64,000 nt of DNA, taken from the NCBI GenBank assembly GCA_963758495.1, contig CAVWVI010000004.1:1024001-1088000 (forward strand), read 5' to 3'. Below the pieces are notes generated by a model. That model saw only the letters and a list, made by a program, of their open reading frames with translations, was not told where the DNA came from and did not search any database. Within the stretch, counting starts at the first letter, position 1. Every line of letters starts with the position of its first letter. Origin of the DNA: Oligoflexia bacterium (lineage in GTDB: Bacteria > Bdellovibrionota > UBA1018). The position numbers were made by a program, and so were the translations under genes. Below, piece after piece: positions 1 to 64,000 of this stretch.

Positions 1-373
1 CGCCTGTCGGTTTTAAACTGACAATATTTAATCCTACTTTGTTTGCTTCAGTAATGGTCATTTTCATGAAAGCAGGAACATCTAATCTCTCGGAAAGTGT
101 TTCTTTCATACCCTGAAGATCTGTAGCTAAGCCACGCAGCTCATTTTTTTTCGTCTCGAGTGATTTCACAAAAGCTATAGATTCTTTCAGCTTTGCCTCT
201 ACCTTTTTTTTAGCCTCTTTTGCTGCAGCAATGTCCTTCTTTTTCATGATCAGAGGGGAATCATCATCGGTGATGAAGCTATGAAAATTAAGCCCCTGCA
301 TTACCAAGTAAACAAAAAGAATGGCCATTATCGGAATCTTATTGATAATCTCCTTTATTCTGTCAATATTCAC
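1..373 (-). CDS. pilO: Type IV pilus assembly protein PilO (5' part; runs off the window start)
   Basis: Not in the ORF track. Hand translation from GTG at 373 is open to base 1: MNIDRIKEIINKIPIMAILFVYLVMQG...KETLSERLDVPAFMKMTITEANKVGLNIVSLKPTG (N-terminal TM, coiled coil, PilO-like core). Directly follows pilM-pilN. Confidence 0.8.
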   Translation of the reverse strand, partial: MNIDRIKEIINKIPIMAILFVYLVMQGLNFHSFITDDDSPLIMKKKDIAAAKEAKKKVEAKLKESIAFVKSLETKKNELRGLATDLQGMKETLSERLDVPAFMKMTITEANKVGLNIVSLKPTG

Positions 374-379
374 GCCATT

Positions 380-1000
380 TCATCTCCGCTTTGCACTGAG
401 TTCAAAGTCCACAGCCTCTGCACCCATTTCACTCGCTGTTTGCTTAGTATCCACTAAGTCCACACTCATAAAAAATTCATTGTCCCGTAGATTTTTCATA
501 AAATCAGAAATTTGACTGAACCCGAGAGAACTCCCCTTGAATGAAATACTGGTACTGTCTAACTTAAACTCAGAGAGCCAAACCTCTTTAGGTATAGCAG
601 AAGAAACAGAGCGCCCTAATTGAAGAGGCTCTGCTCGATTTAAAATTAATTTTTGAATAATTTCTAATTTAGTTTTAATCGTAACTTCGTCTTCATCCAT
701 TGTTTTTTTCACAGAATCGTAACGTTTATATTGAGTGAGTTCGGTCTGAAGCTTTGCCGTCTCGCTGCTGAGTTTACTCAAAAATACATCCAGCTTATGC
801 AATTCTTCTTCTTTATAGTTATTTAATAATCCGTTTGCGACTAAAGCCACCACCACCGGTAGCCCAATTTTCCGTAATGGAAACTCTTTGAGCTGGTCGA
901 GATTGATTCCTTTTAAAAGTGAGCCACTTGTAGCGGCTCCCCCTTTCGCGCCACTCGAAAGGCCGGATTGTTTCAAGGTAGCAAGATTAATCTTAATCAC
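380..1000 (-). CDS. pilN: Type IV pilus assembly protein PilN
   Basis: MIKINL PilM-binding start, TM, coiled coil, IPKEVWLSEF...ISDFMKNL PilN domain; overlaps the pilM stop. Confidence 0.9.
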   Translation of the reverse strand: MIKINLATLKQSGLSSGAKGGAATSGSLLKGINLDQLKEFPLRKIGLPVVVALVANGLLNNYKEEELHKLDVFLSKLSSETAKLQTELTQYKRYDSVKKTMDEDEVTIKTKLEIIQKLILNRAEPLQLGRSVSSAIPKEVWLSEFKLDSTSISFKGSSLGFSQISDFMKNLRDNEFFMSVDLVDTKQTASEMGAEAVDFELSAKRR

Positions 1001-2106
1001 TTTGCACCGGCCCTTAACGCAAGTCCGATAGGAATGCCTGCAATAGGTGCAATATTTGTAAGGTATTCTTGAGTAAAAACAGCAGGGTCATAAGAAATAG
1101 AATTAAAGGGATTGATCAATTGAGTGGGTAATCCAATACTATCTTCGATAATCTTGGACAGTCCGGGTATTCGAGAACTCCCCCCACTGAGCAGAACATA
1201 TGCCACCGGTGCCCCGGTAGATGAGGCATTGTAAAAATCTAACGCTCTCTTAATTTCCGTGGCAAAATTCTCAGCCATAGTCATCATAAGATCGCTTACT
1301 TCTTGGGGCGTCGTTCCCCCAGGACCTCCATCTACTTTGAGAATCTCTGCATCGATAAAAGATAGATTCAAATTTTTCTGAATTTCAGAAGTAAGATTGT
1401 GGCCTCCAATTGCAGAGTCCTTTGTATAGACAGGAATTCCTGCATGAAGCACCATCAACTTCAAAGCACTTGCTCCAATATCAATAATGGCGACTGCTTC
1501 TGCGGGATTCATAGGGTAGTTGGCTTCAAAAAGATTTTGGAGCGCGAAAAAATCGACATCAATAATCTTTGCTTTCAAGTCCGAGTCTTGAATACATTTT
1601 ATATAAGTTTCAAGAACCGTTTTTTTTACCGCGACTAAAAGTACGTCAGTTTTATGGTCTTTTGAACGAGAAAGTACCTGATAGTCCATAACCACTTCTG
1701 AAACATCAAACGGAAGATACTGCTCTGCCTCCCAAAAAACTTGATCTTGTAAATCGCGCATATTCGGTACTTCAAGTGTCATGCGCTTGATAATTACCGA
1801 AGTCCCGGATAATGAAGCACAAACCGCCTTATTCTGAAGCTTAATTTGATCAACAAGAGTTTTTATGTTTTCTGTAACCGCAATCGGATTCACAATTTCT
1901 CTATTAACCACAACGTCTTCGGGTAGTTGGATAATACCAAAATGTAAAAGTTTCCACATTTTTCCAACTTTTTTTAATTCTACAAGTTTAATCGAGGACG
2001 TACCAATGCTCAAACCTACGGCAGTTTGAGACCCACCCCCGGAAAATAGTAGATCCGAAATTTTTGAAATAATTGGAGTTAATTTACTGAGTAGTGACCC
2101 TGCCAT
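997..2106 (-). CDS. pilM: Type IV pilus assembly protein PilM (actin-like)
   Basis: VGLSIGTSSIKLVEL, WEAEQYLPF, IIDIGA, LLSGGSS and IGLALR motifs; ATG at 2106 (track starts at TTG 2109). Confidence 0.95.
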   Translation of the reverse strand: MAGSLLSKLTPIISKISDLLFSGGGSQTAVGLSIGTSSIKLVELKKVGKMWKLLHFGIIQLPEDVVVNREIVNPIAVTENIKTLVDQIKLQNKAVCASLSGTSVIIKRMTLEVPNMRDLQDQVFWEAEQYLPFDVSEVVMDYQVLSRSKDHKTDVLLVAVKKTVLETYIKCIQDSDLKAKIIDVDFFALQNLFEANYPMNPAEAVAIIDIGASALKLMVLHAGIPVYTKDSAIGGHNLTSEIQKNLNLSFIDAEILKVDGGPGGTTPQEVSDLMMTMAENFATEIKRALDFYNASSTGAPVAYVLLSGGSSRIPGLSKIIEDSIGLPTQLINPFNSISYDPAVFTQEYLTNIAPIAGIPIGLALRAGAK

Positions 2107-2150
2107 CAAATTATATTTTATATTTCTATTAGAGAATGTTCAACTAGTAC

Positions 2151-2762
2151 TTAGTCGAAGGAACTTTCTGCCGAGGGCCCTGTGAGGAGCAAAACTGTGA
2201 GTCGATCTAATCGTTTTTCTGTCAAATCATTGGCAGGAATGATTCCAAATCCATTTACGGTATTTCCTCTTAATGCGGAAGCACTTCCCGTGAGATAATC
2301 ATAACAAAACTCGCTTACCAAACCTGGCACGCCTAATTCAACTCCTCGTCCGGAAGATACCCATAAATAGTCATCACGAAGGGATTCCTTCACTAAAGAT
2401 CCCATTCGAACAAGAGTTCCCTTAGACGCAGAACACTCTGGAAGACGCTCCACTATAAAATCTAGTTTTCCATCGGTTGTAAATCGGAGACGATAAGCAG
2501 CCCTATCAATACTGGCTTCTCGTTTAATACGATTCATTTCTTGTGCAAGATTTCTTGAAATTCTTCGCGTCATCCACTTGGGCCAACGCTCAGACACGAG
2601 AGGAATGGAAGAAAGGACAATAAAAACTACGATTGTCGCCAAAATCCAAAGCTGCCTTTTACGCTTAAAACGTGACTCTACCTTTTCCCACAGCTCGTAA
2701 TTCTGCCACTCGGATTGAGACCATCGCTCTTCTGCTACGTCGGTATCATGAATTGGAACCAT
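2151..2762 (-). CDS. Membrane-anchored FimT/minor-pilin-like protein without a canonical prepilin cleavage site
   Basis: Single TM followed by a long helix (RNLAQEMNRIKREAS) and beta strands; lies between pilD and pilM. Start uncertain. Confidence 0.5.
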   Translation of the reverse strand: MVPIHDTDVAEERWSQSEWQNYELWEKVESRFKRKRQLWILATIVVFIVLSSIPLVSERWPKWMTRRISRNLAQEMNRIKREASIDRAAYRLRFTTDGKLDFIVERLPECSASKGTLVRMGSLVKESLRDDYLWVSSGRGVELGVPGLVSEFCYDYLTGSASALRGNTVNGFGIIPANDLTEKRLDRLTVLLLTGPSAESSFD

Positions 2763-3523
2763 AATATATCACCCAAAAGATAGTAATATAAAGCACCTAT
2801 AACAAGAAAGGGGCCATAGGGTAAAGAGAGTTTCATAATGTTCTTTTTGCCTCTCAACAGCGCCCAGCCAATCCCTATCGAACTCCCAAAAACTGAGCTA
2901 ATAAAGACCGTTGCAAAAATTCCTGCTGGACCTAAAAAAGCCCCGATCATTGCCAGTAACTTGATATCACCGCCCCCTAGCCCCGACCTCCCGCTCATTT
3001 TTTGATAAATCCATGCTAATGCATAAAAACTTGAAAATCCAATTATCGCACCTAGAAAACACCGTTTCCAACCCGCATCATCTAACAGAAAGCAAGTGAT
3101 TAACCCCAGAACAAGTCCTCCTAAACTCAACACATCAGGGATAATTCGATGCTCAAGATCAATAAAAGTAATCGCAATCAAAAGTGCAACAAAAGGCCAG
3201 TCTCTTATAATGAGAGTAGGAGTCCATCCAAAACGAAGCCGCACGGCAAAAAAAAGTAATCCAGTCAAAAGCTCGATCACTGGATATCGAATTGAAATTG
3301 CTTGTTTGCAAAAGCGGCATTTCCCCAATAAAAATAAATAACTCACTACCGGAATATTGTCCCACCAAGAAACTGCATGATTGCAATGAGGGCAATGACT
3401 CCCTGGCTTGATGATCGATTTGCCTAATGGAAGACGATAGACTAGGACATTCACAAAGCTACCCACTACAAGACCAGTAACAATACTGATACAATGAGTG
3501 AGCCAGATTGGCATATTCTCCAT
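2735..3523 (-). CDS. pilD: Prepilin peptidase / N-methyltransferase PilD
   Basis: GSFVNVLVYRLP, SHCPHC...GKCRFC Zn motifs, FIDLEHRIIPD, GLGGGDIKL, LPYGPFL. Confidence 0.96.
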   Translation of the reverse strand: MENMPIWLTHCISIVTGLVVGSFVNVLVYRLPLGKSIIKPGSHCPHCNHAVSWWDNIPVVSYLFLLGKCRFCKQAISIRYPVIELLTGLLFFAVRLRFGWTPTLIIRDWPFVALLIAITFIDLEHRIIPDVLSLGGLVLGLITCFLLDDAGWKRCFLGAIIGFSSFYALAWIYQKMSGRSGLGGGDIKLLAMIGAFLGPAGIFATVFISSVFGSSIGIGWALLRGKKNIMKLSLPYGPFLVIGALYYYLLGDILWFQFMIPT

Positions 3524-3527
3524 GCGT

Positions 3528-4355
3528 TCAAACCTCCCGACTCTGAATCAGAAACCCTGCAATGATTAAAAGCAGTGTTACCATAAAGAAGCCATATAGA
3601 ACACTGCAGCAGAACAAAGTCAAAGAGACAGGAAGACCGTAGGTAACCTTAAGCCCAAAATTAAAATACTCTAGATTAGGTAAAATCGTCGCAACGAATT
3701 CAAGTATCGCTCTTCGGGCAGGAGATTGTATACGAGCGGCAACTAATCTCACCTGCGAAATATTAGATCCAATGACGTAAAATCCGATTGAATAAATAGC
3801 TGCCAACGAGGTTGTTGAAAAAGTGGAAAATAATATGGCTAGACTCGAAATGAGTAAACTTTGTATCAGGACAAGAAAAATTCCAAAAAATAACGTACGA
3901 GACAGTAATTGCACCCCACCGTCTGTGCATCTCAAAATAATCAAATAGGAAATGGACAGTAAGAACCAATTCAAAAATAAAACGCTAGCAAGCCCTACGT
4001 ATTTTCCAAAAATAAATTGCGCTTTAGAAATAGGATGACAAAGCGCAACATAAACCGTGCGTCGATCAAATTCCTTCGCTAAAAGACTCGATCCGGTAAA
4101 AATCGCAATCATGGCACAAGAAAAGGTGACCGCGGATAATCCAAAATCTAGAATGACCCGCTCCGGTCGGATAAAGGTCAATCGTGAAGCAAGAAAACCT
4201 ACACCAAAGAGCAAAAAACAGCACATTAATATATTGTAAAGAATTTTATCTCGTATGATTTCCAAAAAGGTAACAGTCCCGACAGCCTTGGCGACATTGA
4301 ATGTTCCAGGTTTTTTACCAGGTTTTTCATCCGATTTTTTAAATGACTCTTTCAT
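3528..4355 (-). CDS. ABC transporter permease (PilI-like in Myxococcus nomenclature)
   Basis: Six hydrophobic segments; TFLEIIRDKILY, KEFDRRTVY...PISKAQFIFGKY; 4-bp overlap with the ABC ATPase. Confidence 0.85.
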   Translation of the reverse strand: MKESFKKSDEKPGKKPGTFNVAKAVGTVTFLEIIRDKILYNILMCCFLLFGVGFLASRLTFIRPERVILDFGLSAVTFSCAMIAIFTGSSLLAKEFDRRTVYVALCHPISKAQFIFGKYVGLASVLFLNWFLLSISYLIILRCTDGGVQLLSRTLFFGIFLVLIQSLLISSLAILFSTFSTTSLAAIYSIGFYVIGSNISQVRLVAARIQSPARRAILEFVATILPNLEYFNFGLKVTYGLPVSLTLFCCSVLYGFFMVTLLLIIAGFLIQSREV

Positions 4356-5293
4356 TGCACTGAACCTCGTTCTTCGGACTGATCATCTCGTGCAAAGAGA
4401 TTTTCGAGCGAAGGCCGAATAGGAGAAACCGAGAGGATGTGAGCGGTCTCACTCAAAAGTTTCCTAAGGACTTGATCCACTTTTTCTTGACCTGCAACCA
4501 TCGCACGAATTTCGCCGCCAATTTCTTTGGCTGAACTGAATTCAGGCCAAGTGGATACATCTCCCATCTTTAAACCAGTGAAAGTGATTTCCACTTGTAA
4601 GCTCTCCTGTGTCAAAAACTGACCCATGGGTCCACACCCTAACAAATGACCTTTTTGGAGAAGAGCGACTTGATCACAAATCGCTTCGACGTCAGGAATC
4701 ACATGGGAACTAAAAAATACCGTTCGCCCTTCCGTTGATAGTTGAAGGATCAGCTCTCTCATCTCCTTTCTTCCTAACGGATCAAGACCACTCATCGGTT
4801 CATCTAAAACCAAGAACTCGGGATCATGAATCAAGGCTTGTGCAATTCCAATTCGCTGAAGCATTCCCTTAGAGTATCGTTTCAATTCAACATGTTGAGC
4901 ATGCTTCATCCCCACAGCAGAGAGCACCACTGGAATTCTAGATAAAATCGCAGCGCGACTCAAACCCGCCAACGCTCCGAAGTACTTCAACAGCCCGTCA
5001 CCTGTGAGATGCTCATGAAAATACGGGCGTTCAGGTAAATAACCCATCCTGGATTTTGCTTCGGCAGAACTCGCTTCATGTCCTAAAATTCGAACCTGAC
5101 CCCGAGAGGGTTTTCGTAGACCTGTAATCAAATGAATCAACGTCGTCTTGCCGGCGCCATTGGCTCCCAAAAATCCAAATATGGAACGCTCCGGTACCGT
5201 CAAACAAATGTCATGTAAGATTTGAACTCGGCGGAGCCAAAACCCTACCCGAAACGACTGATCCACCTCTGTCACTTCTAGAATTATGCTCAT
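4352..5293 (-). CDS. ABC transporter ATP-binding protein (PilH-like in Myxococcus nomenclature)
   Basis: Walker A GANGAGKTT, signature YSKGMLQR, Walker B LVLDEPMSGLDP. Confidence 0.93.
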   Translation of the reverse strand: MSIILEVTEVDQSFRVGFWLRRVQILHDICLTVPERSIFGFLGANGAGKTTLIHLITGLRKPSRGQVRILGHEASSAEAKSRMGYLPERPYFHEHLTGDGLLKYFGALAGLSRAAILSRIPVVLSAVGMKHAQHVELKRYSKGMLQRIGIAQALIHDPEFLVLDEPMSGLDPLGRKEMRELILQLSTEGRTVFFSSHVIPDVEAICDQVALLQKGHLLGCGPMGQFLTQESLQVEITFTGLKMGDVSTWPEFSSAKEIGGEIRAMVAGQEKVDQVLRKLLSETAHILSVSPIRPSLENLFARDDQSEERGSVQ

Positions 5294-5335
5294 TTTTTAT
5301 CATTTCAAATAATTAAGAACAGTTTCTCACTTTTT

Positions 5336-5396
5336 AAAACCGGTAGAAAAATCATACCAGCTTTGCCTAATACGGTATGATTTTTCTACCGGTTTT
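5336..5396. repeat. Perfect 23-bp inverted repeat (hairpin; terminator or operator)
   Basis: aaaaccggtagaaaaatcatacc (5336-5358) / ggtatgatttttctaccggtttt (5374-5396), 15-nt loop. Confidence 0.85.
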
Positions 5397-5400
5397 GCTG

Positions 5401-5501
5401 CAAGATAAGGGACACTCCTGTCCTTTATCTTGTCCTTATCTTCTTTTGTCGGTTTTTAAACCATTATAAGGGACATCTGTGTCTCTTATCCTGTCCCTTA
5501 T
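5401..5501. repeat. Two diverged ~35-bp units built from ATAAGGGACA / TGTCCCTTAT half-sites
   Basis: ataagggaca at 5405 and 5466; inverted variants at 5419, 5431, 5480 and 5492. Confidence 0.7.
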
Positions 5502-5507
5502 TGGAAA

Positions 5508-5696
5508 CTATCCTTTTGCCTTGTAGCGAGCGCCTTTTTTATCTCCAGACATTATCACTAATTTCAATTTAACTAAGCTAGCAAGCCGCCTTTGCGCTGA
5601 CTTATCACTTAAAGCAAACTCTTCCTCCAGCTCTACTTTCTCAGTGGTCTCGGTTGACATCCTTCGCATCTGAACTTTCAAATCGCATTCATCCAA
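5508..5696 (-). pseudogene. C-terminal winged-HTH fragment of a truncated accessory gene
   Basis: ELEEEFALSDKSAQRRLASLVKLKLVIMSGDKKGARY resembles the terminal wHTH of Fic/ATP-binding proteins; no convincing N-terminus. Confidence 0.5.
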
Positions 5697-5962
5697 TATG
5701 AAATACAGCCCTTTTTTGTTCTAAATTTATCGAAAACCCACGCTGTTTGGTTATTCAGTTCATTCCCGATGAACGAGCTCGTACCCAATGGGAACCAATC
5801 GGACAAGGTATAGAAAGCGAAGTTCTAATCTCCTTCTTTTTCCTGGAAGATTTTTTGGCTCATATTTTTTTAGATTTTCGCATATTTCTCTCAAAATTAT
5901 ATCCTAGTCTCTTCTTACTGGCAGCATTTCGGCCTTGAATTTACCAAAAGAAGCAGAAACAC

Positions 5963-5993
5963 TTGTCAATTAGTAACAGTTTTGTTACTAATT
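5963..5993 (+). promoter_or_regulatory. Putative promoter/operator of the AAA+ ATPase gene
   Basis: TTGTCA (-35-like, 5963-5968) overlapping a perfect 11-bp inverted repeat aattagtaaca-gttt-tgttactaatt (5968-5993). Confidence 0.55.
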
Positions 5994-5997
5994 AAGA

Positions 5998-7147
5998 GTG
6001 AGCAAAGCCTACAAAAAACCCCTTCAAGTTTGGAGATCCGGTCGAGGGTGACTACTACTTCCCCAGACCCCATCTGTCTCAGACTGTCATGCAATTCCTC
6101 GATAATCGGGTTCACGTCGTTCTAATAGGCCCCCGCCGCTTTGGAAAAACTTCCTTCGTTCTGGACACACTCCGACAATTGGAAGCTCGCGGAAAAACGT
6201 GCGTCTTCGTCGATATCTTCAATGTCACGTCTCATCGGGATTTTCTTCAGCAACTCCTCCGAGCACTGCGATCAAAAGCAACCTGGAGTCGGCGATTGAA
6301 AAAATGGATGGAGTCGCTTCCCCGATTGCGCCCCAAGTTCTCTTGGGAAACCGATCCGAGCACAGGAGAGGCTACTTTCTGGGTGGCACCCGAAATGATC
6401 GAGCGTGATATCAAAGACCTGATCCAAGATACAATCATTGCCCTAGGGGAAGTTGGCGACGAAGTTGTTGTTGCGATCGATGAGTTCCAGACTATTGCTG
6501 AACTGGAAGACGACGGCTGGCTTGAAGCCACTTTGCGAACACTCATGCAACAACTCAAAAATACGGCGTTCTTTTTCACAGGCTCCAGACGTTCAGTGAT
6601 TAACGATATGCTCAATAACGCGTCTCGCCCGTTTTATCGCTCCTGCCAGCCTATCGAGTTTCCTGCGCTTGAAGACACGTTTTCAGATTGGATTATTGCC
6701 CGCTTCAAAAGCGTCGAAGTTACTTGTACAAAAGAAGTAGTCAACAGCTTGCGTAAGCTCGTTCAAGACACCCCGAATTATGTCCAGATGGCTTGCTTCC
6801 ATCTCGTAGCTGAGGGCGTAGACAAGGTGGATCAACCCAAGGTTCAGGAAGTATTGCGGACGATCGTCAAGCAAAATGCCTATTCCTATCAAACACTGTT
6901 GAATTCACTTCGCCCCCTGCAGCAGCGGGCTCTCCGGTTGGCAGCGGTAGAATCTGAAGGAATTTTTTCAAAAGAGCTTCTTGGAAAATATGAAATCCCT
7001 AGCGGACCTGCTCTTGCTTCGAGTATCAAGTCTCTCAGACAAAAACAGATTCTCGATGAAGGAACATCAAAAGGCAAAGTGGTCTTTGATGACCCGCTGT
7101 TCGCGATTTGGTTGAAAACAGAGTTTGCGAATTCGAGCAGTCCTTAA
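5998..7147 (+). CDS. AAA+ P-loop ATPase with C-terminal wHTH (archaeal-type ATPase family); apparent +1 frameshift just after the start
   Basis: GPRRFGKTS, VAIDEFQ, FTGS, FDDPLFAIWL. The family N-terminal motif KNPFKFGDPVEGDYYFPR is in frame upstream of ATG 6089 but is preceded by TGA (5999-6001). GTG 5998 joins it if one A of gagcAAAgcct is removed. Confidence 0.8.
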
Positions 7148-7164
7148 AACTTGTCAAAAGATTC

Positions 7165-7388
7165 TCACAGAAATCTTTTGTAATTAATCTTGAGTGCTTC
7201 CCCGATTCGCATAGCGAGCTTTTTCCCAATCGAGCGCTCACCTTGTTCAATCTTTGAAACATCTCTCATCAAGCCCCCCCCAAGATCGTCTCAATAGCGT
7301 GAGCGGCCTCTTTCGGAACAAGATAAAGTTTTCGCTTCTTTCCTTCACTCACGTCAATCTTAATAAGGGTCTTCGCGACTTCCGACAT
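7165..7388 (-). pseudogene. Internally deleted XRE/HigA-like HTH antitoxin
   Basis: Not in the track. GGAGGT RBS then MSEVAKTLIKIDVSEGKKRKLYLVPKEAAHAIETIL..., then in another frame DVSKIEQGERSIGKKLAMRIGEALKINYKRFL*, the typical tail of this XRE family. The first HTH helices are missing. Confidence 0.65.
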
Positions 7389-7432
7389 ATGTTACCTCCA
7401 AAATTCGGATTTCATCTAGCCTTAAACAAATA

Positions 7433-8374
7433 TCAGAACTTCAACCCAAAGACAGGCTCATGAGGAGTCGTTGACGCTACGCGACCGTCCCGATCTAATC
7501 GAATTAGCCCACCCCAAGGGTCATGGCTGGCGGTGGGGTTGGCCTTAAGAAAATCCGTCCAAAAATTTTCCAACTGAACCCGAGAAGCAGTCTCGGAAGA
7601 TCGCTTTCGAGGCTGCGAATTGAGAAAGCCCTGGAAAGCCTGGTTGATTTGGAAAACAGAATAGCTGATTTGAAGATTCCATTTCTTCTTCTCTAACTCC
7701 TGCAAAATCCTTTCTTCTTTCGCTCCGGCAATCATAAACTCCAAAAGCTTAACTCCCACTTCATATTCGCCTCCCGGTTTTTCCAGCCTAGCTTTTAACC
7801 GCACTACATAAGCAGGCGCCCCAGGAAACTCTGCTGCGTGATGAAAAGCTTCTGCAGCATGGGGCATATCATTCAAATCAAACAAATAAACATAGGCGAG
7901 AAGTATGGGCACACTCCACACATCCCCCCAAAACTGCTTCTTAAATTTTCTTGGGTAATTCGGCAAGTCCTGCCGAATAAAAGTATTCCCTTTCAGGAGA
8001 AGATCCTTCGCTCCCTGAACATCCTTACTCACTACCGAAAGAATATTTCCGCCGGTATAATAGGCTTCAAAAAAAGCGGGGTCCAAATCAGTAATTAAAT
8101 CTAAATCAAAATAATATCCCGCATGAGTCCCAGGACTCACCGCCCCACCTGAGCCAGCATCTCCTAAAAACTTCATCAAAAGCCAATCAATCGCTAACGG
8201 AAGATGCCCCATCGAAAATGCCTTAAAAAGATCTGGGTCCATCTTTTTCGCCTGTTCGAAAGTAGGCTCCGCACTAGAACTCTCTATATTTCTAATGGTT
8301 TGATTCAACACACCCTGTGCGAATAATAGAATCATACAGAGCATTATTTTCAGTTGCCGCGGACACAGAGTCAT
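7433..8374 (-). CDS. Pilus-associated TPR-like protein (Myxococcus PilG / Geobacter XapA-like)
   Basis: MGHLPLAIDWLLMK, ITDLDPAFFEAY, AKDLLLKG, APAY and DPWGG motifs; sits between the pilins and the ABC transporter. Confidence 0.7.
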   Translation of the reverse strand: MTLCPRQLKIMLCMILLFAQGVLNQTIRNIESSSAEPTFEQAKKMDPDLFKAFSMGHLPLAIDWLLMKFLGDAGSGGAVSPGTHAGYYFDLDLITDLDPAFFEAYYTGGNILSVVSKDVQGAKDLLLKGNTFIRQDLPNYPRKFKKQFWGDVWSVPILLAYVYLFDLNDMPHAAEAFHHAAEFPGAPAYVVRLKARLEKPGGEYEVGVKLLEFMIAGAKEERILQELEKKKWNLQISYSVFQINQAFQGFLNSQPRKRSSETASRVQLENFWTDFLKANPTASHDPWGGLIRLDRDGRVASTTPHEPVFGLKF

Positions 8375-8484
8375 TCATGACCCAGTCTCTCTAGTCTAAT
8401 TAAATATTGCAAGTTGATATTAGTCTGTTAAACTTTTAATAAATAGACTTCATTCGAGCATATCAATTTAAAGGGACGGTTTTT

Positions 8485-9106
8485 ATGAGCATAAGAAGAG
8501 TTTCTAATAGAGATGATTTGAATAACCAAGGCTTTACTCTCATCGAACTCATGATTGTGGTTACAATCATTGGGATCTTGGCCTCGGTTGCCATCCCCAA
8601 CTATCAAAAATTTCAATCCCGTGCTCGCCAATCTGAAGCAAAAGTCGCACTCTCAGGGATTTCTACCACTGAAAACGCCTACGCCGTTGAGGTGAATTCT
8701 TACTCACTTTGTCTAAGCGATATTGGCTATGTTCCTAACTCAACTAAGCGATATTATACGACAGGGTTTCAAATAGCTGCCGGACCCGGAACCGGCTGTG
8801 GCCCTACAGGTCTATCGGCTTGTAATATATACCTGGGATCCCAATATAGCTCAGACCGCTACTTCAGGCGTAGCTTGTGCGCGTCAGCCCCAGCACCCTA
8901 TACTCAGACCACTAATTTGGGAATACCTGGCCACAAATAGCGCATCAGGTGCCCTCGCCGCAGACGGACAAATGCCTGCGACTGCATTCGCTCGAACTAC
9001 ATTCAGCGCTGGAGCGGTGGGACAAGTTTCTAGCAATACAGCAGTATTTGATCAATGGACTCTGAATAACCAAGGCCAATTAGCAAATGTGACTCCTGGT
9101 ATTTAA
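8485..9106 (+). pseudogene. pilA: Type IVa major pilin copy 1, frameshifted (pseudogene or sequence error)
   Basis: [38 protein letters not shown]. Homology to copy 2 moves to the +1 frame at ~8827 (ORF 8798-9106: YTWDPNI...DQWTLNNQGQLANVTPGI). Confidence 0.85.
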
Positions 9107-9272
9107 TCCCATTTCTAATAGAGATGATTTGAATAACCAAGGCTTTACTCTCATCGAACTCATGATTGTGGTTACAATCATTGGGATCTTGGCCTCGGTT
9201 GCCATCCCCAACTATCAAAAATTTCAATCCCGTGCTCGCCAATCCGAAGCAAAAGTCGCACTCTCAGGGATT
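8501..9272 (+). repeat. Direct repeat between the two pilin genes (offset 611 bp)
   Basis: 8501-8633 is identical to 9112-9244 (133 bp). After one mismatch, identity resumes over 8635-8661 / 9246-9272. Confidence 0.95.
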
Positions 9273-9728
9273 GCCACTACTGAAAAAGCCTACTCCGTTG
9301 AGGTGAATTCTTATTCACTTTGTCTAAACGATATTGGCTATATTCCTGACAATATTAAGCGATATTATATGATAGGATTTCAAGCAGCTGTGACCGGCGC
9401 CTCCTGTGGCCCTGCAGGTTTAGCGGCTACTTGTTTATATACCTGGGATCCCAATATAGTTCAGACGGCTACTTCAGGCGTGGCTTGTCAGCCGCTGGCA
9501 GCCACTTCACCCTATTTTTCGAGTTACCCTTCTCCGTATGTACAATACCTGGCCACAAATAGCGCAGGAGGCGTCGTCGCCGTAAACGGGAACCTGCCTA
9601 CGACTGCATTCACTCGAACTTCATTCACTGCTGGAGCGGGTGGACAAATTTCTAGCAACTCAACATTATATGATCAATGGACTCTGACTGACCAAGGCCA
9701 ACTAGCAAATGTAACTCCCGGTCTTTAA
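9129..9728 (+). CDS. pilA: Type IVa major pilin copy 2 (intact)
   Basis: TTG start, [13 protein letters not shown] prepilin motif with Glu5, QSEAK, Cys pairs, C-terminal DQWTL. Confidence 0.9.
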   Translation: MNNQGFTLIELMIVVTIIGILASVAIPNYQKFQSRARQSEAKVALSGIATTEKAYSVEVNSYSLCLNDIGYIPDNIKRYYMIGFQAAVTGASCGPAGLAATCLYTWDPNIVQTATSGVACQPLAATSPYFSSYPSPYVQYLATNSAGGVVAVNGNLPTTAFTRTSFTAGAGGQISSNSTLYDQWTLTDQGQLANVTPGL

Positions 9729-9756
9729 TATTACTTCTTAATAGAAATGGTTGGCA

Positions 9757-10974
9757 CTACTCTGACACCCCACCAGCCATTTTGAAGATGGGGAGATACA
9801 TAGAAATCAACATTCCACCTACCATTGCGCCTAAGACGACTAACACAATCGGCTCGATGAGTTTAGTGAGTCCCGCTACGAGGGTCTCGACTTCAGCTTC
9901 AAAAAAGTCCGCTACCTTTTCTAACATCTTATCCAGATTTCCCGTCGATTCACCGACACTAATCATCTGAACAGCCATCACCGGAAAAACGTTCAGCTTG
10001 CCAATCACGTTTCCTAAGGTCTTCCCAGACTCAATTTCCGAGCGAATTTTAGTGACCGCCTCTTCTAATACGGCGTTATCTATGGTCGCTTTACAAATAT
10101 CCACGGCATCAATCAAGTTCACTCCAGCAACGAGCAAAGTTTGCATCGTTCTGGAAAATCGCGCAACTCCAGATTTTTGCATCAGCGGGCCGAAGAGAGG
10201 CATCCGAAAAAGAGCTCGATCTCGAAAGGCTCGACCTTCATCCGATTTAAAGTATCGAATCACTAAATAACTTGTAGTGATCACTGTCCCTAAAATATAG
10301 ACAATATTATTAATAACAAAGTGGGACATATTGATCACTAATTGAGTCGGAAGAGGTAGCTCCTGTCCACTCGACTTCAACATGTCCTCAAATTTTGGAA
10401 TCACAAAAACTAATAACAACGAAATCACACCAATTCCGATGGAAATCACCACAAGAGGATACATCATGGCACTTTTGAGCATTTTTTTAAGTCGATCCGC
10501 ATCTTCCAAATATCGACCGAGTCTCTTCAGCATTTGATCAATAGACCCTGAGACTTCTCCGGCACGGACCAGAGAAATATAGATTTTTGGAAATATCAGA
10601 GGATAGGCGCTTAATGACTCCCATAAAAATGCACCTTGAGAAACTTTTTCCTTAACTGCAATGACAACACTTTTAAGAGTCGCATTTCCAGCTTGATCTG
10701 TTAAAATTTCAAGACCTTGCACTAAGGGAATTCCTGAACTAATCAAAATATGAAGCTGACGTGTAAACGTCAACAAAACTTCAAGGGGTACGCTTCCACC
10801 TGGTCCAAATAAGCTAGAAATACTGGTATTCAGAGCACCTACTTTAGTCACACGAATCGGACGAATCCCTTGCCCTCGCAAAGCCATCCGAAGCTCCCCT
10901 TCATTGGGAACGCTCAGTTTTCCTTCTACTCGTTTTCCTGCTTTATCCACTCCTTGATATTGAAAATCTGGCAT
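9757..10974 (-). CDS. pilC: Type IV pilus platform protein PilC (GspF family)
   Basis: FTRQLHILISSGIPL, AGEVSGSID, KSAMMYP, VGESTGNLDKMLEKVADFFE, MYLPIF. Confidence 0.96.
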   Translation of the reverse strand: MPDFQYQGVDKAGKRVEGKLSVPNEGELRMALRGQGIRPIRVTKVGALNTSISSLFGPGGSVPLEVLLTFTRQLHILISSGIPLVQGLEILTDQAGNATLKSVVIAVKEKVSQGAFLWESLSAYPLIFPKIYISLVRAGEVSGSIDQMLKRLGRYLEDADRLKKMLKSAMMYPLVVISIGIGVISLLLVFVIPKFEDMLKSSGQELPLPTQLVINMSHFVINNIVYILGTVITTSYLVIRYFKSDEGRAFRDRALFRMPLFGPLMQKSGVARFSRTMQTLLVAGVNLIDAVDICKATIDNAVLEEAVTKIRSEIESGKTLGNVIGKLNVFPVMAVQMISVGESTGNLDKMLEKVADFFEAEVETLVAGLTKLIEPIVLVVLGAMVGGMLISMYLPIFKMAGGVSE

Positions 10975-11000
10975 ATTTCTTCCTCACTCTGCACTCGAAA

Positions 11001-12092
11001 CTATGCACCTGGGCGCTTTTCTTGGACCGGTACTAACATTTTGATTAGCTCGTCAGGCATAAAGCTATGCTCAATGGCATCGGCCTTTGACAATTCCCCA
11101 TTTTTGACAAGCATAGTAAGATGTTGATTCATGGTTTGCATTCCAGATTCATCTTGACCTGTTTGCATAGATGAATAAATTTGATGAATTTTATCTTCCC
11201 GAATCAAACTTCGTATGCCCATATTGGGAATCAGAATTTCACAAGCCATACTACGTCCAGGTTGAAAACTTTTTGGAATGAGTTGTTGAGAGAGCACTCC
11301 GACTAAAGTAAATGCAAGTACTTGTCGAATTTGAGTTTGTTGATGAGGAGGAAATACATTAAGAATACGATTAATCGATTGAATCGCACTATTCGTATGA
11401 AGTGTCGCAAAAACTAAATGCCCCGTCTCCGCCATGGTCAAAGCCATTTCAATCGTTTCTGCATCTCTTAACTCTCCCACCAAAATAAAATCAGGATCTT
11501 GACGCAAAAGGCGCTTGAGTGCTGAAGCAAAGTTTTTAGTGTCTACTCCCACTTCTCGTTGATTCACAATACAGTTTTTATGAGGATGAACAAACTCGAT
11601 AGGATCTTCAATCGTCATCATGTGCCCATAATCTTCACGATTGAGCAAATCGAGCATCGCAGCCAGAGAAGTTGACTTACCACTTCCCGTAGGTCCCGTA
11701 ACAAGAATCAGACCATTAGGCCGACGAATGAGTTTTTTCAAAATTTGAGGGAGCTTAAGAGCATCAAACTCCGGAATTGTGAGAGGAATTCTTCGAAAAA
11801 CTCCTGCGACGTTTCCACGCTGATAGAATAGATTTCCTCGAAATCGCGCCACATCTTTAATTCCGAAAGAAAAGTCGATATCTAAATTTTTTTCAAATTC
11901 AGCTTTTTGCTGATCCGTTAAAACTGAGTAACAAAGCTCCTTGGTGTCTTGGGCAGCCAGAGCGTCCATCTTGACCTTCACCATCTTTCCCTGAATTCGA
12001 AATTCAGGAGGCACTCCTTGGGTGATATGCAGATCGGAAGCATCCTGATCCACCATAGTCTTGAGCAATACGGGCAATGCTACTTTAGCCAT
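11001..12092 (-). CDS. pilT: Type IV pilus retraction ATPase PilT
   Basis: GPTGSGKSTSL, TIEDPIE, LRQDPD, AETGHLVFATLHT, AIRNLIRE-like GIRSLIRE, GMQTM. Confidence 0.96.
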   Translation of the reverse strand: MAKVALPVLLKTMVDQDASDLHITQGVPPEFRIQGKMVKVKMDALAAQDTKELCYSVLTDQQKAEFEKNLDIDFSFGIKDVARFRGNLFYQRGNVAGVFRRIPLTIPEFDALKLPQILKKLIRRPNGLILVTGPTGSGKSTSLAAMLDLLNREDYGHMMTIEDPIEFVHPHKNCIVNQREVGVDTKNFASALKRLLRQDPDFILVGELRDAETIEMALTMAETGHLVFATLHTNSAIQSINRILNVFPPHQQTQIRQVLAFTLVGVLSQQLIPKSFQPGRSMACEILIPNMGIRSLIREDKIHQIYSSMQTGQDESGMQTMNQHLTMLVKNGELSKADAIEHSFMPDELIKMLVPVQEKRPGA

Positions 12093-12093
12093 T

Positions 12094-13797
12094 TTAATTC
12101 TCCATCGTGATCGAAAGTGCTTCTTCCAAGCTCGTTAAACCTTCTGCGACTTTACTCAGAGCAGCCATTCGAAGAGTCTTCATTCCTTCTACGATCGCTT
12201 GTTTTCTTAGCTCAATGACACTCTCTCCTCGTAAAACCATCTCTTTTAAAGTCTGACTAAAATCGAGGACTTCGTAAATCGCAACCCGCCCTTTGTAACC
12301 TGTCTTATTACACTTCTGACAACCGTCTCCTTTGAGACATTTCATTTTCTCAGCTTCCTCACGACTGATTCCCAGTCCAATGAGTTTTTCCTTTGGGATC
12401 GGCTGCTCTATTTTACAGAACGTACAAATCTTTCGAAGTAAGCGTTGTCCCACTATGGTATTTACCGATGCGACCACTAAAAAAGGCTCAAGTCCCATAT
12501 TCATAAGACGTGTAATAGTACTGGGCGCATCGTTTGTATGAAGAGTAGACAAAACTAAATGGCCGGTAAGGGCGGCTTGAACCGCTACTTCCGCTGTTTC
12601 ATAATCCCGGATTTCCCCTACTAAAATGGTATCTGGATCTTGACGTAAAAGTGCTCGAAGAACGTTAGCAAATGTTAATCCGATCTCTTTATGGACCTGA
12701 ACCTGATTAATTCCCTCTAAATTATATTCAACAGGATCTTCCGCCGTTGATAAATTATCTGTAATTTGGTTCAACTCAGATAATGCGGAGTAAAGCGTAG
12801 TCGTCTTACCACTTCCTGTTGGACCCGTAACTAGAACCAAGCCATTGGGTGAGTAAATTCCCTTTTTAAATACTTCTAACTGCTTTGCTTCAAAGCCCAG
12901 CTTTAAAAGATCCAATTGAAGATTGCCTTTACTCAACATACGAAGAACAATTTTTTCTCCAAAGAGAGTCGGCATAGAGTTCACACGAAAATCGACTTCA
13001 GAACCGCCCAACTTCAACTTGATTCGGCCATCTTGAGGTACGCGAGTTTCAGCAATATCCATTCGAGACATAATTTTGAAACGGGCAATCACGGCTCTTT
13101 TCATCTCAATGGGAGCTTGAGCAATTTCACTGAGTACACCATCGATACGCATTCGAATTCGAAACCTTTTCTCATAAGGCTCGACATGAATGTCACTCGC
13201 CATTCGTCGAATCCCTTCACTCAAAATACCGTTCACTAATTGAATGACCGGTGCATCTTGATCAGAAGTGCCAGTCTCAATTTCATGGACCTGAACTAAC
13301 TCCAACCCTAAGGTTTCTGCTACTTTACCTTCATTATCTTTTTGATAGGTATCTATCGCAGCCCCAAGAGAAGCTGCTCCAGTATAATATTTGGCGTACG
13401 CTGCATCGAATGCAGAAAAAGAGGTAATGACAGGCTCTATATTCAATTTCAAAATAAATTTAAGACTCTCAAAACCAGAGACAAAAGTAGGATCACAAAC
13501 CGCCATCACCAAAGTACCTTGATTGACTTGGACAGGAATGGCTTGATTCTTTTTGACAAGGTCAGCTGGAATTAATTTAATGACTGCAGGATTAATTTCA
13601 AATTTAGCTAAGTTCACACTGGGCAAGCCAAATCTTTGACTCAGAAAATAAAGCAACTTGGTTTCAGCAATATACTTCTTTTCAATCAAAAACCGAATAT
13701 AGCTCTTACCCCCCTTCGCCGCATCCGTAGCTTCTGCGAATTGGGGTAGGGTAATGATTTTTTCTTTAACTAATATTTCGGCAAGCTGCCGTGACAT
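12094..13797 (-). CDS. pilB: Type IV pilus extension ATPase PilB
   Basis: N-terminal MshEN/GspE domain, ASDIHVEP, GPTGSGKTTTLY, LRQDPD, Zn tetracysteine CTFC...CQKC. Confidence 0.96.
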   Translation of the reverse strand: MSRQLAEILVKEKIITLPQFAEATDAAKGGKSYIRFLIEKKYIAETKLLYFLSQRFGLPSVNLAKFEINPAVIKLIPADLVKKNQAIPVQVNQGTLVMAVCDPTFVSGFESLKFILKLNIEPVITSFSAFDAAYAKYYTGAASLGAAIDTYQKDNEGKVAETLGLELVQVHEIETGTSDQDAPVIQLVNGILSEGIRRMASDIHVEPYEKRFRIRMRIDGVLSEIAQAPIEMKRAVIARFKIMSRMDIAETRVPQDGRIKLKLGGSEVDFRVNSMPTLFGEKIVLRMLSKGNLQLDLLKLGFEAKQLEVFKKGIYSPNGLVLVTGPTGSGKTTTLYSALSELNQITDNLSTAEDPVEYNLEGINQVQVHKEIGLTFANVLRALLRQDPDTILVGEIRDYETAEVAVQAALTGHLVLSTLHTNDAPSTITRLMNMGLEPFLVVASVNTIVGQRLLRKICTFCKIEQPIPKEKLIGLGISREEAEKMKCLKGDGCQKCNKTGYKGRVAIYEVLDFSQTLKEMVLRGESVIELRKQAIVEGMKTLRMAALSKVAEGLTSLEEALSITMEN

Positions 13798-13968
13798 AGC
13801 TTCCTTACTTTAAATAAATGATTCATCCTTGAATCTCTATTAATAGTCACCTCAGGAGCGGATATTGTCAATTGAACTCAATCATCTTAAATGGGTTCAG
13901 CCAAACATTTGACACGAACTCTTCGATTGCTATGAATTATAATTAGATATTAAAATAATAAATAATAT

Positions 13969-15873
13969 ATGAAAAAGTACTCTAAACCCATCGATCCATC
14001 CAGCATGAGCCCTGAATTTCTTTATGATCACCAAGGCATGACTTTGCTTGAAGTCATGATCGCCGGGTCTATCATGATGGGGCTCTTGTTAGCTCTCACT
14101 CAATTTTCACAATATATGAATCGCACTGTGGCCAGCACTCGGAGTACTGCGGACTTTACTTCTCTGGTCACCGCAATTCAAGGAATTCTGAATCAGTCCA
14201 CGAACTGCGCAAGTGCTTTTAGTAATTTCTCATTTGGCACTCTTCCTTCACCAGGAACAATCAATTCTCCCCCAAACATGATGCCTTGGACCACCAATGG
14301 TAGCACCGGAGCAATGATTGTACCCAACGGTTATTACTCTGCTAATCTCACGGTCACCCAGTTTGCTTTTACTTCTATCACCAGTCTTCCAACTGCGAAT
14401 ATGTATCAATTAAACCTCCACCTGGCTGCCCAAAAAGTAGTGGGAGGCGGTGGAGCGGTAGGTGTTCAAAATCTCTCCCATGATTTTTCGCTTTCAGTCA
14501 CGCTGAATCCCAGCGCTAATTACGCAATTATAGGATGCTCTGGGAACGGAAGTTCTCTTTGGCTGCAAAACCCCACTACTCAAAATATTTATCCGGTTTC
14601 ACCTACCATTAACGTTGGTATTGGAACAACAAGTCCTAATAATGCATTGGAAATAAGTGATGGAGCTTTCAGCTTCTTTAACGGCTCTAGCTCTGGACCA
14701 TGGACTGCAGTTGGCTTGGCTTATGATGCTCCATCGGACACGCTCCAACTCAAAAGTAATAACGGCGCTTCTCAGTTAAATCGGACTAATATGGCGATTG
14801 CCCGAACCTCTGGCAACGTCGGCATCGGGACGACAGCACCTGGAGCACTATTGGAAGTGAATGGATCCATTCTCCAAGAAAATGGGAACTCCCTCCAGGC
14901 AAAGAATTCAAGTGGCACTATAGAAAGTTGGATGTGGCCACGATGGAATGATAATGTGATGTATACTAATTTTGGATCTGCAGGCTGGAATATTCGAAAC
15001 GACACTAGCAATTCCGTGCTGTTTATGGCAAATGGAGGTAATGTCGGCATCGGACAAACAACCCCTACTCGTGCGGAACTCGAGCTTTTTAGTGCTGCAC
15101 AAATTTCCCCTCGACTCCTTCTTTCGGGGCAGGAATTTTATAGTCCAGGTTGGACCTCATCGGACGGTATTGCTCTTGTTTTGGGAGTCAATCGCGGGGG
15201 TAACAGGCAACTTTGGATTGGAGACAGTGCTTCTCTAGCCGTGAACTCTACGAATACAATGTTTCGCATCATACCCGGAGCATCCGGAGCAACGATAGAT
15301 GCTGTAGCGACAAACGGAAATAACAGTCAACTGAATATTGGAAATAGCGCCGGTGTGTTGATGAATGGCACCGTCAGTATGGGGACAACAACCCAGTGGA
15401 GCACGCCGGCGAGAACTCTTGCAGTAAATGGCCCTGCCATGTTTGGAACCAGTGGCTCTCCTAGTTATCTTTCCCCTGCTATATTGACAGGCACCAGCGG
15501 AAATGTGCCGTTTCGTTGCTATGAAAACAGGTGGCAATCCCAAGGAGCGATTTATGGAACTGGCAATTGCTTTGCTAACTCATGGTATCTGGGTAACAAT
15601 AGAATGTGCGACAATGGAGGCTTGCAATATGTCAAGTGCAACACTATTACAGACATAGCAATAGCAGGAGGGGTTGACTGTAAAGCATCGAATAATCCCC
15701 CTATCTCAGTAGAGTATAGTGGCCCCTACTACAGTAACACATCAATAGCTAAACTCGGTAATCCTGGGTCAGGAACTCCAATTGGATGGATGGGGAGCTG
15801 CGGCACCACTGTTGGCAGCAAGTGGAATATGAACCCTGCACAAGTGTTTGTTACCTGTTGTAGTCTTCAATAA
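13969..15873 (+). CDS. Large pilin-like protein with NVGIG fibre repeats and a Cys-rich C-terminal domain
   Basis: G|MTLLEVMIA prepilin motif; NVGIGTTSP / GNVGIGTTAP / GNVGIGQTTP repeats; C-terminus AIAGGVDC...GWMGSC...VFVTCC. Confidence 0.8.
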   Translation: MKKYSKPIDPSSMSPEFLYDHQGMTLLEVMIAGSIMMGLLLALTQFSQYMNRTVASTRSTADFTSLVTAIQGILNQSTNCASAFSNFSFGTLPSPGTINSPPNMMPWTTNGSTGAMIVPNGYYSANLTVTQFAFTSITSLPTANMYQLNLHLAAQKVVGGGGAVGVQNLSHDFSLSVTLNPSANYAIIGCSGNGSSLWLQNPTTQNIYPVSPTINVGIGTTSPNNALEISDGAFSFFNGSSSGPWTAVGLAYDAPSDTLQLKSNNGASQLNRTNMAIARTSGNVGIGTTAPGALLEVNGSILQENGNSLQAKNSSGTIESWMWPRWNDNVMYTNFGSAGWNIRNDTSNSVLFMANGGNVGIGQTTPTRAELELFSAAQISPRLLLSGQEFYSPGWTSSDGIALVLGVNRGGNRQLWIGDSASLAVNSTNTMFRIIPGASGATIDAVATNGNNSQLNIGNSAGVLMNGTVSMGTTTQWSTPARTLAVNGPAMFGTSGSPSYLSPAILTGTSGNVPFRCYENRWQSQGAIYGTGNCFANSWYLGNNRMCDNGGLQYVKCNTITDIAIAGGVDCKASNNPPISVEYSGPYYSNTSIAKLGNPGSGTPIGWMGSCGTTVGSKWNMNPAQVFVTCCSLQ

Positions 15874-15967
15874 CATGGCAAGCTATGGGCTTTCTTGACT
15901 CACATTTGATAGTTACTCAATTAAAATTATTTTATTAAATCTTCGCTCACTCTATAATATATAAATA

Positions 15968-17254
15968 ATGTCTATAAACAAAAAAAAGAATCATACCGGA
16001 GTGAGTGGCCAATCCTTAATCAGCGTGATGATCGCGCTGGGAATCACCACCATGATTGCATTAGCGATTACTCAACTCACGACAAGTGGCGGCAAGGCCC
16101 AAAAAAACCTTCAAACTTTAGGTGAATTTTCAAACCTCATGTCCTTGGTTCAAGCCATGCAAGCAGATCCAACAACCTGCACTAGCATGTTGACTGGGAC
16201 AACATCGGACCCCACTCCTTTACTCCCGCAGAATGGAAGCTCAACCTCTCTCAATGGACTCAAACTTCCGAACGGGTCCTGGCTTTTTCAAAATGACCAA
16301 TCCAGAGCCGGACTCTTTACCCTTTCATCCATCACACTCGCCATTGTTCCGGGCACGAATTGTTTACCTAACACGACTTGCCAGGCAGCCTTAACGGTAC
16401 AAGCTACGAAAAGTGCTGCGGGCACCAGTCTGTCTTATGGAAATAATTCGATCACAAAAACCGTTAATCTCACTGTAGTTGTAGATAATACCAATCATAT
16501 TCAAAAATGCGGACAAGCGACAGCTCCACCTACATTAGGACAGGTCATCATCATCCCAGCCGGTACCTCCAATGGCTTTCTCAATACTTATGGAACTTCA
16601 GTCACTGCTACCGTTCAAGTCCAAGCTGCAGGAGGAGGTGGCTCCCAAGGTGGGGGGGCCTGCCAAGGAAATAATCCAGGATATAAGGGAGGCGATGGCG
16701 CATTTTACCAAGGCCAAATCAATTTGCTGCCCGGAGATGGAATTCAAGTGCAAGTGGGAACCGGGGGGATCATGGGATGGAATTCAGTGGCTCAATGGGG
16801 AGAAGATGCTCGAATTTGGATCACCTCAAATAGCAGCATTATCGAAACAATCATAGTGGAAGCTGGAAAGGCTTATGGGGGTTACTCTGAATATAATCAA
16901 AATAGTAATCCCTATGTTTTTTCCCGCGCACCCATCTATTGGCACTGTCCAAATTGGACTGGAATCACCAATCCTTGCTCAGACGGTTCTAATATAACTC
17001 CTACAGTCATTCATTCTCCAGCTACCACACCGAGTGACCGCGAATCCTCACCCGTTGTGAATTCAGGGACGGTATGTGTCCCTATGGGTGTCAGCGGCGA
17101 TCCCTTTCCCCACCCCGAATCGTATTATAATTTAAATCTTGTCAACACTTACGGCCTAGGTTCCTTCGGCTATGGAGGACTGGCCGGATGGGGTGGAACA
17201 AATCATATCCAAAGCAACGGGCAAGATGGAGTTGCGATTCTAAAACTGAACTGA
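15968..17254 (+). CDS. Pilin-like protein (no Glu5) with a C-terminal glycine-rich tail-fibre-like domain
   Basis: G|QSLISVMIALG hydrophobic helix; VQAAGGGGSQGGG...GGDGAFYQGQINLLPGDGIQVQVGTGG...GYGG...NGQDGVAIL. Confidence 0.75.
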   Translation: MSINKKKNHTGVSGQSLISVMIALGITTMIALAITQLTTSGGKAQKNLQTLGEFSNLMSLVQAMQADPTTCTSMLTGTTSDPTPLLPQNGSSTSLNGLKLPNGSWLFQNDQSRAGLFTLSSITLAIVPGTNCLPNTTCQAALTVQATKSAAGTSLSYGNNSITKTVNLTVVVDNTNHIQKCGQATAPPTLGQVIIIPAGTSNGFLNTYGTSVTATVQVQAAGGGGSQGGGACQGNNPGYKGGDGAFYQGQINLLPGDGIQVQVGTGGIMGWNSVAQWGEDARIWITSNSSIIETIIVEAGKAYGGYSEYNQNSNPYVFSRAPIYWHCPNWTGITNPCSDGSNITPTVIHSPATTPSDRESSPVVNSGTVCVPMGVSGDPFPHPESYYNLNLVNTYGLGSFGYGGLAGWGGTNHIQSNGQDGVAILKLN

Positions 17255-17461
17255 GCGGAAATTAATAGATCGAGGCTCCTTACTTATACTGATGTAAGTG
17301 GGCAAGTAATTTGGGCTCAAAATTCACTTAAATGAAGTAGTTCTTTAGAAAATAGGTTACGTTTTAGGGATTTCTCCCTTAGGGAGAATTATTTAGACTC
17401 GGCTTTGTTTTTGTATTGTATCTCTTCCAATTTCTAATAAATAGAAATAGAATGAAATAGA

Positions 17462-18350
17462 ATGCAACGACAAAAAACCTCTCTGAGTCCACTTGAAGCA
17501 CGCTTTTTTTCCTGGGTCCAAACCATGGGAATTGAAATCGTTCGAACTCGAGACTTGATGAAGGCCCTCGGATTTTCTCCTCAACAAGAGGCCCATGTTT
17601 TAACAGCTCTGAGCCAGTCAGGAATGATTGTTCAAGCACTTTTTAAATCTAAAGACCATCCCTTGGTCTTTAAGGGCGGTACTGCCCTCAACAAAATTCA
17701 TGCTGGATTTTATCGATTAAGTAAAGATCTGGATTTTTCTATCTCTGTTCATCCTAAAGCGTCGAGAACTGTCAGGAGCAATGCAGCTAAACCACTTAAA
17801 GCTTTTGTAGATCGCCTTCCAAAATTTATTCCAGACTTAGCTGTCGAAAAGGCTCTTATAGGATCAAATGGGTCGGCCCAATATAACGCAGAATTTTCTT
17901 ATCAATCGACCGTGGCCCCCTTTCCTGGAAAAATTCAGTTTGAAATTGGACTAATGGATTAGCTCATACTCTGGTTCAAAATCCATTTAGGTCGGAGCCC
18001 CTCCTGCCTAGTTTTGAAGTGATCTGCCTCTCCAGGGATGAGGCCTATGCAGAAAAACTACGTGCGGCGCTTTCACGACGGACACCTGCGATTCGGGATC
18101 TATTCGACTTAGATTATGGGATTAGGACTGCAAAGCTCTATCCAGAGAGCCAGAACTTGCTTGCATTGGTAAGACAGAAGCTTACTGTTCCAGGTAACGG
18201 AATGATTGATCTGTCTGAATTAAGAAAGAGCTACGAGGTCAGATTGAAGCGGCCTTAAGGCCAGTACTGCGGCCGGTGGATTATGATGATTTTGATTTTG
18301 ACCTGGCTTGGAAAAGGTTGGAAGAAATTGGCAGGATAGTGCAAGAATGA
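17462..18350 (+). pseudogene. Decayed AbiEi/AbiEii type IV toxin-antitoxin locus (antitoxin N-terminus fused to toxin, two further breaks)
   Basis: AbiEi-like wHTH start (LSPLEARFFSWVQ...LSQSGMIVQ) runs directly into LVFKGGTALNKIHAGFYRLSKDLDFS. Frame break at ~17960, then EAYAEKLRAALSRRTPAIRDLFDL. Second shift at ~18228 to ELRGQIEAALRPVLRPVDYDDFDF...*18350. Confidence 0.8.
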
Positions 18351-18522
18351 ATAAAGTATAGCGTCTCAGTTAGCTGATAATGCATGCTGATGAGTGGATA
18401 CTTCGTCACTCCATAGACGGAGGAGGTCCTTTTTTTGTCTAAATTCTTAAAAAATCGAGAAGCCCGGCTCAACCTCACTCGATGGTAATGCTGCCGGTAA
18501 CCGATATCTAATCCATCCCGAA

Positions 18523-19011
18523 CTACGGATAGATACTCTCTCCATATTCTAGGTTAAATCTCCTTCGGTCAACGTAGACTAGTTTATTGCCTTTAACCGA
18601 AAAAACAAGTGCATATCGATTGTCGATATTATTGCCTCCGTCCCAAGTTGCTATCCCAATTTCAGGAAAACCATCGTTGTTGATATCAGCCACGTACCTT
18701 TTGGGTTTAATTGGAACGAAAAAAGCCCAATCCCAAAGTCGGTCAAACTCTTCTTCAAATTCTTTTTTCCAAAGGATGTTTTTGTGAGTGTCGGTACCTT
18801 TCTCTATTGTAAGAAGCTGCCGATGATCTCCAATTCTCTTCAAATGAAGGCTCCGACCATCTGGCAGATTAAGGTCAACGTCGTCTACAGGCATTTCACC
18901 GTTAGCTGCAAGACATTCAGCGCTAAGGAGTAAGAGAACTACAATAAAGACATTCAGTGAAGAGAAGAGACTATCTTGACTTGTTGTAAAGTTCCAAAAT
19001 TTTTTTTGCAT
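18523..19011 (-). CDS. Secreted hypothetical protein (possible inhibitor/immunity partner of the transglycosylase)
   Basis: ATG 19011 gives a signal peptide (VFIVVLLLLSAECLA); ADINNDGFPEI FG-GAP-like motif; overlaps the upstream gene end. Confidence 0.6.
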   Translation of the reverse strand: MQKKFWNFTTSQDSLFSSLNVFIVVLLLLSAECLAANGEMPVDDVDLNLPDGRSLHLKRIGDHRQLLTIEKGTDTHKNILWKKEFEEEFDRLWDWAFFVPIKPKRYVADINNDGFPEIGIATWDGGNNIDNRYALVFSVKGNKLVYVDRRRFNLEYGESIYP

Positions 19012-19651
19012 ATTGGGCTCCCTCTTCGTCCCACGAATGATAATTTTTGAGCATATTTTTGATACTTTTTTCGGCAGCTTTTGGAATTTTAGAGTATTTG
19101 TGAGCCAACCAGCGAATTCCGGTACCAATGTTTGCGACAGGATCTGAAATATCTCCTTCAGTTACGCTAATGAGATTTGATCTTGCTTCCTGCCAGCCTT
19201 TTGAATCAGATACGCCCGCAAGTACACGTCGTGCCTGACTTGTTATCTGCATCAGCCCGTGAGCAGTGCTTTTTTTCGATTTTGTGTGAATCTCCGGTTC
19301 AAAACGCGACTCAACCGCAATCAATGCCTTTATAATAAGGGGGTCAATATTTGGAAATGAAAGATCCTGATTTTTCCAATACTCTAACCAAAATTGAATT
19401 GCCGTATCGAAATCTACACCTTTGTCTTTGAAGCCTGCGATTGATTTGAGTGGTGGATACTTTTTCTTTGACTGCCAGTAGAGATACAATAAATTTTCTT
19501 TTAAGAGCCCTGCTCCAAATCTTATCCTCCGACGACGATGAGCCTCTACCCACGTTCGTGCGCCAGAATGGCAAACTCGCTCATGGCCCTTAACGGCATA
19601 GTATCCTGGAGGACATATTTCCGACGAATTCGGTTTATTTAACATGTACAA
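18971..19651 (-). CDS. Lytic transglycosylase (SLT domain)
   Basis: IKALIAVESRF (catalytic Glu), AHGLMQI, DPVANIGTGIRWL, LKNYH; N-terminal CPPGYYAVKGH..C motif; no signal peptide. Confidence 0.85.
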   Translation of the reverse strand: MYMLNKPNSSEICPPGYYAVKGHERVCHSGARTWVEAHRRRRIRFGAGLLKENLLYLYWQSKKKYPPLKSIAGFKDKGVDFDTAIQFWLEYWKNQDLSFPNIDPLIIKALIAVESRFEPEIHTKSKKSTAHGLMQITSQARRVLAGVSDSKGWQEARSNLISVTEGDISDPVANIGTGIRWLAHKYSKIPKAAEKSIKNMLKNYHSWDEEGAQYAKKILELYNKSR

Positions 19652-19675
19652 TCACTCATAGCGGATGCAATCAGG

Positions 19676-19771
19676 CTACTGTAGCTTCTGTAGCTTCTGT
19701 AGCTTCTGTAGCTTCTGTAGCTTCTGAAGTTCTTTCCCTGCTTGTTTGCTGATAATGACCTTGAGGATCAT
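19676..19771 (-). pseudogene. Truncated RelE/ParE-like toxin N-terminus ending in a KLQ repeat
   Basis: AGGA RBS then MILKVIISKQAGKELQKLQKLQKLQKLQKLQ*; the first 18 aa resemble RelE-family starts. Confidence 0.5.
19679..19723. repeat. 9-bp tandem repeat (CTGTAGCTT) x5
   Basis: Read directly from the sequence. Confidence 0.95.
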
Positions 19772-20034
19772 TCCTATTTGTAAAGCTATTAAAAGTACAG
19801 GTCAAGAAATGCTTGCGCTACTCTGTGTTCCGGCATTTTTTCAAAATGACCATTAAGCTTGAGTATCATTTCCTCTGCGTAGGCTGCCACGATCCGAACC
19901 CCATACTTCAGGGGCTTATATCATAGGGGAATTGCTGGCCATCACCAGAAATGGTTGAATTTCTTTGTGATTTTGTAAGTTCGTGTCTGAATCACAGCAT
20001 TAGAAATCAAGGACTTTACAAGAAATGCCGATTA

Positions 20035-20070
20035 TTGTACAATTAGTACATAAAGTACGGAACGTACAAT
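20035..20070 (+). promoter_or_regulatory. Phd/YefM-type operator array of GTAC palindromes
   Basis: ttGTACaattaGTACataaaGTACggaacGTACaat: four GTAC cores at 9-bp periodicity just upstream of the antitoxin RBS. Confidence 0.7.
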
Positions 20071-20080
20071 TGAGGTCAAT

Positions 20081-20335
20081 ATGAATAATCTATCTGCTGC
20101 CAAAATGAGAAGTGACTTTGCCGAAGTAGTTAACCGAGTGGCTTTTGGAAAAGAGAGAGTTATCATTACTCGTCGAGGAAAGAATCTAGCTGCTGTAGTT
20201 CCTGTAGAAGACCTGGAATTGTTACAGGAGATTGAAAATAAAATGGACCTCTCTGAAGCACGCGAAGCCCTTAAAGAGACAAAAACAAAGGGAACCAAGG
20301 CTTGGACGAAACTTAAAAATGAAATGGGCCTATAA
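20081..20335 (+). CDS. Phd/YefM family antitoxin
   Basis: LSAAKMRSDFAEVVNRVAFGKERVIITRRGKNLAAVVPVED. Confidence 0.92.
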   Translation: MNNLSAAKMRSDFAEVVNRVAFGKERVIITRRGKNLAAVVPVEDLELLQEIENKMDLSEAREALKETKTKGTKAWTKLKNEMGL

Positions 20336-20343
20336 GCACTCCC

Positions 20344-20604
20344 ATGGCTTATACTATTGTATTTGCACCTAGAGCAGAAAAAGATTTTAAAAAATTAGAT
20401 AAGCCTATTCAAAAGCAATTACGTCCAAAAATTGATGCTCTTGCCAAAAACCCTAGACATCATGGAGCTGAAAAGCTCGCAGGAGAAGATGACCTGTATC
20501 GAATTAGATCCGGTGATTATCGCATTGTCTATCAAATCCAAGATAAGCAACTGGTAGTACTCTTAGTCAAAATAGGACATAGGCGAGAAATTTACCAAAG
20601 GTAA
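20344..20604 (+). CDS. relE: RelE/ParE family toxin
   Basis: YTIVFAPRAEKDFKKL...LYRIRSGDYRIVYQI...KIGHRREIY. Confidence 0.93.
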   Translation: MAYTIVFAPRAEKDFKKLDKPIQKQLRPKIDALAKNPRHHGAEKLAGEDDLYRIRSGDYRIVYQIQDKQLVVLLVKIGHRREIYQR

Positions 20605-20620
20605 TCCAGCCTGAAGAATA

Positions 20621-20827
20621 ATGAAAAGATCTATAGAACTTAATGAAGATAAAGTGAAATTAGCAAAGAAGCTTTCTGGTGCTTCTACTTTAAAAGATCT
20701 CTTGGATAAGGCCTTAGATGCTTATATTGCAAGAGCTAGGAGACTCTCTATGGCGAACATGCTGGGAAGTGGTTTTTTTAAAGGCGATCTTAATAAAATG
20801 AGGAAATCGCGTGGCCATTCTCGATGA
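20621..20827 (+). CDS. vapB: VapB-family antitoxin (orphan)
   Basis: MKRSIELNEDKVKLAKKLSGASTLKDLLDKAL...GDLNKMR; same pattern as 27037-27273. Confidence 0.75.
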   Translation: MKRSIELNEDKVKLAKKLSGASTLKDLLDKALDAYIARARRLSMANMLGSGFFKGDLNKMRKSRGHSR

Positions 20828-20836
20828 AATATTCAA

Positions 20837-22194
20837 CTAGTGGGTCAGATGGCTCGGGGATGGCCATTGAAGCAGGCAACCCTTCGAGCGGCTTCTACTG
20901 ATCGGCAATTTCGAAGTGGCACCAGAACCTGATAAAGCATGACGGCGTTCTCGGGATCGTTGTCTTCGGATTGCTCTTTTTCCGCCCCAAACAAATGGAG
21001 TAGGATTGTGGTTCCAGGCATGCGCCACTTGTTCAAAGTAATCGATCAAATCCTGAGGACTTTTTGGAATTGCTCCAGCTAAAGCACGGGCTTTCAGTAT
21101 ATTCTGAATTGATTCAGCCATATTCAGCCAGGACCCACTAATCGGCGTGTAGATGGGCATGACTCCATGGTAGACCCACCAGAGAACCATTTCCGGTGTT
21201 TTGTGGCCTGAGAGATTATCCAGAATCAGTAATATCCGAAGAGGCGGTAGTTTCTCAGGTAGAGTAAACTTGATTTGAAGTCCGTCTTGCCAGCGCTCCC
21301 AGATCGCATTGCGCTGGATTTGGGACATGTGTTGTTGCTTTTTTTGTTCAGGAGTAACAGGAGAGTGCTTAAGAATTGCCGTGAATTGCGTCTTCATCCA
21401 GGGATGCATTACTGCATTGGTGCAGCTTTCCACTCCCTTAATTCTTATTTTCCCATCTTGAGGATGAAACAAAGTCAACACCTTTGCCGTTCCACCTCGG
21501 ATATATTCATGAGGAATTCTGGCTGGATGGGACTCCAATTGCCAGCTGCGGCCAGGTTGTGGGATCGCTTGAAAAGGGCCAGCCTCATCTTCACACCACA
21601 AATCTAAGCCCAACTTACTGGCTTCCGAGTACGCCGTCTCGATAATTTTTTTTTAGCAACTCGATCAATATCTTTAACTTCAACAGGGCCGTCTTTGTGC
21701 ATCCGCATTGTTTTACCAGTATCTACCCAAGTTCTATTATGCTGCCAAGAATATCCATTCTCGTGAAGAGTTTTCCAAATAATGGAAGTACTCACAACTA
21801 ATTGATCTCTTCTTTTGAGTGCCACTTGAAGAGTATTTAAGGACCAGGTCGCAGTCCCATCTTGCTCTCTATCTGGAGGAGTTTTAAATCGCTTCAAAAT
21901 CTTTTCTTGTTCAGACGCTCCATACTGAATAGGATTCCCACCTCCATGGCGGAGATTGAGCGCCGTCATTCCCATTCGATTAAAGCGAAAGACCAGGTAA
22001 GAGACGGCGTCATTCGATCTCCTTCCTGCTGCTTGTGCAGCCTCGGAGTAAGAAAGTCCCGCCTCCACTGCCAAGAGTTCTTTAGCCCACGCAACTCGAT
22101 AAGCGGGTTCTGCCGAAGAGTGGGTCAAATGCTCTAGAGCTTGATGTTCTTTTTGTGTTAGGGTTCGAAGTGCTTCTTTTCTAGCAGCAGCCAT
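20837..22194 (-). CDS. IS630 transposase, OrfA (HTH, 21604-22194) + OrfB (DDE, 20837-21613) joined by a -1 frameshift
   Basis: A9 run (T9 at 21646-21654); the -1 frame reads KKKIIETAYSEASKLGLDLWCEDEAGPFQ; LILDNLSGH; YTPISGSWLNMAESIQ. Confidence 0.9.
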
Positions 22195-22306
22195 GATTGA
22201 ATTCCCTCCATGACTGACTAGGATTGCCTTTTCAGTGCCAATCCTTTCTGCTCGCTTTTAGAATCAGACAACAAAATTGGCCATCCCCGAGCCATCTGAC
22301 CCACTA
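20838..22306 (-). mobile_element. IS630-family insertion sequence
   Basis: Perfect 30-bp inverted match including the CTAG target context: ctagtgggtcagatggctcggggatggcca (20837-20866) / tggccatccccgagccatctgacccactag (22278-22307); TA duplication at 20838-39 and 22305-06. Confidence 0.95.
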
Positions 22307-23443
22307 GCTCTCCAACGACTCAAGCCACTTACTCGCCTGAAGAATTTGAATGTTCTTTCGACTCTGCTCTCGATGTAAATTACGCACGAGCTGAATGCTA
22401 TGGAGAGGTTGAATTCGGTCAGTGAAATATTGCAAATGCGGAGATATTTCTCCGTCAGAAAGCTTAGTTTCAATAAGATATTCAACGGTTTTATTTCGAA
22501 TCGTTAGAAAATCGACTTCTTTTTTTTCTTTATCTTTTAGATAATGAAGGTGAAGCGTCTCGCCTTTGCAATCCTCTAAATAATGCTGACGTTTTAACAA
22601 TGAACAGGCGACTAAGTTTTCAAACCGTGCCCCTGGATCAGGCTTAACTCTTCCGGTATCAAAAAAATAGATCTTGGGTTCCTTTAATATCGACCTCGCA
22701 ATATTCTTAGAATAGGGGGTCACTACAAAAATGACGAAAAGATTTTCCAGAACCTGAACCCACTTTTTTATAGTATGAGGAGAGACTTCAATGTCTTTTG
22801 CAAGTGAAGCATAAGAAACCGTACTGCCCACTCTTTCGCTCAAAAGATCAACCAAGATTTCTAGCTGTTTTAATTCTCGCACTTTTTCAAGATCCAAAAG
22901 ATCTTCCCGCAAAATCCGATCTAGATGACTTTTTCTCCATCGATTTGCCTCAATTTCTGATTGGCTTAAAAAAGGCTCCGGAAATCCTCCACGTTGAAGC
23001 AAAAGAGAAAGAACTTCTTCAGACGGTAAGTGACCCTTCATCTCAGCAACACTCAAAGGGTGAAGCCTATAGAGATGATGACGACCCGCAAGAGAATCAC
23101 CCCCCCTTCGAAATATATCTAAACGCGCAGATCCAGTGGCTAGCAACCGGGGTGGGATTTTTTCTGTGTCATAGATTCCTTTGATCCATCTTTTCCAAAC
23201 CTTCATCTTGTGAATTTCATCAAAGATGACCAAGTCTCGATTGCGACTCCACCCTTCTGCCAAGATAATGGAGCGGTCTTGTTTACGATCAAAATTAAGA
23301 TATTCGAAATTTTCAGGAAACAGCCTCTGAGATAGATAAGTTTTGCCTACCTGCCTAGGACCTGAAAGCAGGACAATCTTCTTGCTCAAGTCCAACTTAA
23401 GCTGGCCTGTAATAGTTCTTTCTATTGTTTCCAAATGAACCAT
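22304..23443 (-). CDS. AAA+ ATPase (AAA_14 + DUF4143-type C-terminus)
   Basis: GPRQVGKT, IFDEIHK, ATGSA, DSLAGR, GGFPEP, KEPKIYFFDTG, FENLV, KEVDFL...LIETK; likely start ATG 23443. Confidence 0.9.
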   Translation of the reverse strand: MVHLETIERTITGQLKLDLSKKIVLLSGPRQVGKTYLSQRLFPENFEYLNFDRKQDRSIILAEGWSRNRDLVIFDEIHKMKVWKRWIKGIYDTEKIPPRLLATGSARLDIFRRGGDSLAGRHHLYRLHPLSVAEMKGHLPSEEVLSLLLQRGGFPEPFLSQSEIEANRWRKSHLDRILREDLLDLEKVRELKQLEILVDLLSERVGSTVSYASLAKDIEVSPHTIKKWVQVLENLFVIFVVTPYSKNIARSILKEPKIYFFDTGRVKPDPGARFENLVACSLLKRQHYLEDCKGETLHLHYLKDKEKKEVDFLTIRNKTVEYLIETKLSDGEISPHLQYFTDRIQPLHSIQLVRNLHREQSRKNIQILQASKWLESLES

Positions 23444-23444
23444 A

Positions 23445-23510
23445 TTGACTAAAATGCACTCAATTGCAAAAAAGTCACGACTAAAATGCATTAGGCTGCA
23501 TTTTGGTCAA
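23445..23510. promoter_or_regulatory. Tandem palindromic operator-like array upstream of the AAA+ ATPase
   Basis: gactaaaatgca at 23447 and 23479, each followed 6 bp later by an inverted copy (tgcaaaaaagtc, imperfect; tgcattttggtc, one mismatch). Confidence 0.6.
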
Positions 23511-23526
23511 ACGGCCCAAACTCTTC

Positions 23527-24471
23527 TTATGGAATAGTTTGTACAAACTGCTTTCGCGCGATCAAAATATCTTTGGCAATTTGCTCTTTCAGTTCTTCTA
23601 CGCCAGAAAACTTCTTCTCATCGCGCAATCGAGACAGGAACTCCACTTCCATTGTGGTTCCGTACAAATCGATTGTGGTATCTAATAAATGAGTTTCAAC
23701 TAATGCTGGGAGCTCATGCCCTTCTAACTGAAAGGTGGGGCGCACACCCACATTGGTCACACTTGGGTAGTGCTTACCTGCTAGGACTGCGAAACTTGCA
23801 TAAACTCCATAAGGAAGAGTGAGCTTATTCTCAATTTTCAAATTAGCCGTAGGAAATCCAATCTTTCTACCTCTACCCTCGCCTTTTATGACGACGCCTC
23901 GGTAGAAAAATCTGCGCCCTAATAACAGATGCGCTTCGTGCAGCTTGCCTGCAAGTAAATGCTGTCGAATCTTCGAACTAGAAACGACTTCACCCTGAAC
24001 TCTTTGAGGCTCAACCACAATGAGTTCAACACGTGCATTTTTACAAAAGGTTGCCATCGCCTCTAAATGCCCATGGCGCTCTTTTCCAAATCCAAAATCA
24101 TAACCGACTACAATCACTTCCGCACTCAACTGCCTCATGAGTACATCATTGAAAAACTGCTCAGGCTCAATGGTCGAGAATTCGCGACTAAAGGGTTCTT
24201 CTACAGTAATATCCACGCCTAGTCGTTCCAGAATATCTAATTTTTCATCATAAGTAGAGAGCAGCTGAAGCGAATTGGCCGGTCTAAGGGCCGCTTGAGG
24301 ATGAGGTCGAAAGGTATAAGCCACACACTGACCTTGCCGCATTCGGGCTTTCTCTATGGCTAGCTGAATGATTTTCTGATGCCCTAAATGGACTCCATCG
24401 AAATTACCAATAGTTACAACAGGGTTAGAAACAGAATGAGATAAAGATTGAATGCCTCTCACTCGCTCCAT
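23527..24471 (-). CDS. ribF: Bifunctional riboflavin kinase / FAD synthetase
   Basis: TIGNFDGVHLGHQ, VVGYDFGFG, VSSSKIR, GRKIGFPTAN, NVGVRPTF, LRDEKKF. Confidence 0.97.
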   Translation of the reverse strand: MERVRGIQSLSHSVSNPVVTIGNFDGVHLGHQKIIQLAIEKARMRQGQCVAYTFRPHPQAALRPANSLQLLSTYDEKLDILERLGVDITVEEPFSREFSTIEPEQFFNDVLMRQLSAEVIVVGYDFGFGKERHGHLEAMATFCKNARVELIVVEPQRVQGEVVSSSKIRQHLLAGKLHEAHLLLGRRFFYRGVVIKGEGRGRKIGFPTANLKIENKLTLPYGVYASFAVLAGKHYPSVTNVGVRPTFQLEGHELPALVETHLLDTTIDLYGTTMEVEFLSRLRDEKKFSGVEELKEQIAKDILIARKQFVQTIP

Positions 24472-24476
24472 AGAGA

Positions 24477-24866
24477 TTAACCTTGAAGTTGTTTGACCGG
24501 AGGTACAGCCGGTTTTGGAGCAGGTTTAAAAGTATACCCGCACGTATCAATTTCTGCATCCTGTGCATCAAAAGGGTAGTTACGACAATTAGCGGGCCGC
24601 AGATCACCATACACACGGCAATAAGGTAAATTCTGATTATCACGCCCTAAAAAGGGGCACTTATAAATCAACTCACAGCACAAACCACAACGATGACATT
24701 CCCCTTCGCGGGTTTCCTCAATCGCCTTTTTGATATATTCGGGCTTGAAAGTGCCTAAATAAAATCTCCTCATCTTGCGCAAAACCTGCCCCAAAAGGGA
24801 TCTTTCAATGATCTTTCGCTGGTACCATGTCTGAACTGCTTGGCTTAAACTCATTTGAGTACACAT
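24477..24866 (-). CDS. CxxCxxCC (YkgJ-like) Fe-S/Zn cluster protein
   Basis: GECHRCGLCC...CPFL...CRVYGDLRPANCRNYPF...CGY. Confidence 0.75.
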   Translation of the reverse strand: MCTQMSLSQAVQTWYQRKIIERSLLGQVLRKMRRFYLGTFKPEYIKKAIEETREGECHRCGLCCELIYKCPFLGRDNQNLPYCRVYGDLRPANCRNYPFDAQDAEIDTCGYTFKPAPKPAVPPVKQLQG

Positions 24867-25047
24867 TAGCCATAACTAGGTCACTCCCGTCAAGAAGGGA
24901 GAGCGTATGGCCATCCTAAACTTTCTAATGGCTTCTATGCCGAATATTTTTAAAAATTTAACTAAATTAGCTAAGTTTTTATCCTGGGCTTACGACGAGC
25001 ACTGGCGCGATAGCCTATTTATTAAGGAAAATGCTCAATTTGACTCC

Positions 25048-25076
25048 TCAAGTATAGTGTAATACACTATACTTGA
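25048..25076. promoter_or_regulatory. Perfect 14-bp palindromic operator of the brnT-antitoxin operon
   Basis: tcaagtatagtgta-a-tacactatacttga, between a TTGACT -35-like box and the ATG at 25082. Confidence 0.75.
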
Positions 25077-25081
25077 TACTT

Positions 25082-25429
25082 ATGGCTCAATTTGAATTCA
25101 TAGAATGGCTCTTGCTCTGGTTACTTGAAACGTCCTTTTTTGAATTTGATTGGGATGCTGGGAATTCAACTAAAAACGCAAACAAACACTGCGTCACCAT
25201 TCTTGAAATCGAACAGGCATTTCGTCTTCGAAAAGCAGTTCCTCTTGGAATTCAGATCAAGCCAAAGAAAAATGAAGAAACTTATGGGATTGTGGCGATA
25301 ACCGACAATGATAGGTTACTGATGATTGCATTCACTTTACGCAATCAAAAGGTGAGAGCTATTAGCGCTCGCCCAGCTAGCCAGAAGGAGAGGATTTATT
25401 ATGAAGCGTACTTACGTGAAATCTCTTAA
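25082..25429 (+). CDS. brnT: BrnT family ribonuclease toxin
   Basis: FEFDWDAGNSTKNANKHCV...EIEQAF...FTLRNQKVRAISARPASQKERIYY. Confidence 0.9.
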   Translation: MAQFEFIEWLLLWLLETSFFEFDWDAGNSTKNANKHCVTILEIEQAFRLRKAVPLGIQIKPKKNEETYGIVAITDNDRLLMIAFTLRNQKVRAISARPASQKERIYYEAYLREIS

Positions 25430-25640
25430 GGAGTATGAAGGTGATTCTCAATTTAATGAAAAAAAACTTCTTGATGCAGCAAAGCGGCTAAAAAACAGTA
25501 GAAAACTCCCAACAAGTATCGCTCTTGAAAAGGAGACCGTCCGTGAACTCAAGAGCCTGGCTGATGAACGCGGAGTTCCCTATCAAGTCCTGATGAGGAT
25601 GTTCATTATTGATGGGTTGAAAAAATTTCATTCCCGATAG
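25401..25640 (+). CDS. BrnA/CopG-like RHH antitoxin
   Basis: PTSIALEKETVRELKSLADERGVPYQVLMRMFI; overlaps brnT. Confidence 0.85.
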   Translation: MKRTYVKSLKEYEGDSQFNEKKLLDAAKRLKNSRKLPTSIALEKETVRELKSLADERGVPYQVLMRMFIIDGLKKFHSR

Positions 25641-25785
25641 TCTTATTGAGAAATCTACATCAAAATATGCGTCAAACTCTGGCGCTGATTTTACGAAGGG
25701 TTCCTAGGTCTCTTTTTAACGAAGGAAAAGGCCAGTTTTTATCCTATTGACATTTTGGGTAGCTTCGCTAAGTTTCTGAAGCGAG

Positions 25786-26694
25786 GTGAACGTGGAAAAA
25801 AGCAAAAAAACTCATCATAGGTCATCTCAAACCTCACCGCAGTCACAAGTACACTTGCCATCCCATTTGCAGCCATCTTTACAAAAAGACGCGAAAATCA
25901 TCACGATTGCCAACCAAAAAGGTGGCGTAGGCAAAACTACTACAACAATGAATCTGGGCGTGGCCCTCGCAAAAGCAGGAAAACGTGTACTGCTCGTAGA
26001 TGGAGACCCTCAGGCTAATCTCACCAGCTATTTAGGCGTCTCGCCTGGCGAACCGCCCTACGAAAGCCTCCACACTCTAGATGAAATCTACCTTGCAAAA
26101 CGCCCGTTGGACAAAAATGGACGTCATCTTTTCATTACAAAAACGACCTCGGGAGTCGATTTAATTGCCTCTGACAAAGCTTTAGCCGGAGTAGAATATT
26201 ACCTTTTTACTCGGCCTGATCGCGAAGTCGTCTTGGCTCGTTTTCTGAATACGATTCGCCATGATTACGATTTTATTGTAATTGATACTCCTCCCAGCTT
26301 AAATTTACTCACTCTCAATGCACTCTGCGCAAGCGATCACGTCTTGATTCCAGTTCAACCCGAATTCTTTAGTCTGGAAGGAATCGTTAAAATCCGTGAA
26401 GCGATTCACGATATTCGAGACCGCTGGAACCCGAAGATTTCTATTATTGGTGTCCTACCTACCCAAGTCTCTCACCGCCGCAAGCTCACTCAAGAAGTGA
26501 TTCTAGCGTTAAAGGAAGAACTCGGTGAGACACTTTTTGATGGAGCGATCCATGACAACGCAGCAGTCGCCGAAAGCTCAGGCCACGCAAAATCTGTTTT
26601 AGAATATGATCGTTCATCGCGCGGTGCTCTCGATTACTTGGCTGCTGCCAAGGAACTCTTAAACCGCTGTTCCCAAGCTCAACCGGAGGTCTAA
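25786..26694 (+). CDS. ParA/Soj family ATPase (orphan)
   Basis: IANQKGGVGKTTT, LVDGDPQANLT, IDTPPSL, IPVQPEFFSLEG; no parB adjacent. Confidence 0.92.
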   Translation: MNVEKSKKTHHRSSQTSPQSQVHLPSHLQPSLQKDAKIITIANQKGGVGKTTTTMNLGVALAKAGKRVLLVDGDPQANLTSYLGVSPGEPPYESLHTLDEIYLAKRPLDKNGRHLFITKTTSGVDLIASDKALAGVEYYLFTRPDREVVLARFLNTIRHDYDFIVIDTPPSLNLLTLNALCASDHVLIPVQPEFFSLEGIVKIREAIHDIRDRWNPKISIIGVLPTQVSHRRKLTQEVILALKEELGETLFDGAIHDNAAVAESSGHAKSVLEYDRSSRGALDYLAAAKELLNRCSQAQPEV

Positions 26695-26701
26695 AATAGT
26701 C

Positions 26702-26938
26702 ATGGCAAAGGCAAAACACCTTGGAAGAAATCCTTTTACCCAAAAGCAGGCGGCTTTTCAAAAGTCTTCAAAATCTCCAAAAAGCGAACCAACCGCAGCT
26801 AATAGTGCGCGAAGTACTCAATGTCCGATGAAAAATCCCTTTCATTTTCTTTTCGTCGCTCTACCGGTAGGTTCCGTTGTTCTTGCATTGAAGACTGTAC
26901 TTAAGTTTAAGGATAGGGTCGTCGGCTCTTCGAGGTGA
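26702..26938 (+). CDS. Small hypothetical partner of ParA
   Basis: 7 bp after the ParA stop, GGAGG RBS; MAKAKHLGRNPF N-terminus and a C-terminal hydrophobic segment. Confidence 0.55.
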   Translation: MAKAKHLGRNPFTQKQAAFQKSSKSPKSEPTAANSARSTQCPMKNPFHFLFVALPVGSVVLALKTVLKFKDRVVGSSR

Positions 26939-27036
26939 GAGGCCATGATAAGACTCATTTACGACCTATCGTAAATGGGTATTGACTCAAGAAAAAAGAA
27001 AATAACTCTGATTCCGTTGATTAATAAAGATTAAGC

Positions 27037-27273
27037 ATGCATACTATGCACATGAAACGTACAAATCTTGTGTTAGATGAACAACTTCTTGAAAAAGCCA
27101 CTCAAGTTTTAGGGCAAAAGACTTATTCGGCAACTGTGAATAAAGCACTTGAAGAGGCTATCCGAATGGTCAAGATCAGACAACTTTCTCAGTTTATGGG
27201 TAAATCAGTTTGGGAAGGGAATCTTTCTGAAATGAGAGAGGATAAGCTTATCAGTACTAAAAAGAAAAAATAA
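27037..27273 (+). CDS. vapB: VapB-family antitoxin
   Basis: MKRTNLVLDEQLLEKA...TYSATVNKALEE...WEGNLSEMR (start may be 27046 or 27052). Confidence 0.88.
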   Translation: MHTMHMKRTNLVLDEQLLEKATQVLGQKTYSATVNKALEEAIRMVKIRQLSQFMGKSVWEGNLSEMREDKLISTKKKK

Positions 27274-27298
27274 TTTATGCCTTTTAGAAAGCGAAAAT

Positions 27299-27688
27299 AT
27301 GATTTTAGTTGATACCTCCGTTTGGATAGATTTATTAGGAAAAAATAAAAATTTTCGAATTAATTCTGAACAGTTATTTTCAATTGTAACTTGCCCACCT
27401 ATTCTACAGGAAATTTTCCAAGGAATACGGAACGATTTAGCCTATCATACTATCCAAGACAGTCTTCTGGCTCTCTCTCGAGTTTCTGATCCTGTTCCCT
27501 TAGATGTTTATTTATTTGCGGCAGATATTTATAGATCGGGTAGAAAAAAAGGATTTACGATTCGTTCATCATTCGATTGCCTTATTGCTGCTATTGCAAT
27601 TCGAGAAAAATTACCAGTATGGCATTTAGATCGTGATTTTAATCTAATAGCAAAATATACCGACCTAAAGACTCAAAATTCGTTATGA
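27299..27688 (+). CDS. vapC: VapC PIN-domain toxin
   Basis: MILVDTSVWID, ILQEIFQG, IRSSFDCLIAAIA, HLDRDF. Confidence 0.94.
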   Translation: MILVDTSVWIDLLGKNKNFRINSEQLFSIVTCPPILQEIFQGIRNDLAYHTIQDSLLALSRVSDPVPLDVYLFAADIYRSGRKKGFTIRSSFDCLIAAIAIREKLPVWHLDRDFNLIAKYTDLKTQNSL

Positions 27689-27737
27689 TATAATTTGTCT
27701 TTAAAACACTATTTATCTTATTGAATTATAAAGCCCC

Positions 27738-27778
27738 TATCATGCTGGAAGTTTTCAAAGAAAATCTCCAGCATGATA
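27738..27778. terminator. Hairpin between convergent vapC and glnA (probable terminator)
   Basis: tatcatgctgga (27738-49) / tccagcatgata (27767-78). Confidence 0.65.
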
Positions 27779-27812
27779 AAGAACACCCAAAACAGCTAAT
27801 AACAGCACATTC

Positions 27813-30041
27813 TTACGATAAAAATAGCATTTCCCGATATTTCGGAAGTGGCCAATAATCATCAGAAATGACTGATTCTAATTGATCACAAAGCTCCCGA
27901 ATTTCAGTCATGACATTTGAAATATCGAGCGAAAACATCTTCGCCTTTGCTTCTTCACTCGCTAAAGATTCTGCCTTACTCATTGCAGTCTCCAAGCTAG
28001 ATCTCTTCGTACTTAACGAATGGATCAATTCAGAAATTTTATTCAACATATCCGTCTGAGGAGCCATGACGCCAGCCATCTTAGCGGTAGCCACTGTCTG
28101 AACCAAAGTTCCGTGATAAGCAAACGCCGCAGGGAGAATTTGAGTATCTACCATTGCACGTAAGGTATCGACTTCAATCATCATATTTTTTAGATAACGC
28201 TCTAATCGAACATGAAATCTAGAAACTAATTCAGATTCAGCAAAAATTTCCAATCGAGATAACATTTCTTTCGATTTTGGAGTGACTAACTCTAAAAGTG
28301 CTTCTGGTGTTTTGCGAAGGTTTGGCAATTTTCTTTGCGCTGCTTCTTTAACCCATTCTTGTGAGTAATTATTTCCCTCAAATCGAATCGAACGAGTTTC
28401 CTTGATCCCTTCTCGAATCACTTCAAGGATGACTGCTTCCATTGTCTTGGCAGTTTTTCCCTTCTTCTTCAAAGAATCAATCAGTTCAGAAAATCCATCT
28501 GCAACAGCCGCATTCAAGAGGGTTACCGGAAAGGCAGTAGACGCAGAAGAACCGACTGCACGAAATTCAAATTTATTTCCTGTAAAAGCAAAGGGTGACG
28601 TTCTATTCCGATCGGTGTTATCTTTCATCACTTGGGGTAATTTATTTATACCCAATTGAATCACTGCAGCTTCAGCGCTCATGCCTGATACCGCCCCCTC
28701 CTCCAATTCATTCAAAATACGATTTAATAGATCCCCTAAAAAGACAGAAATAATTGCAGGAGGTGCTTCGTTTGCTCCCAGTCTGTGATCGTTCCCAGAA
28801 GAGGCAATTCCGGCTCTTAAAAGACCCGAATGTTTATAAACACCCTTGAGTATCCCCGTTAATACGAGTAAGAATCTTAAATTCTGCTGAGGAGTCTTTC
28901 CTGGGTCCAGTAAATTCTCGCCATTCAACTCCGCACTACTGGCCGTGACCATCATCGACCAGTTATTATGTTTACCGCTTCCATTGATTCCAGCAAATGG
29001 CTTTTCATGAAGCAAGACACTAAAGCCGTGTCGCATAGATACCTTTTTCAAGATCTCCATGGTTAATTGATTATGATCAGTTGCAATATTAGCTTCTTCA
29101 AAAATGGGAGCACTTTCAAATTGATTCGGCGCTACTTCGTTATGTCGTGTTTTGACAGGGACACCGAGTTTGTAAAGCTCATATTCCATTTCAGACATGA
29201 AGGCTTGTACTCTGGCAGGAATACTTCCAAAATAATGATCTTCCAGTTGTTGGCCCTTAGGTGGCTGTCCCCCTATCAAAGTTCGACCTGACATGACCAA
29301 ATCGGCTCGTAAATTATAAAAAGCTCGATCAATCAAAAAATATTCCTGTTCAACACCCAATGTAGGAACCACTCTCTTGATGCCAGTACCTCCAAAAATT
29401 TCGAGAAGTTCACAGGCCTTATGGGATAATACTTCCATACTTCGCAGAAGGCCCGTCTTCTCATCTAAAGCATGGCCATGATAACTAATAAATACAGAAG
29501 GAATGCAAAGCGTCTTTCCATTCACATGTTCCATGATAAATACAGGACTGGATGGATCCCATGCCGTATAACCACGAGCTTCGAATGTCGTACGCATCCC
29601 TCCTGATGGAAAGCTCGAGGCATCTGGCTCACTCTGGATCAATTGAGCGGCACTAAATTTTTCAAGGGTTCTGCCATTATCATCAAAACTGATAAATGCA
29701 TCGTGTTTTTCCGCTGTAGAACCCGTCTGTGGTTGAAACCAGTGACAGAAATGCGTGACTCCGCGAGCAAGAGCCCATTCCTTAATTGCATTCGCTACCA
29801 CATTAGCAATCTCTCGATCTAATGTCTTACCCGTATCAATAGTTGAAACTAATTTTGTGTAAATATCTTTTGGAAGCTTTTCTCTCATCTTATGGATATC
29901 AAAAGTATTCACACCATAAAACTCAGAAACCCTTTGCCGTTTACCGTTTTCATCCCTCGGTGGATCAAACTTTCGAGGTACGCGTGTACTTAAATCCCTG
30001 ATTGCATTAAACCGAGCTTTCGCTCCTGTACCCATACTCAT
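27813..30041 (-). CDS. glnA: Glutamine synthetase type III
   Basis: 742 aa; THFCHWFQPQTGSTAEKHD, EPDASSFPSGGMRTTFEARGYTAWD, HEKPFAGINGSGKHNNWS, DRNRTSPFAFTGNKFEFR, WPLPKYREMLF. Confidence 0.96.
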   Translation of the reverse strand: MSMGTGAKARFNAIRDLSTRVPRKFDPPRDENGKRQRVSEFYGVNTFDIHKMREKLPKDIYTKLVSTIDTGKTLDREIANVVANAIKEWALARGVTHFCHWFQPQTGSTAEKHDAFISFDDNGRTLEKFSAAQLIQSEPDASSFPSGGMRTTFEARGYTAWDPSSPVFIMEHVNGKTLCIPSVFISYHGHALDEKTGLLRSMEVLSHKACELLEIFGGTGIKRVVPTLGVEQEYFLIDRAFYNLRADLVMSGRTLIGGQPPKGQQLEDHYFGSIPARVQAFMSEMEYELYKLGVPVKTRHNEVAPNQFESAPIFEEANIATDHNQLTMEILKKVSMRHGFSVLLHEKPFAGINGSGKHNNWSMMVTASSAELNGENLLDPGKTPQQNLRFLLVLTGILKGVYKHSGLLRAGIASSGNDHRLGANEAPPAIISVFLGDLLNRILNELEEGAVSGMSAEAAVIQLGINKLPQVMKDNTDRNRTSPFAFTGNKFEFRAVGSSASTAFPVTLLNAAVADGFSELIDSLKKKGKTAKTMEAVILEVIREGIKETRSIRFEGNNYSQEWVKEAAQRKLPNLRKTPEALLELVTPKSKEMLSRLEIFAESELVSRFHVRLERYLKNMMIEVDTLRAMVDTQILPAAFAYHGTLVQTVATAKMAGVMAPQTDMLNKISELIHSLSTKRSSLETAMSKAESLASEEAKAKMFSLDISNVMTEIRELCDQLESVISDDYWPLPKYREMLFLS

Positions 30042-30113
30042 GAGTGTGTCTCCTTAGCTTCCGATTATCAATTGAGGGACGGACACCATGCCAATCCCTA
30101 CGAATAAACATAG

Positions 30114-32228
30114 CTAATGACTATCAAAAGATCTACAGGCTTTTAGGCTCTTCGCCACGAGTTCGGCCTCACTGACCCACTTGATCAGATCACTTCGAGC
30201 ACTTGACTCCGTGCTATTTCCGAGCGAGCTAGCAAATCGGACCGTTTCAGCATATTCCAATAGTGCTACGATTTGACTCCAAAGAGGTGCTGGAAGACCT
30301 TTTTCTTGAACCAGAAGATCTCCTAATTGGGCCCGAGAAAACCCCCTCGCGCCAACCTGAAAAACTTTATCTATTTCATCAAATACAGCCTCAGTCAGTA
30401 ACTCATAGAGTTCACTGATCTCTTGCCATGACGCTCCAGATGACGCTCCAAGGGAAGCATTCTTTGCTCGACTTTGGAGATCACTCCACTGCTGGAGATC
30501 ATCTCCTATTTTTGCACGCCGTAGACGTCTGATTTTTGTTGCTCCCCGCTTAAATAGATCAACTCCTACAAACCCTATAAACGCCCCCAATGCTACTACC
30601 CAGCCCCAATAAAGGAGATGCCAAGTTAACTCCAATCCACTTTTTTGATTGACAATTTCAGTGGGTGATTTCAAATCTCTTAAATTCTCTACTTTCGCTC
30701 CAGGATTTGATGAATGAGAATTCTCGTTTATTTTATTTTTTCCGATGGGTACCAATGCGCTCCCCGGCGCAGGTTCAAGTACATGGAGCTGAATCGCTTC
30801 AGTCGATTGAGTGTAATATTGATTTTTGTTAGGATCAAAAAATCCAAACTGAAGAGGAGGTAATTCTAATTTTCCAGGTACCCGAGGTATCAGTAAAAAT
30901 TCAAAAACTTTTTCACCCACTCCTTGAGATCCAGCTTGCGATCGACCTTTTGAATCATATAATTCGATAGTTTCAGGCCATTTATTCTTGGGCTCCTCCA
31001 AAGTCGCATAATTTCCACGCCCCTCCACCTTCACAGTTAAAGTAACCGCCTCATTAGCACGGACCTCATACTTATCCACTGCTGAAGTCACTTGAAAATC
31101 CCCTACACCCCCCACAAAATTTTCAGGCCGTCCCTGTGAGGGCAAAGATTTTACATCAATATTTTGCTTTTCACTCTGTGCACTTCCAACCCGAGGTGAA
31201 AGTTGCTGAAAAAATCCAAAAAAGGGATCTTCTTCGCCAAACGGGCTATTACGAAGATTAGAATAATAATTAAACTTTACCGCCATCGAATCAATAGTCA
31301 GCTTCCCTTCTTGTATGGGATAGGCAGCATATCGTGCCAAGAGCCATCTTTCGTATGGAACTCCATTCAGGGTGACACGCTCAGGCTCCATTCGCTGAGT
31401 AATAATGGGCATGTCTAAATCTTCTCGAAGGAATCCACTTAATATAGGAAATTTTTCAACTTGGAGATTAAATACCTTACCTTGGTGATAAAAATAATAA
31501 CTGACAATGAGCTGCTCTCCTTTATAAGCGGTATTTTTAGCCACTTCTGCGCGTAGCATTGCATTTTGTGCACTGCGTGCATTGGGAGCATTGGGCGTAT
31601 TACGCCCAATAGCGCTATTGGGTCTCGACATTCTATAACTAGGAGAACTATAACCCGGCGAAGAAGGTGGTGGAGCACTTCCCTGACCTCCGCCTTGGCC
31701 TCCTCCTGGAATGATCTGTAACTCAATGGGGTTCGCCTTATATAGTTTGCCATCCACTTCAACTTGGATTCCTGAAATTTCATACTTTCCAGGCTTTAAA
31801 GTCTCTGAGGGCTGCAAGACTTTGGTAATTTGCTGAACATTTTCCATTGATATCTGACCCAAACTAGAATCATATTGAGTACTCACTGAAACTGATTTGG
31901 AATTGCTCACTTCCTCAAAACCCCGTGCAATAATTTGGGGTTCACTGACCTTCGCATTACCGTGCGTTCTTATCAAAAGATTGAGGGTGACAGTGTCGCT
32001 GAGAGTCAGTTGAGATCGATCTACTTCAGCAGAGAATTCAACCTCACTCGCATATGCCAAACTACACTGCCCTAAACGAGTGGATGTTAAGTCTAAGCCT
32101 AAGTCTAAGCTTAGACTTAGAGTGAGGACCAGAGCTAGACCCAAACCTAGTCGTGTACAAAAACCTAGGGCATTTGATCTCCAGCTATTCTGCTTACCAA
32201 TCTTTCGGGTTATTTTGTGATTTAGCAT
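30114..32228 (-). CDS. batD: BatD-family protein
   Basis: Signal/TM, repeated Ig-like domains (FSAEVDRSQL, AYKGEQLIVSY, VKVEGRGN), TM, C-terminal helical domain; last gene of the Bat operon. Start uncertain. Confidence 0.85.
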   Translation of the reverse strand: MLNHKITRKIGKQNSWRSNALGFCTRLGLGLALVLTLSLSLDLGLDLTSTRLGQCSLAYASEVEFSAEVDRSQLTLSDTVTLNLLIRTHGNAKVSEPQIIARGFEEVSNSKSVSVSTQYDSSLGQISMENVQQITKVLQPSETLKPGKYEISGIQVEVDGKLYKANPIELQIIPGGGQGGGQGSAPPPSSPGYSSPSYRMSRPNSAIGRNTPNAPNARSAQNAMLRAEVAKNTAYKGEQLIVSYYFYHQGKVFNLQVEKFPILSGFLREDLDMPIITQRMEPERVTLNGVPYERWLLARYAAYPIQEGKLTIDSMAVKFNYYSNLRNSPFGEEDPFFGFFQQLSPRVGSAQSEKQNIDVKSLPSQGRPENFVGGVGDFQVTSAVDKYEVRANEAVTLTVKVEGRGNYATLEEPKNKWPETIELYDSKGRSQAGSQGVGEKVFEFLLIPRVPGKLELPPLQFGFFDPNKNQYYTQSTEAIQLHVLEPAPGSALVPIGKNKINENSHSSNPGAKVENLRDLKSPTEIVNQKSGLELTWHLLYWGWVVALGAFIGFVGVDLFKRGATKIRRLRRAKIGDDLQQWSDLQSRAKNASLGASSGASWQEISELYELLTEAVFDEIDKVFQVGARGFSRAQLGDLLVQEKGLPAPLWSQIVALLEYAETVRFASSLGNSTESSARSDLIKWVSEAELVAKSLKACRSFDSH

Positions 32229-34077
32229 GTTGAGTTTGTAGTTTCTCCTGAAGTGCACGCTCGCGCGTGGTGAGCTCAGACATTACTCGATCGGCGTCTT
32301 CGGGTTTCATCTTTTTAGATTCAAATTTTTGATTTCGAGAATTTTTTAAACTCTCTTTATATGGACGAGACTCGTCTTTTCCTTGCTCTTGATCTTGTTC
32401 ATGTTCTGGGCTTTGACTTTGACCTTGTTTGTTTTTTTCATCTTTTGACTTTTGATCTTGAGCCCCTTTGCTCTCTTTTTTTTCATCTTTTGAATTTGAA
32501 GAGGAGTCTTTCTTATCATTTTCTTTATTTTTACTCTTTTCCTGCCCCTTGTTCTCTTCCTGTTCTTTTTGCTGTTTTTGTTGTTGCTGTTCCTGCTGCT
32601 GTTGTTCTTTGGGGGGATCAATCAGCAATTGTAGATTTTTTCGGGCTTCATTTTCTAGTACGGGATTTTTACTTTCAATTGCAGAACGAATTGCTTCCAC
32701 ATAGGAACGGACAGCATTTTTCACATCTCCTTTTTTTGTATAAGCATTGCCTAAATTATAAAATGATTTTCCTAATAATGTCTTATCTTGCTTGCCCATG
32801 GCCGATCGGGCGGAGCCTTGAAAAGCTTCGATTGCCTGATCAGTTGCACCTTGCTGCAATTGAACTACTCCCTGATTGAATTCAAGCTCAGGACGCGTAG
32901 GATCTCTTGCCTGAGCTGCGCCAAAATTCTTCTGCGCTTCCTCAATCTTCCCTTCCTGATAAGCTCGAATCCCTTTTTGATTCTCTAAATAAGTATCAAG
33001 TCCAGCTGCTCTAGCCAGTGGACTTATGAAAAACAGCAAGCAAATAGCTAACTTTCTAGAAGGAATTGAAAGTTCTAATAAAAAAAGAATGACTGCAATA
33101 AAAAGTGGTATCTGATATCGATCTTCATATACAAGATAATGACGTTCCGCATAATCCGTGCGAACCATCGCGCCCATATCGTTCAATATCTCTTCAACTT
33201 CACTTTCACCTATCGTTGCACTCCAATACTTTCCTCCGGCTGCATCACTTAATTCCTTAAGGAACTCGGGTCGAAAAGTGCTCACAATAGGGTCGCCAGA
33301 ACGATTTCTTTTATATCCGACTACATTATCTTTATCATCTTTGACAGGAACGGGCCCACCCTTTGCTGTGCCCACACCCAGAATATAAAGCTTTGTGCCA
33401 GTCTCTTTAAATTTTGCTGCTATTTTCATCGCTTGATTTTCGTGATCCTCACCATCAGAAATGAGAATAACGATACGAGAGGGAAGCACTCCGGACTGGG
33501 TCGGAGCATTGACCTCTTGTGCGCCTCTTTCCAGGGATTTAAAGGCCGTCTCTAAACCCATTCCAACGTCAGTCCCCTGACTTTGAATCATTTTTGGGCC
33601 AAGGATCTGGACCGTGTCCCATAAATAAGAAAGATCCGATGTCAGAGGACATGCAACATAAGAACTCGCGGCAAATGCAACGGCTCCCACACGATCTCCC
33701 TGTAATCGAGTCACTATGGATCGAGCCAAGTGCTTGGCTTTTTGGAGTCGACTGGGAACCACATCTGCAACATCCATACTATTAGAAACATCCAAAGCTA
33801 ACATGATATCCAGTCCCGAAACTTGAACTGTTTCCTCATGAGAGCCGTATTGAGGTCGCGCTAATGCCAAAAATGAAAACCCCAATGCTAAGAGCCAAAG
33901 TCTACCTTTACGAACTCGATGGGTCATATCCATCTCAGGTGAGATAGATGACCAAAGCTTTTTACCTGCAAAACGCGAGAATTGCGCTTGCCTGCGCTTT
34001 TCATCCATTAAAAGCACAGCATAAAAAATAGGTAAAACTAAAATCCCCCAGAGCCAAACGGGTGAAACAAACTTCAA
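32194..34077 (-). CDS. batB: VWA + TPR protein (BatB-BatC fusion) with Q/E/K-rich tail
   Basis: LARPQYG, MIDAS DVSNSM, ISDGEDH, TPRs (FYNLGNAY), C-terminal KDW; TTG 34077 with GGAGGA RBS overlaps the batA stop. Confidence 0.88.
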   Translation of the reverse strand: MKFVSPVWLWGILVLPIFYAVLLMDEKRRQAQFSRFAGKKLWSSISPEMDMTHRVRKGRLWLLALGFSFLALARPQYGSHEETVQVSGLDIMLALDVSNSMDVADVVPSRLQKAKHLARSIVTRLQGDRVGAVAFAASSYVACPLTSDLSYLWDTVQILGPKMIQSQGTDVGMGLETAFKSLERGAQEVNAPTQSGVLPSRIVILISDGEDHENQAMKIAAKFKETGTKLYILGVGTAKGGPVPVKDDKDNVVGYKRNRSGDPIVSTFRPEFLKELSDAAGGKYWSATIGESEVEEILNDMGAMVRTDYAERHYLVYEDRYQIPLFIAVILFLLELSIPSRKLAICLLFFISPLARAAGLDTYLENQKGIRAYQEGKIEEAQKNFGAAQARDPTRPELEFNQGVVQLQQGATDQAIEAFQGSARSAMGKQDKTLLGKSFYNLGNAYTKKGDVKNAVRSYVEAIRSAIESKNPVLENEARKNLQLLIDPPKEQQQQEQQQQKQQKEQEENKGQEKSKNKENDKKDSSSNSKDEKKESKGAQDQKSKDEKNKQGQSQSPEHEQDQEQGKDESRPYKESLKNSRNQKFESKKMKPEDADRVMSELTTRERALQEKLQTQHAKSQNNPKDW

Positions 34078-35057
34078 GGTAGAATCCTCCACCATCCCCG
34101 AGCTAAGAGCTGTTCAATCATGAGGATTAAGATTCCTAATTTGAGAGGCCATTGAAAACCTTCCTCATATCTAACTTTTTCCTTCGCTTTAACATCACTT
34201 TTTTCAAGCTGATTGATTTCATTGAATACTGACCCCAAAGCGCTTTCATCCGTTACTCGGTAAAATTTTCCATTGGTTATTTTAGCAATGAGTTGAAGCA
34301 GTTCAGGATTCAGAGCATTTTCAAACCATTGATAAGTGGTCACATTATTACCAAATACACCCTTATGATGAATCGGCATTTTAACTCGCCCTTCTCTCCC
34401 AATTGCTATAGTGTAAACACGAATTCCGTAACCTGCTGCAAGTTCTCCAGCCGTTGCAGGATCAACTTGACCTAAATTATTATCCCCATCCGTCAGTAGG
34501 ATCACGACTCGGCTTTTCGCTTTGGAAGACCTGAGATGCCCTACCGCAAGGGCAAGTCCATCTCCAATAGCCGTCCCATCTTTTAGCACTCCAATGCTTG
34601 CCTGATGAAGAGAGCGCACCAGCAAGCCGTAATCCAGCGTGGGGGGAACCATGGTGAGTGGTTCTCCACTGAACATCACAAATCCTATACGATCATTCTG
34701 TCGACCCTTAATAAAATTTTCCATCGTATCTTTAGCCACATCAATACGAGATCGGTCAGCTAGATCCTCAATATTCATACTCGCCGAAACATCAAGGAGC
34801 ATGACAATATCAACCCCACTGGAGGTTCTTTCCATTTGACGAAAACTATCTTGCGGTCGGGCTAAAGCGAAAATGAGAAGTGCCAAACCCAAATATTTTA
34901 AACCTAACAAAATCTTAAGAGGATTCTTTGTCGCAACAGATCTCGGTATGGGGAGAGAAAATCGAACGCGAGCTGGCTTATTGCGAATCAACCACCATCG
35001 ATGAAGAAGAGGGATCAAAACCAATAAAATTAAAAAAAAGCCATTACCGAGCCGCAC
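34074..35057 (-). CDS. batA: VWA domain protein BatA
   Basis: ALARPQ, DVSASM, DGTAIGDGL, ILLTDGDNN, GIRVYTIAIG, INQLEKS. Confidence 0.92.
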   Translation of the reverse strand: MRLGNGFFLILLVLIPLLHRWWLIRNKPARVRFSLPIPRSVATKNPLKILLGLKYLGLALLIFALARPQDSFRQMERTSSGVDIVMLLDVSASMNIEDLADRSRIDVAKDTMENFIKGRQNDRIGFVMFSGEPLTMVPPTLDYGLLVRSLHQASIGVLKDGTAIGDGLALAVGHLRSSKAKSRVVILLTDGDNNLGQVDPATAGELAAGYGIRVYTIAIGREGRVKMPIHHKGVFGNNVTTYQWFENALNPELLQLIAKITNGKFYRVTDESALGSVFNEINQLEKSDVKAKEKVRYEEGFQWPLKLGILILMIEQLLARGWWRILP

Positions 35058-36156
35058 TTCTATCCCCTCCTACTACAGGATTTGAGAGAGTTGCCGGTCG
35101 ACAAGTCTTCAAAATAAATTCCTTAGTAATCCCGATCAATTGTTTAGCCTCGTCCATATCTGGAACATGGTCCGTAAATTTAACCCGATCTAATTTTTCA
35201 AAAAGAGTTTGAAGTGTCTCAATAACAACAAATTCTAACGACGACTCTTGATCTTTTAAAATCGTAATCATTTCTCTCGTCGTTGATTCAGGAGCATCAA
35301 ATCGATACCGACTTCCAATATAAATTTTTAATATTTCAGAAATTTTGAAATAATGAGCTTTGAATTTTCCTTGTTTTATAAACTCCTGTCGATCCAACGC
35401 AGTGAGACTTTCCAAAGCAATTTCATCTTCTGAACGATAGATTTCTATCTGCTTCACCTGGAATGGTTTTTTCGCTTTTCTCCAACGATAAATCCCATAA
35501 ATGGCAAATCCAATAACGATCACGCCCAGGATGGCAAGAGTAATCATCACCCACCATGGAAACTGTAAAGAGAGAGGAGGCTCCAAAGCCTCTGGTTCTT
35601 TAGGACGAGGATCATCTGCCTGAATAGCAGATGAGACTTCCAGATTAAAAGGGTTTGTCCTCGCCAAGATTTTTCCTGATGCATCTTTCAATACAACTGA
35701 AGGAATCGTTAATTGTCCCGGTTTAAGAGGGGTAGCTGAAATGAAATACTCAGAACCCGCAGTATTGAGTTCAAGACTCCATCCCTGCTCTTGTAAGTCT
35801 ACGGCTGAAGATAAATCTAAACTCCCGTTCAATGACAAGCCACTGGGTATGCCACTGATTTTTAATTTGATCTTGTCACCTACCTTGGCTGGTACCTTTT
35901 TTTCTAGAGGATCAAGTACTCGTTCCAAATCATAGGCCAAATCATGGGTCGAAGCAGATAATGACGAAATACCCACAGGGCTTTTAGGTTCGCTTTCTAC
36001 CGACCACCCTAAAGAAGACTGAAAAGTCCCGAAGGTAATGACTCCTAAAATAGAGAGTACAGCTCCGTAATATTCTCTGTAATATTCTCTGTAATATTGA
36101 TGATGATCATTTTCGGCGCGATCGCGCTCGAAAAAAGCGTACCACGGCTTCGCCAT
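35044..36156 (-). CDS. Bat-operon membrane protein (Ig-like domain, TM, helical C-terminus)
   Basis: Position between DUF58 and batA; KAHYFKISEILKIYI...APESTTREM...DRVKF. Start uncertain. Confidence 0.75.
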   Translation of the reverse strand: MAKPWYAFFERDRAENDHHQYYREYYREYYGAVLSILGVITFGTFQSSLGWSVESEPKSPVGISSLSASTHDLAYDLERVLDPLEKKVPAKVGDKIKLKISGIPSGLSLNGSLDLSSAVDLQEQGWSLELNTAGSEYFISATPLKPGQLTIPSVVLKDASGKILARTNPFNLEVSSAIQADDPRPKEPEALEPPLSLQFPWWVMITLAILGVIVIGFAIYGIYRWRKAKKPFQVKQIEIYRSEDEIALESLTALDRQEFIKQGKFKAHYFKISEILKIYIGSRYRFDAPESTTREMITILKDQESSLEFVVIETLQTLFEKLDRVKFTDHVPDMDEAKQLIGITKEFILKTCRPATLSNPVVGGDRSAAR

Positions 36157-36982
36157 AATCTTCCTTCGTTAGAATTTTCAACATTTCTACGCGATTTTCT
36201 CGCAAAACAGTTTGAGTCTTTGCTTCAAACTCTGCTCGATACTCTTCAAACCATTTCTTAAACTGATAAGATGAAGTATCTACTAGCTGCTCCTGACCCG
36301 TTTCGGCATCAAATAGCAAAATATGTCCCACATCCGGGATCACAGCCTCTCGCTCATCTGCAATTGAAACCGCTACAACATCATGTTTTCTAGAAAGTCG
36401 TTTTAAAGCAACCTCATAATCATGAGCAATAAAGTCACTTATAACAAAAATGATTCCACTATGCTTCATAATCCGCCCAGTAGCCTCTAATGCTGCTTTC
36501 AAATGAGTTCCTTGACTCTTTGCCTTATGAGCTAAAAGATCATGAATCACTCTTTGGATATGTTGGCGACCTTTCTTTGGCGGAATAATATGCTCAACTT
36601 CTCCTGCAAAAATCAACACCCCAACTCGATCTCCTGCGTGGCTAGCGGCATAGGCAAGTATGCCTCCGATCTCCGCTACAATTTCTGATTTCAATTTGGC
36701 TGAAGAACCAAAATTTTCAGATCCTGAAACATCAACCACCAAAAATACTGAAAGCTCACGCTCCTCTTCGTAGATTTTTACTAAAGGATCTCTTGTTCTT
36801 GCGCTGACATTCCAATTAATATGACGAACATCATCACCGGGAACATAAAGTCGATGTTCAGAAAATTGAACACCATGTCCTTTGAAATGACTGCGATACT
36901 GCCCAGTAAGCACATCAGCCACGACTCTACGCGTAGTAATCTCAATCAAACGAACTTTATGTAATAATTCATCTGACAACAT
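36107..36982 (-). CDS. DUF58 family protein
   Basis: GQYRSHFKGHGVQFSEHRLYVPGDDVRHINWNVSAR, EEERELSVFLVVDVSGS. Confidence 0.93.
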   Translation of the reverse strand: MLSDELLHKVRLIEITTRRVVADVLTGQYRSHFKGHGVQFSEHRLYVPGDDVRHINWNVSARTRDPLVKIYEEERELSVFLVVDVSGSENFGSSAKLKSEIVAEIGGILAYAASHAGDRVGVLIFAGEVEHIIPPKKGRQHIQRVIHDLLAHKAKSQGTHLKAALEATGRIMKHSGIIFVISDFIAHDYEVALKRLSRKHDVVAVSIADEREAVIPDVGHILLFDAETGQEQLVDTSSYQFKKWFEEYRAEFEAKTQTVLRENRVEMLKILTKEDYGEAVVRFFRARSRRK

Positions 36983-36986
36983 GGTT

Positions 36987-37979
36987 TTAAGGAACTTCTA
37001 CGCGCTCTAAAATTTTTTTAATAATTTGCTCACTATCCACGCCATCCGCTTCTGCCTCAAAGGACACGAGCACTCGATGCCTCAGCACGTCATAAGCAAT
37101 AGATTTGACATCTTCCGGAGAAACAAACCCTCGATGTTGAATAAATGCATGAGCACGACTCGCTTTTGCTAATGCCAAAGTCGCTCGGGGAGATGCGCCC
37201 ACTTGAATCTGAGATTTAAGTTCAGGTATGCCTAGCTTTTCGGGAAACCGAGTTGCAAACACGATCCCCAAAATATAATCCTTCAACTTCTCATCCATAT
37301 AGATTTGAGCGCACACTTTTCTTGCATCTAAAAGAGTCTCTGGATGACAAATTTTATTGGTTTGAGGTGGTAAAACCCCCGACATTCGATTTAATATCCC
37401 CTTTTCTTCTGCTTGGGTCGGATAACCTACTTTTACTTTAAATAAAAATCGATCTAATTGCGCTTCAGGGAGTGGATAGGTCCCTTCCTGTTCGATTGGA
37501 TTTTGAGTTGCCAGCACAGTAAAAAGTTGCTGCATGGGGTAGGTAGTTTCACCAATCGTCACCTGATGTTCACCCATCGCTTCTAGCAAAGCACTCTGTA
37601 CCTTTGCCGGTGCACGATTGATTTCATCTGCCAAAACAAGGTTGGTAAAGATCGGTCCCTTCCTAGGGGTAAAATCACCTGTTTTCTGATTAAAAATCAT
37701 CGTCCCCACTAAATCTGCCGGCAGCAAATCGGGGGTAAATTGAATTCTTTGAAAATCAGCATGGATCACATTGGCCAATGTCTTAATCGTGAGCGTCTTC
37801 GCAAGCCCTGGCAGCCCCTCTAGTAAGACGTGGCCTTCGCATAACAATGCTAATAGAAGCCGCTCTATCAGGACCTTTTGACCAACAACCACTTTTGATG
37901 TTTCGCTAAGAATCGCATCAATAAAAAGGCTTTTCTGTTTAATCTCTTCAGTAAGTGAATGTACGTCGAGTGTAGACAT
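36987..37979 (-). CDS. moxR: MoxR family AAA+ ATPase
   Basis: GHVLLEGLPGLAKT, RIQFTPDLLPAD, LADEINRAPAKVQSALLEAM, ATQNPIEQEGTYPLPEAQLDRF, GASPRA. Confidence 0.96.
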   Translation of the reverse strand: MSTLDVHSLTEEIKQKSLFIDAILSETSKVVVGQKVLIERLLLALLCEGHVLLEGLPGLAKTLTIKTLANVIHADFQRIQFTPDLLPADLVGTMIFNQKTGDFTPRKGPIFTNLVLADEINRAPAKVQSALLEAMGEHQVTIGETTYPMQQLFTVLATQNPIEQEGTYPLPEAQLDRFLFKVKVGYPTQAEEKGILNRMSGVLPPQTNKICHPETLLDARKVCAQIYMDEKLKDYILGIVFATRFPEKLGIPELKSQIQVGASPRATLALAKASRAHAFIQHRGFVSPEDVKSIAYDVLRHRVLVSFEAEADGVDSEQIIKKILERVEVP

Positions 37980-37988
37980 ACAATTACC

Positions 37989-40900
37989 TTACCTCGAATG
38001 AGGCCGCTCAGAAAGACTTGGTTGCACAATAATTTTTAAAAATTCTTTGATTTCACCTTGATTCCCTCGACCGATCATCTGACTCAAGGTTTGTAATACT
38101 TGATAAAATCTTTCAGAATTAGAAAGGTCACTCGGAGAACTCCGTTTTTGATCTCCAGCTAATAGCAAAAACCGACTTAGATCGTTGGATTTTAAAAGTG
38201 AGGCAACACGAGTTCGGAGCCGACTGGCTAATTCTTTCTCTTCCACGGTACGAGGTGTGCCATTCAGCTGAGTGGGTCTTTCCTCGAAAAACCGCAAAAG
38301 AGGTAGAACAACCTTCTTTACATCCAAGTTTTGATACTCTTTAGAAGCTTGCAAGCCATTGAATCTTTCCTCAAAGGTTGTCCAATGGGCTCGAAGAATC
38401 TCGTCTTCAAAAACCGGCTTTAAAATTTCCATCAGATGATTTGCACGACTGATATTAGGAGTTCCATCCTGCTCAGAAAGGATGTACTTGATCTCATCTA
38501 GCAATCCTTTCTTTTTCTCTTCATCCGTATCTTCATAGATTGCACGTAATAAGTTGGATCCGAGCTTTGACTTAAACACCGTATTAAAAAAATCACTTTG
38601 GGCAATCAAGAATGGCTCATGATTTTTCAAGATTGCACTTGTATTTGCAAGGATCAAATCCAAGGCATCTGGTTTAGGTTTGGCATTAAAAGACGGTTGC
38701 CATTCTTCCATTCGATTGAGGGTTGCAAAACCATATAAACCCAACTGCTTCATTCGAGCTCTATCTTCATCAGTTCCCTGATCAATAGTCTTAAATACCT
38801 GCTCAAAAACTTTCCAAATTAATTGATGCTGAGGATCAGAGGAAAAGAGGGTGACGAGGACCTCTTTCGTCTCGGGAGAAGTCGCTGAGTGAATCATCGT
38901 TGCGAAAAAATCATTTAAAACACGCCATTCATTATAATGGGGATCATTGGGATCATACACGTCATTAAACTTTTTAGGTTTTTTAAATTTCTGAAGTTGA
39001 CGACCTATTTGACGCAAGAAACCAGCCCTTACCTGTTTTAAAATCATGTTGAGATGATTAGGATCCCCTGGAGTGACGGTTGCATGTCTCGACTTCTCTG
39101 GAGTTGCATAATACAATTGAAAGAACATATCTCGAAGTATCGCGAGACCCTCTTTAAAGCCTCCATCATTCACTCCCTTAATTTTATTTTTTTGAGAGAT
39201 CAAATTTTCCTTCAGGACTGAATTTACTTGCCAAAGATTATATAAATGTCTTTGAAAATCTTTAATTTCTTCCGCATTAAATCCCACTGGCAAAAGATGC
39301 TTCAACCACGGATTTGCTTGCTCGTCTATTTTCAAGTCAGGGCGATTATTTAAATTACAACTTGGTAAAGAAGGTAACCCAACGTACATGTACGTAAGAG
39401 CGTACAAATTCTCGAATCCAATGCTGCGTCCTAAAGTTTTTCTATCGGTGATATCATCTACCGCCTCTTCAAGTGTTTGTATCTCCTGCTTCTTGGCCAG
39501 ATCCTTAATCTCTTTAGGCCATAGTGCTGGATCAACATCCTTCCAAGCATTTGCAAGTACGGCCAAAAAATCTAGTGCCATATTTTTGAAAGGTGGAATT
39601 TTTTGAGGAAAATCTACATTAACCAACACCAACTCAAGCATATCCAAGGTATTAACAAGACGTACCCTTGGCCTATCTTCTCCCGGGTAAAAATACGTAA
39701 TCAATCTATAATCAATGGAGCGATCATAAAGCCACTCTAAGAAATGACTTGGCGAATAATGCCGTTCAACAGTCTCTTTTGCATCTTTAGGTAAAGTAAA
39801 ATATTTTAGCATATTAAACTGTGACTCTAAAACTCGCTTGCCAGAATCATCTTGAGTCCACGTGCCCTTTGGATCTTGATGCCAACCTCCAAGTCGCTTG
39901 AAAACAGGCTCAACCACGGCCTTGAGATCGGGAATTTCCCAACTCTGACGGGGTCCCTTCAAGGTATCTGTTGACTCAGTTAATTTTACCAAATCCCAGT
40001 TTGTGACATTATTTTTTGCTTCATGAATAATCTCAAGAACTCTTGCGTCAATCAGCCCATTTCTATTCGGAATAGTGTTAGGGTAGAATTCACATTCCTT
40101 GACCTCTACCCATTGTCTAATCTGTGCTTTTAGTTGAGCCGTAAAGAGAGGGTCCAAAGCGGGGTCGTCTTGAATATCATTGACTCTATTCGGCAGGTGG
40201 GGATCAACCTCTCGATGAAGTAAATCATCCACATAACCCAAAAGCTCGGAAAACTTTTTCTTCTCTAAGATATTTCCGGCAAAAGCTTCCAGCTCTCGAA
40301 TGCTGCCTGTAGCTCTCTGCATTAAAGCACCCGCAATATCGTAAAGGGGCTTAAGTGCCGAATGGGACGCATCTAATGGACTTGCAGGAGGAGTCGGTCC
40401 CTCTACCCATAATGGAACAATATTTAATAAACCAAATAAAGACTTCATGGAGCCATGACCCGCAGGAGGAACACAAGCATCCACAAGATATTTGAGATCA
40501 TCTGATGTGAGGCTACTACTCACCCTACTCAAATTTTTAATCGCAAGATCTAGATAAGAAGTACTCTGATCTGTTTGCTGAGCCTTCAAGAAAAGGACGG
40601 AATCCTTTATTAAGGGTGGAATACCTTTTTTGTCCGTTTGACCACTTTTTCCACAATTCAAAAAATACTGAAGTTGCTTATCATAATTATCAGCCGATGT
40701 AGAATCTGCAATATTAAATAATACACTCAAATTTTTACAATCCTCTGTATACCAAAACGAAGAAGAATCACTGGGTACCGCTACGATAGGTTTGAGTGAA
40801 AGCCCTAATACCTGATTATCAGATCCCCACTGACTAGATGAACTGAGATTATGCTGACGAAAGGCACTGAGTGCAGGTATAGCTGGATAAGTAATTTGAG

Positions 40901-42833
40901 AAGATGCAACTCCTGTTGTAATAAACCGATGGGCAAGTTTAAAAAGAGTATCGATCAAATCTTTCAATCGCCCATCATTTAATTCCGCCATATTAGAAAT
41001 AGATTCAATCGCGCCAATAAATTCACTCTCAGTTCCACCCGCCCCGCTTTTTGTCATCTCAAATAAAGCATTATAAAGCTCTACGTCGTGGGTCGCGTGC
41101 GTAAAAAAGACTTGGAATAAATCCAAAAATGGATGAGCACTATTTGAATAGTAGACGTTTCTTAAAGTTTTAAAAACGGGTTCCAAGAGCAGATCTGAGT
41201 CTTGAACAAGCTCGGTCAAACCAGAAACCCACTTAAACAATTGCGCACTGTCAGCTCGAGATATCGCCTTTGTGAAAACATCCATGATACTTTGACCACG
41301 AAGTTTTTCTTGGGGTTTGATTAAGGCTTTAAAAAGACCTTGAACCCGCTCTTGATCTTGCTGACTAGGCAAAGACATGACCAAAAAAAGATCGATCCAT
41401 ATATTGCGAGCATTCATTTCGCTCAGCGCTGGCATAAGATGCCCGAATTTTTGATCTCCTAAAAAATTTACAAAAAGTTGCGCTAAAAGCGGGTATTCAT
41501 TTCCCGGTTCACTTTTGCCATCGCAGCCCTTCCAATGAAGTCCTGGTTCTTGATACAGAACATTCAAAACTTCAGCCATGTTTTTCATGACACCTGTTTC
41601 AGCTGTTTTTACTAATGTGTTGTAATGCGTTTGAAGGTTTTTTGGCAAATCACAAACGGGAGCAAGTGCAACGAGATTTAATTTACTATCACGCAAAATA
41701 TAGCGATCGGCATCCAATTCCTTTTGATCACTCATCTCTCGAAGTAAATGCATGGCTGCATTTGGAATTACTTTTGAATCCTTCAAGCACTTCACTTCAC
41801 CATTCAGATCGTTCAATGCAATTCCTAGATCTTTTAATAGGGAAGAATTCGGCTCTAGAGTTTGATTTTTTAAAGTGGCCTGTAATATCGAAGCTAATTT
41901 CGGAACCTGTATTTTGAGATGACTAGAAAGGTCTATCCCTGGAGGAGGCGTATTACCGATTACCTTATTGAGAGCATTAAAAAATGGATTGCCTTGATTC
42001 TTTGAGGTGTCTTCACCTAGTACGGCCTGAATAAACTGGGGCTTAATATCAACGGAGTGACCTTCACATGGATAAGTATGAGGTTCCGTTAAGTAAAGAT
42101 AAAGGGAATCTACGATGCTTTGCAGAGATTGTCCAGAACCGCTATCCTCTTTAAAATGTTCAGCCAACGAATGAACGGCAGGAGCACCCGTAAGAGCAAT
42201 TCCAGAATCAATATTTTGACCCCAAGACTCATAAGTCATTTCATCAAGACCCAGGAGATCTATTGCAGTTAATAGATCTGGATCAAGAATCCACTTTCCA
42301 TCCTCAGCTTGAGTCGTCACTCCACCTGCTTTTATTAAAGCTATTGTACTTGTAATAAATTTAGGATGTTTCAGAATTTTTGCAATTTGCTGAAACCCCT
42401 CTGTAAGCACTCCGCTCTTCGAAAGATCGCGATGAGTCTGTTCGAGTTCATAAAACGTGTTTCTTCCTTCGCCTTCCAAAAGATGATGGTTGATTGCGTC
42501 GACAAGTGGCTGAAGAGCATGATCGGGTAATTTTTTAACTAAAATTGCAATTTTATTGAGTGCCTGATTTTCATTAAAACAATCAATGATTGCTCTCATC
42601 GCCGGAACATCTAGGGTCGAACTCTTCAAGTTCATTACTGCACAAGCAGTGTTTATTTTTCTATAAGCGGAAGCACTCGTTACTGTTTTATCCTGCCCAC
42701 TACCGAACATCCCGGGACTACAGCCTGTGCTTAATGAAATAATACCTAAGCCCAAAGCATAAATTTTTGAAATTCGCATGAATTGCTTTATTGATGTTAA
42801 GCTTGATGATAATAATATAGATGCATTTTTCAT
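37989..42833 (-). CDS. Very large (1614 aa) helical hypothetical lipoprotein
   Basis: Long uninterrupted ORF; lipobox-like LSTG|C; ends 9 bp before the moxR start. Confidence 0.8.
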   Translation of the reverse strand: MKNASILLSSSLTSIKQFMRISKIYALGLGIISLSTGCSPGMFGSGQDKTVTSASAYRKINTACAVMNLKSSTLDVPAMRAIIDCFNENQALNKIAILVKKLPDHALQPLVDAINHHLLEGEGRNTFYELEQTHRDLSKSGVLTEGFQQIAKILKHPKFITSTIALIKAGGVTTQAEDGKWILDPDLLTAIDLLGLDEMTYESWGQNIDSGIALTGAPAVHSLAEHFKEDSGSGQSLQSIVDSLYLYLTEPHTYPCEGHSVDIKPQFIQAVLGEDTSKNQGNPFFNALNKVIGNTPPPGIDLSSHLKIQVPKLASILQATLKNQTLEPNSSLLKDLGIALNDLNGEVKCLKDSKVIPNAAMHLLREMSDQKELDADRYILRDSKLNLVALAPVCDLPKNLQTHYNTLVKTAETGVMKNMAEVLNVLYQEPGLHWKGCDGKSEPGNEYPLLAQLFVNFLGDQKFGHLMPALSEMNARNIWIDLFLVMSLPSQQDQERVQGLFKALIKPQEKLRGQSIMDVFTKAISRADSAQLFKWVSGLTELVQDSDLLLEPVFKTLRNVYYSNSAHPFLDLFQVFFTHATHDVELYNALFEMTKSGAGGTESEFIGAIESISNMAELNDGRLKDLIDTLFKLAHRFITTGVASSQITYPAIPALSAFRQHNLSSSSQWGSDNQVLGLSLKPIVAVPSDSSSFWYTEDCKNLSVLFNIADSTSADNYDKQLQYFLNCGKSGQTDKKGIPPLIKDSVLFLKAQQTDQSTSYLDLAIKNLSRVSSSLTSDDLKYLVDACVPPAGHGSMKSLFGLLNIVPLWVEGPTPPASPLDASHSALKPLYDIAGALMQRATGSIRELEAFAGNILEKKKFSELLGYVDDLLHREVDPHLPNRVNDIQDDPALDPLFTAQLKAQIRQWVEVKECEFYPNTIPNRNGLIDARVLEIIHEAKNNVTNWDLVKLTESTDTLKGPRQSWEIPDLKAVVEPVFKRLGGWHQDPKGTWTQDDSGKRVLESQFNMLKYFTLPKDAKETVERHYSPSHFLEWLYDRSIDYRLITYFYPGEDRPRVRLVNTLDMLELVLVNVDFPQKIPPFKNMALDFLAVLANAWKDVDPALWPKEIKDLAKKQEIQTLEEAVDDITDRKTLGRSIGFENLYALTYMYVGLPSLPSCNLNNRPDLKIDEQANPWLKHLLPVGFNAEEIKDFQRHLYNLWQVNSVLKENLISQKNKIKGVNDGGFKEGLAILRDMFFQLYYATPEKSRHATVTPGDPNHLNMILKQVRAGFLRQIGRQLQKFKKPKKFNDVYDPNDPHYNEWRVLNDFFATMIHSATSPETKEVLVTLFSSDPQHQLIWKVFEQVFKTIDQGTDEDRARMKQLGLYGFATLNRMEEWQPSFNAKPKPDALDLILANTSAILKNHEPFLIAQSDFFNTVFKSKLGSNLLRAIYEDTDEEKKKGLLDEIKYILSEQDGTPNISRANHLMEILKPVFEDEILRAHWTTFEERFNGLQASKEYQNLDVKKVVLPLLRFFEERPTQLNGTPRTVEEKELASRLRTRVASLLKSNDLSRFLLLAGDQKRSSPSDLSNSERFYQVLQTLSQMIGRGNQGEIKEFLKIIVQPSLSERPHSR

Positions 42834-43095
42834 TCGAAAAACTTCCCTCTCATACCCTTAATTGACCGAAGTTAGAGGTATCAGATTAGACCCCTTGAGT
42901 CAAATTTTCGCCAATAAAAAAACATTATGATTTCAAACGGTTAAATAAATAAAAACCCATATTACGCCTTGGCACTAGTTTATAAAACTAAATAAGTATA
43001 ATAATTTAAAAATTCATTTAAAATACTATTACATTACTTCACTTTACAAAAATAAATCATCCCTTAAAATCAATATCCCTCTCCAAATAAATGCT

Positions 43096-44847
43096 ATGAT
43101 TTATTTAATGATCTCACCTTGGAAAGTACTCACTCGAACTGCTCTCATTTGCACGCTCCTTGGAGTTGTCATTTTTGGGCTTTCTATGTGCAGAATCGAG
43201 CCTCTCCCCCTCAATCAAAGTCCACTTCAGTTTAACGCGACGCATAGTCATGAATACATGCGCAAGCTAGCAAAAGGATTTCCAAATCGAGTCACCTGGG
43301 GAGAAAATCGCATCAAGGCTGGGTCATGGCTCAAGAATGAATTTAAAAAGATGGGTTATCAACCCAAAAGTTTATTTTTTTCAGAGGTCATTGCGGGTAA
43401 GCAATATACCCATCTGGAAAATATTTATGCAGAAAAAAAGGGAACTACACATCCTAACGAAATCATCGTGATCATGGCTCACTATGATATTGTGGATACA
43501 ACGACTGAAGGCGCAATGGATGATGCTTCGGGCGTCGGTGTTGCCCTTGAGTTGGCACAAACTTTTTTCCATGAAAATACGGATAGAACCCTACTCTTCC
43601 TTCTAACGGATAGTGAGGAGTATGGCGCTTTCTGGGGCGCTACTTCTTTTGCCCAGTCTTATGAACATGCTGATCAAATTGTTGCTGCAATCAATTTTGA
43701 TTTTTTAGCTCCAGGTAAACAGACAGGAATTCTGACACTTTGCGATGGTCTGAAAACTGGTTACACTCCCTTGTGGTTGCGTGAAATTGCCCTGAACTCT
43801 TTGCGATCTCTGGGCAATATCAATGTAATAGATATGAGCGGAGCCTTAGAATTTATTGAGCGAGCCATGGAAATCCCTCCAGCGGATCATGGCCCCTTTC
43901 TGGCTGCCGGAATCCCAGCCTTTAATTGGGTAGGACAAACAGAAAATTTTGCTTATGTAATGGCGCATTTTCATCATACTCGTCATGATGTTGCCGAAAT
44001 TATGTTGCCTGAATCATTTGATAGTTTTGGGAAGGGTGCTGAGCGAGCGATCCGGACTATCGACCATTTATCGCGCATTCCCAATAACTTTCGGGATCAT
44101 TCTTATTGGAAAATTTCATCTCACTATTACTTACCTGGCTGGGCAGTCACCCTCCTTCATATTTTAGCTTTCATTCCCTTTCTTGCTTATAGCATTACAA
44201 AGTTTAGTCGAACCTTTCGCACGAGTTCCAGTGCTAAGATAAAGCAAGTCATCCGAAACGAATTAAAGAAAATGAGCATCCTCCTTGGCTCACTCCTCAT
44301 TGGCTATGTAGTGATGTTAATGCTGCCAGCACTCCGAATCATCACTCAATATGAGACTTTTCCAGCGACTCAAAAATCTCTCTTTCTTTACAATCCTAAT
44401 TTTATCGCGATTTTATTAGTACTTGTTTCTATTATTTTTATTTATTGTATTTTTAAAAAGGTCTTTTCCGAACCTGAAGATTTAAAACCTTTTGTTGAAC
44501 TTCGTCATGCGACTCATTTAATCTTTTTAGCTTTTATCATTTTTTTAGCTTTCCTAAAAAACAGCTACCTAGCGGTGCTACTACTTTTACCGCCCGCCTA
44601 TTTCTGGGCTGCACTCAAAACTCGACGCCGCATTGAAGATCGCCTTCTCAATGCACTCTTTATTTTAGGCGGAGCCATTACTCTCATTGTGACTACAGTG
44701 ATATTAACTACTATTTTTCATGTCGGAGTTTTTTACTGGTATCTGTTTTTAGCTGCGATTTACGGCTTATTTTCTACTTATTCAGTAGTGCTTTTTTTCA
44801 TGGCGCTTACCGTGATGATTCGGTTGTTTCGATCTTTTGTGATTTGA
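43096..44847 (+). CDS. M28 family metallopeptidase with C-terminal multi-TM domain
   Basis: IMAHYD, GAMDDASGV, TDSEEYG, AINFD, ADHGPF, HHTRHD; about eight C-terminal TM segments. Confidence 0.88.
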   Translation: MIYLMISPWKVLTRTALICTLLGVVIFGLSMCRIEPLPLNQSPLQFNATHSHEYMRKLAKGFPNRVTWGENRIKAGSWLKNEFKKMGYQPKSLFFSEVIAGKQYTHLENIYAEKKGTTHPNEIIVIMAHYDIVDTTTEGAMDDASGVGVALELAQTFFHENTDRTLLFLLTDSEEYGAFWGATSFAQSYEHADQIVAAINFDFLAPGKQTGILTLCDGLKTGYTPLWLREIALNSLRSLGNINVIDMSGALEFIERAMEIPPADHGPFLAAGIPAFNWVGQTENFAYVMAHFHHTRHDVAEIMLPESFDSFGKGAERAIRTIDHLSRIPNNFRDHSYWKISSHYYLPGWAVTLLHILAFIPFLAYSITKFSRTFRTSSSAKIKQVIRNELKKMSILLGSLLIGYVVMLMLPALRIITQYETFPATQKSLFLYNPNFIAILLVLVSIIFIYCIFKKVFSEPEDLKPFVELRHATHLIFLAFIIFLAFLKNSYLAVLLLLPPAYFWAALKTRRRIEDRLLNALFILGGAITLIVTTVILTTIFHVGVFYWYLFLAAIYGLFSTYSVVLFFMALTVMIRLFRSFVI

Positions 44848-44888
44848 TTCATTCTCATACAGATCATGAGAGAGAAAGTATGAAATCC

Positions 44889-45683
44889 CTAGAGTTTTGT
44901 TAGCGTTAATTTTGCTTTGGCACTTTCTAATTCATCGTTGAAAAATAGAAAGAGATTACTTCCTTCTCTTCTTTTCGTTGATCTAAATAGGATTCCATGC
45001 ACATTGAGAGAGTTCGAAAAATTTCTAAGCCAACTTCCAATGACCTGGCTGACTTTTGGGGATTTCTGGTATTTCCATGCAGCATTATAAGGAATTTCTG
45101 AAACAACAGAGAGAAGCGGAAATTCATGAAATTCTTGACTTGCAGTTTCAATGATTTTATCAAAATCAAAAAGTCGAATAGATGGGCCATTGAAACTGAG
45201 TTTATAGATGTCGCTTGAAATCGAGGGTAATCCAGCACTATCATACTCTTCCTTGGCAGTTTCGAGTTCTAGCGAACCATAAAGACCAAACTGAGGATTC
45301 AAGCGCCCCTCAAATTCCTTTATCAACTGAGGTGTGCCTATGTTAACTCTCCCACCACAAGAAAAACTTCCAAGGCAAGATATAGGGTTACGATTGAATT
45401 CGACGATCCTAAAAAATGAGGAAGTGTCAATTAGCTTTACCCAATCTTCCGATGGCGTCTTTGAGAGTAAAAAACTGTCTATACTTCTAACTTGCGCCAA
45501 ATCATTCTGTTGAACCGCCTGCTCTTTGAGAAGCAAACCATAAGTGTGAAAGCTAAGGGCCGTTTCGTCAAAAATATGAGCATATTTTAGACTCACCTTT
45601 TTAGGCTGCTTTATTTGAATCGGAACTTTTTTCTTAGCGACTTTTCTTTCAGCTTTCCTCTTAGCGATTTTTTTCTTCGCCAC
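44889..45683 (-). CDS. RES-domain toxin (MbcT/ParT-like)
   Basis: FFRIV (R), GGRVN, LYGSLELETAKEE (E), SQVIG, GILFRS (S), GSNLFLF; 23-bp overlap with the antitoxin. Confidence 0.8.
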   Translation of the reverse strand: MAKKKIAKRKAERKVAKKKVPIQIKQPKKVSLKYAHIFDETALSFHTYGLLLKEQAVQQNDLAQVRSIDSFLLSKTPSEDWVKLIDTSSFFRIVEFNRNPISCLGSFSCGGRVNIGTPQLIKEFEGRLNPQFGLYGSLELETAKEEYDSAGLPSISSDIYKLSFNGPSIRLFDFDKIIETASQEFHEFPLLSVVSEIPYNAAWKYQKSPKVSQVIGSWLRNFSNSLNVHGILFRSTKRREGSNLFLFFNDELESAKAKLTLTKL

Positions 45684-46095
45684 TCAGTTCCCCTAATCTC
45701 GATTGAAGAAGTTCTAAAACAGCTTTTCCATCTCCAAGAAGGCTTACCTCAAAAGGAGATTTACCAAAGAAATATGAATTTGGGGTGAGAACCCATAATC
45801 TACCTTTTTCCATATCTCCTAAAAGTTCAGCAGCCATTTCCGCCGATAAAGCAATTGGAATGAGTTTCTCTTTGATAAACTTATGAGATACTTTGATTCT
45901 CTTTTCATAAAGTGTCGTTCTCCCAATGCCTAAAGATTTCGATAAATCTGCTGGTTTAAACCGATCCTCACCCAAGAATTTCTTAAATCCTTTAGATTCA
46001 ATTGCCTGGAAGTCTGAAGTCAAAATACCAAAGGAATTTTTAAGCTGATGACCTATTGATCTTTCGGGTTTTTCAATACGACGAACGGGTAGCAT
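45661..46095 (-). CDS. Xre/MbcA/ParS-type antitoxin
   Basis: HTH ADLSKSLGIGRTTLY; C-terminal GRLWVLTPNSYFFGKSPFE...VLELL. Confidence 0.82.
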   Translation of the reverse strand: MLPVRRIEKPERSIGHQLKNSFGILTSDFQAIESKGFKKFLGEDRFKPADLSKSLGIGRTTLYEKRIKVSHKFIKEKLIPIALSAEMAAELLGDMEKGRLWVLTPNSYFFGKSPFEVSLLGDGKAVLELLQSRLGELSGEEKNR

Positions 46096-46322
46096 AAGAT
46101 TCTTTCCTTTTACTTATTTTATCCTAGTTTCGACATATTTCCGACTTTATTTTAGTTAATACTGTCGGAACATGTAAACTACAATAAAAACATACAATTG
46201 ACGCACGTATCTAAATCAACCCAAATAAAGAGGCTTTAAATAGACATTCTAGTGCCCCTAGTATACACAGAGCCGGTCCCTAGCGTGTGTACTAGGAACG
46301 TAACAAGGGGTAATTAAAACAA

Positions 46323-46733
46323 ATGAAAAAATTAATTCTTATTTCCATGGCGGCACTGTCCTCTAACGTGGCGATGGCTGCTCCGCTGGAGTTCAATAAA
46401 TTTTTCGCGGTGAAGACAATGACTTGTAAATCCGACCAGACACCCACACCTGAGCTAACAATGGACGTCTACAGCGGCGGCGACGGCCTCTTGTTCCAGG
46501 AGAGAATGAGTTTTGGAGAACCTGCGTATCTACTGATTTTTTCAGGAAAGGAAGTCCCCTCTACTGCCATGGCAGCGAGAGAGGAAAAGACTGGCGATAA
46601 ATCAAAGATGATTTTGGTTACGCTGGACGGAAGAAAGTTCGAAATCACTGATCCTATGAGTAACAAACCTTCGAGTAGGGTTACCTTAGAATCAGGAATT
46701 GAATTACACTGCTCCTTGGTACTGGGGCATTGA
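46323..46733 (+). CDS. Secreted hypothetical protein
   Basis: Signal peptide MKKLILISMAALSSNVAMA; two Cys at the ends of the mature domain. Confidence 0.65.
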   Translation: MKKLILISMAALSSNVAMAAPLEFNKFFAVKTMTCKSDQTPTPELTMDVYSGGDGLLFQERMSFGEPAYLLIFSGKEVPSTAMAAREEKTGDKSKMILVTLDGRKFEITDPMSNKPSSRVTLESGIELHCSLVLGH

Positions 46734-47035
46734 AAACGCGACTGCTCTCGTTAGTATAATTAGTTTTTTGTCACGAATTCAAACCTCCTCAGTCTTGCGC
46801 TACCAAATACGTGAAGCTCACAGGCTACCTCATTGCAAGGTAACTTCTCTATTTCTTGATTTTGGATGGACCCAACTTCCAATACTATAATTTTATATAT
46901 TTAGTATTAAAAAACTTAGATAGAATTACGCCTCTTTTGTCTACAAACCTCTTTGGGAGATCAACGCTTAGAGCAAATTGAGCAGCAACGTAGGCAAGAA
47001 TTAAGTCAAATCTAAATTAGATAGTGGTAGCCCAG

Positions 47036-48427
47036 ATGAAAACCGTCAAATTTATATTATTGAGTCTTACTCTAATCACTTTATTTACAAGATCCGTCCT
47101 TGCTGGAAATGATCCACCACTACCTACAGGACAAGTGACAACGACAATTGGAGGCACCCCTCCCAACTGCCCAGCACTTCCTAATAGTCATATCTTTAAT
47201 TCAGTAACTTCGGACATTGGCAAACTTTTTGGTGGGGGCGGCTCAAATGCTGTCATTCGAGCCTCAAATCAGAGACAAGAATACATTTTCACCATGGCAA
47301 ACCATAATGCTCGGGTACAAGAATGGATTACTCAGGAGAGGCAGCGCGTTGATGCTCTAAGAGGTTGCAACCCCACGCCCGAACTCTCACAACAAACTCG
47401 GGATCTTGAAAATAAACCAGTAGCGCAATTGGTACAAGGAAAGGCTAAACCCAAGGGAACGATCGATGTAAGCCAAATTCCAAATCCGGATGAGTCCTCT
47501 CTTCCTTATCAATTCCAATCTCCTGTAGGATCATTTAGGGATGAAGTGGTCCAACTTTATAAAGATCTCTATAAAGTCCAACCACAATTTGGAAAACAAC
47601 AAAAAGCTAGGGAATTTGGACTTATTGTTACAGAAGAAGCAGATCGGTCTTATTCATTAGGGAACGCTAATGACGCTAACTTCTACAAAGAACTTGGAAA
47701 AGAATTTTTGGATATTACAGTGGGGCTCGATCCAGTTACTGGGTTCGGAAGATCTGCTTATGAGCTTTTTTATGGAAGAAACTTAATCACTGGAATGAAA
47801 CTCAATTCAGTGGAACGAAGCTTTGCATTCTTAGGTGTAGCAACAGCAGGTGGAAGCAGATTTATCGCTCAAACAGGCCGTGGCATGTGGCGAATCTATC
47901 AACGCGCTTCACATCTACTTCAAAAAAAGCAATCGATTGAAACTGCGATTCGAGAAGGGGAAATTCTTGCTGTAAAAGCTGGAAACCTACTGAATGGATG
48001 GAGAAAAAATCATATTATCTCAGAAATAAAGTCTGCTGCCGACGCCAACGAACACTATATCACTCGACTCGGATGGGATCCTCCTTATCAGGAGGGCTCC
48101 TTTGTTGTCTTTTTTAATACAATTCGAGAAAGTAATTGGGTGCGAGTCCATTGGGAAACTAATGAAGTAGGTGGATAGCTGTTAAAGAAAATTGAAATAC
48201 GTGGCTTAACACCGCTCCAAATTAAAGAAAAATTTGCTTTAAAAAACACGCCTACTCATATCTCTGATGTCTCATTGTCAGGTGGTACCAAAGTGGCCAG
48301 AGGAAATATTCAAGGTCATGCTTTAGGAAGTTCAGGAGCTGTGCAATATCATATAGAGCAAAATATTCCAAATCTTGCACAAAGAACTACTAACAAAAGA
48401 CCATTGCCAGAGATATTTTATGAATAA
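47036..48427 (+). pseudogene. Sec-exported polymorphic toxin (pre-toxin TG domain + toxin tip) interrupted by an in-frame TAG at 48176-48178
   Basis: Signal peptide; LDITVGLDPVTGFGRSAYELFYGRNLITGMKLNSVER (PT-TG). The frame continues past TAG as LLKKIEIRGLTPLQIKEKFALKNTPTHISDVSLSGGTKVARG...GSSGAVQY to TAA 48425-27. Confidence 0.8.
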
Positions 48428-48713
48428 AAAGCTAAATCCAAGACATACAAAGATTATTCAAGAGATTGATACAGGAGACGGAATTATCATTCGGGAAGAT
48501 CCAAACTATTTTCCAGAAGATGTTCCAACTATTTATAAAGTAGATTACACAGGGAAGATCATATGGGAGGCTGAACGGCCTCTTAAGAATGATCAATATG
48601 TAAACCCAATATTATTTGAAGGTGGAAAACTTCAATGCGCAACCTGGCAGGGTTTTACATGTACTCTTGATCCATCAACTGGGCAGCTCTTAGATACCCT
48701 ATTTACAAAGTAA
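48420..48713 (+). CDS. Putative immunity protein
   Basis: ATG 48420 overlaps the extended toxin stop (ATGAATAA); IYKVDYTGKIIWE...TWQGFTCTLDPSTGQLLDTLFTK. Confidence 0.72.
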   Translation: MNKKLNPRHTKIIQEIDTGDGIIIREDPNYFPEDVPTIYKVDYTGKIIWEAERPLKNDQYVNPILFEGGKLQCATWQGFTCTLDPSTGQLLDTLFTK

Positions 48714-48734
48714 TGACTTACTGAATTAATTAAT

Positions 48735-49292
48735 ATGAACAAAGCTGGCGTTAGTCTTTTATTTTTTTTAGTTCTGTTTTTTTCAGTCCCTGCATATTCT
48801 ATTGATTATAACAAATACTTTAAATCAGGATTTGCTCTTTCAGCGGGTGCAAACGTTATCGCTTCAGAACCCGGCTATCTCCTAAGACTTACCAGTCCAC
48901 ATTTTATAGGAAAGGAAGTTGCTCTTCAGTTCCAATTTGGGCAGCAGCTATTTTCAGGATTTAAATCAAGTTCAGGTTCTTATGAGGATCAGACGTATTT
49001 TCTATTAGAGCCTGCTTCTGTCATGAGATATCCGTTGCTCACTTATTTGAGGCCCTATATTTTATTGGGACTTCCCATTTACACTGGAAAAGACGTCTCA
49101 AATGAAGGCGGCATGGGAAGTCATCTTGCCCTAGGTGCAGAATTTTTGAAAAGTCCTGATAGCAGTTTCTTATTATTTGGTGAAATGGGTTATTATCTTT
49201 TGTTTGTTGGTAAAGCGGATCAATATACTGGCAGTCCACACTTTGGACAAGGTGTTGTATTTACAATCGGAATCAAGGCATATCTTTATTAA
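48735..49292 (+). CDS. Small outer-membrane beta-barrel protein
   Basis: Signal peptide, alternating amphipathic strands (LRPYILLG, HLALGAEF, FTIGIKAYLY), terminal aromatic residue. Confidence 0.7.
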   Translation: MNKAGVSLLFFLVLFFSVPAYSIDYNKYFKSGFALSAGANVIASEPGYLLRLTSPHFIGKEVALQFQFGQQLFSGFKSSSGSYEDQTYFLLEPASVMRYPLLTYLRPYILLGLPIYTGKDVSNEGGMGSHLALGAEFLKSPDSSFLLFGEMGYYLLFVGKADQYTGSPHFGQGVVFTIGIKAYLY

Positions 49293-49355
49293 GATTTAGG
49301 TCCTTAAACTAATGAGTATTGCCGTATTTTTTCTAAAAAATTAAACAAGCATAAA

Positions 49356-50816
49356 TTAAGGAAGTCCGTGGTCACCGCGATCAGGACGTCCACCCATGAT
49401 AGGAGTCCCTGCTCCATCCTTAGCCAAATTTGCAAATAAAGTGTACTCAGGTAACCAAGCAAGACGAATGGTATCCGTTTCACCGGCACGATGTTTTGCT
49501 ACAATTAGCTCGGCAATTCCACGATCTTCGCTTTCTTTGTTATACACTTCGTCACGATAAATAAAACAGACCATGTCTGCATCCTGCTCAATGGCGCCCG
49601 ATTCTCTCAAATCCGAAAGCATAGGTCGTTTATTAGGACGACTCTCTACACCTCGATTGAGCTGTGAAAGTGCAATGATAGGCACTTTAAGTTCCTTCGC
49701 AAGGCTTTTTAGATTTCGACTGATTTCCGAAATTTCTCGTTCACGACTCCCATCGCCTTTTTGCGAATTTCGAGAGCCTTTCATGAGCTGTAAATAGTCG
49801 ACAACAATCATATCAAGCCGCTTTTCCACCGACTGAAGTCGTCGACAACGGGCGCGAATATCCATGACTGTTAAATCACCTGAATCATCTATAAAAATTT
49901 TAGATTTTGAGAGTTGATCTGCAGACTGAGCAAGGCGAGGCCAATCACGGTCCGCTAATCGCCCTATTTTTAATTTTTTCGCATCGATACGGGTCATTCC
50001 AGAGAGGAAACGAAAACCCAATTCCTCTTTTGACATTTCGAGTGAAAAGATAGCTACAACTGCTTTTTCAGTATGAGCAATGTTTTGAGCCATTGATAAA
50101 AACAAACTGGTCTTCCCCATCGCGGGTCTGGCTGCAATAATAATTAATTGACCTGCGCGCAAACCACTCGTGAGGCGATCAAAATCATGAAAGCCTGTCG
50201 ACAGGCCTATCACATCAGCTCGCTTTTGAGAGAGCTCCTCAATCGTATGCATGTTCTGAACTAGAATCTGCTGCATACTTGAAAAAGATTTTGTTAATTT
50301 TGCATCTGAAACTGCAAAGACTCTGCTCTCTGCTTCATCTAGATAGGACTCAGTATCTTCGACACCTTCGTAAGCTTCTGAAGCAATTTCAGCAGTAATT
50401 TGAATCATTCTTCTGAGAAGCGCCTTATCCCGAATAATTCGAGCATAGTACGTGACGTTTCCAACTGCGAATGTATCATCAAAAAGACTTGTGAGAGTAG
50501 AGGTGCCCCCTACTTGCTCAAATGAGCCTCGATCTCGTAAGGCTGCCGTCAAAGTCACAAGATCAACAGGTTCACCCCGTTCTGAAAGACTTAAGGCTAT
50601 TTCAAAGATTTTTTGATGTGAAGCTTTATAGAAATCTCGGGCCTCTAATCCAATCTCTAGAACCCTATGGACCGATTCATTATTAAGAAGAATGGCTCCT
50701 AAAACAGATCGTTCCGCCTCTGTGTTGTGCGGAGGAACCCTTCCTGTGGCTCCTCGATCTGTAGAGGTAGAGGACTTTTCCTTAGGCTCTTCCTTGAAGC
50801 CATTTTCTCCAAACAT
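49356..50816 (-). CDS. dnaB: Replicative DNA helicase
   Basis: VPPHNTEAERSVLG, AARPAMGKT, FSLEMS, VVDYLQLM, ALSQLNR, SDLRESGAIEQDAD. Confidence 0.98.
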   Translation of the reverse strand: MFGENGFKEEPKEKSSTSTDRGATGRVPPHNTEAERSVLGAILLNNESVHRVLEIGLEARDFYKASHQKIFEIALSLSERGEPVDLVTLTAALRDRGSFEQVGGTSTLTSLFDDTFAVGNVTYYARIIRDKALLRRMIQITAEIASEAYEGVEDTESYLDEAESRVFAVSDAKLTKSFSSMQQILVQNMHTIEELSQKRADVIGLSTGFHDFDRLTSGLRAGQLIIIAARPAMGKTSLFLSMAQNIAHTEKAVVAIFSLEMSKEELGFRFLSGMTRIDAKKLKIGRLADRDWPRLAQSADQLSKSKIFIDDSGDLTVMDIRARCRRLQSVEKRLDMIVVDYLQLMKGSRNSQKGDGSREREISEISRNLKSLAKELKVPIIALSQLNRGVESRPNKRPMLSDLRESGAIEQDADMVCFIYRDEVYNKESEDRGIAELIVAKHRAGETDTIRLAWLPEYTLFANLAKDGAGTPIMGGRPDRGDHGLP

Positions 50817-50824
50817 TGACCTCT

Positions 50825-51271
50825 CTATGCCTCTTTAGCAACCCATACTTTCAAGGTCGCTGTGACATCGGACTCTAACTTTAAAGTCACGGAATGCACA
50901 CCTAGAGACTTAATAGGGACATTTAATAAAATAGAGCGCTTATCGATTTTGAAACCAGCTGCTTTTAAAGCGTCTGCAATATCGCCTGAAGTGACAGAAC
51001 CGAAAAGTCTATCTTGTTCACCCACTTTACGACTTAAAGTGCATGAGAATTGCTCAAGTTTATTAGCTAATTCTTGTGCAGTTGCTCTCTGAGCAAGTCT
51101 CTTCTTTTCAAGTAATTTTTTATGATGCTCAATTGTTGCAATGTTATTTTCATCTGCTGCAACCACTAAGTTTCTAGGAAGCAAGAAATTTCTTGCATAT
51201 CCATCAGACACTTTGACTACATCTCCCGTAGTACCTAAATTCTCTACATTTTCACGTAAAATGACCAACAT
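50825..51271 (-). CDS. rplI: 50S ribosomal protein L9
   Basis: VILRENVENLG..GDVVKVSDGYARNFLLP, RLFGSVT. Confidence 0.98.
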   Translation of the reverse strand: MLVILRENVENLGTTGDVVKVSDGYARNFLLPRNLVVAADENNIATIEHHKKLLEKKRLAQRATAQELANKLEQFSCTLSRKVGEQDRLFGSVTSGDIADALKAAGFKIDKRSILLNVPIKSLGVHSVTLKLESDVTATLKVWVAKEA

Positions 51272-51304
51272 GGTTCACTCCTTCAATATATAAAACAGAA
51301 AATA

Positions 51305-52351
51305 TTACGATTGCCTTAACTTGCTTCGAAAGTCAAACCAGAGGTCAAAGAACCCCAAACTCAAAACAAGAGGCATCATTAAAATCAAAACCACAGAAAA
51401 TCCGATCAAACGAAAAAGTCCTCGAATATTCCATACTTCAAAAAAGAAACTCAAGATACTCAAACCTTGAATTGCATAAATAGCCATTAAAAACTTAAAC
51501 ACATTCAATGCAACATGAGACACAATTCCCAAATCAACTACAAGGAAAAAACCCGTAATAATGGTTGGCCAAACAAGATAAAATGGTGTTTTCCATTTTC
51601 TAAAGTACCCAGCATCCAGGCCTAAACTTTCCCGAACACCCTTTGGGTTTATCTTTAATAGAAGAACCAGATTTGACCAAACCAATATCAGTGAAAAATT
51701 AGCCAAAGCAGAAGGAAATTCCAAAAAAAGACTTCGCTTCCACTCATCTATATCACTCGGGTTAATCAAAGCAGATGAACTTGTCGAGGTAGAAACCGAC
51801 TGAACAAGGTAATCTACAAAACTTGCTACTTGAGTCCGAAGCTCATGAATTGGATTCAAATGATGAAGTCCAAAATAAGCCGCTACAATAGTACTGGCGA
51901 GGATACCCATAACCAGTAAAGTGAACATGACCTGCTTTTCCAAAGACTTCTTAAATCGAATCAGCTCTGAAAGAGTCAGTGCAAGAGTCACAATAAAAAT
52001 GAGATAATAGGCTAAAAGACTAAAACTACCACCGACAAGACCTACAATAAGTCCGTTAGTAGCAGCAGCAAACCAAGCCCATATTCTCCCTTTGCGAATA
52101 TGAATAAATAACAATGGCAGCGGCGCAAAAAGAACAAAAATAACACTCAGGAAAAAAAATGCGCTAAGAAAAAATGGCCCTACACCGCTCCACCAAGGAG
52201 TACGCGCAGGAACATTTGGCTTCTGAATAGGATCTTTTAGCCTGGGTTCAGTAGTTATGGAACCAGGATTCAGCCCTTCGGCTGAATCCGATTTCACTTC
52301 TTGCTCCTGAGGTTGAACCAAGTCTTTAGAACTAGGTACCCATTGAGACAT
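51305..52351 (-). CDS. DUF2232 (YybS-like) membrane protein
   Basis: Multi-[29 protein letters not shown]; located between rpsR and rplI. Confidence 0.85.
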
Positions 52352-52673
52352 AGCCTACCAAGGCCAAATTTCTGGCCCGTTTTACTGCTGTAGTAAGATG
52401 ACGTTGATGAAGAGCACAATTGCCTGATATACGACGAGGCACGATTTTTCCGTGCTCAGTAACAAACGATTGCATCATACGTACATCTTTATAATCTAAT
52501 ATAAAGTCTTGATCTGAACAAAAGCGACAAACTTTTTTCCGATGGAATCCACCACCACGACGTCCACGATCATCACCGTCTTTTTCCATACGATCATCCC
52601 GATTCGAGCGATCATCGCGATTGGAACGATCATTTCTATCACGCATATCTGATTTTAAATTTGTTATGGCCAT
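52332..52673 (-). CDS. rpsR: 30S ribosomal protein S18 (Zn-binding type, N-terminal R/D-rich extension)
   Basis: [30 protein letters not shown]...AVKRAR. Confidence 0.97.
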
Positions 52674-52699
52674 GATTTTCTCCTTAATATCCCTAAAGA

Positions 52700-53212
52700 C
52701 TATTCTTCTTCGCCTTCAATGACACCAGCTGAAACGTCTTCAATGTCTTCAACATCATGACGTCGATAATCTCCACGATCATCGCCATAGCCGCGACGTT
52801 CTGCATTCCGTTCTTCTCTACGCGCTTCACGCTCTTCTTCTCTTCGTTTAGCTGCAGCATGAATATCAGACCGTTGCTTCTTAAAAGCCGTACCATCAAA
52901 TTCTTTTTCTAAATTTACGGTTAAAAAGCGAAGAACATGTTCATGGAGACGAAGATTACGCTCCATCTCATGAACCACATCTCCGGTACCTGTATAAACG
53001 ACATAAGTGTAATGTCCACGGGACTCTTTTTGGATTGGATAAGCCATTTTTCGCTTACCCCAATCTTCAGTTAAAACTACTTCGCCTTTAAAAGACGCTA
53101 CTACTTGCACTAAACGCTCTTGAAGTGTTTTCAGTCCTTCGTCAGAAAGTTCTGAACGAGTAATAAATGTTGTTTCATAACCTGAACGAATCTCAGAAGC
53201 TCGCTTTGTCAT
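52700..53212 (-). CDS. rpsF: 30S ribosomal protein S6 (charged C-terminal extension)
   Basis: [31 protein letters not shown] 53212 preceded by AAGGAGG. Confidence 0.97.
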
Positions 53213-53219
53213 ATCAATT

Positions 53220-53290
53220 CCTCCTTGTGAATAATGGACAGAGTCCAAAAGCCCGAGTTGTTTATTTTTTTGGGTCGTCTCGAGCAAGGT
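53220..53290 (-). promoter_or_regulatory. Putative S6:S18 autoregulatory leader of rpsF
   Basis: mRNA CCUUGCUCGAG...CUCGGGC-UUU-UGGACUCUGUCCA...CAAGGAGG: CCUUG pairs with the SD (CAAGG) and GCUCGAG pairs with CUCGGGC. Confidence 0.65.
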
Positions 53291-53343
53291 TTCGAGTCTA
53301 TTAGCATAGCCACGACCAATAACCAATGGAATTATCCATACCC

Positions 53344-54174
53344 TTACGGCCGTGAGCGCCCTTCCAGAGGATGACTCGGTGGCTTTGTGTCCTGATCATT
53401 TTGCTGAGCAGCCTTACGCTTTGATCCAATCATATGAACTACCCAGATCGCTCCTTCATACATTAAAATGAGAGGAGCTCCTAAAATTAACATGGACATA
53501 GCGTCGGGTGGTGCAAAGAGTGCCGCAAGAACCGTAATCCCTAAAATCGCCGTCCGACGATGCTCACGCAAAAATGTCGCATCTATAACACCCAGAAACC
53601 CTAGCGAGCAAATGACTACAGGAAGCTCAAAAGCTAAACCAAACAACAATAAGAGCTTAAGACAAGTACTATAGTAAGAGTCGATAGTAAGAAGTGGAAT
53701 ATCTGTGGGGGCACCATAAGTTACAAAATATTTAAATCCTACCGGGAACAAAATGAAATAAGCGAAACTTGCACCACCCAAAAAGAAAACGGTAGTCGCT
53801 ATCACAAATGGCAGAACCAATTTCCTTTCCTTAGGGTACAAACCTGGAGCTATAAATGCCCATAATTGGTAAAAATAATAAGGAGATAGAAAGAAAAGAG
53901 CTGCATATCCACCCACTTTAAGATGGGTCATGAAATTCTCAAAAAGACTCGTAAAATAGAGCTTCCTATTTTCAGGAGGCATGGCATTGAATAAAGGTTT
54001 TCGTAGCACCTCTAAGATAGGGTCAGCAAAAAAGTAAAATACGACGAATCCAACGAAGAAAACAGCCAAACACTTCATCAAGCGCGAGCGCAATTCTTCA
54101 AGATGATCGTAGAAGCTCATATTTCGTATCGATTTTTGTTGTAGCATGATGTGTTGAGGGTAATATTTGCTCAC
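53344..54174 (-). CDS. tatC: Twin-arginine translocase subunit TatC
   Basis: MSFYDHLEELRSRL, YQLWAFIAPGLYPKE, FGLAFELP, APPDAMS; start could be 54174, 54147 or 54120. Confidence 0.96.
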   Translation of the reverse strand: MSKYYPQHIMLQQKSIRNMSFYDHLEELRSRLMKCLAVFFVGFVVFYFFADPILEVLRKPLFNAMPPENRKLYFTSLFENFMTHLKVGGYAALFFLSPYYFYQLWAFIAPGLYPKERKLVLPFVIATTVFFLGGASFAYFILFPVGFKYFVTYGAPTDIPLLTIDSYYSTCLKLLLLFGLAFELPVVICSLGFLGVIDATFLREHRRTAILGITVLAALFAPPDAMSMLILGAPLILMYEGAIWVVHMIGSKRKAAQQNDQDTKPPSHPLEGRSRP

Positions 54175-54193
54175 TCGAAGGAGATGTCAACCT

Positions 54194-54883
54194 ATGCGTT
54201 CATGGCTTCTCGTTATTTTTGGCGCTATTTTGTCGATTTTAATTATTTCTGCCTTTATTTACAGTCAAATGGTTTATGTACACCCCCTAAAAGAGAATAT
54301 GAACCCGCCTCTGGCTTTAGAAACCCTCTCTACAGCCCTTCCAAGCCCCGCGACTCTTCCTTCAAACACGACCTCTGAACTTTTACCTGATTTGTCACCT
54401 GATTTGTCACCTGATTTGTCACCTGACCTGTCAATCGACCCAAGAAACGGGCTTTCAAAGACAACCGTCGTAATTACCACCGATGTGGGAGTTATAAAGT
54501 TTAAGTTTTTCACCCTTGAGGCTCCTAAAACATCTCATAAAATCGCTGAATTAATTAACAGAGGATTTTATAATGGACTCACTTTCCACCGTGTAGTACC
54601 GGGCTTTGTCATTCAAGGCGGAGACCCGAGCGGAAATGGCAGTGGAGGAAGTGGGCAAAAGATAGATGCTGAATTCAATCAGCATAGGCATGTTGAAGGC
54701 ACCGTTGCCATGGCTCGGGCGGCAGACGATTTAAATTCGGCCGATTCTCAATTCTATATCACTTTAGGAACTTTCCCAGCCTTGGACCACAAATACACAG
54801 TTTTCGGACAAGTCATAGAAGGCATGGATGTCGCAAAAAAGATTAAAGCAGGCGACAAAATGGTCACTCTAAAAATGGAATAA
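54194..54883 (+). CDS. Membrane-anchored cyclophilin-type peptidyl-prolyl isomerase
   Basis: FYNGLTFHRVVPGFVIQGGDP, GTVAMAR, SADSQFYI, YTVFGQV; ATG 54194 with AAGGAG RBS. Confidence 0.93.
   Translation: MRSWLLVIFGAILSILIISAFIYSQMVYVHPLKENMNPPLALETLSTALPSPATLPSNTTSELLPDLSPDLSPDLSPDLSIDPRNGLSKTTVVITTDVGVIKFKFFTLEAPKTSHKIAELINRGFYNGLTFHRVVPGFVIQGGDPSGNGSGGSGQKIDAEFNQHRHVEGTVAMARAADDLNSADSQFYITLGTFPALDHKYTVFGQVIEGMDVAKKIKAGDKMVTLKME
54385..54433. repeat. 12-bp tandem repeat (ACCTGATTTGTC) x~4 in the cyclophilin linker (PDLS x4)
   Basis: Read directly from the sequence. Confidence 0.9.
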
Positions 54884-54986
54884 AAGTAGTTCCTTTAAGC
54901 CTGTTAACAAGCACAGCGAGGAGTCCTGTTCGCCGTAAAGATTTGAATTCCCGGCGGCGCAACAGGACTCCTCCTTGCTGTGCTTA
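54884..54986. repeat. ~100-bp palindromic dispersed repeat, copy 1 (REP/MITE-like)
   Basis: aagtagttccttta...aagcacagcgaggagtcctgtt...aacaggactcctc...gctgtgctta; homologous to 58747-58844. Confidence 0.9.
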
Positions 54987-54989
54987 CAG

Positions 54990-55601
54990 TTAATGCCAAT
55001 CTTTCTTAAATTGCTTGTTGGGTAGAATTCCTACTTCCTGGAGGGCTTTAGCCGCACGTTCACTCCGAGTCCTAATCCAGACCTCATACATCCGTAAAAT
55101 ATCTTTTTCACTCCGTTGAGCTGTTTTGTCGCTGACTTCAGCTAAAACCTCAACTAGAGCTCCAAATTTTTCGGAGAGCTCACAGTACAACATTTTCATC
55201 ATTTCTAACTCAGCCCTTGCCGCTACCTGACGATAGGCCGTACCACCCATATCGATGTAGTAATCGACATCGACTAATTTTCGATTCAAACTATCCTGAA
55301 AGTACCCAGCCATATAAAGAGAGACATCTCCAATGTGTCGAAACATGACGCTTTGGGTATGAGTTTGGGGCTGCTCGAGAGCCTCCTTCACCAAAATTGC
55401 TAAAGGCTCATCCCGAGCCTCTCCTTGAGGATTTCTTGTATAGAGACGATCAGTCGTCATAAACTGATTCAATAGATTAACTAAATAGAACTCCGTTTCT
55501 GGCTGTGTAGAAACCTTTTGCTTCCCTAGAGCTTCTGTCACTAGCTCCCTGAAATAGTCTTGTGGTTGTGAAACGAGAGTTAAGTTCGACTTGTCTGTCA
55601 T
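54990..55601 (-). CDS. Conserved hypothetical protein
   Basis: GAGGAGG RBS; TEFYLVNLL, FRHIGDVSLYMAGYFQDSLNRKLVDVDYYIDMGGTAY looks like a conserved uncharacterised family. Confidence 0.75.
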   Translation of the reverse strand: MTDKSNLTLVSQPQDYFRELVTEALGKQKVSTQPETEFYLVNLLNQFMTTDRLYTRNPQGEARDEPLAILVKEALEQPQTHTQSVMFRHIGDVSLYMAGYFQDSLNRKLVDVDYYIDMGGTAYRQVAARAELEMMKMLYCELSEKFGALVEVLAEVSDKTAQRSEKDILRMYEVWIRTRSERAAKALQEVGILPNKQFKKDWH

Positions 55602-55782
55602 GTAACTTTAAACCTCCTCAAATATGCTTCATACAAAATCTTTGCCTAAAAAAGGATACAGTTTTAATCACCTATTATACAAGCACTACTCTTATCTATT
55701 CTAACCCTATCTTTTCTAGTGTCAAATAAGGGGATGTCGTGGACGACACGGAAGAATATGAGTAGACTCAGACTGCTTAACT

Positions 55783-56424
55783 ATGAACTCATTTAAAGCC
55801 GCCTGCCAAATTCACCTTCTTTTAACTGTATTGATTTGCATGAGTGCATCTTCGTGGGCCCGAAATGCACTACCGGCAAAAGCCGCAACAGAAACTGAAA
55901 TTCACGTTACACTTCTGGATCGTCCTTGCTTGCTAAAAGGCCCCTTCGATGAAATTACACTCAAAGCTATTCATGCCATTGGTCCCGATCAAATTCCGAA
56001 TATTTTCTATCCAGTTCCACAACATTCTAAAGAGCAAATTAAAAATGCTCTGGAGAAGATTCGTAGTAGTAAGAATTTATCTTCACTCTTAGATCATGAC
56101 TCAATTCTAGATCGATACCGAGACAAGCAAAGAAAAAGACTCGAGGCAGAGATTGCATTATTAGAGGGCCTTGAAACTCAGCAAAAGACTCATACATCAG
56201 CTTTGTTATTAGCTGCAGGAAACCAATTTCTAAGTGGACCAGAACACCAAAACTTCATAAATGCTGTAAAAAAATTAGATGGCAACAAAAAATCTGCCCA
56301 AAATCAAAAACTTGTTGAACAGATTTTTAACATTTACGACGATGGGATCGAGCGCGACCCAGAAGAAGAATTTCATCGCGCTATTAAAAAAATGAAAGTT
56401 GAATATACCTGCTCATTTGAATAA
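55783..56424 (+). CDS. Secreted hypothetical helical protein
   Basis: Signal peptide (...MSASSWA); 213-aa ORF convergent with the transketolase. Confidence 0.65.
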   Translation: MNSFKAACQIHLLLTVLICMSASSWARNALPAKAATETEIHVTLLDRPCLLKGPFDEITLKAIHAIGPDQIPNIFYPVPQHSKEQIKNALEKIRSSKNLSSLLDHDSILDRYRDKQRKRLEAEIALLEGLETQQKTHTSALLLAAGNQFLSGPEHQNFINAVKKLDGNKKSAQNQKLVEQIFNIYDDGIERDPEEEFHRAIKKMKVEYTCSFE

Positions 56425-56429
56425 AACTT

Positions 56430-57401
56430 TTAACCTCTCACCATCTCCAGTATGGCATTTCGAATTCCATTCGCACTGATTCCATAGTGCTCATAAAGAT
56501 CCTCAGGATAACCTACTATTGCCCATTGATCTTGAATTCCTAATCTACGAAATGGCGTTTTTAATCCTTCCTCAGCCAAAACCTCTGCAACTGCTGACCC
56601 TAAACCACCGATAATTGAATGCTCTTCCACTGTAATAATTCCACCCGTCTCTTTTGCCGCCGCGATAATGACGTTTCTATCTAAGGGTTTAATGGTGTGC
56701 ATATCCACTAACCGCACTCCGATTTTTTCATCTAATTGCAAAAATTCCGCAGCTTCTTTACCCCCTTCAACACCCACCCCACAAGCGATGACGGTCACGT
56801 CTTTTCCTTCATGAAGGATATTTGCTTTCCCTATTTTAAATTCAAACTGGTCATTCTCATAAGCCGGAAACTCAAATCCTCTTCCCAAGCGAATATAAGC
56901 GGGGCCTTTAAAGTCAACGAGTGCTCTCACCACTTGTGCTGTCTCAAAACTATCTGCCGGCACAAGGACAGTCATGTTTGGAAAAGTTCGCATAATAGCG
57001 ATATCCTCTAAACAATGATGTGTTGTCCCTGCTTGACCAAAAGAAAGTCCCGAATGAGTTGCCATGATCTTCACGTTAGTTTCCTGATAACAAATATCGG
57101 TTCGAACTTGCTCACAAGCTCTCATTGCAGCAAAAGCACCAAAAGTAGCAACAAAGGGATGCTTACCCCCCAATGACATTCCAGCCGCAACTGTCATGAG
57201 TGTTTGTTCCATGATACCAAAATTAAAATAACGATCAGGATAAGTCTGAACAAATTCTTTCATTTTAGTGGATTTCACAAGATCAGCAGTCAAAAAAACA
57301 ATCTCAGGTCTTGTTTGAGCAAGTTGAGTCAGCACTTTGCCATAAATCTCAGCTTGAGTCAGTTCATCCAGGGTATCCACATTCCAAGTGAGTCCTTCCA
57401 T
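56430..57401 (-). CDS. Transketolase-family C-terminal subunit (Pyr + C domain), atypical acceptor site
   Basis: LTADLVKST, NFGIMEQ, RACEQVR, ATHSGLSFGQAGTTHH, AYIRLGR, TIKPLD, TVEEHSIIGGLGSAVAE. Confidence 0.92.
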   Translation of the reverse strand: MEGLTWNVDTLDELTQAEIYGKVLTQLAQTRPEIVFLTADLVKSTKMKEFVQTYPDRYFNFGIMEQTLMTVAAGMSLGGKHPFVATFGAFAAMRACEQVRTDICYQETNVKIMATHSGLSFGQAGTTHHCLEDIAIMRTFPNMTVLVPADSFETAQVVRALVDFKGPAYIRLGRGFEFPAYENDQFEFKIGKANILHEGKDVTVIACGVGVEGGKEAAEFLQLDEKIGVRLVDMHTIKPLDRNVIIAAAKETGGIITVEEHSIIGGLGSAVAEVLAEEGLKTPFRRLGIQDQWAIVGYPEDLYEHYGISANGIRNAILEMVRG

Positions 57402-57403
57402 AC

Positions 57404-58297
57404 TTAACTCCTCTTTAGCTTCCCTAACTGTTGATAAGCTCGGATTGTACTTTCATAATTCTGATCAAGATCAGCGAGGGCCTTTTTTTCTAACTCTGTA
57501 TCCAAACCCCCATAATGCCAAGTCACAGAGTTCTCCATCCAAGGAATTCCCTTTCCTTTGATGGTATTCATCAAAATAGCTGTGGGCTTACCTGCCTGAG
57601 GGTCTGGCAGTGTATAGAGACTTTCTAATATCTCAGTCATCTGATGCCCATCTATTTCCGTGACCTTCCAACCAAAAGCTTCCAATTTTGCTCGTAAAGG
57701 TGAAAGCTCCATAATCTCCGAAATGGGGCCGTCCTGACTCATCTTATTATAATCAATAAGAGCTACTAAATTTCCAACTTTGTGATGACTAGCCGCTAAA
57801 AAAGCTTCCCAGTTACTTCCTTCACATAGTTCTCCATCACTCATGAGAGTAAAAACTCTCTCCATACGTAGATCCATTTTTTTCGCCAGTGCGATACCCA
57901 AGGAGAGACCTAAACCATGCCCTAAGGAGCCGGTACTGGCTTCAACACCAACGATTTTTTTATGATCTGGATGAATTCCAAATGGGGACCCTGTTTGGTT
58001 GAAGGTTTCCATTTCTTCGATGGGAAAGAACCCTCGATCGCCCAGTACTAAACAATATCCAACTCCCGCATGTCCCTTAGAAAGAATAAAGACATCCCTG
58101 TCTGGTTTTTTAGGATTTTTCGGGTCAATATTTAAATAATGATAATAAAGCGCCACTACCATTTCCATCATGGAGAAACTACCACCTATATGAGCGCCTC
58201 CAATTTTCCCGGTCAGTTGAATTAACTTCCGCCTGAGTTCGTAAGACTTATATTCGAGCCGAGTAATAAGGTCCGGAGTAACAGATTTTTTGTTCAT
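57404..58297 (-). CDS. Transketolase-family N-terminal subunit (ThDP-binding)
   Basis: HIGGSFS, RDVFILSKGHA, STGSLGHGL, SDGELCEGSNWEA...DYN, TIKGKG. Confidence 0.92.
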   Translation of the reverse strand: MNKKSVTPDLITRLEYKSYELRRKLIQLTGKIGGAHIGGSFSMMEMVVALYYHYLNIDPKNPKKPDRDVFILSKGHAGVGYCLVLGDRGFFPIEEMETFNQTGSPFGIHPDHKKIVGVEASTGSLGHGLGLSLGIALAKKMDLRMERVFTLMSDGELCEGSNWEAFLAASHHKVGNLVALIDYNKMSQDGPISEIMELSPLRAKLEAFGWKVTEIDGHQMTEILESLYTLPDPQAGKPTAILMNTIKGKGIPWMENSVTWHYGGLDTELEKKALADLDQNYESTIRAYQQLGKLKRS

Positions 58298-58725
58298 CGA
58301 ATGACCAGATGCCCCATTCCTAATCTTTCTAAAATGACAGGATAAATCCGAAAGGAGGGACGAATAATAGGAATTAACTGCAAAGCCTTAGTAATGCTTC
58401 CTTTGGCTGAAACTTGCCTCTTAGCGAGGGCAGCAATCACATTTTCTTTTCCTTGCCAAAAGCGATTAGAAAAATCCGCTGATTGTTTAAAGGTAACATC
58501 TGGAACTAATAGAGTCTCACCCCACGTGATCTTGGCCGAAACATCTGCATCACTTATTGAATTTTTTAGGTCGATAGTAATTTGAGCATCTGGGTCAGTA
58601 TATTGAAATTGAACGATCATCTTGGCACGATCCAATTTTGGGCCAATGATTGGATGACTCAATACTTCTTTGATGAATGAATTAAATACGCTTTCGAGCT
58701 CTTTTGAATCTTTAAATAACCCCAT
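58294..58725 (-). CDS. SCP2 sterol/lipid-binding domain protein B
   Basis: IVQFQYTDPDAQITID...PDVTFKQSAD...FWQGKENVIAALAKRQVSAKGSITKALQL; ATG 58725 with AAAAGGA RBS. Confidence 0.8.
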   Translation of the reverse strand: MGLFKDSKELESVFNSFIKEVLSHPIIGPKLDRAKMIVQFQYTDPDAQITIDLKNSISDADVSAKITWGETLLVPDVTFKQSADFSNRFWQGKENVIAALAKRQVSAKGSITKALQLIPIIRPSFRIYPVILERLGMGHLVIR

Positions 58726-58746
58726 GTTTGATGTCCTTTTTATTGT

Positions 58747-58844
58747 AAGTAGTTCCTTTAGGGCTGTTGACAAGCACTGCAAGGAGTCCTGTTGCGCCGT
58801 AAAGATTTGGATTCCCGGCGCAACAGGACTCCTTACAGTGCTTA
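58747..58844. repeat. ~100-bp palindromic dispersed repeat, copy 2
   Basis: aagtagttccttta...aagcactgcaaggagtcctgttgcgccg...cggcgcaacaggactccttacagtgctta. Confidence 0.9.
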
Positions 58845-58848
58845 TGAT

Positions 58849-59205
58849 TTATTCGGGCCAAATGACTGCAGAAATCGCATCCAAGCGCATAATATCTTCC
58901 TGACTTCCCTTAACTTGCAGCTCGCCCGATAAATATTTTTGAGTTGGATTTAAATCGCCCCAAAACATGTCGCAGAAAATTTCACTCGTAGAAGAAATAA
59001 TAATATCAGCTACTTCAGCTTTTCCAATATGAGCTTCGATAATTTCACCTTCCACGACCCTCATTATAAAATCCTGTTGAGTATCATTTGCATGAAACTG
59101 TACTACCTTGGACCAATCTCGATTCATTTTTCGCAATCGCATATTTCCATTAGAAAGTTTCGTATATTCATTCAATGCTTCCATTACTTCATTTTGATCA
59201 GCCAT
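58849..59205 (-). CDS. SCP2 sterol/lipid-binding domain protein A
   Basis: VVQFH...MRVVEGEI...ADIIISSTSEIFCDMFWGDLNPTQKYLSGELQVKGS..DIMRL; ATG 59205 overlaps the aminotransferase stop. Confidence 0.85.
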   Translation of the reverse strand: MADQNEVMEALNEYTKLSNGNMRLRKMNRDWSKVVQFHANDTQQDFIMRVVEGEIIEAHIGKAEVADIIISSTSEIFCDMFWGDLNPTQKYLSGELQVKGSQEDIMRLDAISAVIWPE

Positions 59206-60466
59206 GGGTAATACCTTTCTCAATTGTACTCATGCTCATTTCCAGAGCGTTCAAAATAAACTCTACATCAAGCGGTTGAATGACTAACGTTGGCATAATT
59301 CTCATCACACTAGAATCATTTCCAGAAAAAACTGCGATCACTCCATTTTTAGAAAGCTCAAAACTCATCCTAGGTCCAAGACTCTCGTTTGAATATTGAA
59401 GCCCCATCATCAGTCCCTTTCGACGATATTCTTTTAGAATCTGAGGGAATTTCATTCTCAACTTTTGAAATCCACTTTCAAAAAGGGTCCCCATTTGAAC
59501 AGCATGTTCCCAGAGACGATGGTCTTCAATATACCGAATGACTTCTAACGCTACCGCGCAACCTAAATCTGCTCCTCCAAAAGTTGAAAAATGAATAAAT
59601 GGATTTGTAAAAATGAAATCTTGATATTCTTCCTTATAAACTGCTGCTGTAATGGGATAAATTCCTCCTCCAAGACTCTTACCGACTGTCATGATATCTG
59701 GAATCACTCCATAGTTTTCCATAGCGAACATTTTTCCTGTTCGTCCCCAGCCAGTTTGAATTTCATCGGCAATGAGCAACACATTTTTTTGATCACAAAG
59801 CTTCCGAACCCCTGGAAAATAAGCGTCGGGTGGAATAATAATGCCCCCTTCCCCAAGGATGGGTTCTAAAATAACACAAGCAGTGTGATCATCGATAGCT
59901 TGCGCCATTGCATCCAGATCACCAAACGGCACTCTTTGAAATTCTGGCATTAAGGGTCGAAATGGTTTTTGATAAGCATCTCGTCCAATACCCGAGAGAG
60001 CAAACCCTGTATGCCCATGGTAGCCTTTTTCAGCCGATATTACCTTGGTTTTCATAGTGTAGCCACGAGCAAGTTTAATTGCAAAATCATTCACCTCTCC
60101 CCCACCACACCCAAAAGTCACACAGCTTAATTGTTTTCCGGGTGAAATAGAGGCGAGTTTTTTTGCTAACTCCACTTTTAATTCTGAAAAGAATAAAAAT
60201 CCACCTACATCATAGTGCTCTAGCGCATTCTTTAATGCTTGTATCACCTGTGGATTGCGTCGCCCAACATTAAAGCTCCCTGCGCCCGTCATGCAATCCA
60301 AATATTTTTTTCCAGAAATATCCCAAACGTAAGCACCTTCACGACGATCTTCAATTAAATCAAGACCGGCCGATTTTAAAATACGAACTCGGGAGGGATT
60401 AATATGCTTTGCGAATTCTTTAAGAACACGTTCTCTATTTTCAGAAGATGAATTTTTAGTCGTCAC
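59198..60466 (-). CDS. Class III PLP-dependent aminotransferase (putrescine/acetylornithine aminotransferase-like)
   Basis: GKKYLDC, GYHGHT, VILEPILGEGG, LIADEIQTGWGRTG, PDIMTVGKSLGGG, HFSTFGG. Confidence 0.93.
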   Translation of the reverse strand: MTTKNSSSENRERVLKEFAKHINPSRVRILKSAGLDLIEDRREGAYVWDISGKKYLDCMTGAGSFNVGRRNPQVIQALKNALEHYDVGGFLFFSELKVELAKKLASISPGKQLSCVTFGCGGGEVNDFAIKLARGYTMKTKVISAEKGYHGHTGFALSGIGRDAYQKPFRPLMPEFQRVPFGDLDAMAQAIDDHTACVILEPILGEGGIIIPPDAYFPGVRKLCDQKNVLLIADEIQTGWGRTGKMFAMENYGVIPDIMTVGKSLGGGIYPITAAVYKEEYQDFIFTNPFIHFSTFGGADLGCAVALEVIRYIEDHRLWEHAVQMGTLFESGFQKLRMKFPQILKEYRRKGLMMGLQYSNESLGPRMSFELSKNGVIAVFSGNDSSVMRIMPTLVIQPLDVEFILNALEMSMSTIEKGITHG

Positions 60467-60532
60467 TCAATCATTTTATAAGAATATTTCCTCGAAGAAC
60501 AAGTTTAAAACCCTGACGCATCATTACTCACA

Positions 60533-61126
60533 TTAAGATAGCCTAAATGCCGCAACTGCTCCAAACACACCGCTTCGAATCATGGAGACTGCAATTGCAG
60601 CAAGGAGAAGCGCGGCAATTTTAGAAACAATGACAGTTCCATCTTTTCCAATAAGTCGAGTGACTTTTTCAGAATTTTTAAAAACTATCCATGCGAGAAA
60701 ATAATTTAAAAGCAATGCTGCGATTGTTACCCAATATCCGAAGCTATTAACTTGAAAAACTAGAGTTGTTATCACCGCCGGTCCCGTAATGAGAGGAACT
60801 GCAAGTGGCACAATCCCTGTAGAACCTGATGGCCGATTCATAGCTTCTGGGCCGCCCACGAGATCAGCAAGTGAAACTAAAAGCAAAACAAGCCCACCAG
60901 CAATTTTAAAATCAAAAAGAGTAATACTTAAATAATGAAAGAGTCCTTCTCCCACAAAAAGAAAAACTAGCGCTACTCCTAGCGCAACTAACATTGAAGT
61001 GTTTACCGTTGAAGCCTTCTTCGATCGACTCAAACCATGGGTCATGTTGATATACAGTGGCAAATTACCAATGATATCCAAGGCAACAAAAATCCCAATA
61101 AACGATAAACCGAAATTTTGCAGCAT
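60533..61126 (-). CDS. MarC family membrane protein
   Basis: FVALDIIGNLP, FKIAGGLVL, IVPLAVPLITGPA, LLAAIAVSMI. Confidence 0.9.
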   Translation of the reverse strand: MLQNFGLSFIGIFVALDIIGNLPLYINMTHGLSRSKKASTVNTSMLVALGVALVFLFVGEGLFHYLSITLFDFKIAGGLVLLLVSLADLVGGPEAMNRPSGSTGIVPLAVPLITGPAVITTLVFQVNSFGYWVTIAALLLNYFLAWIVFKNSEKVTRLIGKDGTVIVSKIAALLLAAIAVSMIRSGVFGAVAAFRLS

Positions 61127-61267
61127 TTACCCTATTGTACCCTGATTGTACCCTAGAAGCACACGACTTGTGCATGGCACCGTTTTTTTAAGTGACGCGA
61201 CACATTATTTTTGATAACTCTCCAAAATAATTAGTCTTCTAGTATCCACGGTTTTTTGGAGGATCTG

Positions 61268-61819
61268 ATGCAAAAAAAAATGACTACCTGGCTATCCATC
61301 AATTTATTGATTCTATCTATGTTCACTCTTGGTTGTGGAAAAAATAAAACTGAAGAGGTGGCTCAACCCAATCACATCACTGGTAACTGGAAGTTTGCAA
61401 ACCTCTCTACCCAACTCCCGAACAACTCCCTCGAACTCCTCCCCCTGCTTATTAATAATCCGACATATGAATTAACATGGATAGTTACGCCATTAGATCT
61501 AAAGACCTCAAAAGCAATTCTGCAATTCTCCCACCTTCCATCAAACGGTAGCGCTAGCTGCACCCTGAGCATTGAATACAATAATAGATATTGCTGTCCT
61601 GAAATGAGAGTCATCTATCTAGATAAAAATCCAGTACTGCGCGAAGAAGCCCCTTCGGGATGTATTCATTCACTATTTAATAAAAGCATCTCAGATTTTG
61701 CAGCACAACTCATCAAAGAAATGGGTGAAGATTTTCATTTTACCCACCATAAAGACTTCATAAAATTAGAAGGTCCCTACATTGATTCAATGACCACTAT
61801 TGAGTTAAGGCCCATTTGA
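61268..61819 (+). CDS. Hypothetical lipoprotein
   Basis: GGAGG RBS before ATG 61268; lipobox-like FTLG|C; ITGNWK lipocalin-like start. Confidence 0.6.
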   Translation: MQKKMTTWLSINLLILSMFTLGCGKNKTEEVAQPNHITGNWKFANLSTQLPNNSLELLPLLINNPTYELTWIVTPLDLKTSKAILQFSHLPSNGSASCTLSIEYNNRYCCPEMRVIYLDKNPVLREEAPSGCIHSLFNKSISDFAAQLIKEMGEDFHFTHHKDFIKLEGPYIDSMTTIELRPI

Positions 61820-62875
61820 ATGCTTCAATTTCTTACAGAAGCCAAAAATAATTTGACCAAAACCGATCTGAAAAAACAGAAACATCCTTTCACAACAAAT
61901 TTTGATGGTTTGGGTGCTTGGCTGAGTTCAATCGAAGACTCTGGGGAATTTATTGGAATTCGATTTGGTCGAATCAAATCAACACAAAATGAACCGGAAT
62001 GGTTTTTCTTACCTCATAGCCATTTTGATGGAATTGGAGGATTTGCTCATCTCCTAAGAAATCGCGGTTATCCCCATTTGCTCCAGTTACCTCAAATTAA
62101 ATTTAAAAAAAGACCTTCCTCCTGTGACCTCATTCAGCATAGCTTGCACTACTGCATATCTCAGTTCAAACGCACTGCCACCGCTCGCTTAAAAAAGGAA
62201 ACTCCAATCCATCCCCAAAAAAGTCTATCCTCTCTTCCTGCTCAATCGGTTGCGTGGAAAACTTACAATCGCGCCACTACTCAATCACTTCTTTCAAAAG
62301 CTCGCGCGAATGGAGTCACTCTAAACTCCTGGCTTCTTACCGCACTGGATCGTGGCATTCGTCATAGTTTGGACCATCCACACGGACCTGTTTCCTGGTT
62401 AATTCCAGTAAATATGCGGGGAGGGATTCAATTGCCAATGGATACTGACAACCATGCTTCACTTGTAGATATCATAATTTCTCCCTTTGAACCTGCAGCT
62501 GGAATCCACCGACAAATTCACCATAAACTGCATGACTCCAAACATTGGCTATTTTGGCATTTTATTCAAAAAACTGCAGCACTCGGCGAACGAACCCGAC
62601 AAGCTATTCTTCGAAAAGCACAGTCTCACTCCAAAAGAGAATGGCTAGGTTCATTTTCAAACTTGGGTGCTTGGAATTTACTACCTATAGACGGGGGAGC
62701 CCAAACAAATGAGGATTGGTTATTCTGCCCTCCCGTTGCTAAAAACCTTCCACTAGGAGCAGGCTGTGTCAGCTTCAACGGAAAACTTTCTCTCACCCTT
62801 CAAATCCACCCTGATTACGCTTCGAATCCGAAAACTGCGGAGTCCTTACTCAATCATTGGATGAATGAGTTATAA
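61820..62875 (+). CDS. CoA-dependent acyltransferase / condensation-fold protein
   Basis: HxxxDG motif (PHSHFDGIGG), KARANGVTLNS, LIPVNMRG, SFSNLG, SFNGKLSLTL. Confidence 0.72.
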   Translation: MLQFLTEAKNNLTKTDLKKQKHPFTTNFDGLGAWLSSIEDSGEFIGIRFGRIKSTQNEPEWFFLPHSHFDGIGGFAHLLRNRGYPHLLQLPQIKFKKRPSSCDLIQHSLHYCISQFKRTATARLKKETPIHPQKSLSSLPAQSVAWKTYNRATTQSLLSKARANGVTLNSWLLTALDRGIRHSLDHPHGPVSWLIPVNMRGGIQLPMDTDNHASLVDIIISPFEPAAGIHRQIHHKLHDSKHWLFWHFIQKTAALGERTRQAILRKAQSHSKREWLGSFSNLGAWNLLPIDGGAQTNEDWLFCPPVAKNLPLGAGCVSFNGKLSLTLQIHPDYASNPKTAESLLNHWMNEL

Positions 62876-62902
62876 AAATAAATTATAAAGAGTGAAACTT
62901 TC

Positions 62903-63994
62903 TCAATGAGCTTCCATATCTGGAGTTTGGCTTTTACGTACTTTATCTAGCACATTTTGATACTCTAAATTAAGTACCTGGAACGCTTGTTCGCGTTCTT
63001 CATCTGTTCCTCTAGGAGCTTCAGCATACTGAGTAGCGTCGTTATTGTCTTGAGAATCCCAAACTCCTTCCCAATGCCGACCGAGCATGAATATTTTACC
63101 GAGATGACCGCTCCTCGTTATATTATTGAATGTAAATTTATACTTTCCCCCATCCGTAAAAGCTGAAAAATGAACTGGTTCCGTAAAGTGGGCCAGATCC
63201 TGATCACTCAGCGCCACTCCAAAGGATAAAAAAAACTCTCTCGCTTGGTTTCTAAAAATATCTAGATCCATTTTAGAATCGAAGCTAAAACCTTCACTCG
63301 CCCAAGCATATGCGCCCACTGATGTTGCGAAGACTTCTACTGTTCCACCTTGAGGGAGGCTTTTCAGAAGCCGTCGCTGACCTTGATTAATCAATTCGCC
63401 GATCTTAATATTCTGCGACTTTGCTCTTCCATTTATGGAGAGCCAAGAGTTATCAATCCGAGGTCGGCCGTTATGAATTTTCCAGACTCTCTGAAAATCC
63501 CGCGTAATTAATTTATTATTTCTATCATAAATAGCAAGACATAGAGTTATCCTTCCATCTGCGAGTGCTAATGTGCGGATTTTAGTGATCAAACCATGCT
63601 CTTCAAAATGATAAGGCCAGTCTTGCTTTTTTAAAGATTTTCCAAAAATTTTTCGAATTTGTTTATCTACGTCCTTTGCCCATACTTTTATGTACTTCTG
63701 TGGATCCTCATTTGAATCCCCATCAAAATGAGATATTGGATTTACTTCGACCAAATTTACCATAGAGTAGGCCATTGAATCAGTCAGATCATCCGTTTCA
63801 CTTTGCTCACTTGCTTTCGAATGACCCAAACGAGTTGTGCTAAAGCTTCTTTGAAGTGCGGGAGTGTCGAATCCTGTATTGTAGGGCAATAATGATGGCT
63901 TAGAGTATTGCATCAACCCTATGCGATTTGGCGCTAGCGAGAACGTTGGCACACTCAACGAGTTCTTAAAAAATGATTTTTTAAGAATTGACAA
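62903..63994 (-). CDS. Hypothetical protein with a GNAT-like segment; may extend beyond the window end
   Basis: Frame is open to base 64000; VEVFATSVGAYAWASEGFSF motif. Confidence 0.6.
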   Translation of the reverse strand: MSILKKSFFKNSLSVPTFSLAPNRIGLMQYSKPSLLPYNTGFDTPALQRSFSTTRLGHSKASEQSETDDLTDSMAYSMVNLVEVNPISHFDGDSNEDPQKYIKVWAKDVDKQIRKIFGKSLKKQDWPYHFEEHGLITKIRTLALADGRITLCLAIYDRNNKLITRDFQRVWKIHNGRPRIDNSWLSINGRAKSQNIKIGELINQGQRRLLKSLPQGGTVEVFATSVGAYAWASEGFSFDSKMDLDIFRNQAREFFLSFGVALSDQDLAHFTEPVHFSAFTDGGKYKFTFNNITRSGHLGKIFMLGRHWEGVWDSQDNNDATQYAEAPRGTDEEREQAFQVLNLEYQNVLDKVRKSQTPDMEAH

Positions 63995-64000
63995 CGTAGT

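Follow-up and report, generated by a model that had tools for sequence, protein, structure and literature searches.

Transketolases and transaminases have been combined in an engineered cascade. In nature, AniP and AniQ, which act in anisomycin synthesis, pair a transketolase-like ThDP enzyme with an aminotransferase (PMC11387542). The same source describes the transketolase residue D469 as hydrogen bonding to sugar hydroxyls and selecting the stereoisomer. Mutations at R358, S385, D469, and R520 are reported to give better use of aromatic aldehydes (PMC7661550), and a D469T lineage is described as shifted in steps, first from phosphorylated aldehydes to polar non-phosphorylated ones and later to aliphatic and finally aromatic aldehydes (PMC5073344). 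Among the class-III transaminases, PtTamH is reported to convert C7–C14 fatty aldehydes, and its closest structures are given as YgjG, PigE, and ArgD (PMC9594044). Three residues are described at the active-site entrance of YgjG, two of them being F327 and L419 (PMC4244111). The first-pass annotation of the locus considered here knew of no described natural pathway with this gene set. Our literature search likewise found no paper on the gene set itself, but pairs of the AniP/AniQ type are already in print.

The locus lies in a 64,000-nucleotide window, the whole stretch of DNA that was analysed, from an Oligoflexia bacterium (Bdellovibrionota; UBA1018; GCA_963758495.1, contig CAVWVI010000004.1, positions 1,024,001–1,088,000 of the forward strand). 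All five ORFs are carried on the minus strand at 56430..60466 of the window in the order aminotransferase (AT), SCP2-A, SCP2-B, TK-N, and TK-C. The co-orientation and the junctions reported in the first-pass annotation match the sequence. The AT stop and the SCP2-A ATG overlap by 8 bp, the SCP2-B stop and the TK-N ATG overlap by 4 bp (ATGA), and TK-N and TK-C are spaced by 2 nt. The overlaps at AT/SCP2-A and SCP2-B/TK-N imply translational coupling. Tight coupling of all five genes had also been claimed; it extends to these three junctions but not, in this genome, to SCP2-A and SCP2-B, which are separated by 123 nt. The cassette itself contains no permease, regulator, aldehyde dehydrogenase, or kinase.

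The order of all five genes is identical in a second genome (G019, locus L010) and in a metagenome locus (L017), and partial copies are found on two short contigs (L011 and L018). The whole block in G019 is inverted as a single unit relative to the shared neighbour genes. The recurrence of the order and the inversion of the block as a unit mean that the five-gene grouping exceeds chance. Conserved co-occurrence is borne out by these two loci, but the five-gene synteny is limited to one bacterial family, and a survey of 401 genomes from the phylum identified the cassette in 3. Two relatives (G001 and G008) retain the row TatC, PPIase, w54990, and w55783, followed by 1–2 kb and then MarC, and no AT, SCP2, or TK match was detected at that row. 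The MarC gene adjoining the cassette is part of the conserved backbone and not of the cassette. The cassette is an accessory, discrete unit that joins two widespread modules, AT plus SCP2-A and SCP2-B plus the split transketolase.

TK-N (57404..58297, 297 residues; Transketolase_N, E = 7e-39) is the N-terminal, PP-domain subunit of the split transketolase and matches 6yak_A in the PDB (E = 7e-69). TK-C (56430..57401, 323 residues; Transket_pyr and Transketolase_C) is the C-terminal, Pyr plus TKC subunit and matches 6yaj (E = 4e-89). The genome additionally encodes a full-length tkt (461 bits) and another split transketolase, of canonical type; therefore, the cassette transketolase is not the housekeeping enzyme. 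By comparison with the E. coli protein the catalytic residues are all kept. TK-N has the equivalents of H26, H66, H100, D155, N185, and H261, and TK-C has those of S385, E411, H461, H473, and R520; the ketol-binding histidines are retained, as are three of four phosphate ligands. TK-C has lost two sugar-binding residues, with Ala in place of both R358 and D469 of the E. coli enzyme. The same double change is present in all five transketolase C subunits (5/5) found within AT-SCP2-A loci, and both positions are canonical in the two other transketolases of this genome. Across the 120 nearest clusters, Ala occupies position 358 in 111; at position 469, 103 have Ala, 17 have Gly, and none has Asp. 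These pocket changes are common to several phyla. With the role described for D469 (PMC11387542), its loss speaks against a substrate of the 2-hydroxy-aldehyde type, glycolaldehyde for example.

AT (59198..60466, 422 residues from a GTG start; Pfam Aminotran_3, E = 1e-88) is a class-III, PatA-like aminotransferase with K263 as the catalytic Lys. The best PDB match is PatA (4uox, E = 4e-87), and the nearest enzymes by sequence, PatA, PigE, and ArgD, act on terminal amines and aldehydes. YgjG, PigE, and ArgD, the structures reported as closest to PtTamH (PMC9594044), are also top PDB matches of AT. FumI (6hbs), the enzyme known to act on 2-amino-3-hydroxy lipids, was absent from the best 60 of 166 PDB matches. 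The highest NCBIfam score was to putrescine aminotransferase at 358 bits, under the cut-off of 612, and PigE scored 316 bits; none of the cassette genes reached an NCBIfam equivalog cut-off. The likeness to PatA, PigE, and ArgD fits an aldehyde product better than a 2-keto product and disfavours amination of a ketodiol. AT H152 stands at the position of GabT R141 and PatA K183, so AT has a His where GabT is described as having a carboxylate-binding Arg (PMC4244111). The AT family has small residues where the YgjG entrance narrows, with Ala or Ser replacing F91 and Gly or Ala replacing L419. These substitutions suggest that the entrance of AT is widened relative to YgjG.

SCP2-A (58849..59205 from its ATG, 118 residues; Pfam SCP2, 31.7 bits, cut-off 21.3) is the SCP2-fold partner of AT. 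It is directly preceded by a PatA-like class-III aminotransferase in 69 of 69 loci, and the two are an obligate pair. The family has 40 of 120 columns invariant across phyla. The structure model (pLDDT 91.1) matched AF1534, UbiJ-SCP2, alkylsulfatase C-terminal domains, and lipid-binding SCP2 proteins in Foldseek, along with non-carrier domains of the same fold, such as that of Eis. Co-folding of AT with SCP2, a check put forward in the first-pass annotation, gave an AT/SCP2-A complex model with a score of 0.72 compared to 0.00 for the best control. Among solved complexes, 116 of 157 score this high, as do 2 of 215 mismatched pairs; these calibration counts hold only roughly here, because the models were built from custom alignments and contained one chain twice. 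Three runs agreed in at least 92% of contacts, and the partner pLDDT was at least 87. SCP2-A is predicted to dock on the AT dimer above the entrance of one active site, and the predicted interface includes AT F290 and G382, the equivalents of YgjG F327 and L419. Many invariant SCP2-A residues, polar ones included, fall within this interface; thus, the strong conservation is not evidence for a lipid cavity. The invariant CDMFWGD stretch, which is hydrophobic and acidic, is mostly outside the interface.

An APC permease lies within 2.2 kb of AT plus SCP2-A in 36 of 39 loci across other phyla and is the usual next gene, and alanine dehydrogenase adjoins the pair in two loci (L083 and L059). This context in other lineages points to uptake and deamination rather than synthesis. 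APC permeases normally transport small polar amines and amino acids, a point against a substrate with a very long chain. Among 71 AT plus SCP2-A loci, just 4 have a split transketolase, and 65 lack both this enzyme and a fused E1 nearby, indicating that the AT/SCP2-A and ThDP modules can work apart.

SCP2-B (58294..58725 from its ATG, 143 residues; Pfam SCP2, 25.2 bits, cut-off 21.3) is the SCP2-fold protein that accompanies the ThDP enzyme. Over its full length it aligns, at 33–34% identity, with the N-terminal region of fused E1 proteins, and fused SCP2-B-type E1 alpha/beta proteins are encoded directly upstream of AT plus SCP2-A in two loci (L027 and L047). A profile search with SCP2-B returned 757 representative clusters. 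Pfam analysis of 16 long proteins from the best 150 matches identified seven E1-type ThDP fusions and five Fe-ADH fusions. These fusions suggest that SCP2-B associates with aldehyde-handling enzymes. Three V4R-domain proteins adjoin the transketolase genes in another locus (L031). The two SCP2 proteins look like dedicated enzyme partners.

We tentatively propose that the cassette breaks down a hydrophobic amine or amino-alcohol, a reading that we hold to be possible rather than probable and in which both the substrate and the flux direction are inferred. AT would receive an amphipathic amine from SCP2-A and transfer its amino group to a 2-oxo acid. SCP2-B and the transketolase would then take over the resulting hydrophobic carbonyl compound, and the transketolase would break the C–C bond adjoining the carbonyl. 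In the preferred case, a 2-keto-1,3-diol would give a fatty or aryl aldehyde and a C2 ketol unit, and the retention of three phosphate ligands suggests a sugar phosphate as the acceptor of the C2 unit. Taken as a whole, the cassette likely processes a hydrophobic amine or amino-alcohol, by a route that our literature search found in no paper.

The best surviving alternative, which we regard as unlikely, is that AT interconverts a primary hydrophobic amine and its aldehyde, as do PatA, PigE, and TamH. The transketolase would share this aldehyde, either capturing it as acceptor to form R-CH(OH)-CO-CH2OH or releasing it from such a ketol. The top matches of AT to PatA, PigE, and ArgD agree with this chemistry, as do the His in place of the GabT Arg (PMC4244111), the report that the PtTamH structural group takes C7–C14 fatty aldehydes (PMC9594044), and the fusion of SCP2-B-type domains to Fe-ADH, which acts on aldehydes. 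The AT-SCP2-A-permease loci would need just a generic aldehyde dehydrogenase to complete the pathway. However, a breakdown pathway would have little use for joining a ketol unit to an aldehyde, and no natural pool of long-chain 1,3-dihydroxy-2-ketones is known to us.

Somewhat less likely again is the breakdown of a small polar amine, either a diamine or an ethanolamine-type compound, with SCP2-fold proteins that are structural or regulatory and carry no lipid and a transketolase that takes a short aldehyde (glycolaldehyde or an amino-aldehyde). The permease beside AT and SCP2-A, the PatA-like character of AT, the non-carrier role of the fold in Eis, and the invariant polar SCP2-A residues in the predicted interface are all consistent with such a substrate. 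The loss of D469 is not, at least for glycolaldehyde (PMC11387542), and the fusion of SCP2-B-type domains to several different aldehyde-handling enzymes, the V4R-domain proteins of L031, the CDMFWGD stretch, and the apparently wider AT entrance also point away from it.

The first-pass annotation favoured biosynthesis, in which the transketolase adds a C2 ketol unit to an SCP2-held fatty aldehyde and AT converts the resulting 2-keto-1,3-diol by amination into a 2-amino-1,3-diol that resembles a sphingoid base, with no need for serine palmitoyltransferase (SPT). We consider this route improbable, and it is less likely than breakdown. A non-housekeeping transketolase with an altered pocket and SCP2 partners for both enzymes survive from that proposal: a pocket without R358 and D469 suits a non-phosphorylated acceptor lacking a 2-hydroxyl, the ketol-binding histidines are kept, and the cassette has no permease. 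The engineered cascade also counts for synthesis. So does the AniP/AniQ pair, which builds an amino-polyol skeleton (PMC11387542). The proposal is weakened by the terminal-amine type of AT and by the importers and alanine dehydrogenase beside the AT module elsewhere. Moreover, no aldehyde-generating reductase, acyltransferase, or ceramide gene, neighbours named in the annotation's check, was found in the cassette or conserved beside it. An SPT-like gene is present in the genome (NF047600, 488 bits, cut-off 640), so an SPT-independent route is not needed. The rarity of the cassette is also odd for a membrane-lipid pathway.

Chance adjacency of an ordinary pentose-phosphate transketolase, an arginine/polyamine aminotransferase, and two unrelated small proteins would explain the generic annotation that each gene receives singly, but it is very improbable because it is contradicted by the coupled junctions, the conserved order and inversion as a unit, the empty site in relatives, the two further transketolases, the NCBIfam scores below equivalog cut-offs, the transketolase pocket changes, and the constant pairing of AT with SCP2-A.

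The gap between SCP2-A and SCP2-B contains a hairpin (58784..58845) with a stem of about 30 bp and an RNA minimum free energy of -61.2 kcal/mol (z = -9.7). This palindromic repeat of about 65 nt is matched 73 times in the genome, with an identity of at least 86% in about 40 cases. The hairpin is one copy of this genome-wide repeat inserted between the two genes; the repeat is missing at the same junction in L010 and L017, where SCP2-A and SCP2-B are only about 10 nt apart.

Five open reading frames, all on the minus strand, occupy positions 56430-60466 of the window. They encode a class-III aminotransferase (AT; 59198-60466, 422 aa, Pfam Aminotran_3 at E 1e-88), two SCP2 proteins, SCP2-A (58849-59205 from its ATG, 118 aa) and SCP2-B (58294-58725 from its ATG, 143 aa), and the two subunits of a split transketolase, TK-N (57404-58297) and TK-C (56430-57401), both with Pfam matches. 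SCP2-A and SCP2-B pass the Pfam gathering score for SCP2 (PF02036; 21.3 bits) with 31.7 and 25.2 bits, respectively. Rereading the sequence reproduced the junctions of the first-pass annotation: an 8-bp overlap between AT and SCP2-A, a 4-bp ATGA overlap between SCP2-B and TK-N, and a 2-nt gap between TK-N and TK-C. Absent from that description was the SCP2-A/SCP2-B junction, which is 123 nt long and carries a hairpin (-61.2 kcal/mol, z -9.7). The hairpin is a copy of a palindromic repeat of ~65 nt with a stem of ~30 bp (58784-58845, inside the operon) that looks like a REP- or MITE-like element. The repeat has 73 matches in the window's own genome (G000), ~40 of them at ≥86% identity, on all five contigs (C1-C5). 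It is a recent insertion in this genome, because the SCP2 genes are only ~10 nt apart in the cassette locus of the relative G019 (L010) and in a metagenome locus (L017). The hairpin is a dispersed repeat, which rules it out as a specific regulator.

The five genes form a discrete block with a patchy distribution. G000 is a 3.66 Mb genome in 5 contigs, and related proteins carry the source name Bdellovibrio sp. MAGs. Of 41 relatives, 3 have SCP2-A, as do 3 of 401 sampled genomes of the phylum, the window's own genome being counted in both. G019 has all five genes in unchanged order, L017 holds the complete five-gene set, and the contig of the relative G010 stops within SCP2-B. A neighborhood of TatC, a PPIase, a 203-aa gene, and a 213-aa gene is common to the window, L017, and G019, and the G019 block is inverted and lies across on the opposite side of the 213-aa gene. 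The relatives G001 and G008 have the same backbone followed by 1-2 kb and then MarC, and no AT, SCP2, or transketolase matches were found at this site in either genome. These arrangements identify MarC as a backbone gene and the five genes as a separate block. MarC (60533-61126) was ruled out as an operon member, since it is present in the cassette-free relatives and is not beside the cassette in L010 or L017. The GC content of the block is ~0.40, the same as its surroundings, and no public sequencing runs, RNA included, were listed with the cassette. These data establish the gene content of the block and its behavior as a cassette.

The pairing of AT with SCP2-A is obligate. A metagenome scan gave 355 stretches, and the best 80 plus three genome loci yielded 71 unique loci after duplicates were removed. 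AT is directly upstream of SCP2-A in 69 of the 69 loci with enough flank. Fifty-nine loci extend far enough to assign the gene 3' of SCP2-A: 43 have an APC permease there, 13 the paralogous aminotransferase AT2, 2 SCP2-B, and 1 an MFS transporter. In 36 of 39 loci, a permease is found no more than 2.2 kb away. Split transketolase accompanies the pair in 4 of the 71 loci (L010, L017, L031, and L059), a fused E1 in 2 (L027 and L047), and alanine dehydrogenase in 2. SCP2-A belongs to a strongly conserved family of 118-119-aa proteins (149 clusters at E ≤0.001) with 40 invariant columns in an alignment of 29 sequences, and its members span Thermodesulfobacteriota, Actinomycetota, Chloroflexota, and further phyla.

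A co-fold of AT with SCP2, called for in the first-pass annotation, predicts a complex. Two AT chains folded with SCP2-A gave a score of 0.72 compared to 0.00 for the best control, three runs agreed in at least 92% of contacts, and the partner pLDDT was at least 87. Among 157 solved complexes, 116 reach a score of 0.72, as do 2 of 215 mismatched pairs; these counts apply only roughly here, because our own alignments and two copies of one chain were used. The modeled interface involves both AT subunits (residues 138, 283, and 286-290 of one copy; 24-33, 164, 168, 361-369, 382, 385, and 418 of the other) and many invariant SCP2-A residues. AT F290 and G382 are the equivalents of F327 and L419 in the putrescine aminotransferase YgjG (PatA), where these residues and F91 set the entrance to the active site according to PMC4244111. 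Their location in the modeled interface leads to the prediction that SCP2-A sits as a cap over the AT active-site entrance. In the AT family, the equivalent of F91 is Ala or Ser and that of L419 is Gly or Ala, which points to an entrance wider than that of YgjG. The SCP2-A model (pLDDT 91.1) matches solved SCP2 proteins in Foldseek searches (E 2e-8 to 1e-5). Its matches are AF1534, TT1886, UbiJ-SCP2, alkylsulfatase C-terminal domains, and classical SCP2 proteins. As an accessory protein, UbiJ keeps hydrophobic intermediates bound for use by soluble enzymes. Its SCP2 domain (PDB 6h6o/6h6p) has the same fold as the SCP2-A model (TM 0.72-0.73, 15-17% identity), but UbiJ serves ubiquinone synthesis whereas SCP2-A pairs with an aminotransferase. 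If the prediction is correct, small SCP2-fold proteins that dock on soluble enzymes to deliver greasy substrates would be a new class of partnership.

AT scores below the cut-off of every curated NCBIfam equivalog. The putrescine aminotransferase models gave 358 bits (NF008570, at least 612 needed) and 311 bits (TIGR03372, at least 658 needed), PigE gave 316, and the ArgD family gave 309. The best solved matches in the PDB are PatA, ArgD, and PigE, with PatA/YgjG (PDB 4uox; PMC4244111) at the top (E 4e-87). AT and PatA have in common the class-III fold, the catalytic Lys (K300 in PatA, K263 in AT), and the NPF.H..TFGG loop with its entrance Phe, and neither has Arg in the carboxylate-binding position. 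This Arg is present in GabT (R141), OAT (R180), and AcOAT, and its carboxylate-binding role is described in PMC4244111. The position is occupied by His152 in 7 of 7 AT sequences aligned, by Val in 2 of 2 AT2 paralogues, and by Lys183 in PatA. AT differs further from PatA in its small entrance residues (F91 to Ala, L419 to Gly) and in its SCP2-fold partner gene, which is always with AT and is absent with PatA.

The cassette transketolase is one of three transketolase systems in G000. The other two are a full-length tkt (461 bits to PF00456; G000:C1:337217-338218) and a second split transketolase, which is canonical (G000:C3:1125207-1126995; locus L097:8208-9996). The cassette subunits were aligned with E. 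coli TktA (annotated K-12 record NC_000913), whose numbering is used here, and with these two enzymes. The canonical ThDP/metal site (GDG...N) is present in TK-N/TK-C, and H26, H66, H100, D155, N185, H261, S385, E411, H461, H473, and R520 are all conserved. The sugar-phosphate pocket, defined by Arg358, Ser385, His461, and Arg520 for phosphate and Asp469 for hydroxyl, is not intact. R358 and D469 are both replaced by Ala while S385, H461, and R520 are retained, and the change is identical in 5 of 5 TK C subunits of AT-SCP2-A loci; the other two G000 enzymes are canonical. Among the best 120 TK-C cluster representatives (at least 54% identity, many phyla), 103 carry Ala and 17 carry Gly at position 469, and none carries Asp there; at position 358, 111 carry Ala and 5 carry Arg. 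Judged from these alignments, the enzymes form a large natural clade in which the ketol-transfer machinery appears intact and the pocket would no longer read the 2-hydroxyl. The loss of one of four phosphate ligands and retention of three suggest, by inference from those that remain, that the enzyme still works on a phosphorylated compound as one of its two substrates. The NCBIfam equivalog NF004559 gave 243 bits for TK-N and 264 for TK-C against a cut-off of 488 that refers to the whole chain and is out of reach for a half-length subunit alone. A housekeeping role was ruled out by the two other transketolases in the genome together with the altered pocket.

The same two positions have been targets of enzyme engineering. 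The cited papers place D469 in a hydrogen-bond array on the sugar hydroxyls that selects the stereoisomer (PMC11387542), report that R358, S385, D469, and R520 mutations lead to better use of aromatic aldehydes (PMC7661550), and describe a D469T lineage evolved away from phosphorylated acceptors, first to aliphatic and later to aromatic aldehydes (PMC5073344). Natural equivalents of D469L and L382A have been noted in one wild-type split transketolase (PMC13663882). The best solved match for both cassette subunits is the split transketolase of Carboxydothermus hydrogenoformans (PDB 6yak/6yaj; E 7e-69 and 4e-89). Both are two-gene enzymes, and the alpha2-beta2 architecture is expected to be common to them. 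In the cassette enzyme, Ala occupies both 358 and 469. PMC7661550 reports that D469E does not occur in the C. hydrogenoformans enzyme. If this interpretation of the pocket holds, a natural transketolase adapted to hydrophobic non-sugar substrates would be seen for the first time in the cassette enzyme. Evolution would have arrived at the same 358/469 changes as enzyme engineers, and the clade would be a source of ready-made enzymes for biocatalysis.

A word search for longer, fused forms of SCP2-B found none, and an exhaustive profile search later recovered them. The SCP2-B profile matched 757 proteins at E ≤0.001 and 329 at E ≤1e-10 among 1.84 billion representatives. Sixteen long proteins chosen from the best 150 matches were compared with Pfam, which assigns seven of these as E1-type ThDP enzymes, five as iron alcohol dehydrogenases, and the other four as SCP2 only or no domain. 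These sequences establish that SCP2-B-type domains occur fused to enzymes. In L027 and L047, an ~846-aa protein consists of an SCP2-B-like N terminus followed by E1 alpha, Transket_pyr, and Transketolase_C domains, and its gene immediately precedes those for AT, SCP2-A, AT2, and a permease. SCP2-B aligns end to end with the N terminus of these proteins at 33-34% identity. In L031, three tandem V4R-domain proteins (11379-13503) are located between an APC permease and TK-N, TK-C, and a 258-aa protein. Taken together, these associations indicate that the SCP2-B-type domain travels with enzymes that have aldehydes as their shared substrate class.

Several features of these loci were also recorded. 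The fusions at L047:1145-3685 and L027:286-2814 have E1 portions of the pyruvate dehydrogenase or acetoin dehydrogenase type, and no E2 or E3 genes were found near them. P0157, P0188, and P0267 are iron-containing alcohol dehydrogenases with a C-terminal SCP2-B-type domain, which may serve them as an escorting lipid carrier. The conserved 258-aa protein after TK-C (L031:15513-16289; also in L059) has no family match, and its comparison with PDB sequences gave nothing below E 0.6. No NCBIfam family was above its cut-off for AT, AT2, the permeases, one tested V4R protein, or this 258-aa neighbor.

The combined observations can be accommodated by a pathway in which SCP2-A passes a hydrophobic amine or amino-alcohol to AT, which would deaminate it. 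The hydrophobic carbonyl product would then go to SCP2-B and the transketolase, which would break or make the C-C bond adjoining the carbonyl. Breakdown by this sequence of steps is a tentative reading that we consider possible and somewhat short of probable. The permease and alanine dehydrogenase neighbors in other lineages lead us to favor the catabolic direction. Within it, the preferred case is cleavage of a 2-keto-1,3-diol, because this offers the transketolase a sensible role in catabolism and parallels the E1-type version, which would perform an acetoin-like cleavage of the 1-deoxy analogue. An aldehyde rather than a ketol as the intermediate shared by AT and the transketolase fits equally well, given that AT is kin to terminal-amine enzymes, including fatty-aldehyde transaminases such as PtTamH. 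The permeases beside AT-SCP2-A also keep alive the idea that the AT loci handle a small amine. The chemistry of these enzymes would permit synthesis of sphingoid-like bases independent of serine palmitoyltransferase (SPT), the proposal of the first-pass annotation, but we consider this direction less likely. Synteny of all five genes is confined to one family, and the conserved neighbors of the cassette include no aldehyde-forming reductase, acyltransferase, or ceramide gene. G000 also encodes an SPT-like alpha-oxoamine synthase (G000:C3:1161438-1162448; locus L106:1405-2652, minus strand) whose best NCBIfam match is the SPT model NF047600 (488 bits, cut-off 640). The organism may thus make sphingolipids by the usual SPT route.

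A broader form of the preferred 2-keto-1,3-diol cleavage is an undescribed ThDP-based route for sphingoid-type amino-alcohols in bacteria of many phyla, and even with the synthesis and E1 variants included we regard it as rather unlikely. The SCP2-escorted AT would turn the 2-amino-1,3-diol head into a 2-keto-1,3-diol, and the transketolase with Ala at 358 and 469 would split this into a fatty aldehyde and a C2 head that enters the pentose-phosphate pool. Reversed, the same enzymes would make long-chain bases without SPT, and the E1-type version would do the same job on 1-deoxy bases. We know of no bacterial breakdown route for sphingoid-type bases besides sphingosine-1-phosphate lyase, and the cassette, if it acts in this way, would represent a new pathway that makes or degrades long-chain amines or sphingoid-type bases. 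Both modules occur widely among uncultured bacteria of sediments, peat, and guts, so their chemistry may matter for lipid-nitrogen turnover.

A literature search for the split transketolase/SCP2/aminotransferase gene set found no relevant paper. PigD and PigE are reportedly among the nearest known examples of this logic; PigE acts after a ThDP enzyme, and PigD is not a transketolase. In the published record, the nearest logic is that of AniP and AniQ (PMC11387542), TamH (PMC9594044), and FumI (PMC3136697). PigE and PtTamH are class-III transaminases of the AT structural group that act on hydrophobic aldehydes (the PigE model gives AT its 316 bits), and PtTamH accepts C7-C14 aldehydes (PMC9594044). 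Unlike AT, the enzymes of the prodigiosin MAP (PigD/PigE) and tambjamine (PtTamH) pathways are biosynthetic, are fused to other domains, and have no SCP2 partner. In anisomycin biosynthesis, a transketolase-like ThDP enzyme (AniP) that acts on non-phosphorylated substrates is naturally paired with an aminotransferase (AniQ), and the pairing is conserved. AniP is a single 603-aa chain that takes aromatic keto acids as donors and no longer has the histidine-rich motif (PMC11387542), whereas the cassette transketolase keeps the histidines; the anisomycin system is also without SCP2 proteins. FumI, the aminopentol aminotransferase of Sphingopyxis sp. MTA144 (PDB 6hbs), is a class-III enzyme that removes the amino group from a sphinganine-like 2-amino-3-hydroxy lipid (PMC3136697). 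FumI is missing from the best 60 of 166 PDB matches of AT, which falls in the PatA/PigE/ArgD group, and its likeness to AT would be one of function at most.

A divergent 351-aa protein is encoded at 61820-62875 on the plus strand; it contains the HHxxxDG-like motif HSHFDG and matches PapA_C weakly (E 1e-3). Its sequence indicates that it is probably an acyltransferase of the condensation/PapA5 superfamily. It was rejected as a pathway member, as its adjacency to the cassette is not kept in relatives. A 187-aa lipoprotein-like open reading frame lies ahead of this gene.
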